Shown here one piece after another: positions 1 through 36,330 of a stretch of DNA of 36,330 nucleotides. Source of the stretch: Bdellovibrionota bacterium (lineage in GTDB: Bacteria > Bdellovibrionota_C > UBA2361 > OMII01); NCBI GenBank assembly GCA_044356425.1, contig JBIKWG010000003.1, positions 1 through 36,330 of the forward strand, written 5' to 3'. The notes beneath the pieces are model-generated. The model was not told the origin of the DNA, searched no databases, and was given only the letters and a program-made list of their open reading frames with translations. The translations under genes were made by a program, and so were the position numbers. How positions within the stretch are numbered: the stretch's first letter is position 1; each line of letters starts with the position of its first letter.

Positions 1-273
1 TCAAGGTGTCAAGATGCGCACTCTTTTGCCCCTTACTTGCCTTCTGATATGCCTTCCTAATCGCCTGTATTAGTTCACGTTTCGATTGAAGCGTCATCGT
101 TTGCTCCTCACCTAAATGCCTTAAAACATTTGTGAGGCAACCACTCGCCTAATCGATGCTCAAAACAGCTCTTCCCTTTCTTTTAATGTGAGGCATATCG
201 GTTTCTACAAATAAGAGCACATCGACCCCAGCGGGCACCATAACAGATAAAATGTTTTGGCGAGGTGAATGTC

Positions 274-732
274 ATGTCCAGAGGGGCTCACAATCAGGGT
301 CGTTTCGCAGATAATCTTGTTGATCAGATGACTGAGCTGCGCAACAAGCAAACACTGCGCAATAAAGCCGACATCTCGCTTGCTACAGCCATGCTACTCA
401 TAGAGGTGGCTAGCTCAGATAACGTAATTGATCGAATTGAGCGGTCGGTTATACATGCCGGATTAAAAACGCTATTTAAGATCTCTGACGAATCTGCAAC
501 AGCCGTATTTGAAAAAGCTCAGGCACATATGAGAGCTATGCGGAGCTCATCACTAGAGGCAGCTAAGCTCAAAGACGTTTTGGACCTAAACTCGCGCCGA
601 GCTATCGCGCAAGTTATGGACAACCTCATTCGGTGCAATGGAATCGTCGATTGCATGGAGACATACCTTCGCTCGCGATTTAGAGACCTGTTAGGGCTTC
701 CAGACGAGCCGCTCATGCAGTGCGAGCAGTAA
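274..732 (+). CDS. TerB/DjlA-N-like (tellurite resistance TerB family) protein
   Basis: LLIEVASSDNVIDRIER and second half-repeat LIRCNGIVDCMET...RFRDLLGL match the TerB pattern (A-x-x-D-G-x-x-x-x-E twice, ending LLGL). Start is ATG 274 or GTG 265. Confidence 0.7.
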   Translation: MSRGAHNQGRFADNLVDQMTELRNKQTLRNKADISLATAMLLIEVASSDNVIDRIERSVIHAGLKTLFKISDESATAVFEKAQAHMRAMRSSSLEAAKLKDVLDLNSRRAIAQVMDNLIRCNGIVDCMETYLRSRFRDLLGLPDEPLMQCEQ

Positions 733-898
733 CCCTTTCAAAGCGCCGCGCTATACCGTGCACCACCAAGAACGAGTGGGATTATGCCCTGCTGAACGAA
801 CAGGCGCTGGTTGATAGTCGCTATAAGATTTCCTCGTAATGGATCTACCCATAATGCCCCCGGAGCCACTTTGGCCGCCGATTTTTAGCCGCGCAAAC

Positions 899-925
899 TC
901 AGTCTCGTCGGCAATTAACCGACCT
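899..925 (+). promoter_or_regulatory. Possible sigma-28 (FliA)-like promoter for the flagellin
   Basis: TCAG-N15-ACCGACCT versus consensus TAAA-N15-GCCGATAA, about 105 nt upstream of the ATG; degenerate match. Confidence 0.3.
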
Positions 926-1030
926 GGCAAGTAGACGAAACAGAAGTCACGGCTCATTCTGCGTGACGGCTGTATTGAACTGCCCTGGTCAGCAAGGGCC
1001 CGAGGCACTGCACCTACAAGGAGCGCGCGT

Positions 1031-1849
1031 ATGGTATCATCCACCAAACCATCAGTCTCATCCGGACTAGCTAACCTGGCAAAGGCGGCAAAGGAGAGCG
1101 GAAAAGCCTTTGAACGCCTCTCTTCTGGTAAGCGTCTCAATAAGGCATCAGACGGCCCTGCTGAAGCTGCAGTGGTTGCTAATCTTGAATCGAGCATAAA
1201 GATGCTCGGTCAGGCCACTCGCAACGTCGGCGATACAAGCTCTGCCCTGCAGGTTGCAGACGGCGCAACTGAACAGATTCAAAATCTTGTGGTGCGCCAG
1301 CAAGAGCTTGCCACACAGGCTGCTAACGGCTCCCTCTCTGATGAGCAGCGCGGGACGCTGCAAGCGGAGTACTCTGCGCTCTCAGAAGAGATAACTCGCA
1401 TTTCAGATACTACCCAGTTTAATGGTAAAAAGCTGCTCTCGGGTGAACCACTCTCGACTCAAGTGGGCACAGACGCCAGCGCTGGCTCAACCATCACGGC
1501 CCCAGGAATCGATACGGCATCACTAGCCTCTGCGGCCGGAACACAAAACATCGGAACTCAGGCGGGCGCTCAATCCGCAATATCTGCGCTCAATGACTTC
1601 TCTTCTGCTCTCTCTCAACAACGCGGCGGCTCTATTGGGGCGGTTCAATCGAGACTAGAGAGTGCAGGCTCTTCGATCTCAGCCCGAAGAATTGCCGAGG
1701 AAGAGGCGCGGTCTCGGATTGCTGACGCAGATATCGCAGAGGAGAGCTCCTCTCTGGTTCGCAGTCAGATATTAGCCCAAAACTCGGCGTCACTCGTGGC
1801 ACAGGCATCTCGGCTCGACCGTAATCGGATAAAAGAGCTATTGGGCTAG
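1031..1849 (+). CDS. fliC: Flagellin (short, D0/D1 only, divergent)
   Basis: N-terminal ERLSSGKRLNKASD, LQVADGA, ELATQAANGSLSDEQR, TTQFNGKKLL; C-terminal IGAVQSRLE, SRIADADIAEE, QILAQ; RBS AAGGAG at 1019-1024. Confidence 0.92.
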   Translation: MVSSTKPSVSSGLANLAKAAKESGKAFERLSSGKRLNKASDGPAEAAVVANLESSIKMLGQATRNVGDTSSALQVADGATEQIQNLVVRQQELATQAANGSLSDEQRGTLQAEYSALSEEITRISDTTQFNGKKLLSGEPLSTQVGTDASAGSTITAPGIDTASLASAAGTQNIGTQAGAQSAISALNDFSSALSQQRGGSIGAVQSRLESAGSSISARRIAEEEARSRIADADIAEESSSLVRSQILAQNSASLVAQASRLDRNRIKELLG

Positions 1850-2007
1850 CCGCACCTGACCCTCGGCTTTCTCTGAAAAACAAGGGCCGGGGATATTTTT
1901 CCTCATACCTGCAGAAGCTCTCTAGAATAGACAGGCACCTTGTCGCTACCCTTTGACTAGCAAGGCACTATTGATAATCCTTAGAAGCAGCCAACAACTG
2001 CTTCACT

Positions 2008-2982
2008 ATGATTGATTTTGAGCCGTTAAAAAACTCAGGGTGCAGCCCCCTACTCGCTCAACTGAGAGAGCTTGAGAGAACATCTCGCATCCGCACGCCG
2101 ATGCTTAGCGAAAATGCGATGGCCGGAGCTTTGCTAGAAACAGGGAAGGACTCCCTATTTCCGACAGAAGACTCCCGCTGTCCTTTTAAAAAGATGCTAA
2201 GCGCTCCAGCTAAAATCCTGGCGTACTCATTAGTCGAAAAGCTCATCGGTTCATTCTGGACTCTCGTTGAGACGGATCTGGCCCTGCGACAATCAGGAAC
2301 CCTTCCAATTGCAGTGAATACTAGAGATCCTATCAACGAGTACATGAAGCCCCACCACCTTCAAGATCTTCTAAGGAACACCCCCCAAGAGCAGCACTCC
2401 CTCCTGATCTGTGCACTATTAAAGAATACGATATCGGTATGGTGTGAATCTTTGGCTCCACGCACTCAGCTTTTTTCGCTTAGTGGTGCCCAACTTGATG
2501 CGCTTATTAGACGGCTTGCCCCTGGCCTAGACCAGTCGTCTCCAGCGATTCTTAGATCAGTTCATACCCTGCTCAGTGCGGCACTGGATTCCAACCAAAC
2601 ATTTTTTTATGACGTATCTTCTGCTATTCAAGACTCTCTTGACCTCAATGATCATAAGTCTCGCTTACTGGCCCTAAACGTACTGCGAGATGCTGCACAC
2701 TTACACGTGAGCACTTTTATTTCTCTATCAGGAGTGCTCGCCAGCGTGCCGCCCTCGCAAACATTTGTCCTTAATCGGCAGGGAAAGCTATTGCTTCATG
2801 AAGCACTACTAAGCCAGTTGAGCGACGAGTTACAAACGCTCCCTCGACGAACTCCCCGCCTCAGTTGTCCCGCGTCCCGTTCTAAAGCTACATTACGAAA
2901 TGGGCGCGAGGTGTATGTGCTGGGACGATACCTCTCATGGATAGCCTCGGCTCATGAAGCGCGGGCAGAGGTAACTACATGA
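2008..2982 (+). CDS. Hypothetical protein, 324 aa, Leu-rich, with Cys-Pro motifs
   Basis: Long uninterrupted ORF filling the gap between flagellin and the convergent PKS operon; no recognisable family. Confidence 0.7.
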   Translation: MIDFEPLKNSGCSPLLAQLRELERTSRIRTPMLSENAMAGALLETGKDSLFPTEDSRCPFKKMLSAPAKILAYSLVEKLIGSFWTLVETDLALRQSGTLPIAVNTRDPINEYMKPHHLQDLLRNTPQEQHSLLICALLKNTISVWCESLAPRTQLFSLSGAQLDALIRRLAPGLDQSSPAILRSVHTLLSAALDSNQTFFYDVSSAIQDSLDLNDHKSRLLALNVLRDAAHLHVSTFISLSGVLASVPPSQTFVLNRQGKLLLHEALLSQLSDELQTLPRRTPRLSCPASRSKATLRNGREVYVLGRYLSWIASAHEARAEVTT

Positions 2983-3013
2983 TCGGCTTAAGCAGGCGCA
3001 GATAAAAATATTG

Positions 3014-4168
3014 CTAGTGACCAAGCCACGAAATTGCCCTGCAGCGGCGGCTATAGGACGCATGCGAGTGTATCGCGCTTGAAACTGTGCCAGCAACTCC
3101 AGATGACACCAGAAAGGGAAGAGCCACTCGGCCCATTTTCGTCGCGAACGTCATCGACGTGAGCTTTGTAAAGCCTCGCAGATCACGGGTTTGGTCGTAC
3201 CGATTACGCTCATACTCATGTAGCTCATTTGATATATTCGAAGCGGATAGCGCTTTAAGGATGTGCTTGCCTGCGAGTTTTCCCGAGATCAGCGCGTGCG
3301 TCATTCCAAATCCGGCGCAAGGGTCAAACGTCTCGCATGCATCTCCGACAACAAAGGCTCCACGGCATTGAGCTCCGCGGTGAAGCGAGCCAATAGCCCC
3401 GCTGCTTAGTGGCACCTCGGTGGGTTCAAGGCTCAGCTTCAAATATCTGCTCAACAGCTCAACCTGGCTGGCGAGGCGACGAAGATGCGCAAACGGCTGT
3501 ACGAGAGCGACACCCCCAAGTACAGAGATGTTCACGCGGCTATGAGGTAGCGGCGTCAAATATATCTCCCCGCCCTGCATTAAAAATAGATGCACGCGTG
3601 GAGCTAGAGAACCTTTAATAATTTGCCACTGGGAGCTAGATCCCAGCCGGTCAGTGCGATAAACCGCCGACCCCTCTGAAAGGGCCCTTACGGTCGACGA
3701 CTGTGCGCCATCCGCTGCTACCAGTAGGCGTGTTGAAATAGTTCGGCCCTTGAGCCGCACGGTAAAAACTCCGCAGCTATCGCGTGACACCTGGGGAACT
3801 TCTCCCTGAATTAACTCCACATGTCCTAAGCCCAAAGCATATTGAAGAAGTTTCCAGTCAAGTTGATATCTTTCAACCGCTATCAGCCCTGAATGTGAGG
3901 GGATATGTAATGTACGATCTGCGCGATGGATGCTGTATCCATCAAGTGAGAGATGTGAACAGCCTGTTGTAGCTAGCGAGAACCCTATATCATCCAACTC
4001 AGCACGCCCGCGCGCCGACAAACCCTCACCGCAAGGCTTTCGCCGAGGGAATCTGCCTTTATCGATCACAATAGCCCGCACGCCCATGCGAGCAAGCGTT
4101 GCAGCAGTTGCAGCCCCTGCAAGGGATGCACCGATGATAACTACAGGATCAGACCACATCGTAGCCAT
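3014..4168 (-). CDS. FAD-dependent oxidoreductase/monooxygenase (geranylgeranyl reductase-like family)
   Basis: Rossmann VIIGASLAG, FPRRKPCGEGLS, AADGAQS (DG motif), VGDACETFDPCAGFGM (GD motif). Confidence 0.88.
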   Translation of the reverse strand: MATMWSDPVVIIGASLAGAATAATLARMGVRAIVIDKGRFPRRKPCGEGLSARGRAELDDIGFSLATTGCSHLSLDGYSIHRADRTLHIPSHSGLIAVERYQLDWKLLQYALGLGHVELIQGEVPQVSRDSCGVFTVRLKGRTISTRLLVAADGAQSSTVRALSEGSAVYRTDRLGSSSQWQIIKGSLAPRVHLFLMQGGEIYLTPLPHSRVNISVLGGVALVQPFAHLRRLASQVELLSRYLKLSLEPTEVPLSSGAIGSLHRGAQCRGAFVVGDACETFDPCAGFGMTHALISGKLAGKHILKALSASNISNELHEYERNRYDQTRDLRGFTKLTSMTFATKMGRVALPFLVSSGVAGTVSSAIHSHASYSRRCRAISWLGH

Positions 4169-4218
4169 TCGAAAAAAACAGAGATAGTTGCTTCGCTAAC
4201 AGACATTTCATGCGACAT

Positions 4219-4791
4219 TTATACCAGGCCTGGAATGAACCGAGGCTTCTGTTCCATCTCTTCACGGTAACCTGATATCGAGAAAAGATGCTGCTCTTCA
4301 AGCGCAATCCGCCTGCGCAAAAAAACCGCGTTGCAAATGGTATAGAAGATTGCCGTATAGAGCGCACCACCAACCAGGGGCAGTGTCGCCAACTCAATTA
4401 TCACAACCAGGTAGTTGGGATGTCTGATATAACGATACGGACCATTAGAGACAAATAATCGCCCGTTACTATCGGTAGTCAGTACCGATATATTCCAAAA
4501 CCTTCCCAACGTCCGTAGAGCCCAGAAACGTAGGGCTTGGGAGGCCAAGAATAGTGCGGTTGCAGCGATGCAAACAGCAACAGGAATTGCTGCTGGTAGA
4601 AGTAACTTTTCACAAACAGTACTCGCATACCAGGATCCATGCAGCATCACCATAGCGCGCAATCCTTGTGGACTCTCTCTGTCAGCAAATCCGCGTGCGC
4701 TCATAAATTGCTGATTGCGCCGCGAAACGAGCAGCTCAGTCAGCCGTTCTGCCATGCAGTAAACGAAGAGCACCCAGAACACTGTATCCAT
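4219..4791 (-). CDS. ICMT-family membrane methyltransferase (BpsB/SrsB-like)
   Basis: ERLTELLVSRRN, LRFWALRTLGRFWN, GPYRYIRHPNY, RRIALEE; its ATG overlaps the PKS stop (TGATG). Confidence 0.9.
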   Translation of the reverse strand: MDTVFWVLFVYCMAERLTELLVSRRNQQFMSARGFADRESPQGLRAMVMLHGSWYASTVCEKLLLPAAIPVAVCIAATALFLASQALRFWALRTLGRFWNISVLTTDSNGRLFVSNGPYRYIRHPNYLVVIIELATLPLVGGALYTAIFYTICNAVFLRRRIALEEQHLFSISGYREEMEQKPRFIPGLV

Positions 4792-5831
4792 CAGCTACAC
4801 TCTAAGAGATTTACTTGAAGCGTTAGTCCGGGCCCAACACCCAACATAATTACTCGGTCACCCGGCTTGTACGGCTTCTCCCGCAAAAAGCCATCCAGCG
4901 CAAAGAGGATCGACGCTGAAGACATGTTGCCGTAATCACGCAAACTATCCCAGCTCCACCGCGAACGCTCACGCGATATGCCGAAAGCTTCTTCGAGGCT
5001 TGTTAGAATCTTTACTCCACCCGGGTGAAAAAGCCACCAATCAATCTCACTAACAGATAGCTGAACCGAGGCAAGAAACTGACTTATGACCTCTGGGGCG
5101 GCGCGCAAAAGAGCTTGGGGAATCTCTTTATCGAGCCGCAGGTGAGTGCCTTCATCCTGTATATCATACCCCATTAGATTATGAGTATCGGGAATGAGGA
5201 AAGAGCGACAGAGCGCAAGTTTCAGCGGGCCTGGCTCTCGAGAAATTACTACACACGCTGCGCCGTCTCCGAAAATGGCCGAGCCCACAATATTTCCAGC
5301 GCGAAAGTCAGCCCCCTGGTATACGAGCGAACAGAGCTCAACCGATGCAAGCACCGTCGTGCCACAGGACTCACAAAGCTGCTGAGCAAGCGCTAATCCA
5401 ACCGCACCACCGGCACAGCCGTACTGAAAAACAGGTAGACGAAAGATAGAGGCAGACAAGCCAAGTGGCGTAACAACCTTAGCGTCAATGGCAGGAATAG
5501 CAGGTATAGAGCACGAGGTGCTAATAAGGGCTCCTACGGTGGCAGCTGGAACATGCGCCGCTGACAATCCTTTTCTAATTACATTTGCTAAAAGAGACGC
5601 CCCAACTTCATCAAAGATTTTTGCTCGCTCAGCGGCCCCTTGAAGACCAAGCAGATCTGCCAGAGGCAATGCAAAATTTCGATTCTCTATCTTTGTCGTG
5701 GCGGCAAGGCGCTCAAAAAGTGCTTTCTGCTGGGGGTCGCTTGCTAGCCACGCCGCCGCCGCTTCGGCTATATCGTGCGTCGAATATCGATAGGGAGGCA
5801 GATCAGTAGCAACAGCGTGAATGAATGACAT
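4791..5831 (-). CDS. Type III polyketide synthase (chalcone synthase-like)
   Basis: Intact Cys-His-Asn triad: YGCAGG, FHPGG, GNMSSAS; also SVELCSL, FGDGAA and GVGPGLT. Confidence 0.95.
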   Translation of the reverse strand: MSFIHAVATDLPPYRYSTHDIAEAAAAWLASDPQQKALFERLAATTKIENRNFALPLADLLGLQGAAERAKIFDEVGASLLANVIRKGLSAAHVPAATVGALISTSCSIPAIPAIDAKVVTPLGLSASIFRLPVFQYGCAGGAVGLALAQQLCESCGTTVLASVELCSLVYQGADFRAGNIVGSAIFGDGAACVVISREPGPLKLALCRSFLIPDTHNLMGYDIQDEGTHLRLDKEIPQALLRAAPEVISQFLASVQLSVSEIDWWLFHPGGVKILTSLEEAFGISRERSRWSWDSLRDYGNMSSASILFALDGFLREKPYKPGDRVIMLGVGPGLTLQVNLLECS

Positions 5832-5836
5832 ACAAC

Positions 5837-6439
5837 CTATTTTTTTAACGGCACCGTCGTTTGAATCGAGATGGTAGCAGTTGGGTCAAGCCGCGCTATG
5901 AGAATCGAGGGGTCCTCCACATTAAACTCAGCCCACGATATCTGGATACCTCCACTAATCGCATACCTATTATTCTCTTTAGCAATCTCAACCGGCAGCT
6001 CGATATCTTTGGATACATCACGAATTGTAAGAACTCCTTTTAGCGAACCGCTGCATTTTCCGTGCAGATCGAGCACGACGGGCGAGCAACTCTCTGAGAG
6101 ACGAGTCGAGCGAAAGGAAACGGAGGGAAAGCGTTCTGCTGCCAAAACCTCCAGCATACGTTCATCGCGAGATAGAGAATCTGTATTAAACCAGCGCACG
6201 GGAATAACGATACTTGCCTCTATAGAGAGCGGGTCTGCTACACTGCCCTGAATTACTGTCCCAGAGACCCCCCTGGTAGCACCCCGCACAAGGTGCCACG
6301 TTGAATCAACTTCAAATGAGACGATAGTATTAGAGTCATCTACTGCAATAGGCAGCTGCCACGAAGCTGCGAAAGCAGCTGGTGAGCAAGAGGCAGCTAT
6401 AAACATTAGGATGATATAAGCAGCGTTTTTCACAACCAC
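5837..6439 (-). CDS. YceI-family lipid/polyisoprenoid-binding protein with signal peptide
   Basis: Signal peptide ending AAFA-A; VSFEVDSTWHLVRG, TDSLSRDERM, FPSVSFRS, GVLTIRDVSKDIELP. Start codon uncertain. Confidence 0.88.
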   Translation of the reverse strand: MVVKNAAYIILMFIAASCSPAAFAASWQLPIAVDDSNTIVSFEVDSTWHLVRGATRGVSGTVIQGSVADPLSIEASIVIPVRWFNTDSLSRDERMLEVLAAERFPSVSFRSTRLSESCSPVVLDLHGKCSGSLKGVLTIRDVSKDIELPVEIAKENNRYAISGGIQISWAEFNVEDPSILIARLDPTATISIQTTVPLKK

Positions 6440-6675
6440 AACGGCTAAATCTATGTTCTTACGGTTAGCTCGCTAGTTTAACCCTGTGGCAAAAGACAGG
6501 AAACGAGCATGTACGACTGGAGTCTGCAATAATAGTTTTTGGCAACGTTACCCCGTAACAAACAATCATAATTCCTCCCTAAAACTTTCGCTACTTCTGC
6601 AAATTATATAATAATTGGGGAAAGCAACACGATAATCACGTAATCGAAAATCAGCACAACAGACAGCACAAATTT

Positions 6676-7428
6676 ATGGGTATTAAAAGTTTTGCTCTCT
6701 TAATGGGGGCAACCTGCCATCTGCTCTTCTTTGCATCTGTCGCTGTAATGTTAGCAGCGCTCTTTGGTGAAATGAATCTTTATCAGGGCCCGCTGCGAGG
6801 TTACTCTGCTGTCTGCTTCGACCTGCTGCTACTAATTCAATTCCCCCTGCTGCACTCATTTCTTCTCAGCAGAGGAGGTCGCGCCGCTCTTGCTTCGGTT
6901 TTTCCGCAAGAGTTAGGTAAACATTTAGTTACCACCACATTCGTCATGTGCGCCTCTGTTCAGCTTCTGCTGCTGTTTGGATTATGAGCACACCTTGGAA
7001 CCCAGCAGTGGGCCCCTACTGGGTTCACTCTATCTGTGTGGAAAGGTGCATATGCGATCAGCTGGATATTGCTTGGTCTCTCGATGATCAATGCAGGCCT
7101 CGGAACTCAGATGGGGTACACCGGATGGATTGCGGTTTTTCGCGGCAAAGAGCCTACGTACCCCTCATTTCCTTCACATGGTCTCTACACAATTTGTCGA
7201 CACCCGGTGTATTTCTCGATGGCATTAGTATCTTGCTCTGGCCCAGTATGGAACATAGACCATGTGATTATTAGTGCGGTTTTTATTTCGTATTGCATCG
7301 CTGGACCGATGATAAAGGATCGTCGTTTTCGCAAAAAGTTTGGCGACGCCTTTGTGGCCTATCACAACAGTGTGCCATTTTATCCAACACCTACGTCCTG
7401 CTTTCGGGCGCTGTTTCGTCGCCGCTAA
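6676..7428 (+). pseudogene. MddA/nurim-like ICMT-superfamily membrane methyltransferase interrupted by one in-frame TGA (6985-6987); pseudogene, sequence error or recoded gene
   Basis: ORFs 6676..6987 and 7036..7428 are in the same frame. Reading through gives about 250 aa with DLLLLIQFPLLHS, LLLFGL*AHLGTQQW, GLYTICRHPVY and KFGDAFVAYHNSVP. Confidence 0.8.
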
Positions 7429-7640
7429 AGTGTCAAAATAGCTCTTCCTCCTATTATCCGCCTGAATCCTATCATGCTGGCGTTGCGGGTGTATTTTTCC
7501 CGCTGATTGGGGTACCTTTGCTTCCACAGAGTGAGTTATGCTGGTGGAACCTATTGAATGGGCTAGCCCGCCGATACCTTTTATTGACCGTCCCCTGCGA
7601 TCAGCGTGAAGATAGAGAGATAGCGAGCAGTAAATTACAT

Positions 7641-8234
7641 ATGCGAGAGCGTTGGGCACAGGTAGATAAGATTCTTCAGGACGTTTTCTTCGTCACCGGA
7701 AACCGCTACAAGCTGCTGGAAGTTGAATCCGTTCTTGGAAAGATGCGTCACATCGATCTGGATCTGCCAGAGATCCAAGAGCTAGCTCCTCGCAAAGTTG
7801 TGATAGCAAAGGCTCAAGCGGCGATGGCGCAGGGATACTGCCCGGTTCTTATTGAAGACACCTCGCTCTCTGTCGTGCGGATGAACGGGCTGCCTGGACC
7901 TCTTATCAAATGGTTTTTGCAGTCTATGGGCGGAGAGGGTCTATATCGCATGGCCTCGTCACTCGGCAGCTGCGAAGCAGAAGTGCGAACTATTTTTGGC
8001 CTCGCGCTCGGTCCGCAGACTTTTATTTACGGAGAGGGCTTTCTGACCGGAGAGGTCGTAGCTCCTCGCGGCGGCGGGTTTGGATGGGACGCGATCTTTC
8101 AGCCAACGGACAGCACCAAGACGTTTGGAGAAATGGATCCAAATGAGCGGGCAGCGATGAGTATGCGAGTGAAGGCGCTGCACGACCTACGAGCTCAGTT
8201 AGAGCGCTTTAATAAAAGCCATGCAAGCGAGTGA
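7641..8234 (+). CDS. rdgB: Non-canonical purine NTP pyrophosphatase (Ham1/ITPase family)
   Basis: FVTGNRYKLLE, DLPEIQ, EDTSL, GLPGPLIKWF, FGWDAIFQP, KTFGEM. Homology starts near ATG 7641, not at ORF-track start 7293. Confidence 0.9.
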   Translation: MRERWAQVDKILQDVFFVTGNRYKLLEVESVLGKMRHIDLDLPEIQELAPRKVVIAKAQAAMAQGYCPVLIEDTSLSVVRMNGLPGPLIKWFLQSMGGEGLYRMASSLGSCEAEVRTIFGLALGPQTFIYGEGFLTGEVVAPRGGGFGWDAIFQPTDSTKTFGEMDPNERAAMSMRVKALHDLRAQLERFNKSHASE

Positions 8235-9300
8235 AAAAAAACCAAGTCGCAACATGGAGCGTGTGGCTCGCGCCCTCTTTGCATCAGAGGACGAGGCACT
8301 CAGATTTCTTGACTCATTAGCAAGTGAGAGCTGCGCTAGAACTGCCGTCGCCTGGCTGCGAAACAGACCCTCTGAACAGCGGCCCTACAGTGCACCGAAG
8401 GCTCCGTGGTTACCAGAGTGGATCGACGTAGCCTCATCTGGTGAACGCCCCGGCAAAACCACCGAACACCTCGATGGCGATATCTACTGCCTTGACCTCT
8501 CTTCAACCTTTGCTGGTGCCGCATTTTCTATGATTCAAATACCGCACCCCAGCATCATCGATGTATGCGCGGCGCCTGGAGGTAAGGGTATCCTTGCATA
8601 TCGATATCTTCAGCCGTCTTTCATAGTTGCTAATGAAGCTATTCGCAAACGAACCGCCCAGCTAATCTCAAATTACAAACGATGCGGCCTGGATCCTGCT
8701 ATAGTTGTTTCGTATGACCCAGAGGACCTCTCCCAGCGATGTGGGCAGTACGGTGACCTTGTAATTGTTGATGCTCCGTGTTCGGGTCAGTCACTTGTTT
8801 TAAAAGGCATGACGGCACCCGGTGCATTTCATCAAGCGACAATTGGAATGAACGAACGAAGACAGCGACGAATCCTTGCGCATTCGCAAGCCTTAGTTGC
8901 CCCTGGTGGTTACCTTCTCTACTCAACCTGCACATTTTCCCAGGAAGAGAATGAGAACAATATGCTCTGGCTGTTGCGAACCTTCCCTGAATTTCAGGCT
9001 ATACCCATAGCGCCACTATCCAGCTACCAATCGAACCTATCAGAGTTCCCAAGCTATCGACTCTGGCCATATCAAGGTTTTGGAGCAGGCTCGTATTGCT
9101 GCTTGCTGCGTCGACAAGGAGCAATAACAGGCTTCTCATTACGCGACGCAAGTGCCAACCTTTGGAAGCTGTGGCGCTCTGAAACTGTCCATTCATCTGA
9201 CGGACCCAACTCAGAACGACCGCGCACTACTCAAAAAAACACCTCCAAAAAGCGCGAAAAGAAAGAGCCGCGGTGGCGTTACCGACCGGGAACAGCATAA
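8221..9300 (+). CDS. RsmB/RsmF/NOP2-family RNA m5C methyltransferase
   Basis: DVCAAPGGKG (SAM binding), ANE, VDAPCSG, YSTCTFSQEENE; overlaps the upstream gene. Confidence 0.9.
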   Translation: MQASEKKPSRNMERVARALFASEDEALRFLDSLASESCARTAVAWLRNRPSEQRPYSAPKAPWLPEWIDVASSGERPGKTTEHLDGDIYCLDLSSTFAGAAFSMIQIPHPSIIDVCAAPGGKGILAYRYLQPSFIVANEAIRKRTAQLISNYKRCGLDPAIVVSYDPEDLSQRCGQYGDLVIVDAPCSGQSLVLKGMTAPGAFHQATIGMNERRQRRILAHSQALVAPGGYLLYSTCTFSQEENENNMLWLLRTFPEFQAIPIAPLSSYQSNLSEFPSYRLWPYQGFGAGSYCCLLRRQGAITGFSLRDASANLWKLWRSETVHSSDGPNSERPRTTQKNTSKKREKKEPRWRYRPGTA

Positions 9301-9325
9301 CCGAGACTAGGCGCAAACGTATCAG

Positions 9326-10159
9326 CTAAGGCAGCCTGCTCTTCGGCACAATTCCGCGCACAGCGAGCGGTCGGAACTGCGGCAACGGGTAGCCTTGTGT
9401 AGTGCGTGTTGTGGGAGCAGCGAGACGCTGCGGTCCGATAAGCAGCAGCGAGACCTGCGCGTCAGCATTTAGAACCTCAATAGCGCCTTGGGCAGATAGG
9501 ATGGTGACCTTTACTCGTTCTGATGTGGATGTCGAAATTGACGCGATCGACACATCGCCACCTGCGATTATGAGCAGGTCACTGCTAGTAATGATGGCAC
9601 CCTCGCCGCGGACATCGCCGAGAGATGCAATGATGCCATACCCTGCTTCTTTGTGATGCCGCAGCGTAAGTGTATTAAACTTTATATTCTCTGCTAGAAT
9701 AAGATTGTCTGTTAATTCACCTGAAACCGTACAGGTCACGGGATGCGCAGGCGCACTGAATTGCTGTCGACGGTTTGGCACCTCAATGCCGGGGCAATGA
9801 GTTATGGTTTTAAAGATCTCGTGATAGTCAGGCACACCAGTTGGAAGCGGGAGCATTGCCGAAGTCTTTAACTGAGGATTCCCCTCACTACAGCCCATCC
9901 ACTCGACTGATGCCCCGTGTGAAGCAATAAAAAACGGAGCGCAGCTTGCTGTGAGCCCACGATCTTTTGTTAGATATGCACCTACACGCGCAAAAAGATC
10001 ATCAGCTTGCGCTGAAATTCCAGCTCCAAGTGCCCATGCATGTCCAGCATTCAGGGCAAGTAAAACCAGCGACTGCAGTAGGAGCATCCCAAAAATCACC
10101 GGAAGAAGAACAAATCCAGCACGACTGCGCTGCAGTTTGCGCGAACGGCGACTGAACAT
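9326..10159 (-). CDS. PilX/GspK-like minor (pseudo)pilin
   Basis: Basic leader then RAG|FVLLPVIFG with no Glu5, as in the PilX/GspK class; last gene of a four-pilin run. Confidence 0.7.
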   Translation of the reverse strand: MFSRRSRKLQRSRAGFVLLPVIFGMLLLQSLVLLALNAGHAWALGAGISAQADDLFARVGAYLTKDRGLTASCAPFFIASHGASVEWMGCSEGNPQLKTSAMLPLPTGVPDYHEIFKTITHCPGIEVPNRRQQFSAPAHPVTCTVSGELTDNLILAENIKFNTLTLRHHKEAGYGIIASLGDVRGEGAIITSSDLLIIAGGDVSIASISTSTSERVKVTILSAQGAIEVLNADAQVSLLLIGPQRLAAPTTRTTQGYPLPQFRPLAVRGIVPKSRLP

Positions 10160-10163
10160 ATCG

Positions 10164-11054
10164 TTACGCCACCCCCAGCTCATTCCACAAACCACGCAAG
10201 CGAAACAGGCGCGGAACTATCAGATGCAGGGCCGGAACCCCAGATGCCCTTACTACTACATCAAAGTATTCGACCTGTGGAGTTACAGATTTTCTTACGA
10301 TGCTGAGCGACCGTAATCCCCGCACAATCGGCTGATTCTCGATTATTCGGTCCCCAACATGCGAAACGAGGCGGAACTGGCCCGAGCGGTCGATAAACAG
10401 AGAGTATTCACGGCGCACTGGCCACACAGCGATGAAACCTTGGGGCACAATATCTTTTTGATTGAGTATGCTCGGTATCGCCCTGCCGGCAAATGAGCCG
10501 CAGCCAGCGGTTCCTCGTCGCAGCTCACCCACCAATGCTGTGGGTCCGCCTGGGCCCACAGCAACAAAGCTTCGAAAATCGTCCGAGTATGGAACTGCTG
10601 CAAAGCTACATGCAAAGAAAGAGACCGTACTGGCCTGGAAAGATGTGCTCGATACGATCCCGCGATGAAGTGGTGATACTTCGATAACCGAGAGAACATC
10701 AGAACCAGACCGTGGTGCAGAAGTTCCTCCGAGCGATAGCAGAGGGTGCTTATCCTGTGCGAGCCGATCTTGAGCGACAACAAAAGGCCCGAGGTTGCTA
10801 CGAGTGCGATCTGCATCAGAGATCGCAGACCGCAAAATCGCACCCGCCTTTAGTTGCGCCAAGCTTGCGCTCGCCCCAGCGGCATTGAACCCTATGTTTT
10901 GAGACATGAGTGTCACCGCGTGACTAATTGCAAGCGCCGTTAGGGCAGCAACCCCGAGGCCAACCACCAGCTCGAGCAAGCTCCATCCACTCTCAGCCAC
11001 GCGGCATCTATGCAATCTGAGAACCACGCACTCTCCTACTTTAAGACGTTCCAT
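10164..11054 (-). CDS. PilW/GspJ-like minor pilin
   Basis: Class III signal ESG|WSLLELVVGLGV; C-terminal NQPIVRGLRSLSI resembles PilW/GspJ ends. Confidence 0.75.
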   Translation of the reverse strand: MERLKVGECVVLRLHRCRVAESGWSLLELVVGLGVAALTALAISHAVTLMSQNIGFNAAGASASLAQLKAGAILRSAISDADRTRSNLGPFVVAQDRLAQDKHPLLSLGGTSAPRSGSDVLSVIEVSPLHRGIVSSTSFQASTVSFFACSFAAVPYSDDFRSFVAVGPGGPTALVGELRRGTAGCGSFAGRAIPSILNQKDIVPQGFIAVWPVRREYSLFIDRSGQFRLVSHVGDRIIENQPIVRGLRSLSIVRKSVTPQVEYFDVVVRASGVPALHLIVPRLFRLRGLWNELGVA

Positions 11055-11266
11055 TTACGGGATCCGCAAACGCAAGAGAACGCGACCCCATCATCATTGC
11101 AGCTCGGGATATTACAGTCGGGCTCAAGCTGTCTGCGAATATCGTGACCGACGCGCGAGCTTCGCGTGATAGCCATTGCAATCGTACAAGTGGTGCTTCC
11201 GATTAGCAGGAGAGCAATCAACGCCTCAACGAGCAGTGTTCCAGCTTGACGAGTGTTCTTCAGCAT
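11036..11266 (-). CDS. PilV/GspI-like small minor pilin
   Basis: RQAG|TLLVEALIALLLIG; four C-terminal Cys; overlaps both neighbours. Confidence 0.72.
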   Translation of the reverse strand: MLKNTRQAGTLLVEALIALLLIGSTTCTIAMAITRSSRVGHDIRRQLEPDCNIPSCNDDGVAFSCVCGSRKWNVLK

Positions 11267-11706
11267 ATGACGGTGATCCTGGTCCTAAGCGAGACAACGA
11301 TTGAACAAGAGAGTGTTCGAGACTTAAGAACGAAAGTTGCTGGCGTCGCGGATACGGTAGGATAAAATGTGAGCAGATGTCGGCTCTCACCTTGAGAGAT
11401 GAGGCGCAGGGATAATGGTAGATGCCGAACAAGAATCGAGGTACCCCCCTGATACTTGAGACTAATCGCATTCTTCGTTATCTCGGCGTCAACTCCCTGC
11501 ATCGAGGCGACAGCCAACATGGCCGCCTGCTCAAGGACCAACTTGATCGATTCGGCTTCTGTGCGGATAACTCGCCGCTCTCGCAATTCAGGCAGGTCTA
11601 CGGCCGCGACAGCGCAAGCTATCCCCAACACCGCCAGAACCACCATACATTCGACGAGCGAGACGCCAGCTTGCTGTGCTTTCATAACAGAGCAATCGCT
11701 GCTCAT
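11260..11706 (-). CDS. FimT/GspH-like minor pilin
   Basis: QQAG|VSLVECMVVLAVLGI, then EAESIKLVLEQAAMLA and LTFYPT..ATPATFVL. Start could be 11730, 11706 or 11685. Confidence 0.8.
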   Translation of the reverse strand: MSSDCSVMKAQQAGVSLVECMVVLAVLGIACAVAAVDLPELRERRVIRTEAESIKLVLEQAAMLAVASMQGVDAEITKNAISLKYQGGTSILVRHLPLSLRLISQGESRHLLTFYPTVSATPATFVLKSRTLSCSIVVSLRTRITVIC

Positions 11707-12429
11707 CAGAAAAAGTTTCTTGCACAACACTCAAAAAGCGCTCTGCCGATCCAGAAAGAGGGGCGCTCGTGCTCTGTGAGGTTGATATGGCCAGTTACGC
11801 AAGAGATACCCTGAACTTTGAGAGGGTGCTCGTAATCAGGATAGAGCTCTTACCAGCGTAAAAAGATGCTGTGAAGCTGGATATTCTTCAGCCTCGTGTC
11901 GCTATCGGTCGCTTTCAAGCAGAAACGTAAATACTCTCAAAGCTATAAGTTGCCCAACCTCTCTGGATTGGGGGTAGGGACTGCGCAGTCTTTTAAAACA
12001 CCTCCCGGATGAGGTTTCCATGCAGAGGTACCTCGCCTACGAAAGGAGCGAATCTCAAATTGAAAATCGTACCAGCCCTCATAAGCAGTACAGCGCTTCT
12101 GAATCCTTGGTCCATTTTTTCTTGGACTTCTCCTTGCACCATCGATGAGCTTGAATTTGTCTACTGTAAACATTTAGGAAGACTTTACGTGAGTCACAAT
12201 CTTTCAATATTCCAAGTTAGTTCGTTGTTGTTGGGGCTATCCCGACGATTCTGCGACCTCTTTGGGCATTAGATTCCGCTTCATCTTGCTGGCGGGATTG
12301 AACTGCTGGCAAGAAATTCCCGAGACGTAAACCACCTCGAAATCCACGCCAGTAGGGAAAAAACAACAGCTCCGGTCTAGTGACCAATGGCTGTCTGCTT
12401 TTTCTCCTTTTGCTGAAAGGGAAAAGACT

Positions 12430-13187
12430 ATGGGCGGTCTAAGTAAATCTCCTTTGTTGCTAGCGTCGCTAGTAAGTGTGGTGGGCTTTATTGCGTCGCT
12501 CATGCTTTGGCAAGCGGATGGCCGAGAGTGGTTAAACGTAAACGTTTGGGTCAAACCGGCTAAATTTTTCCTCTCCGTTGCTTTATATTTAGCTACTTTA
12601 CATTCTATATTGGGTGTATCGAAGGACACTCCTCAGCGAAGAAGCGCCTTACTGCCTTTGTAATTGTGGCGATGGCCATCGAATTAATGTGCATTGTTTT
12701 ACAAAGTGCTAGAGGCGTAGGTTCTCACTTTAACACCACCCTACCCTTTGACGGGCTGATCTATGCAATTATGGGAGTGTTTGCATTCGCTCAGATCCCC
12801 TTCGCCGCAACTATCTTTTACTATCTTTGGAATTCCTCGGTGTCGCTGTCGACCCCGGTGCGCACGGGAATATACTGGGGGCTCTCTGTTTTTCTGCTGG
12901 GATGTGTGCAAGCAGCTTTCATGGCTGGCGGAACGAACCATTCGGTTGGCGGCAGTGGGGGCGTGGCCCTTCCCTTCCTCGGCTGGAGCATCGAGTATGG
13001 CGATCTACGTGTAGCCCACTTCGTTGGTCTTCACGGTCTGCAAATTTTTCCTTTGCTGGGATATTTTGCTCGAAACGCACGATGCGGCACATTGATTCTT
13101 CATAGCCTTGGCTGCCTCTACTTCGCCTGCGTGGTGCTGCTCTGGTGGCTCGCGTTAGCGGGAAAACCTTTTTTACCTGCCTTGTAG
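12430..13187 (+). pseudogene. Conserved membrane protein of unknown function split by a -1 frameshift near 12600
   Basis: Frame 1 gives NVWVKPAKFFLSVALYLATL; frame 3 continues FYIG...IELMCIVLQSARGVGSHFN...GDLRVAHFVGLHGLQ. One base is missing around ACTTTACATTC. Confidence 0.75.
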
Positions 13188-13698
13188 AGCGCACTCACGT
13201 GAGAGATATTTATCCGACGGAGCCTTGATATAGGTGGGCAGACGCCACCGCTTCTTCCTAAATTCATCGAGTTGTGTCGAGCTTGTCAAACCATCCCCTG
13301 ATGACTTTTCTAAACTCCGGTTCTTCTGTGACGGAACGGCGGGCGTGAATACAACATGCTATTTTTCATAGCTTAGCACCACATATTCAGCTGCTTGGGC
13401 CGAGGACACCCCGCCCTGGAGCCAGAGGCCAAGCATTTCGAACTCAGCCAGAGCCTTGTCGGCAGGGCCATATTCGACTCGCCAACACAGCTCCGCTACT
13501 TACCAAAAGGCGCTTGATTGTCTGCAACTAATCCTCTTGATATTGGCCAAAACCAGCCTCTTAATGGCTCGATATAATGGGATCACCAAACGAGCCGCGC
13601 GTCTTATGCTTAGAATGAGTATCAATTGGACTATCGGGGATTTTCTACAGAGCGATAGTGCTCCCTTCTATGTTTCTCGGATTAACACAACGGCAAGG

Positions 13699-14109
13699 TT
13701 ACCCAACGTAAACCACTACCGTGCGGGTATGCGGCGCCCGCCGATGCTCCCAAAGGTAAATCCCCTGCCAGGTGCCAAGCACCAACGATCCAGAAACAAT
13801 CGGAATCGATAGAGAGACTGACGTTAAGATAGATTTAATGTGAGACGGCATGTCGTCTGGACCCTCTGCCGTGTGTGTATAAAGAGCATCACGCTCAGGA
13901 ACTAAGCGATTGAGCCAGCGCTCAAGGTCGGCACGTGCAGAGGGGTCAGCATTTTCTTGAATTGTAAGGCTTGCAGAGGTATGCCGGATAAAAACCGTGC
14001 ATATCCCCTCTAACTGCTCCGACTCGTACACGCATCGAGCAACCTGATCCGTTATCTCATGCAAGCCCTGCCCCGGTGTGCGAATCGTAAGGGTCTTTGC
14101 TCTTGCCAT
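13699..14109 (-). CDS. yjbQ: YjbQ/UPF0047 family protein
   Basis: HTSASLTIQENADP, YTHTAEGPDDMPSHIKS, LGTWQGIYLWEHR; start at MARAK. Confidence 0.92.
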   Translation of the reverse strand: MARAKTLTIRTPGQGLHEITDQVARCVYESEQLEGICTVFIRHTSASLTIQENADPSARADLERWLNRLVPERDALYTHTAEGPDDMPSHIKSILTSVSLSIPIVSGSLVLGTWQGIYLWEHRRAPHTRTVVVYVG

Positions 14110-14117
14110 CCTACTAC

Positions 14118-15434
14118 CTATGCACCGAAGGTCTTTGCTGCCCAAGCAGCCAGTGAATCAACTGCTATCTGCTCTTTAGATAACAGATCTTTTACCTGCA
14201 CCTTGGCTCCATTGTCTTCCACGAAGAATACATAACGGATTCCCTTGGCATCAGCATAATCGATCTGCTTGCCCAACTTCGGAGATTTATAGAACACCTC
14301 TGTTGCAACACCTGCAGCGCGCAGCTCGTTTGCAATCTGTCCGCATACGATTCGATCCGCTTCCGAATAAACAGCAACCAGCGCCTGTGTCGTGGTTTTC
14401 TGCTCAGTGGAGATAAGCTTCTTATCGAAAGCAAGCTCCATTAACCTACTCAAGCCTACCGAGACACCAACCCCAGGCAGAGCTTGATCGGTAAAGTCAG
14501 ATGCCAAGTTTTCATACCGACCTCCAGCAAACACTGTTCCGAACTCTGGGTAGTCGGTCATCCCTACTTCCACAACGATCCCGGTGTAGTAATCAAGCCC
14601 ACGAGCCACCGTCAGATCGATGACAACATTACCAAGCACTGATTCCGGCAAGAGAGCGCAGATTTTACGCAGGTCGCGTACTCCTTCTGAGATCGCTTCG
14701 CTTGAAAGGCCTAGCTGCGCAATCCGCTGCTCTAGCTCGCCGATTGGGCACTGCACGGTAGTGCTCTTAATGATCACTTCGATGGCAGCCTGAGAGAGCC
14801 CTTCGATCTTAGAAAGCTCTGCGGCAACGCCATCGATACCGATCTTGAGCAGCTTATCTACCGCGATGATAGCGGCTTTGCGCTGAGCCTCATCAAGGCC
14901 GACCTCAGCATACACCCCCCCCAACAGCTTTCGATGATTGATCCGAATCAAATAACGGCCAAAGTTAACTTCATTCATTACCAGACCAACCAGCGAGAGA
15001 ACTTCTGCATCACAGGAAAGTGGAAGCTCGTTGCGCGCTATAATGTCGATGTCGAACTGGTAGAATTCACGAAATCGCCCCTTCTGAGGGCGGTCTCCAC
15101 GCCATACCTTTTGCAGCTGATAGCGCTTAAAAGGAAACGAGAGTGCTTGCGCATGCTGTGCGACGTAGCGGGCGAACGGGACTGTGAGATCAAAGTGCAG
15201 CCCCATCTCTGCCTCATCACCTTCTGCAGCCCTCAAACGCTTAACTGCAAAAATCTCTTTGTCGATTACCCCTTTTGACCCAAGGGTGGTCAATAGCTCT
15301 ACGGCCGGAGTTTCGATTGGGGTAAACCCATAGCTTCCGTAGAGCTTCTTGATCTTTGCTATAATCCTGTCTTCAGCCAGCTTCTGCTCAGGGAGCCACT
15401 CTGGAAACCCTGAAATCTTGCCCACTTTAGCCAT
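14118..15434 (-). CDS. hisS: Histidine--tRNA ligase
   Basis: ISGFPEW, IETPAVE, FDLTVPFAR, WRGDRPQKGRFREFYQFDID, ARGLDYYTG, GGRY; C-terminal anticodon-binding domain. Confidence 0.97.
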   Translation of the reverse strand: MAKVGKISGFPEWLPEQKLAEDRIIAKIKKLYGSYGFTPIETPAVELLTTLGSKGVIDKEIFAVKRLRAAEGDEAEMGLHFDLTVPFARYVAQHAQALSFPFKRYQLQKVWRGDRPQKGRFREFYQFDIDIIARNELPLSCDAEVLSLVGLVMNEVNFGRYLIRINHRKLLGGVYAEVGLDEAQRKAAIIAVDKLLKIGIDGVAAELSKIEGLSQAAIEVIIKSTTVQCPIGELEQRIAQLGLSSEAISEGVRDLRKICALLPESVLGNVVIDLTVARGLDYYTGIVVEVGMTDYPEFGTVFAGGRYENLASDFTDQALPGVGVSVGLSRLMELAFDKKLISTEQKTTTQALVAVYSEADRIVCGQIANELRAAGVATEVFYKSPKLGKQIDYADAKGIRYVFFVEDNGAKVQVKDLLSKEQIAVDSLAAWAAKTFGA

Positions 15435-15745
15435 ACACTCCCCCCACACCTCTTAGCGCTGTCTTACAGAGCTGCAATGCCATAACAAGTGAACAAACGC
15501 CCGAACCGGCACGGCAGGACATTTACGTTACTCCCTATAACCTGCTGGTTTAACTCGCCTCTGTGAGCCGACAACAAAAGACAAAAGTATGTGTTTTGCC
15601 AACGACTTTTCCCAGTCGCTATATACCCGAAATGCATGAGTTTGCCACTTCAAAAGGGATATTATCTGCCGGATCTGTCGGGATACAACTTCACAAAGAA
15701 TTGAGTTACGGGTACTATCTGCAATCTGATTTTAGAAGGGGGCAT

Positions 15746-16003
15746 ATGGCCAGGATCCCGTGGAGCCGAATTCAAGACGCATTCGAAGGTGAATGGATAG
15801 AGCTAGTAGACTTTGCGTGGAAGGCTGAGCGGTTGCACCCTCACGCCGGTCGCGTGCGCCACCACAGCTCAAACCGCAGAGAGCTTCTTGAGATGATCGC
15901 CAAATCGGGTCGCTCTGAAGATGCGATCGTTCTATACGTTGGGCCGTCATTTCCAACAGCACTCGCATCGAGCTCTGAGCTTGGTGCCAGCAGTGTATGC
16001 TAA
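15746..16003 (+). CDS. Small hypothetical protein (DUF5678-like)
   Basis: RBS GAAGGGGG before ATG 15746; WSRIQDAFEGEWIELVD...GRVRHHSSNRRELL...VLYVG; overlaps the GH3 start. Confidence 0.6.
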   Translation: MARIPWSRIQDAFEGEWIELVDFAWKAERLHPHAGRVRHHSSNRRELLEMIAKSGRSEDAIVLYVGPSFPTALASSSELGASSVC

Positions 16004-17526
16004 ACGCGACTCCGGCCCTCAGACTCTACGCCCGCTGGCGCACTAGCCAGCTAGCCTCGCTCAATCCAGCGGCGACTCAACGTGCAGAGCTGCTAAAGCT
16101 AGTGCGCAAGGCGAAACACACATCATTCGGGCGACAACACGGTTTCGGCAGTATCTGTTCCGTTGAGGACTATCAGCGCCTCGTTCCGCTGAGAAAGTAC
16201 GAAGACTTCTGGAACGAGTTTTGGAAGCCTTCGTTTCCACATCTTACCGACTGCACTTGGCCCGGGAAGATTCACTATTTTCCGGTTAGCTCTGGAACAT
16301 CGAGCGGAACAACTAAATACATCCCGTTCTCTGACGAGATGCTAAGATCCAACACAAAAGCTGGACTTGATCTTCTGGTTCACCACGTAACAAATCGCCC
16401 CGCGTCTAATATCATGGGCGGACGCAGCTTTATGTTGGGAGGAAGCGCCGATTTGACCTCTCCTGCGCCTGACATTTATTACGGCGACCTCAGCGGCATT
16501 AGTGTAAAGAACCTGCCCTGGTGGGCCCGAGCTCGATATTTTCCACCACCAGAGCTCGCGCTGATTAAGAACTGGGAAGAAAAGATCGAGACGCTCAGTA
16601 AACTCTCGCTAGATGCTGACATACGCATGATATCAGGCGTGCCAGCGTGGATGCTGATCTTCTTCGACAAGTTAAATTCGCTAGTTCCTGAAGCTAGCGG
16701 CCAGCTCGGTCGGATATACAAGAACCTTGAGATGGTGGTGCACGGTGGCGTTAACTTCGCCCCCTACGTCGATCGATTTCGAGAGCTACTCTGTGAAAGC
16801 AACGCCGAACTTCGGGAGGTATACCCCGCAAGCGAGGGATTTATAGCCGTGGCAGACAGGGGCTACGGAGACGGCCTTCGGCTTAGCCTCGATCACGGAA
16901 TCTTCTTTGAATTTGTGCCGCTCGAAGAGCTCGACAGCCCGAACCCAACCCGCCACTGGATTGAAAACGTCGAAGCAGACGTAAACTACGCCGTCGTCAT
17001 GACGACCTGCGCAGGGCTCTGGTCATACATCATCGGCGACACGGTGCGTTTTTGTGACACAAAGACGCCTCGAGTGCTCGTTACGGGCAGAACGTCCTAC
17101 TACCTCTCAGCATTCGGAGAGCACCTGATCGCCGAAGAGATCGAAGATGGCGTCACCACCGCCGCTCGCGCAGTTCAAGCGGAGATCGCTGACTTTACGG
17201 TAGGACCCGTGTTTCCATCCGGATCAGGGGAACTTGGTGGCCATGTGTACATAGTTGAGTTCTCGCGCAATGAGCCGGCTAACGTGCAACTCTCTTGCTT
17301 CGCTCAAGAGCTCGACCGCAAACTTTGCCAACGAAATGAAGACTACGAAGCGCATCGCTCTGAAGGATTCGGGTTAAAGCCGCCGCAGATCATCGTTGCC
17401 AAACCCGGCTGCTTTGCTTCTTGGATGAAGAGTCGCGGAAAGCTCGGTGGCCAAAATAAGGTCCCACGGATTATTACCAATACGCAGATGTTGCACGAAT
17501 TAATTAGCTTTGCGGCCAGCTATTAA
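15997..17526 (+). CDS. GH3-family acyl-acid amido synthetase-like protein
   Basis: Adenylation motifs SSGTSSGTTKYIP, YPASEG, YIIGDTV; C-terminal GKLGGQNKVPR. Confidence 0.93.
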   Translation: MLNATPALRLYARWRTSQLASLNPAATQRAELLKLVRKAKHTSFGRQHGFGSICSVEDYQRLVPLRKYEDFWNEFWKPSFPHLTDCTWPGKIHYFPVSSGTSSGTTKYIPFSDEMLRSNTKAGLDLLVHHVTNRPASNIMGGRSFMLGGSADLTSPAPDIYYGDLSGISVKNLPWWARARYFPPPELALIKNWEEKIETLSKLSLDADIRMISGVPAWMLIFFDKLNSLVPEASGQLGRIYKNLEMVVHGGVNFAPYVDRFRELLCESNAELREVYPASEGFIAVADRGYGDGLRLSLDHGIFFEFVPLEELDSPNPTRHWIENVEADVNYAVVMTTCAGLWSYIIGDTVRFCDTKTPRVLVTGRTSYYLSAFGEHLIAEEIEDGVTTAARAVQAEIADFTVGPVFPSGSGELGGHVYIVEFSRNEPANVQLSCFAQELDRKLCQRNEDYEAHRSEGFGLKPPQIIVAKPGCFASWMKSRGKLGGQNKVPRIITNTQMLHELISFAASY

Positions 17527-17674
17527 CGCGCACAAAGAGCAGAATCCCTCACATTAGCGCCAAAGCGTAACGCACTAACGTGACTTACAAACCAACCACT
17601 GGCAGCCCAGACCTGACCCCTCTTGAGTCTCCACTTGTTTGCATTGGCAGTCTTGTTGGGGCTAGACTGAGGCT

Positions 17675-18430
17675 ATGATCAGCCCGTCACTGCTGCCTAT
17701 TATCGCCCTTTATCTCGTTACCTTACTGGGCGACGGATGCATCATTATTGCGATGGCCGTTGTGGCAACCATGGGGGGCAGCCCCTGGGCCTGGGGTGCA
17801 AGCTTTGCCGCCTTTCATGCCGTATACTCTCTTGCTGGACTAGCCCTAGCAACCGAGCTCTCTCTTTACTCTCAACTCGTGGGCGATCTCTTTGCTCTCA
17901 CCGGCGCGCTTGTTTTGCTCAGTCACTTTGTGCACCACAGGCTTCATCACGGCTCACATGGCGATTGTCGATGTGAGAACCACGAACCCAAGCCAGCGTC
18001 GGCTGGAACGATGCTCTCAACTGCCGGCACCCTCTCAATTCACGCTCTTGCCGCTGGCCCAGTTTTACAACGCACTCTGGGAGATAGCGCGGTCGCCTTA
18101 ATTGTGCCGCTTCTCTTCGTCGCATCACTGCTTCTCGGAGCAGTGATTGCAGCCATCGTTCTACTCGGAGAAACTCAACGTCACAGGATCTTGCGCGCCC
18201 TCGATCAGCTTCCGGGAGTCGTCTCAACTATCCTGAGCTGCATCAGCTTTTTTATGCTCTTTCATGCAATCGAAGAGATCTATGAGTTTACTCAGTTAAC
18301 GCTAGCTCTCTATGCAGTTGCTGCTGCAGCAGCATCAGCAACCTTAGGAATTTACATACATCAGCGCAGTGCCACCCGAAACAGCCCCAACGTAATTCAC
18401 ATAGCTCCTCGTAAGGCTCAGACACACTAA
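17675..18430 (+). CDS. Polytopic membrane protein with His/Cys-rich loop; putative transition-metal transporter (MntP/RcnA-like)
   Basis: About 7 hydrophobic segments; HFVHHRLHHGSHGDCRCENH loop; FAAFH and TLSIHALAAG motifs. Confidence 0.55.
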   Translation: MISPSLLPIIALYLVTLLGDGCIIIAMAVVATMGGSPWAWGASFAAFHAVYSLAGLALATELSLYSQLVGDLFALTGALVLLSHFVHHRLHHGSHGDCRCENHEPKPASAGTMLSTAGTLSIHALAAGPVLQRTLGDSAVALIVPLLFVASLLLGAVIAAIVLLGETQRHRILRALDQLPGVVSTILSCISFFMLFHAIEEIYEFTQLTLALYAVAAAAASATLGIYIHQRSATRNSPNVIHIAPRKAQTH

Positions 18431-18625
18431 ATAAGATTCCAAAAAGCCTCGCCGTTAAGAGACTTCTGAAAGAGCAAGCCTGGAACAGATTCTTTAACCG
18501 AATGTTTTAATTATACGACAAGAAAGCTGCGCAAATCGCCGGTAAAGGGGTAGGCAGAGCCCCCCAATTCCTCTAGTATTTGGCTTGATATTGATATTGC
18601 AACCTTTACCTTTTCGAGCGCTACC

Positions 18626-19546
18626 GTGGCTACACAGACTTCTCTAACTCCTACCGCGAGCACCGTCGGAAACCCTCTTCATCCGATGAATTTAATTAAG
18701 CAGCTTTTTTTCTGGGCCATTCACCTGGGATGCTTCGGTGTAATCTGGGTCGGCTTTAGCTGGACAGCGCTTGCTGTGTGCATCTTGCTCTACATCGTTC
18801 GAATGTTTGGTATCACGGGTGTCTATCACCGCTACTTCTCTCATCGCTCATATAAAACTAGTCGGTGGTTTCAGTTCGTACTGGCGGTGCTCGGCGCCTC
18901 CTCTGCACAGAAAGGTCCGATCTGGTGGGCTTCCCATCACCGCCATCATCACCAGCATTCCGACACAGAAGAAGATATCCACCCACCTCGTATTTACGGT
19001 CTCTGGTGGGCGCACGTTGGGTGGGTATTGAGCACTCAGTTTATCGAAACACGTTGGGAGCTTGTTAAAGACCTCGTCCGGTTTCCTGAGCTGCGTTTTC
19101 TAGACAAGTACCACATCTTTGCACCACTTGCGCTTGCAGCTGTCGTTTCTGCGGTAGGTGCTGGCCTTGAGCTGTATTGGCCCGAACTACAAACCTCGGC
19201 TGGTCAGCTTTTCGTATGGGGATTCTGCGTTAGCACAACACTGCTGTATCACGGCACCTTCTGCATCAACTCACTTGCTCACATGCTTGGTCGACCTCGT
19301 TTCGTAACGGGCGATGACAGCAAGAACAGCTTCATCCTTGCGATTATTACTCTCGGCGAAGGGTGGCACAACAACCACCACCGCTATCCTGGTTCTGAGC
19401 GCCAGGGCTTTTACTGGTGGGAGGTAGACATCTCACACTACACTCTAAAAGTGCTGTCGTGGTTTGGGCTGGTATGGGATTTGCGCGAGCCTCCTGCACG
19501 AATTTATCAGGAAGCCGTTGAGAACAAACTCGCTGCTGCTTCGTAA
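18626..19546 (+). CDS. Membrane fatty acid (acyl-CoA, delta-9-type) desaturase
   Basis: Three His boxes: HRYFSH, HRHHH, GEGWHNNHH. Confidence 0.93.
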   Translation: MATQTSLTPTASTVGNPLHPMNLIKQLFFWAIHLGCFGVIWVGFSWTALAVCILLYIVRMFGITGVYHRYFSHRSYKTSRWFQFVLAVLGASSAQKGPIWWASHHRHHHQHSDTEEDIHPPRIYGLWWAHVGWVLSTQFIETRWELVKDLVRFPELRFLDKYHIFAPLALAAVVSAVGAGLELYWPELQTSAGQLFVWGFCVSTTLLYHGTFCINSLAHMLGRPRFVTGDDSKNSFILAIITLGEGWHNNHHRYPGSERQGFYWWEVDISHYTLKVLSWFGLVWDLREPPARIYQEAVENKLAAAS

Positions 19547-19555
19547 TCACTGAGA

Positions 19556-19580
19556 GTGCTGCACCTGTTCGGTGCAGCAC
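19556..19580. terminator. Hairpin between convergent genes (possible bidirectional terminator)
   Basis: Perfect 10-bp inverted repeat GTGCTGCACC-tgttc-GGTGCAGCAC; no U-tract. Confidence 0.45.
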
Positions 19581-19591
19581 CAACCCGCCGA

Positions 19592-19957
19592 CTAACGCGC
19601 ATCTTTCCGATCATCCACTCCTACATCGCGAGAAACCATCCTATCTACCAGGCCGCGAAAATCAACCTTGTTGATTGGGGCTACATCTGGCCGTTTAGCC
19701 GCTGCCGCCCGTTGCTCTAGAGGAACCTTGTCAAGCGAATCAACAAACTGAACCGTTCCAGATGGATCTGTGAAGCGATACAGCCTGCTTGAACTTTTCT
19801 TGAGAGCAGAGAATCCGAATACGAACGCCCCCACGATTGCAACTACCAGTATAAGAATAACGAGCCCGACACCCCGCTGAGCAGAGACTGGTGCTGTCAT
19901 TTGACGAACTAACATCCCACGCTGCATATGAATCCGAAAATTTAACGACGCATTCAC
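19592..19957 (-). CDS. DUF4124-domain protein with N-terminal TM/prepilin-like leader
   Basis: AQRG|VGLVILILVVAIVG then LYRFTDPSGTVQFVDSLDKVP. Start uncertain (19957, 19915 or 19900). Confidence 0.72.
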   Translation of the reverse strand: MNASLNFRIHMQRGMLVRQMTAPVSAQRGVGLVILILVVAIVGAFVFGFSALKKSSSRLYRFTDPSGTVQFVDSLDKVPLEQRAAAAKRPDVAPINKVDFRGLVDRMVSRDVGVDDRKDAR

Positions 19958-20201
19958 ACCTACCTTCAGATCGACCGCTTTGGCAAAGAGTTAAGTTTTT
20001 ACTGCTGGTTGGCGACGTTGGTACCCCAACCTGCTGTAATTACCTGGCTATTATAACAACCGTTAGCCCTCTTTCCACGCAGCTACCCCAAACAAGCGAT
20101 AAAATGAATCGGGTATTTCGGCTTTACCATCCTACCCTACTGGGTGTGTGCGTGTGTTGTCCGCACACCTCAAATAAGGCTTGAGGACCAGGATCACAAC
20201 G

Positions 20202-21506
20202 GTGCGAGTACTATTACTTAATCAAGACTGGTGGGCAGCGGAGCTTCGGGAACTCGGTCACGAGGTAATGAGTTGTGGGGACTTTCCCCATCTCGATGCT
20301 AAACCGATCATCCCCTATGCTCATATTAACACTTTAATTGAGCACCTCCCCAACAAGTTCGTACCTGATGTAATTATTTGGCTAGACAACAGCACCCCCC
20401 TCTTTCTTCAGGGGCTTGAAGATTGTGATATCCCAATTGTTCTCTACAGCGTCGATACGCACCATCACTACGTACTTCACTCGCACCTAGCAGAGTGCGT
20501 TGACCACGTCTTTGTGGCGCAAAAAGACTACCTCTCGTGCTTTGCGAATTGCACAACGCCAGCCTCATGGCTTCCTCTGTGGGCCTCGCGGAACATGCAG
20601 GCATCTGCCGAGAAGAAATACGCTGCCACTTTTGTAGGAACGCTCAATCCGCGACTCAATCCTGAACGAGTAGCTTTTTTTCAAGAGCTTGAGAAGATCG
20701 CGCCGGTTACATTTCAGACCGGTGACTTCTCACAAATATTTCCGTACTCAGAAATAGTAATCAATCAAACCGTAAAGCTCGACCTGAACTTTCGAGTATT
20801 CGAAGCCATGGCGAGTGGAGCGTTACTTCTGACTGAAAAAACAGAGAATGGGCTCTTCGACCTCTTTCAGGACGACCATCATTTCATAACCTACACCCAC
20901 AACGATCCGAAAGAGGCTGCAGAGAAAATCAAATGGGCACTCGCCCACCCACAAATCATGCGTACGATCGCTCAAAATGGTCGGGATGAGATACTAAAAA
21001 AACACTCGACCGCTCACAGAGCCGCAACCGTACACGAGCTTATTACCAACATAAAAAAGCTCCCCCGACGCCCGGAACGCCACTACAGTGCGATGATTAA
21101 TCACGGGATCGTAACTAACCTTACTCATCTAAAAACAGGGGTCTATCCTGTTAGCCCACTAATTGCCGCTATTCAATCAGCATCTACAGCGCTTGAAGAG
21201 GGCGCCAAGCCAAATCCTTTTCACTCGGCTCACCTTATCCAGATCGTTATGGCGTATGACCGCCTGATGTCTACCGGATCTGGATTAACTCTTTTAAGAC
21301 GCTTTGCAGCAGCTTTTCCTGAAGCTCCCCTACTGCAGCTAGCCGAAATTAGACATTTATTGAACAGCGGGAGCGTCGCCGAGGCAACTAGCCTCGCCCG
21401 AAAACTGACGACAGAATCTCCAGAGAAGGTTTTTAGCGTCGCAGAAGAAATTATCACCGGCATCCTTTCATCGGGCGTTGAAGATCCGGTTCTTCCACTA
21501 GCCTAG
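20202..21506 (+). CDS. GT-B glycosyltransferase (CgeB/Glyco_trans_1_2-like) with helical C-terminal extension
   Basis: YSVDTH, DHVFVAQK, WLPLWA, FVGT, INQTVKLDLNFRVFEAMASGALLLT; probable GTG start at 20202. Confidence 0.85.
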   Translation: MRVLLLNQDWWAAELRELGHEVMSCGDFPHLDAKPIIPYAHINTLIEHLPNKFVPDVIIWLDNSTPLFLQGLEDCDIPIVLYSVDTHHHYVLHSHLAECVDHVFVAQKDYLSCFANCTTPASWLPLWASRNMQASAEKKYAATFVGTLNPRLNPERVAFFQELEKIAPVTFQTGDFSQIFPYSEIVINQTVKLDLNFRVFEAMASGALLLTEKTENGLFDLFQDDHHFITYTHNDPKEAAEKIKWALAHPQIMRTIAQNGRDEILKKHSTAHRAATVHELITNIKKLPRRPERHYSAMINHGIVTNLTHLKTGVYPVSPLIAAIQSASTALEEGAKPNPFHSAHLIQIVMAYDRLMSTGSGLTLLRRFAAAFPEAPLLQLAEIRHLLNSGSVAEATSLARKLTTESPEKVFSVAEEIITGILSSGVEDPVLPLA

Positions 21507-21526
21507 CACGTTGGGCCTATCGGCAT

Positions 21527-22111
21527 TTACTGCGATACGTCACGTAATCTTTTGTTAAGCAGAAGATTGCTCACCACAACATCGCCGTCCTCTTCCACGA
21601 TGTACATGACAAATGATTTTTCACTGTGATCTTTCGTTTCAAAAGAACGAAATAACGCTATTCCTTTATGCCCTTCCGGATCCTCGGTCGGAATTGAGGC
21701 TGCATTAGATGTTAACCTGCCAAAGTCTGAGAAGTATGGAATAAACCGCTCGCGAATTATCTTATCGATAGCTCCAGAGCCTCTCGTTTCACGTTCAATG
21801 GTTGAAGAGCTGAGAAGCGCATGAAAATCCTCGTTGCGACCATTAACCAGCGCATCGACGGCTTTATTGAACACCTCATCTATCTTTCTACTGAAGCCAT
21901 CCAAAACCAACGGAGCGACCCTCTCTGTTTTTGGAGTGGGGAAAGATCGCTGCGGAGCTGCCATTGCTTCGGTGTCGAGAGATAGCGCAAACCACAACGT
22001 TGCGGCGGCTATGGTTAAAAACAAAGGCCTACGGGGCTGGCAAGAACGACATGATCCGCTCTGCGAGGGCCGCGAATTTCTGCTTGTGATGCGCTGTGCG
22101 TGGTGGTGCAT
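21527..22111 (-). CDS. Hypothetical exported protein
   Basis: Basic region, hydrophobic stretch and AMA-A cleavage-like site, followed by a compact alpha/beta domain. Confidence 0.65.
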   Translation of the reverse strand: MHHHAQRITSRNSRPSQSGSCRSCQPRRPLFLTIAAATLWFALSLDTEAMAAPQRSFPTPKTERVAPLVLDGFSRKIDEVFNKAVDALVNGRNEDFHALLSSSTIERETRGSGAIDKIIRERFIPYFSDFGRLTSNAASIPTEDPEGHKGIALFRSFETKDHSEKSFVMYIVEEDGDVVVSNLLLNKRLRDVSQ

Positions 22112-22142
22112 CTTGGTCCCTTAGGTAACAATTACGCAACAA

Positions 22143-22170
22143 GCGCACTGCACATCTATGTGCAGTGCGC
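22143..22170. repeat. Perfect 13-bp inverted repeat
   Basis: GCGCACTGCACAT-ct-ATGTGCAGTGCGC. Confidence 0.85.
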
Positions 22171-22349
22171 AGAACAAAAGCATTTTTTTACCTGCAATTT
22201 TCACCACAGAGTTTTGTCTTTTGCTATCGGTGCTGTTAACGCCATGTTAGCTGCGCTTTACCCAGCAAACAATCACGTTCTTTGAAGCTCTATTCTCTTA
22301 ATCATCCGACACGCCTTGAGCGCTTTTTGACACCACTGCATCTGCCGGC

Positions 22350-24737
22350 CTAGTCAACCATCGCCATTCGCTCTAGAGCCCGATCAGCTGAATGTTCAAT
22401 CGTGATCCCTGCTGACCCAAATGGCTTTACCAGAAGCAGCGGAATCGTCATTCGTGCAGTCATAGTAGCCCGAGAGTCATCGTCAACAACACCTCCTGAA
22501 ACCTCCAGACAATCATGCTCATCAGCGGCACACGCCAGCCGGTATGCTGCTCGAGGGTATGCCGCCTGAACAGCAGCGACTGCCCGCTGAACAGCGCCCT
22601 GCATCTTTACAGCAGCAGCTACAGAGCCATCAGCGCCGCGATCAAGAGATCCCCCAACCTGCTCTACCCGACACCTTCCTGCCAGACTGTCGCAGCATCG
22701 TTGAGCATCTTCCCATGATACCTGCACTCCACACGCCGCCTGAGCGCCTCTTCCGACCTGCACAGCAGAGAACACGGCACACGACGATGCCGGAGGATTG
22801 CTTGTATATCGCGGAGCTGCTGGCTGTTGGGATACAGTAACTGGCACCTCTTCTGGAACTTTATAGGTATCTCGATAGCTACGCTCAAGTGCTGCTGAAG
22901 GTGCGTCATCACATGAGCTAGCATCAATCGGCCCTACCGTTTGCATATTCGGTCTGACAACACGCGCTAGTGGACAGCTTACATTCGAATCGGCGGCTGG
23001 TATGACGGCTTGCCCACTCTCGCGAGCATAGCGCTTTGCGCATAACGGGATTTCGTCTCCCGAGCATGTAACAATTCGCTTCGGTGATGCGCTCTCAACT
23101 GTCGCAAAAGCAACATCCTGCACCTGATCCCTTCCTGGAATAAGCGCCGGAACGCCACACTGTTCAAAAATCGCCGCAAGCGCCGGACGAACGTAGCACC
23201 CCTTAGGAAGCTCGGGTGCTGCCGTCACAGGACATGCGTAGGTTTCTCTATCTGGAGCACATGTATTTACTCCCTCCACGTTTCGCTCCCACCATTTAGT
23301 CGGCGACACCGTTCGACCTTGCGCGAACTGTTTAGCCAGCTGCGCCAGCCTCTCCTGCGGATCAGCCTCTATCGGCATCGTAGCGGATCGCAGGCACTGC
23401 GTTGCGCCAACAGCTTGGAGCTTCAGCGGTTGCGCTTTGTTAGCAGCTACATACAAACGTGGAGCAAGCAACGGTGGGGTGGCGCATTTTGTAGGGTTAG
23501 GGGAATAGCCGCAATCAAACTGCTCTTCCTTGAGGGCAAATGTGGGGTGATACAGCACCATTTTTTCACCACGCCACCCAATCTGTTTTCCGTTGGTGCT
23601 GACCAGGTACACATTGAGGGTAACGGGTTCGTCTATCGGAATAATCTGAATCGACCCGTGGAGATTAATCTCTTCTGTGTATCTTCCGCCTTGCCGATAG
23701 GGAGCTTCGGAGCTGTTACGAATGTCCTCCCAAGCAGCTCCACGCACAACAAAGTCTCCACTCTGTTTAGGTTGCAACCTACGACCCCCTAAATGACGAG
23801 TCTCTCCGCCCCACGATAGCGAGATCAGCACCGTTCCCTCTGCATCGGGCGCAGCAGCGTCAACTCTTCCAGAGATGTGAAACATCACGGGCACTGAGAG
23901 ATTTCCCTCAGAAAGCAGTAGATTCCTCGTGTTGCGGTAGAAGCACTGATCAATATCGTCCTGGCGCTTCCAATCAATAATACCACCCCGAGTCAGCGGC
24001 CCCTGATAACAAGGGACGCTGACGTCGAATGTCTTTTCAATCGCGGCTAAACGCCGTAGCTCAGTGGCTCGATTCGGCCACGCTTTGAAGAGCGAAAAAG
24101 AGCGTCTGCCAATCCTATAGCGCTCGTCGAACCCAGCCTCACGACCTCCCGCCGGCACCGATGTTGTAACACCGCCCACCCCTTCCAGCGAGAGTTGAAC
24201 AGGCGGCTGCATCTCTCTGCCTGTCCGAGGGTCATAAAATATCGGCTGCAGGGGATTGTCTCCGCCAACCTGAGGCAGTGGAGCTGTCTGCACAAGATAC
24301 GGCGCATGCGCCTCTGTTGGAAAAAGCACTTCATGCTCCTGAAAGCTATCTCGTCCGCGCTCTACAGACACAGACTTAACTGAAGTTCGTTCTAGGGGCA
24401 TCTCTAACAAGGGCGCGGTGCGCCATGCTGCTGACGCAGAGTAAGATTCCTGCTCTACCTGATATCCTGATCCCCACGTATACACATCAAAACGAGGCGG
24501 AGATGCTCCATCCCTACCAACAGAAGACAGAATACAGCCTGCATCTGTTGGATACAAACAGCGCAGCCCCTCGTGCACGGCAGACCTAACCGCGTTGCGC
24601 CCTTGATAGAGGCGCGCAACGTCACCTATGCCGACAACAACCAGCGCCACACCTATCATCGCTATCCCTGTTTCAAGCAGATAGATTCCTCGCTGTCTTC
24701 GCAAATCGGGTCGCTCAAGAGGTTGCTGATTTAACAT
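22350..24737 (-). CDS. Large Cys-rich TadE/TadG-like pseudopilin
   Basis: RRQRG|IYLLETGIAM...GIGDVARLYQGRNAVRSAVHEGLR is TadE-like; the C-terminus ATMTARMTIPLLLVKPFG..ITIEHSA is a TadE-like ending. Confidence 0.72.
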   Translation of the reverse strand: MLNQQPLERPDLRRQRGIYLLETGIAMIGVALVVVGIGDVARLYQGRNAVRSAVHEGLRCLYPTDAGCILSSVGRDGASPPRFDVYTWGSGYQVEQESYSASAAWRTAPLLEMPLERTSVKSVSVERGRDSFQEHEVLFPTEAHAPYLVQTAPLPQVGGDNPLQPIFYDPRTGREMQPPVQLSLEGVGGVTTSVPAGGREAGFDERYRIGRRSFSLFKAWPNRATELRRLAAIEKTFDVSVPCYQGPLTRGGIIDWKRQDDIDQCFYRNTRNLLLSEGNLSVPVMFHISGRVDAAAPDAEGTVLISLSWGGETRHLGGRRLQPKQSGDFVVRGAAWEDIRNSSEAPYRQGGRYTEEINLHGSIQIIPIDEPVTLNVYLVSTNGKQIGWRGEKMVLYHPTFALKEEQFDCGYSPNPTKCATPPLLAPRLYVAANKAQPLKLQAVGATQCLRSATMPIEADPQERLAQLAKQFAQGRTVSPTKWWERNVEGVNTCAPDRETYACPVTAAPELPKGCYVRPALAAIFEQCGVPALIPGRDQVQDVAFATVESASPKRIVTCSGDEIPLCAKRYARESGQAVIPAADSNVSCPLARVVRPNMQTVGPIDASSCDDAPSAALERSYRDTYKVPEEVPVTVSQQPAAPRYTSNPPASSCAVFSAVQVGRGAQAACGVQVSWEDAQRCCDSLAGRCRVEQVGGSLDRGADGSVAAAVKMQGAVQRAVAAVQAAYPRAAYRLACAADEHDCLEVSGGVVDDDSRATMTARMTIPLLLVKPFGSAGITIEHSADRALERMAMVD

Positions 24738-24937
24738 AGGCCCACGCTCTCGTTTAAATGATTCAATCTGGTTTTGAGACCCTGAATTGTTCGGAACTCT
24801 AGAGCGATAGTTTCGTCATTTCGAGGGCTAGTTCTAAAGAAAAGCCCAATCAGAGCAGATGCAGACTCCGGTCATGTGGTTTTTGTTGACCTCCTAGCTC
24901 TTGCCCCCCTACCACTTAAAGCGATAACCTCCCAATC

Positions 24938-26611
24938 ATGCCACCAACAATCTTTTCAATGCATCGCGTGAACCGTGTCTATCCTCCAGGTAAACAGGTT
25001 CTAAAAGACATATCCTTAGCCTTCTTTGAAGGAGCCAAGATTGGCATAGTCGGACTTAACGGATCGGGTAAGTCGAGCTTTCTAAAGATTATGGCAGGGC
25101 TCGATAAGGAATACAGTGGCGACGTCTCTCCGCGTCCTAACTTAACGATCGGATACCTTGAACAGGAACCCCGACTCGACCCCAACAAAACGGTCAAAGA
25201 GAACGTCATGGAAGGGTGCAAAGAAGCAGCTACCCTACTCGCTGACTTTGAGGCCATAAGCGCAAAGTTAGGAGAGGATATTACACCCGAAGAGATGGAG
25301 AAGTTGATTGATAAGCAGGCTATCCTGCAAGACAAGATCGATGCAATCGGGGCGTGGGAGCTCGATCGAACTCTTGAAATCGCAATGGATGCCCTGCGCT
25401 GCCCGCCCGGAGACTCTGATATATCTAAACTTTCAGGCGGAGAGAAACGACGCGTTGCACTCTGTAAATTACTTCTGGAAAAACCGGAGCTACTGCTGCT
25501 CGACGAGCCAACAAACCACCTTGATACTGAGTCGGTAGCTTGGCTAGAACGCCACCTACAAGAATACCCTGGCGCAGTGGTGTGCATAACGCACGATCGT
25601 TACTTCCTTGATAATGTAGCGCAATGGATCCTCGAACTTGACCGTGGACACGGCGTTCCTTGGGAGGGCAACTACAGCTCCTGGCTTGAGCAGAAGAGAT
25701 CGCGACTTGAGCTAGAAGAGAAGTCGGAATCAAAGCGTCAGAAGACACTTGCTCGCGAATTAGAATGGATCCAGCAATCTCCTCGCGCTCGCCAAGCAAA
25801 GTCAAAGGCCCGCATCAAGGCCTACGAAGAGCTTCTTAGTGCTGAGCAACAAGCAAAAGTTGACGAGCTTGAAATATACATCCCTCCCGGGCCTCGTCTT
25901 GGAGATGTGGTAATTGAAGCAAGTGGGGTAAGCAAAGCCTTTGGCGACCGAGTGCTGTTTGAAGGCCTCGATTTTAGCCTTCCTAAAGGAGGTATCGTAG
26001 GCGTTATCGGGCCAAACGGCGCCGGCAAGACTACTCTGTTTAAACTAATCACGAGCCAAGACCGAGCCGACGCCGGAGCTTTTAAAGTCGGAGAGACCGT
26101 AAGTCTCTGCTACGTAGACCAAAGCCGCGACGCTCTCAACGACAAGAAAACTGTCTTTGAAGAGATCTCTGGTGGCAGCGATCTAATCTTACTCGGCACT
26201 AAAGAGGTAAATTCCCGCGCCTACGTTGCACGCTTCAACTTTGCGGGACCGGATCAACAGAAACTGGTTGGTGCCCTTTCAGGAGGAGAGCGGAATCGCG
26301 TTCACCTCGCTAAAATGCTGCGTGCAGGTGGTAACGTAATTCTGCTTGACGAGCCAACAAACGATCTCGATGTTAATACCTTACGGGCACTAGAAGAGGC
26401 ACTCGTCAATTTTGCTGGCTGTGCCGTAGTGATAAGCCATGACAGGTGGTTCCTTGATCGTATTGCGACACACATTCTAGCCTTCGAAGGTGATAGCAAA
26501 GTGGTATGGTTTGAGGGCAACTACCAAGATTACGAACAAGATAGAAAACGCCGACTTGGCGCCGACGCAGAGACTCCTCATCGCATCAAGTACAAGAAGT
26601 TGACACACTGA
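24938..26611 (+). CDS. ettA: Energy-dependent translational throttle ABC-F protein EttA
   Basis: Two ABC domains ([24 protein letters not shown]; [16 protein letters not shown]), PtIM linker [20 protein letters not shown]-terminal PHRIKYKKL. Confidence 0.96.
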
Positions 26612-26821
26612 GAAAGAGTGTGACCTCTGGACAGTAGGGCATCTTGAAGAAAGTAAGCAGGCAAATCGCTGACAACCTCTCAGTAGTGCGATAACGCAAA
26701 AATGCGATCTCTATTTAGAGATCGTGCAAGGCCCGACTGCTAACAGCTAACCCTCCACTCGCCCATAGCGAAGCTCAATGTTTTCAGCTAGATAGCACCA
26801 TCATACTCTCTGACGTCTGGG

Positions 26822-26849
26822 TTGACACCTATCCTCATAAGGCTACAAT
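26822..26849 (+). promoter_or_regulatory. Sigma-70-type promoter for hppA
   Basis: TTGACA-N16-TACAAT, about 158 nt upstream of the ATG. Confidence 0.6.
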
Positions 26850-27006
26850 CCCCCTCGCTTGTTGTTTCAAGCACTTATGCACTGTGCGGAAGAGTGCCGC
26901 GTCGTTGATGCTTGAGGGACATAAAACCTTACAGTCTCGACAAAGCGCTCATCAATCACAGACTGCATAGGCTTCATTCATTCATATTTTGGTTTGAGTC
27001 ATACCA

Positions 27007-29079
27007 ATGGAACAATCAACCTTGTATTTTTTAACGTGGGCCACTCCTGTGTTTGGCCTCGTGTGCTTCGCGCTTGCGTACAAAATGTACGTAGGCATTC
27101 AAGCTCTGCCTGCCGGCAACGCCCGCATGCAAGAGATCAGCTCAGCTATTCGAGATGGTGCGATTGCTTACTTGCGTCAGCAGACACAGTTTCTCACCAT
27201 CTTTGCTCTCTGTGCATTCCTAGCAATATGGGGGGGATTAAATTCTCTTCCTACAGCAGTGGCCTTCCTCTTTGGTGCAGCAAGCTCCTTGCTTGCAGGG
27301 TTCCTGGGGATGAAATCGGCAACAATTTCAAACGTGCGCACTGCTCAAGCTGCTTCTGAAGGTAAGGCAGGCCAAGCGCTGATGGTGGCCTTCAATGGCG
27401 GTGCAGTGATGGGCCTTTCAGTGGCTGCTCTAGGGCTACTCGGCGTAGGTGTTCTCTTTTTGCTTTACGGCAATCCAGAGGAGCACGGCAAGATAATCGG
27501 CTTTGCGATGGGAGCGTCCTCGGTAGCTCTCTTTGCTCGCGTTGGTGGCGGCATTTACACCAAAGCTGCTGACGTAGGCTCAGACCTTGTCGGAAAAGTT
27601 GAAGCTGGTATCCCGGAAGATGATCCTCGAAATCCGGGAGTAATCGCTGATAACGTAGGTGACAACGTAGGTGACGTAGCCGGAATGGGCGCCGACATCT
27701 TTGAGTCATACGTAACCTGCATAATCGGATGCTTGGCTCTGGCTGCAACTCTTGGTGCCACACTCGTAGCTGATCTCACAGACTACGAGGCCTCAATGAG
27801 CACTGCCGACCTGCTAAACTACCGAATTTGGCTGATGGCAACTCCGCTTGCTCTTGGCCTTTTAGGCACGATTGCGTCGTTCATCGCGATTAAGTGGATG
27901 GCACTCCTTAAGGAAGGCGATCCAGCTAAGGCGCTCAGAATGGCAGTGTTGCTTGCCTCTGTGCTGTTTGTAGTTGGCTCACTCGGACTTTTCTTAACGA
28001 CTCCAATTGATGCGAAGCTGTGGTGGCCTGTCCTATTTGGAACGCTCTGCGGTATCGGAATCGGTGTTGCAACTGAGTACTACACTTCGTCGAAGCCGGT
28101 GTTCGAGATCGTTCACGCTTCAAAGACAGGTCCAGCAACCTGCGTTATCAACGGCATCGCTGTTGGTTTTCGCAGCGTAGCCATACCGCTCATCTTGATA
28201 GTGATTTCGGTACTCGTATCGAATGCCTTCGGCGGTGTGTACGGTGTGGCCCTTGCAGGCGTTGCGATGCTGTCGACAACCGGCATTATCATGACGGTGG
28301 ATGCCTACGGCCCAATCGCTGACAACGCTGGTGGAATCTCTGAGATGGCTCATCTCGGGGCTGAAACTCGCGCTATCACTGACAGGCTAGATGCCCTTGG
28401 AAACACCACTGCTGCCATCGGCAAGGGTTTTGCTATCGGTTCTGCAGGCCTCACGGCCCTCGCAGTATTCGGCGCATACACTCAGGAGTTCATCGCACAC
28501 AACAAGCCAATCAACCTTGAGATTACAAATCCAATGTTGATTGCAGGCGTGTTTCTGGGTGCCATGCTTCCAGGATTGGTAGTTGCGTTCACAATGCAGT
28601 CGGTTGGAAAGGCCGCTGGAATGATCGTTACCGAGATTCGCCGTCAGTTCCGTGAAATCCCAGGACTGCTTGAAGGAAAAGAAGGCGCAAAGCCTGACGT
28701 TTCTCGATGCGTTGAGATTTCGACCAAGGCAGCCCTCTCTGAGATGCGTGCCCCTGGACTGGTTGCATTTATTACTCCTATCCTCGTAGGCTTTCTGATG
28801 GGAGCAGATGCTCTTGCTGGACTCCTTCTTGGAACCACTGTGGTTGGAGTAGTTCTCGGCATCTTCATGTCCAACACTGGTGGAGCATGGGACAATGCCA
28901 AGAAGTTCATCGAGCAAGGCCTCGTTGAAGGTGAGAAGAAAGGATCGGATGCTCACAAGGCAGCCGTGGTTGGTGATACTGTAGGAGATCCGTTCAAGGA
29001 CACTTCAGGCCCAGCCCTCAACATTCTCATTAAGATGGTTTCAATTCTTTCGCTTCTCATAGCGCCTCTCTTGGCGTAG
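27007..29079 (+). CDS. hppA: Membrane-bound ion-translocating pyrophosphatase (K+-dependent, probably Na+-type)
   Basis: GGGIYTKAADVGSDLVGKVE, IPEDDPRN, DNVGDNVGD, GPIADNAGG, GNTTAA, GDTVGDPFKD. Confidence 0.97.
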   Translation: MEQSTLYFLTWATPVFGLVCFALAYKMYVGIQALPAGNARMQEISSAIRDGAIAYLRQQTQFLTIFALCAFLAIWGGLNSLPTAVAFLFGAASSLLAGFLGMKSATISNVRTAQAASEGKAGQALMVAFNGGAVMGLSVAALGLLGVGVLFLLYGNPEEHGKIIGFAMGASSVALFARVGGGIYTKAADVGSDLVGKVEAGIPEDDPRNPGVIADNVGDNVGDVAGMGADIFESYVTCIIGCLALAATLGATLVADLTDYEASMSTADLLNYRIWLMATPLALGLLGTIASFIAIKWMALLKEGDPAKALRMAVLLASVLFVVGSLGLFLTTPIDAKLWWPVLFGTLCGIGIGVATEYYTSSKPVFEIVHASKTGPATCVINGIAVGFRSVAIPLILIVISVLVSNAFGGVYGVALAGVAMLSTTGIIMTVDAYGPIADNAGGISEMAHLGAETRAITDRLDALGNTTAAIGKGFAIGSAGLTALAVFGAYTQEFIAHNKPINLEITNPMLIAGVFLGAMLPGLVVAFTMQSVGKAAGMIVTEIRRQFREIPGLLEGKEGAKPDVSRCVEISTKAALSEMRAPGLVAFITPILVGFLMGADALAGLLLGTTVVGVVLGIFMSNTGGAWDNAKKFIEQGLVEGEKKGSDAHKAAVVGDTVGDPFKDTSGPALNILIKMVSILSLLIAPLLA

Positions 29080-29106
29080 AGCAGCGAAGAGCTGACCTTT
29101 GCAAAG

Positions 29107-29137
29107 AGGGGCTGCCGCAAGGCGGCCCCTTTTTTTA
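29107..29137 (+). terminator. Rho-independent terminator of hppA
   Basis: AGGGGCTGCC-gcaa-GGCGGCCCCT stem with a GNRA loop followed by a T-run. Confidence 0.9.
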
Positions 29138-29298
29138 TGCCCCCTCCACTCAATATGCAGATAATCTTTCAAACCAAGATGTCACCACTAGAAAGGCCCA
29201 CCGTTTCGTGTTGTTTTGAATTGCACGCTGCCCCAACTGCCGCCTTGCGACCCGCCTAGCTCGGTTGAGAATCCTCTTTAACGAGGCACAGCTATGCA

Positions 29299-29841
29299 CT
29301 ACTCGCTGCAGGAATCTCCCTGCCCTTCTAGCTGCAAATCACACGCATCAAAAAGCTCGCCCATCATACGTTGGACTAGAAAATCGATGATGTCCTTAAC
29401 TGAAATTATTCCGATCGGCATGTCGTCTTGATCAACGATCGGTATGTGGCGAAACCCGCCGTTGGACATTAAGTTTAGCGCGAACGCTATCGTCGAACTT
29501 GGCGCTTCTCTTACGGGGTCAGCGGTCATAAAATCCTTCACAAGGGCCTGCGAAAGATCGGGAACCTTTCCCATAATTTTAAGGATACAATCTCGCTCTG
29601 TAAGAATACCCGCTACTCGATCATTTTGATCCACAACGATGACACTTCCGACACGGTGATGCTGAAGAAGCTCAAGACAATCCTGAAGCGACGTATCTGC
29701 TTCAACAGTCAGAGGCTGCTTGAGTCCGATTGCCCCGATGCTCTGACATAAAATGCTTGGAGGCATCAGCTGCAATCCAGTAGCACAAGCACCCTGAATA
29801 GTCCTTAGCAGCTCTCTCTCTTCGTGTTCTTTCTCGTTCAT
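29299..29841 (-). CDS. Stand-alone CBS-pair protein
   Basis: VGSVIVVD...GILTERD; VKDFMTADP; FRHIPIVD...GIISVKD. Confidence 0.9.
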   Translation of the reverse strand: MNEKEHEERELLRTIQGACATGLQLMPPSILCQSIGAIGLKQPLTVEADTSLQDCLELLQHHRVGSVIVVDQNDRVAGILTERDCILKIMGKVPDLSQALVKDFMTADPVREAPSSTIAFALNLMSNGGFRHIPIVDQDDMPIGIISVKDIIDFLVQRMMGELFDACDLQLEGQGDSCSE

Positions 29842-29847
29842 ACCTAC

Positions 29848-31302
29848 CTACTCGCGCGAAAGCGCCTTTAATTCGGTCTTTATCCATGTCGTCCCGTCTT
29901 CGGACAACCTAAAGCTATGGGCGCCAGGAAGCTCAGTTCGAATCTCCAATTTAACGCTACCAGAGCTTAGAGTTACCCCAGGATAAACCCCCTTTGTGAC
30001 ATTAATACGTGCATCTGACAGGCGAGCCTTGGATTCTCGCATCTTCTTCTCTTCCTCTAACAACGACTGCAACGAAGCATCTATCTGGTCGTACTTTTTA
30101 AACAGCGCCTCTAGTTTTGCTCTGAAATCAGCGCGCAGAAAGGTAATCCGCTTGCGATTTTGAAGGTACGGTCCGGCATGCAGTTCAATGGCTGCCCGCG
30201 CCGCTTGATGCTTCCCGATATTTTCGCTAAGTGCCTTGTACTCTAACGTGACCTCGACCTCGTTGCGAAGCTCTACAACAGTAAACGCTCCAGCTTCATT
30301 CCCTAGTGTGGCGCCCTCGAATCCTTTGACGCACCACACACTTCCGCCAACAATTGCTCCCCGATCACTGAAAACAGCTGATAGCGAGCGCAACGTACAA
30401 TCGCGAGCTTCTCGCTCAACAAATATATTACCATGCACCTCGCTTGAAACACCGTGAGCTACTGAAACTGAATAGTTACCGCCAGCAGAGACCGCTCCGG
30501 ATTCACCTCCGTGATGAAATCCCTTGACCACGATAGATTTTGCGCTGGATATAATATTGTCGCCTAATATAGAGCCCGCGACCTCGATGTTTCCCTGGGC
30601 TTTAACATGAAAGCCCTTCAGTACATCTCCGCCTATTTTCACACTACCGATAAAATTGATATGTCCAATTGAGTAGTCGACATCACCAGGAAGCTGCAAC
30701 GTCTCTCTAACTGAAATAAGCCCGCCTTCTTCATGCACATACCCGTTAATTTCAGCAAGAAGAAGATCATAGGTTTCACTGTCTGGCGCCGGCTTTCGAG
30801 CAATCGACTCATTTATCTTGGGCTCAAATGGTTTCCCTGGAGCAGCAAATATCTCTTTGCCAAAAACATCGCGCCCTGAGGTGCCGAGCGTCGGCTTATA
30901 AACACGCGCCAACTCTCGGCCAATTTCGATATTCTCAAAGAGACCCAAGGTGAAAAAGTCAGTGAACTCTTGGTGGCGATTCTCGTCTTTTTTACCCGGC
31001 GTAAAACGCCGCACTAACCACACAATCTTTCCGTCTCGGCCCTGCTCAGCCGGAAACCCTTTTGCCACCCTCCGAGCCTCTCCAGGTTTTCCTACTCGAA
31101 CTTCCCGCGCGATATCTTTTATAATCGTTCGGTCAAGCATATCCTCAGTAGTTACTGAGAGAATCTCTTTTACGAGGTCCTCCTCTTGCACAAACGCATG
31201 CCCCTGCTTCGGATCCACTTTAAGAAAGAGCTTCAGCTTGTCATCTGAGACAAGTAGCTCTAGGGTCTTGGCGTTATCTTCAACCTTTCGGAGGGTCTTC
31301 AT
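29848..31302 (-). CDS. FapA/DUF342 family protein (flagellar assembly protein A-like)
   Basis: VAKGFPAEQGRDG, GRDVFGKEI, GDVDYSIGHINFIGSVKIGGDV beta-solenoid, coiled coil, VYPGVTL. Confidence 0.88.
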   Translation of the reverse strand: MKTLRKVEDNAKTLELLVSDDKLKLFLKVDPKQGHAFVQEEDLVKEILSVTTEDMLDRTIIKDIAREVRVGKPGEARRVAKGFPAEQGRDGKIVWLVRRFTPGKKDENRHQEFTDFFTLGLFENIEIGRELARVYKPTLGTSGRDVFGKEIFAAPGKPFEPKINESIARKPAPDSETYDLLLAEINGYVHEEGGLISVRETLQLPGDVDYSIGHINFIGSVKIGGDVLKGFHVKAQGNIEVAGSILGDNIISSAKSIVVKGFHHGGESGAVSAGGNYSVSVAHGVSSEVHGNIFVEREARDCTLRSLSAVFSDRGAIVGGSVWCVKGFEGATLGNEAGAFTVVELRNEVEVTLEYKALSENIGKHQAARAAIELHAGPYLQNRKRITFLRADFRAKLEALFKKYDQIDASLQSLLEEEKKMRESKARLSDARINVTKGVYPGVTLSSGSVKLEIRTELPGAHSFRLSEDGTTWIKTELKALSRE

Positions 31303-31562
31303 ACTTAAGCGGCACCTAATATTGCCTCTATACGAGTAGTCGTATGAGCCATCACAAGAATTGAGATTTCTTGCAGTAAATAACTGAAGTCTGTGCCTTT
31401 TAGGCTGACACGGAGCTCTGTCACTCGCTATAGGCGTTTATCTTAGAGCCGGCGCCATCAGTGTCTTACTTAAAGTGTTTTCAGTGCGTTAGCCTAGCTA
31501 CAGGTCGTGATTATTACGGCCTAGTGGTAAAACAACCCCGTTCAATATAAAACCTACTGCCT

Positions 31563-32381
31563 ATGCCAGAACTTCCAGAGGTGCAAGCGACCGTCGATTA
31601 CTTAACTGAGCGGATAGTGGGACACCGCATTACCGGTGCCTCTATTAGCTGGCCGAGAACATTGCATGGGGTGCCGACTTCCGACTTTATAGACATAGTA
31701 ACCGGGCGCTCGATCAGACAGGTCTTTCGCAGGGGGAAATACGTATGTATTTCTCTGTCTGGCTCTCCAGAATACTTTCTTCTTGTTCATCTGCGCATGA
31801 GTGGCTCCCTTGATGTTGTATCGTCGGAATCTGCAATCGCTATTCATGATCGAGCAACAATCGAACTCAGCAATTGCAAGAGCATTCGCTTTAACGACAC
31901 CCGGAAATTTGGTCGAATATACATCGCCCCATCACTAGAAGAGATCGTCGGCGGCCTCGGCGTAGAGCCGCTTGGACCTAATTTTACTACCGACTATTTG
32001 CTTCTAGGAGTAACCGGACGATCGCGAACTATAAAGCCGCTTTTACTTGATCAGACTTTCATCGCGGGTCTCGGAAATATCTATGTCGACGAATCTCTCT
32101 GGAAAGCTCGGATCCATCCCACAACTCTCTCTCACCAGATATCAAAGGCAAAAATTTCAGCCCTGCACAGCGCTATCCAAGAGACCCTGACTGAGGCCAT
32201 ATCTTTTCTTGGCACCGACTTCGGCGATAACGTCGTTCATGGCGGAATGTACCGGCCGCGCGTATATGGCAGAGAGGATGAGCCGTGCCCTCGCTGTAAC
32301 AAGAAGATCAGACGAATAGTTGTGGGACAGCGAGGGACTCATTACTGCCCGACCTGTCAGGTGAAACAGCGGCTGGCTTAA
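31563..32381 (+). CDS. mutM: Formamidopyrimidine-DNA glycosylase
   Basis: MPELPEV N-terminus, RRGKY, HLRMSG, DTRKFG, H2TH motif GLGNIYVDESL, C4 zinc finger CPRC...CPTCQ. Confidence 0.97.
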   Translation: MPELPEVQATVDYLTERIVGHRITGASISWPRTLHGVPTSDFIDIVTGRSIRQVFRRGKYVCISLSGSPEYFLLVHLRMSGSLDVVSSESAIAIHDRATIELSNCKSIRFNDTRKFGRIYIAPSLEEIVGGLGVEPLGPNFTTDYLLLGVTGRSRTIKPLLLDQTFIAGLGNIYVDESLWKARIHPTTLSHQISKAKISALHSAIQETLTEAISFLGTDFGDNVVHGGMYRPRVYGREDEPCPRCNKKIRRIVVGQRGTHYCPTCQVKQRLA

Positions 32382-32481
32382 CGTCTTACTCTATACCAAA
32401 AACGGGGCTGCAGATTCGACCTCACGAGTGCGCTCACGGAAAGCGATCCTGATTCACTTTTTTCGAAAAAGTAAGCGCGCT

Positions 32482-33177
32482 CTACACAGAACCAAGCGAC
32501 TGAAAAAACAGAGCTACCGCAACCTGAAGTACAGGCGTAACAACTACTGGGAATAATTGATACGCCAAGATAATCCCTAGAAAATTGAATCCTGAAGAGC
32601 GCGCAAATTCAAGCAGCTTTAAAAATATCTCTTCTGGCAGAACAAGTCCGAGCACCGAGTATCCATCCAGTGGAGGTATCGGAAGCAAATTAAATACCGC
32701 CAAAATAATATTGAGAATGAAGAGCACACGCAAAAACGAAGCCAGCCCGTCGACAAGCCCACCAAGCGGAGAATAAACGAGCGTTGAGAAAGACGGCTCA
32801 AAGAACCCCATCGTTACGCCGGTGTGCATAAATACTCCGGCACTCAAGGCTATTAGAAAGTTCGACAGCGGCCCGGCAAGCGCCATTAACGCGGCTCGTT
32901 TCGGATAGCGGATCTGCCAGAAGGGATCAAACGGAGCACTTCCCCAACCAAACATGCTAGCTCCGCGGGAGGCAAGAAGAGTTAACAGCGGAATGACTAT
33001 TAAGCCAAACGGCTCTCGCCGCAAATGCGGCACCGGATCAAGGGTCACATGCCCACCAGCATACGCCGTCTGGTCGCCCCCCCATTTAGCAACCAAGGCA
33101 TGCGCTGCCTCGTGGCACACTGTGCTAAAGAGAAACGCCACGTACCACAGGGGCGCCATCGCTATAAAATCAGCCAT
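32482..33177 (-). CDS. Site-2 protease (peptidase M50) family protein
   Basis: HEAAH, ALAGPLSN, FNLLPIPPLDG. Confidence 0.93.
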   Translation of the reverse strand: MADFIAMAPLWYVAFLFSTVCHEAAHALVAKWGGDQTAYAGGHVTLDPVPHLRREPFGLIVIPLLTLLASRGASMFGWGSAPFDPFWQIRYPKRAALMALAGPLSNFLIALSAGVFMHTGVTMGFFEPSFSTLVYSPLGGLVDGLASFLRVLFILNIILAVFNLLPIPPLDGYSVLGLVLPEEIFLKLLEFARSSGFNFLGIILAYQLFPVVVTPVLQVAVALFFQSLGSV

Positions 33178-33434
33178 ATAAACCTCACTTCTTTACCATT
33201 TTGCCGGTCTTAGCTGAGCATGCGGCAGCTCCTTCCCCTCTACGGTCTGGAGGCACAAGTAATCCTCGGTAGTTATGCCTAGCACAATTCTTGCTAACAT
33301 TTTGTTGTGGATCTAGGGAAGAGCCCAAACAGTTAATCATCGCTGTACAACAACAACTCTTTGGTAATTTTCTTCCCCTTGCATCTGGTCAATCGATTAA
33401 TTTGATTGAGAAAATAGAGTGCGCTTGGAGCTAT

Positions 33435-33746
33435 ATGTCTTTTGATAAGCTAATCAGTAAGAGGTCTCGACTGCTGGGAGCCATTGAAGTTGAGGTGTCA
33501 TCTGCAGAGAAGCCAGAGGAGATTCATATTCATGGCCTGCACGGACTACAGGATAGCGACCCATTAAAAGCACTCGAAGAGCTCGCTGACAAAATGGAGA
33601 AACTAGAGTTGCAGTCACCTTGCGAGTCAACCAACAGCGAAGCCAGCGACGATGTCGTCAAGGCAATCTCTGAGATGCAAAAACAGCTAGAGCGCTTCCA
33701 ACGACAGAGCGCTGTCCTTAAACGGCTTCTTAATAAGCTACATTAG
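33435..33746 (+). CDS. Hypothetical small coiled-coil protein
   Basis: RBS GGAG before ATG 33435; heptad-like helices. Confidence 0.6.
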   Translation: MSFDKLISKRSRLLGAIEVEVSSAEKPEEIHIHGLHGLQDSDPLKALEELADKMEKLELQSPCESTNSEASDDVVKAISEMQKQLERFQRQSAVLKRLLNKLH

Positions 33747-33804
33747 TGTATAATATGTTCAGTTGGGTTCGGTGAATGTGGCGCCAGCTTCTTTAGTAAA
33801 AAAC

Positions 33805-33880
33805 TGGCTCCCCGGGAGGGACTCGAACCCCCGACAAGGCGGTTAACAGCCGCCTGCTCTACCAACTGAGCTACCGGGGA
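33805..33880 (-). tRNA. tRNA-Asn (GTT)
   Basis: 76-nt cloverleaf TCCCCGGTAGCTCAGTTGGTAGAGC...CTGTTAA...GGTTCGAGTCC...GGGGAGCCA with encoded CCA. Confidence 0.97.
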
Positions 33881-34055
33881 ACGGCAGAATCCGCATAATT
33901 CTCTTACGGCCCCTAAAAGTCAAGTCGTATAGCCTTTTTGCCCATAAAAAGGCGCGCCACCCAACAAAAAGGGCTTCTAACGATTAAATAACGACCTATA
34001 TTCAGCAAGAATAAATGGCTCACGGCGCTCGCTTAATGAGAGCTATTTTTACTCG

Positions 34056-34655
34056 CTAAAGCGAACTGCGCGCGGCGAATGCCCGAGAAAGTGTGACATC
34101 ATCTGCATACTCAAGCTCTCCACCCTTGGGGATACCCTGCGCAGGGCGAGTTGCCTTAACCCCAACATCAGCCAATAGACGTCCGATGTACAGCGCTGTT
34201 GCATCGCCTTCTACGGTAGCGCTAGTTGCGATAATAACCTCTCTAACCACGCCTCCCTTCACTCGCTCAAGAAGCTCCTTCAGCTTCATACTCTCAGGCC
34301 CCTGACCTCGCAGCGGCGCCCATAAGCCGTGAAGCACATGATACAAACCCTTGAACTCGCCAACCCGCTCAATCGCTACAAGGTCAACGGGCTTCTCTAC
34401 AACACACAGCAATGCCCCATCACGCGAGGGATTTCTGCATACCGAACAGAGCGGTTCTTCGCTCAAAAAGAAACACTTTTCACAATACCGCACCTGCTCA
34501 GCCGCCTGGCGCAGAGCATCGCCCAGCGTGCGCGCCAAACCCTTATCATTCGCAACGAGATGATAAGCTAAACGCGTTGCCGACTTCTCACCGATTGATG
34601 GAAGCTTTGAAAGCTCGCGAATAAGTTTCTGTAATGCCGCCGGAAAAGCCAACAT
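34056..34655 (-). CDS. recR: Recombination mediator RecR
   Basis: HhH motif LPSIGEKSATRLA, C4 finger, TOPRIM CVVE, YHVLHG, EGDATA, GGELEYAD. Confidence 0.97.
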   Translation of the reverse strand: MLAFPAALQKLIRELSKLPSIGEKSATRLAYHLVANDKGLARTLGDALRQAAEQVRYCEKCFFLSEEPLCSVCRNPSRDGALLCVVEKPVDLVAIERVGEFKGLYHVLHGLWAPLRGQGPESMKLKELLERVKGGVVREVIIATSATVEGDATALYIGRLLADVGVKATRPAQGIPKGGELEYADDVTLSRAFAARSSL

Positions 34656-34663
34656 ACCTTACG

Positions 34664-35011
34664 CTACAGTAGTCCTGGGATGCTAAAACCAGCTGTCACT
34701 TTTGCAAGCCGCTCATTGGTGTTTTCACGAACCTTGTGTAGCGCATCATTAGCCGCCTGCTTTACAAGATCCTGCAGCATAGCTACGTCAGACGGGTCGC
34801 AAGCCTCTGGCTTAATTGCAACAGCAATCACTTCATTTTTTCCGTTTACAGATATCTTCACTGCGCCGCCGCCAGCAGATCCCTCCGCCTGAAAGCTCTC
34901 AGCTTCCTCTTGGGCTTTCTGCATGTCTTTCTGCATCTTCTGAGTCTGCTGCAACAAAGCTTGCATATTACCGCCACCGCCGCCTGAGAAGCCCCCAAAT
35001 CCCTTTGCCAT
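34664..35011 (-). CDS. ybaB: YbaB/EbfC nucleoid-associated protein
   Basis: MQALLQQTQKMQ, GSAGGGAVK, DVAMLQDLV..AANDA; dnaX-ybaB-recR synteny. Confidence 0.95.
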   Translation of the reverse strand: MAKGFGGFSGGGGGNMQALLQQTQKMQKDMQKAQEEAESFQAEGSAGGGAVKISVNGKNEVIAVAIKPEACDPSDVAMLQDLVKQAANDALHKVRENTNERLAKVTAGFSIPGLL

Positions 35012-35067
35012 AGTACTCCTTTACTACTTTTGCACTATTACGATCTTACACAAATGAAATAGCAACC

Positions 35068-36330
35068 CTAAGAGCTCTTTACCCGCATCTGCTCTACCTT
35101 ACTGCCCGGAAATACCTTTTGCAGACTCTGCACGGCCGGATGAGCTTGCAACGACGCCTCAGTTGCCTTTGCTTTTTCAGCCTCAACTGCAGGATCAAAC
35201 GCTCCTGGCCCCTTTACAAAAGAGAGCTTCCAAACTTTTTGTGCGACTGCACCGCGCGCCTGAACAAATGCCTTGCAAGTCTCTGTAATTCGATCTTTAT
35301 CTCGCTGCAAACTAGTAACGGTGAAATCGGGGCCCGTTGCCTCAAGCACCCCTAATTCAAACCGCACCAACTTGAGACGCTTAAGGTTCTCAACCAAGAC
35401 CTTACCCGTGCCCTCGCCTACAAAGCGTAAGAAATCTTCCCAAGGAAGCGCCAACGCAGTCGCTGATTCAACCGACTCAGTGCGTGCAACATTTTGACTA
35501 TTTTGCGGCAAACCCATAGGACTTGGTGCTGCGCCACTCGAGGGCACAGACGGACTCGAACTAGCGCGTATCGGTGCGCCCACAGCAGCAGCGGAAGACG
35601 CCACGACCGAGCCAGCCTGTTTGCGAGGCTCTTCTCCCCCCGCTCCCGAAAGAACCTTGCCTATAAGCTCTCCAATTTCAGCGACAGGCTGGCGCGTCGC
35701 CATTCGCACAACTAGCGCTTCAAACCCATAACGCGGATAAGAAGAGCGATGACACCGATCGGCGCCTTCGCGTGCAAAGTCCCACAAATCCTGAACATCA
35801 ACCGACTCCAGTGATGACACGAGCCGTACGAGATCGACTATTGAGTCTCCTGCAACCCCGAGAGTCTGAAGTCGAGCTTCGCCGCCAAGCTTTGCAACAA
35901 ATGCCTCGCGCCAAAAATTCACAAATTCCTTCAGAAGGATCGACGGATCAATTCCAGTAGAAAAAAGATCCGCCGTTAAACGAAGCACTTCTTGCACATC
36001 ACGCTGCACGATGCTTTGCGCTAATTCACGAAGCGCTCTTCCCTCGACTGTTCCGAGAGCAACACTCGTCTCTTCGGCCCGAATTGGGCCCGAGCAGAAA
36101 CTAATCACCCGATCTAGCAACGTCTGAGCATCTCGCATTGAGCCGTCAGCTAGTCGCGCAACTACCTTCAGCGACTCACCATCAGCATCAATATGCTCAC
36201 GAGCGCAGATCTCTTGCAGGCGCGCCTCGATAACAGACGCACTGAGCGCTCGAAAATCGTGACGCTGACAGCGCGAAATCACAGTTTCTGGAATCTTATG
36301 GACCTCTGTGGTTGCCAGAATAAACACGGT
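35068..36330 (-). CDS. dnaX: DNA polymerase III subunit gamma/tau (5' part outside the window)
   Basis: FILATTE.HKIPETVISRCQ, ADGSMRDAQTLLD; synteny with ybaB-recR. Confidence 0.96.
   Translation of the reverse strand, partial: TVFILATTEVHKIPETVISRCQRHDFRALSASVIEARLQEICAREHIDADGESLKVVARLADGSMRDAQTLLDRVISFCSGPIRAEETSVALGTVEGRALRELAQSIVQRDVQEVLRLTADLFSTGIDPSILLKEFVNFWREAFVAKLGGEARLQTLGVAGDSIVDLVRLVSSLESVDVQDLWDFAREGADRCHRSSYPRYGFEALVVRMATRQPVAEIGELIGKVLSGAGGEEPRKQAGSVVASSAAAVGAPIRASSSPSVPSSGAAPSPMGLPQNSQNVARTESVESATALALPWEDFLRFVGEGTGKVLVENLKRLKLVRFELGVLEATGPDFTVTSLQRDKDRITETCKAFVQARGAVAQKVWKLSFVKGPGAFDPAVEAEKAKATEASLQAHPAVQSLQKVFPGSKVEQMRVKSS

Follow-up and report, generated by a model that had tools for sequence, protein, structure and literature searches.

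The window, the whole 36,330-nucleotide stretch of DNA that was analyzed, contains a minus-strand operon of a yceI gene, a type III polyketide synthase (PKS) gene, an ICMT-family methyltransferase gene and a flavoprotein gene. Its probable product is a membrane lipid, a long-chain alkylresorcinol or alkyl(hydro)quinone that carries one O-methyl group and a ring hydroxyl and whose tail the YceI protein would hold in the periplasm. The MddA-like gene that diverges from the operon is likely non-functional here. Because this gene carries a premature stop in the window and has been disrupted repeatedly among relatives, the operon represents a variation on an established lipid pathway rather than a new one. 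The DNA comes from an uncultured lake bacterium. The features are as follows.

3014..4168, minus strand: FAD-dependent oxidoreductase of the geranylgeranyl-reductase/QhpG-like group, a predicted ring hydroxylase (384 aa; PF01494)
4219..4791, minus strand: ICMT-family (SrsB/BpsB-type) membrane methyltransferase (190 aa; PF04140, 88.5 bits, over the cut-off)
4791..5831, minus strand: type III PKS (346 aa; Pfam Chal_sti_synt N and C)
5837..6439, minus strand: yceI, predicted secreted YceI/lipocalin-like lipid-binding protein (200 aa; PF04264, 65.5 bits, cut-off 23.7)
6440..6675, no strand: intergenic stretch of 236 nt between the divergent starts, presumed from the layout to be the promoter region
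6676..7428, plus strand: divergent MddA/nurim-like ICMT-superfamily gene, interrupted (NF045656, 62.4 bits across the whole frame)
6985..6987, plus strand: in-frame TGA at codon 104 of the MddA-like frame, in a Trp column

The sequence-only reading had proposed an operon with this order and spacing, and both were confirmed by coordinates and Pfam matches: yceI lies 5 nt from the PKS gene, and the PKS and ICMT genes overlap at TGATG, the TGA of which is the PKS stop codon. The ICMT and flavoprotein genes are separated by 50 nt, and the MddA-like frame opens in the opposite direction, 236 nt away from where yceI begins. This divergent layout fits the shared promoter region also proposed, but a consensus promoter scan found 4 promoter-like sites between the two starts against 4.8 expected in shuffles, and the promoter and terminator scan returned nothing above chance. 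No RNA run was among those listed as holding this DNA, which speaks neither for nor against expression.

Gene content and order, from type III PKS through ICMT to FAD oxidoreductase, agree with the Srs/Pkq-type logic recognized earlier. In the sections cited, srsABC of Streptomyces griseus (PMC13730376) and pkqABC of Mycobacterium smegmatis and Streptomyces sp. MNU77 (PMC9927152, PMC5916927) are described with the same operon order of PKS, ICMT-domain O-methyltransferase and FAD oxidoreductase; the window differs in its leading secreted YceI, its divergent MddA-like gene and its Gram-negative host. The ICMT protein conserves the RHPNY and EE motifs and matches the ICMT entries 5vg9 and 5v7p in the PDB. 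The flavoprotein, likened to SrsC by its place as third gene and its FAD oxidoreductase class rather than by sequence comparison, scored 91.6 bits with TIGR02032 (cut-off 158.8), with 3oz2 as best PDB match. Its best models, GG-reductase and QhpG, all scored below cut-off, and it was closer to these than to UbiH-type hydroxylases. Values of dN/dS for the window's own genes were mostly saturated.

From these genes we infer the following chemistry and ligand binding. The PKS would extend a long acyl-CoA or acyl-ACP with malonyl, perhaps methylmalonyl, units and close an aromatic ring. The coupled ICMT enzyme, by analogy with SrsB/PkqB, would O-methylate this product in the membrane, and the flavoprotein would hydroxylate the ring to a methoxy-hydroquinone, which would oxidize to the quinone. 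YceI would then carry the product in the envelope, where a role as membrane antioxidant or auxiliary redox lipid is most plausible because a menaquinone pathway is present. The host has menB (over cut-off) with a UbiA/MenA-family prenyltransferase gene beside it; the PKS product is therefore not its only quinone, and a role as sole respiratory quinone was ruled out.

The sequence-only reading had named a lack of co-occurrence of yceI and the MddA-like gene with the PKS in relatives as an outcome that would refute it; both genes do co-occur with the PKS there. In 53/61 loci, from records titled mostly Bdellovibrionota, the gene just ahead of the PKS encodes the PKS-linked YceI subfamily, and an MddA-like match was found in 26 of the 60 relatives searched, every one of which (26/26) also has the PKS. 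Among 34 same-genus genomes (E<1e-50), which as kin are not independent, 23 had PKS and YceI, 8 had neither, 2 had PKS only and 1 had YceI only. Five PKS-lacking genomes (94–97% complete) all gave no match to the flavoprotein, ICMT or MddA-like query; where the flavoprotein is unlinked from the PKS, it is present elsewhere in the genome (5/5). An ICMT gene occurs in 29/65 loci and a UbiG-like methyltransferase gene, the products of which exceed the TIGR01983 cut-off, in 6/65, never both together. All five gene families run in one direction at locus L174, and so do YceI-domain, UbiG-like, MddA-like and PKS genes at L187 and L190.

Among relatives, the MddA-like protein probably serves this lipid pathway as an accessory methyltransferase. 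In some versions its gene lies after the PKS as the sole methyltransferase gene nearby, in others it is paired with a UbiG-like gene, and beside an ICMT gene it has decayed repeatedly. Its gene directly follows the PKS in L123, L131, L150 and L154 and lies ahead of it in L174, L190, L201 and L216, and this persistence through several rearrangements, together with its restriction to PKS-bearing relatives, argues against a position outside the lipid pathway. Such a position is nevertheless a real, if clearly lesser, possibility: the protein could be a co-regulated stress passenger, e.g. an S-methyltransferase acting on thiols (H2S/methanethiol) or a reductase of the membrane, and so be easily lost. 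MddA is its best family model, NF045656 being the only NCBIfam model that intact homologues matched, but at 62.4 bits for the window frame and 50.7–91.2 bits for five intact homologues these proteins fall far under the cut-off of 270. Like MddA, a methanethiol/H2S S-methyltransferase described in the cited section as a multi-helix ICMT-superfamily membrane protein (PMC11445057), an intact homologue was modeled (pLDDT 95.9) as a multi-helix membrane protein with an ICMT/sterol-reductase fold; window-type proteins differ from MddA in their linkage to PKS, UbiG-like and YceI genes and in being broken here. The top fold matches (4quv, 5vg9, 4a2n) are tied, with the sterol reductase at Z 10.7 (rmsd 4.1, 122 aligned) and ICMT below it at Z 9.7 (rmsd 3.3, 124 aligned) and Z 9.5 (rmsd 2.4, 123 aligned), which leaves room for a reductase; the profile match to 4a2n had E 0.004, and a Foldseek search at E<=0.001 came back empty. 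One large MddA-like subclade adjoins a UbiG-like gene, with a photolyase-FAD-domain gene in 6 loci and no PKS in the DNA examined, as a stress passenger would suggest. Also against the pathway reading, outside this lineage a PKS was near only 12/80 MddA-like loci (7/35 of those of at least 6 kb). The passenger reading also draws on gene loss: the MddA-like gene is broken in 8/33 copies overall (8/21 of the ICMT type, 0/11 of the others), unlike the PKS, ICMT and flavoprotein genes, none of which is broken in relatives' loci. In these counts L154 was taken as intact, its stop falling at residue 243 of 254 in an unconserved tail, and the MddA-like tree was a FastTree with weak deep support. Among the papers listed in literature searches, drawn largely from outside the subscription journals, none described an MddA-like enzyme in a PKS pathway or a YceI–PKS cluster for this lineage.

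The PKS itself was confirmed to have the intact catalytic triad claimed for it (Cys139/His269/Asn302), which is invariant in 29/29 aligned relatives. Its product is less certain, because the enzyme has a THN-synthase-like Tyr where Pks11, its best match in the PDB (E 8e-49, 169.8 bits), has Trp. This Tyr222, present in 53/57 loci, aligns with Tyr224 of THN synthase, the third-best PDB match (1u0m; E 2.8e-44, 154.8 bits), and its column is presumably the site of ArsB Trp281. By that presumed match, the resorcinol-determinant Trp is absent from the window PKS. In the section cited, this Trp is tied to resorcinol formation in ArsB and PkqA (PMC9927152). Among the cavity residues C107, C167, V170, Y222 and S304, Cys107 matches THN synthase Cys106 and Cys167 matches its Cys at CHS position 194, such that 3/5 of the RppA/THN synthase set (T132C, T194C, T197C, G256Y, S338A; CHS numbering) are matched; a pyrone or short-chain product is therefore possible. 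We nevertheless consider it unlikely that the product is an ICMT-methylated alkylpyrone (BpsAB-like) or a malonyl-started THN/naphthoquinone-type polyketide instead of a long-chain alkylresorcinol, as Val170 replaces Cys and Ser304 replaces Ala of THN synthase, Pks11 outscores 1u0m, and a long-chain product suits an ICMT seated in the membrane and a protein that binds lipid tails. Moreover, a review reports that aromaticity at this position favors resorcinol closure. For the alkylpyrone, a flavoprotein is not known to have a role in the BpsAB scheme. The PKS tree was a quick version.

The signal peptide claimed for YceI was supported by a hydrophobic N-terminal leader in 25/25 homologues, as judged by a crude hydropathy test and not a dedicated signal predictor. 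Its model (pLDDT 89.5) has the YceI beta-barrel fold, with 1wub, BcnA (5ixh) and E. coli YceI (1y0g) as best Foldseek matches (E 1e-11 to 1e-9). The cited section reports octaprenyl or ubiquinone-8 ligands in YceI tunnels and a BcnA that counters lipid peroxidation (PMC9113575), and the host's gene content indicates menaquinone synthesis; these points, and the few copies without an adjacent PKS (5/61 loci with flank available: L109, L125, L129, L148, L153), would suit a general-purpose isoprenoid-quinone or antioxidant carrier whose only link to the PKS is co-transcription and for which the PKS product is not a ligand. This is improbable, since the PKS-linked subfamily is distinct, scoring about 200–285 bits where the generic YceI matches found in many of the same genomes score about 20–45 bits, and is gained and lost together with the PKS. 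The barrel fold and secretion are common to TT1927b, BcnA/BcnB and E. coli YceI (1wub, 5ixh, 5ixg, 1y0g; PMC9113575), as far as the section describes them, but the window YceI is 13–23% identical to these, has an invariant Cys118/Cys129 pair and a DPSI motif (alignment of 25), and is linked to a PKS where bcnA is linked to cytochrome b561.

The sequence-only reading had counted the MddA-like gene as a functional second methyltransferase and suggested a possibly doubly methylated product, having overlooked the TGA at 6985–6987. This TGA leaves a first ORF of 103 aa and a second one downstream, and falls at a column that is Trp in 126/126 aligned homologues. A sequencing error was ruled out: contigs of 6/8 runs (X1, X2, X3, X5, X6, X7) bridge the TGA without a differing letter, with the limits that contigs drop rare variants and that X1 is perhaps the source of the window DNA; X4 covers the TGA without bridging it, and X18 contributed no contig. 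A genome-wide TGA=Trp code was likewise ruled out, as relatives' Trp codons stand opposite 255 TGG and 1 genuine TGA and TGA terminates 217/1176 long ORFs; coding density under tables 11 and 4 did not discriminate. Selenocysteine was rejected, given the Trp at this column and the lack of a Sec tRNA among the 39 tRNAs found (genome 87.6% complete); these included no suppressor tRNA either. Since the TGA is bridged unchanged in 6/8 runs and the genome uses TGA as a normal stop, double methylation is unsupported here. The gene is probably a recent pseudogene. Low-level readthrough of the TGA as Trp, which would give a partly doubly methylated lipid, is very improbable: although this TGA is the only lesion, 33/34 invariant residues are retained, the TGA is common to runs dated 2020 and 2024, and in L108 one TGA likewise stands in place of a different invariant Trp (dN/dS 0.15 vs its intact sister), TGA terminates the PKS itself, no suppressor tRNA was found, a recent TGG-to-TGA change, a single transition, would leave identical traces, and losses in other relatives by frameshift, truncation or several stops point to a dispensable gene.

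The earlier view that no characterized cluster is known to have these two extra genes is weakened by an operon of 'Saltatorellus ferox' Poly30, to which Milke et al. 2024 (PMC10896814) assign five genes: those for a type III PKS, two methyltransferases, a lipoprotein and a protein that binds lipids or isoprenoids. According to the sections cited, the PKS of this operon clusters with enzymes of the Pks11/SrsA type and produces (methyl)alkylresorcinols, and its two methyltransferases caused no detectable product change in C. glutamicum. By description and not by sequence, its lipid-binding protein, two methyltransferases and PKS resemble the genes of the window's relatives, and the metagenome loci L187 and L190 share its layout with their UbiG-like and MddA-like genes; it differs from the window in having a lipoprotein and, as described, no flavoprotein. 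PKSs of the L190 type share only 30–35% identity with the window PKS, and their residue 222 is Trp or Phe. Neither homologue search named an 'S. ferox' protein in the top 120 matches listed, and Poly30_13900/13910 had no family annotation among the supplement matches listed (PMC10896814). Hydroxylated, doubly O-methylated alkylresorcinols are also described, in the sections cited, for PKS, methyltransferase and FAD oxidoreductase in hidABC (hierridin; PMC6836626) and a planctomycete operon (PMC10896814), but with one methyltransferase, a methyltransferase–oxidoreductase–PKS order unlike that of the window, and no YceI.

More tentatively, and we regard this as doubtful, the MddA-like clade might comprise undescribed phenolic-lipid O-methyltransferases and the YceI subfamily a dedicated periplasmic chaperone of polyketide (hydro)quinones, in a modular envelope-antioxidant/redox-lipid system with interchangeable ICMT and UbiG-like enzymes, from which lake lineages would repeatedly lose the second methylation with the MddA-like gene.

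The lesson of the window is thus a correction, in that the second methyltransferase is broken here; relatives such as L028, L031 and L174 have it intact. If true, our reading would add a widespread freshwater lineage without cultured members to the known range of Srs/Pkq-type phenolic lipids, provide a first candidate for carriage of such lipids in a Gram-negative envelope, and offer a testable substrate for an MddA-related clade that is sometimes labeled methanethiol S-methyltransferase in databases.

The gene set, order and spacing on the minus strand, together with the intact PKS triad, were as the sequence-only reading had stated, whereas the TGA in the divergent frame had escaped it:

6439-5837, minus strand: yceI, 5-nt gap to the PKS gene
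5831-4791, minus strand: type III PKS gene (Cys139, His269, Asn302)
4791-4219, minus strand: ICMT-family methyltransferase gene, TGATG overlap with the PKS gene
4168-3014, minus strand: FAD oxidoreductase (flavoprotein) gene, 50-nt gap after the ICMT gene
6676-7428, plus strand: MddA-like frame, divergent from the operon, in-frame TGA at codon 104

The window is a complete contig of a 3.0 Mb genome (87.6% complete), and the stretch was present in lake-water metagenomes. The predicted structure of YceI (pLDDT 89.5) resembles YceI barrels, and a hydrophobic leader was found in 25/25 homologues. Carriers of this YceI subfamily were mostly titled Bdellovibrionota or Bdellovibrionales. Elsewhere in the window, positions 265-2982 hold genes for a TerB-like protein and a short flagellin (272 aa), together with an ORF of 324 aa, convergent with the flavoprotein gene, that matched no Pfam or NCBIfam family; 9326-11730 hold three pilin/pseudopilin-type ORFs on the minus strand, one with the Pfam N-methyl motif. 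On the plus strand, 15997-21506 may hold another lipid-modifying group: a GH3-family acyl-adenylate enzyme, an unassigned ORF of 251 aa, a fatty-acid desaturase and a glycosyltransferase-like protein.

The yceI gene is tightly linked to the PKS cluster. Among 34 genomes of the same genus (E<1e-50), 23 carried both the PKS and the PKS-linked YceI subfamily, 8 neither, 2 the PKS alone and 1 YceI alone; these and the following co-occurrence counts are descriptions rather than tests, because kin are not independent. One PKS-only genome retained a stop-riddled yceI remnant, and in the other the locus lay at a contig end. A YceI-alignment search yielded 61 loci, in which the PKS directly followed YceI in 53, the contig ended within 500 nt in 3 and no PKS was present in 5. 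An MddA-like match was detected in 26/60 relatives, all 26 of which had the PKS. Queries with the flavoprotein, ICMT and MddA-like proteins gave no match in five near-complete genomes lacking the PKS, and five genomes with a flavoprotein-less cluster retained the flavoprotein elsewhere.

Two layouts were observed. In that of the window, yceI-PKS-ICMT-(flavoprotein), the MddA-like gene is divergent; in the other, flavoprotein-yceI-PKS-(UbiG-like)-(MddA-like), a LuxR-like gene is often found upstream. This regulator gene was seen in 16/61 loci, divergent in 15 of the 16 (e.g. L127:4184 and L130:4239). Across these 61 loci plus the window and three loci anchored on the PKS, ICMT occurred in 29/65, a UbiG-like gene in 6/65 and both in none; the UbiG-like proteins tested scored above the UbiG cut-off. 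This pattern in the sequences suggests that ICMT and the UbiG-like proteins are interchangeable ring O-methyltransferases. At one locus (L063:6149-6931), a UbiE/MenG-like methyltransferase follows a distantly related PKS (29% identity) whose locus also has the same yceI and flavoprotein; at another (L046:5106-6068), an IS200-like transposase separates the MddA-like gene from yceI. MMPL-family transporter genes, possible lipid exporters, adjoin MddA-like-bearing PKS clusters at L157:1335-3749 and L174:2281-4575.

The intact second methyltransferase proposed earlier was not upheld, as the MddA-like frame is stopped at codon 104. This column is Trp in 15/15 intact relatives and 126/126 wider homologues, and the frame has lost none of the remaining 33 (of 34) invariant residues. 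Contigs from six of eight runs bridged the TGA unchanged; of the other two runs, one covered the codon but did not bridge it, and one yielded nothing. In the source genome, TGA serves as a normal stop: it terminates the window's PKS and 217/1176 long ORFs, and the codons opposite relatives' Trp were 255 TGG and 2 TGA genome-wide, one being codon 104 and the other lying in an antisense frame within the PKS. No second MddA-like copy was found in the 87.6% of the source genome represented. Most probably, the window's MddA-like copy is a pseudogene of recent origin.

The MddA-like gene is linked to the cluster but broken in the window and in many relatives. With L154 re-scored, 24 copies were intact, 8 broken and 1 cut. 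All 8 broken copies lay in ICMT-type loci (8/21 copies there versus 0/11 elsewhere; Fisher p=0.03, kinship ignored), and several had intact sisters in a quick PKS tree. Some of these breaks could be assembly errors, the read check being confined to the window's copy. None was scored broken for PKS (n=58), ICMT (n=29) or flavoprotein (n=47); yceI was broken in 2, in a search biased toward intact YceI. Intact MddA-like pairs gave dN/dS of 0.09-0.11, so the gene is useful where retained, and often dispensable.

Outside the lineage, the MddA-like clade had named matches in Planctomycetota, Hydrogenedentota and Pseudomonadota. From 355 confirmed metagenome loci, a set of 80 was retained; a type III PKS was nearby in 12 (7/35 among those of at least 6 kb), YceI in 16 and a UbiG-like gene in at least 25. 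Locus L174 holds all five gene families of the window's cluster in one direction, and L187 and L190 share the order YceI-domain protein, small ORF, UbiG-like, MddA-like, PKS. In one subclade the neighbours were UbiG-like and photolyase-FAD-domain genes, and no PKS was seen. The MddA-like protein is therefore a recurrent, not an obligate, partner. A photolyase-FAD-binding-domain gene of one family adjoins it in five relatives' loci (L026, L028, L030, L031, L032) and six metagenome loci (L213, L217, L219, L228, L229, L231), which may point to a connection with light or oxidative stress; the source genome has such a gene on contig C108. The protein scores far under the MddA cut-off (MddA background, PMC11445057), and its modelled fold is ICMT/sterol-reductase, the two not being separated.

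The operon has the same PKS, ICMT and flavoprotein set as srsABC/pkqABC, in which an alkylresorcinol is O-methylated and then oxidized to a quinone (PMC13730376, PMC5916927, PMC9927152). The product class, a phenolic lipid or polyketide quinone in the earlier reading, is less certain than was implied there. Position 222 is Tyr in 53/57 loci, the aligned residue being Trp in Pks11 and Tyr in THN synthase (THNS); in the window, Cys107 and Cys167 are THNS-like, and Val170 and Ser304 are not (cavity residues, PMC6274091). A membrane-type ICMT and a putatively tail-binding YceI would favour a long-chain lipid product. Octaprenyl compounds or ubiquinone-8 occur as ligands in YceI proteins, and protection from lipid peroxidation is a function of BcnA (PMC9113575). 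Since the host has menB beside a UbiA-family gene, an antioxidant or auxiliary redox role is favoured over that of sole respiratory quinone. The menaquinone route varies within the genus: genomes G000 and G033 have menB over the cut-off, a futalosine-pathway (PF02621) gene replaces it in G001, G006 and G025, and G033 also retains a broken PF02621 gene (contigs G000:C190, G033:C22 and C49, G001:C50, G006:C114 and G025:C62).

Among the papers listed by literature searches, none described this lineage's cluster. An 'S. ferox' operon encodes a lipoprotein, a lipid/isoprenoid-binding protein, two methyltransferases and a PKS yielding alkyl- and methyl-alkylresorcinols, the methyltransferases' role being left unexplained (Milke et al. 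2024, PMC10896814). The hierridins are a precedent for hydroxylated alkylresorcinols with two O-methyl groups (PMC6836626). The Bdellovibrionota cluster is real and well conserved, a variant of a known phenolic-lipid pathway that adds two uncharacterised proteins, YceI and the MddA-like protein.
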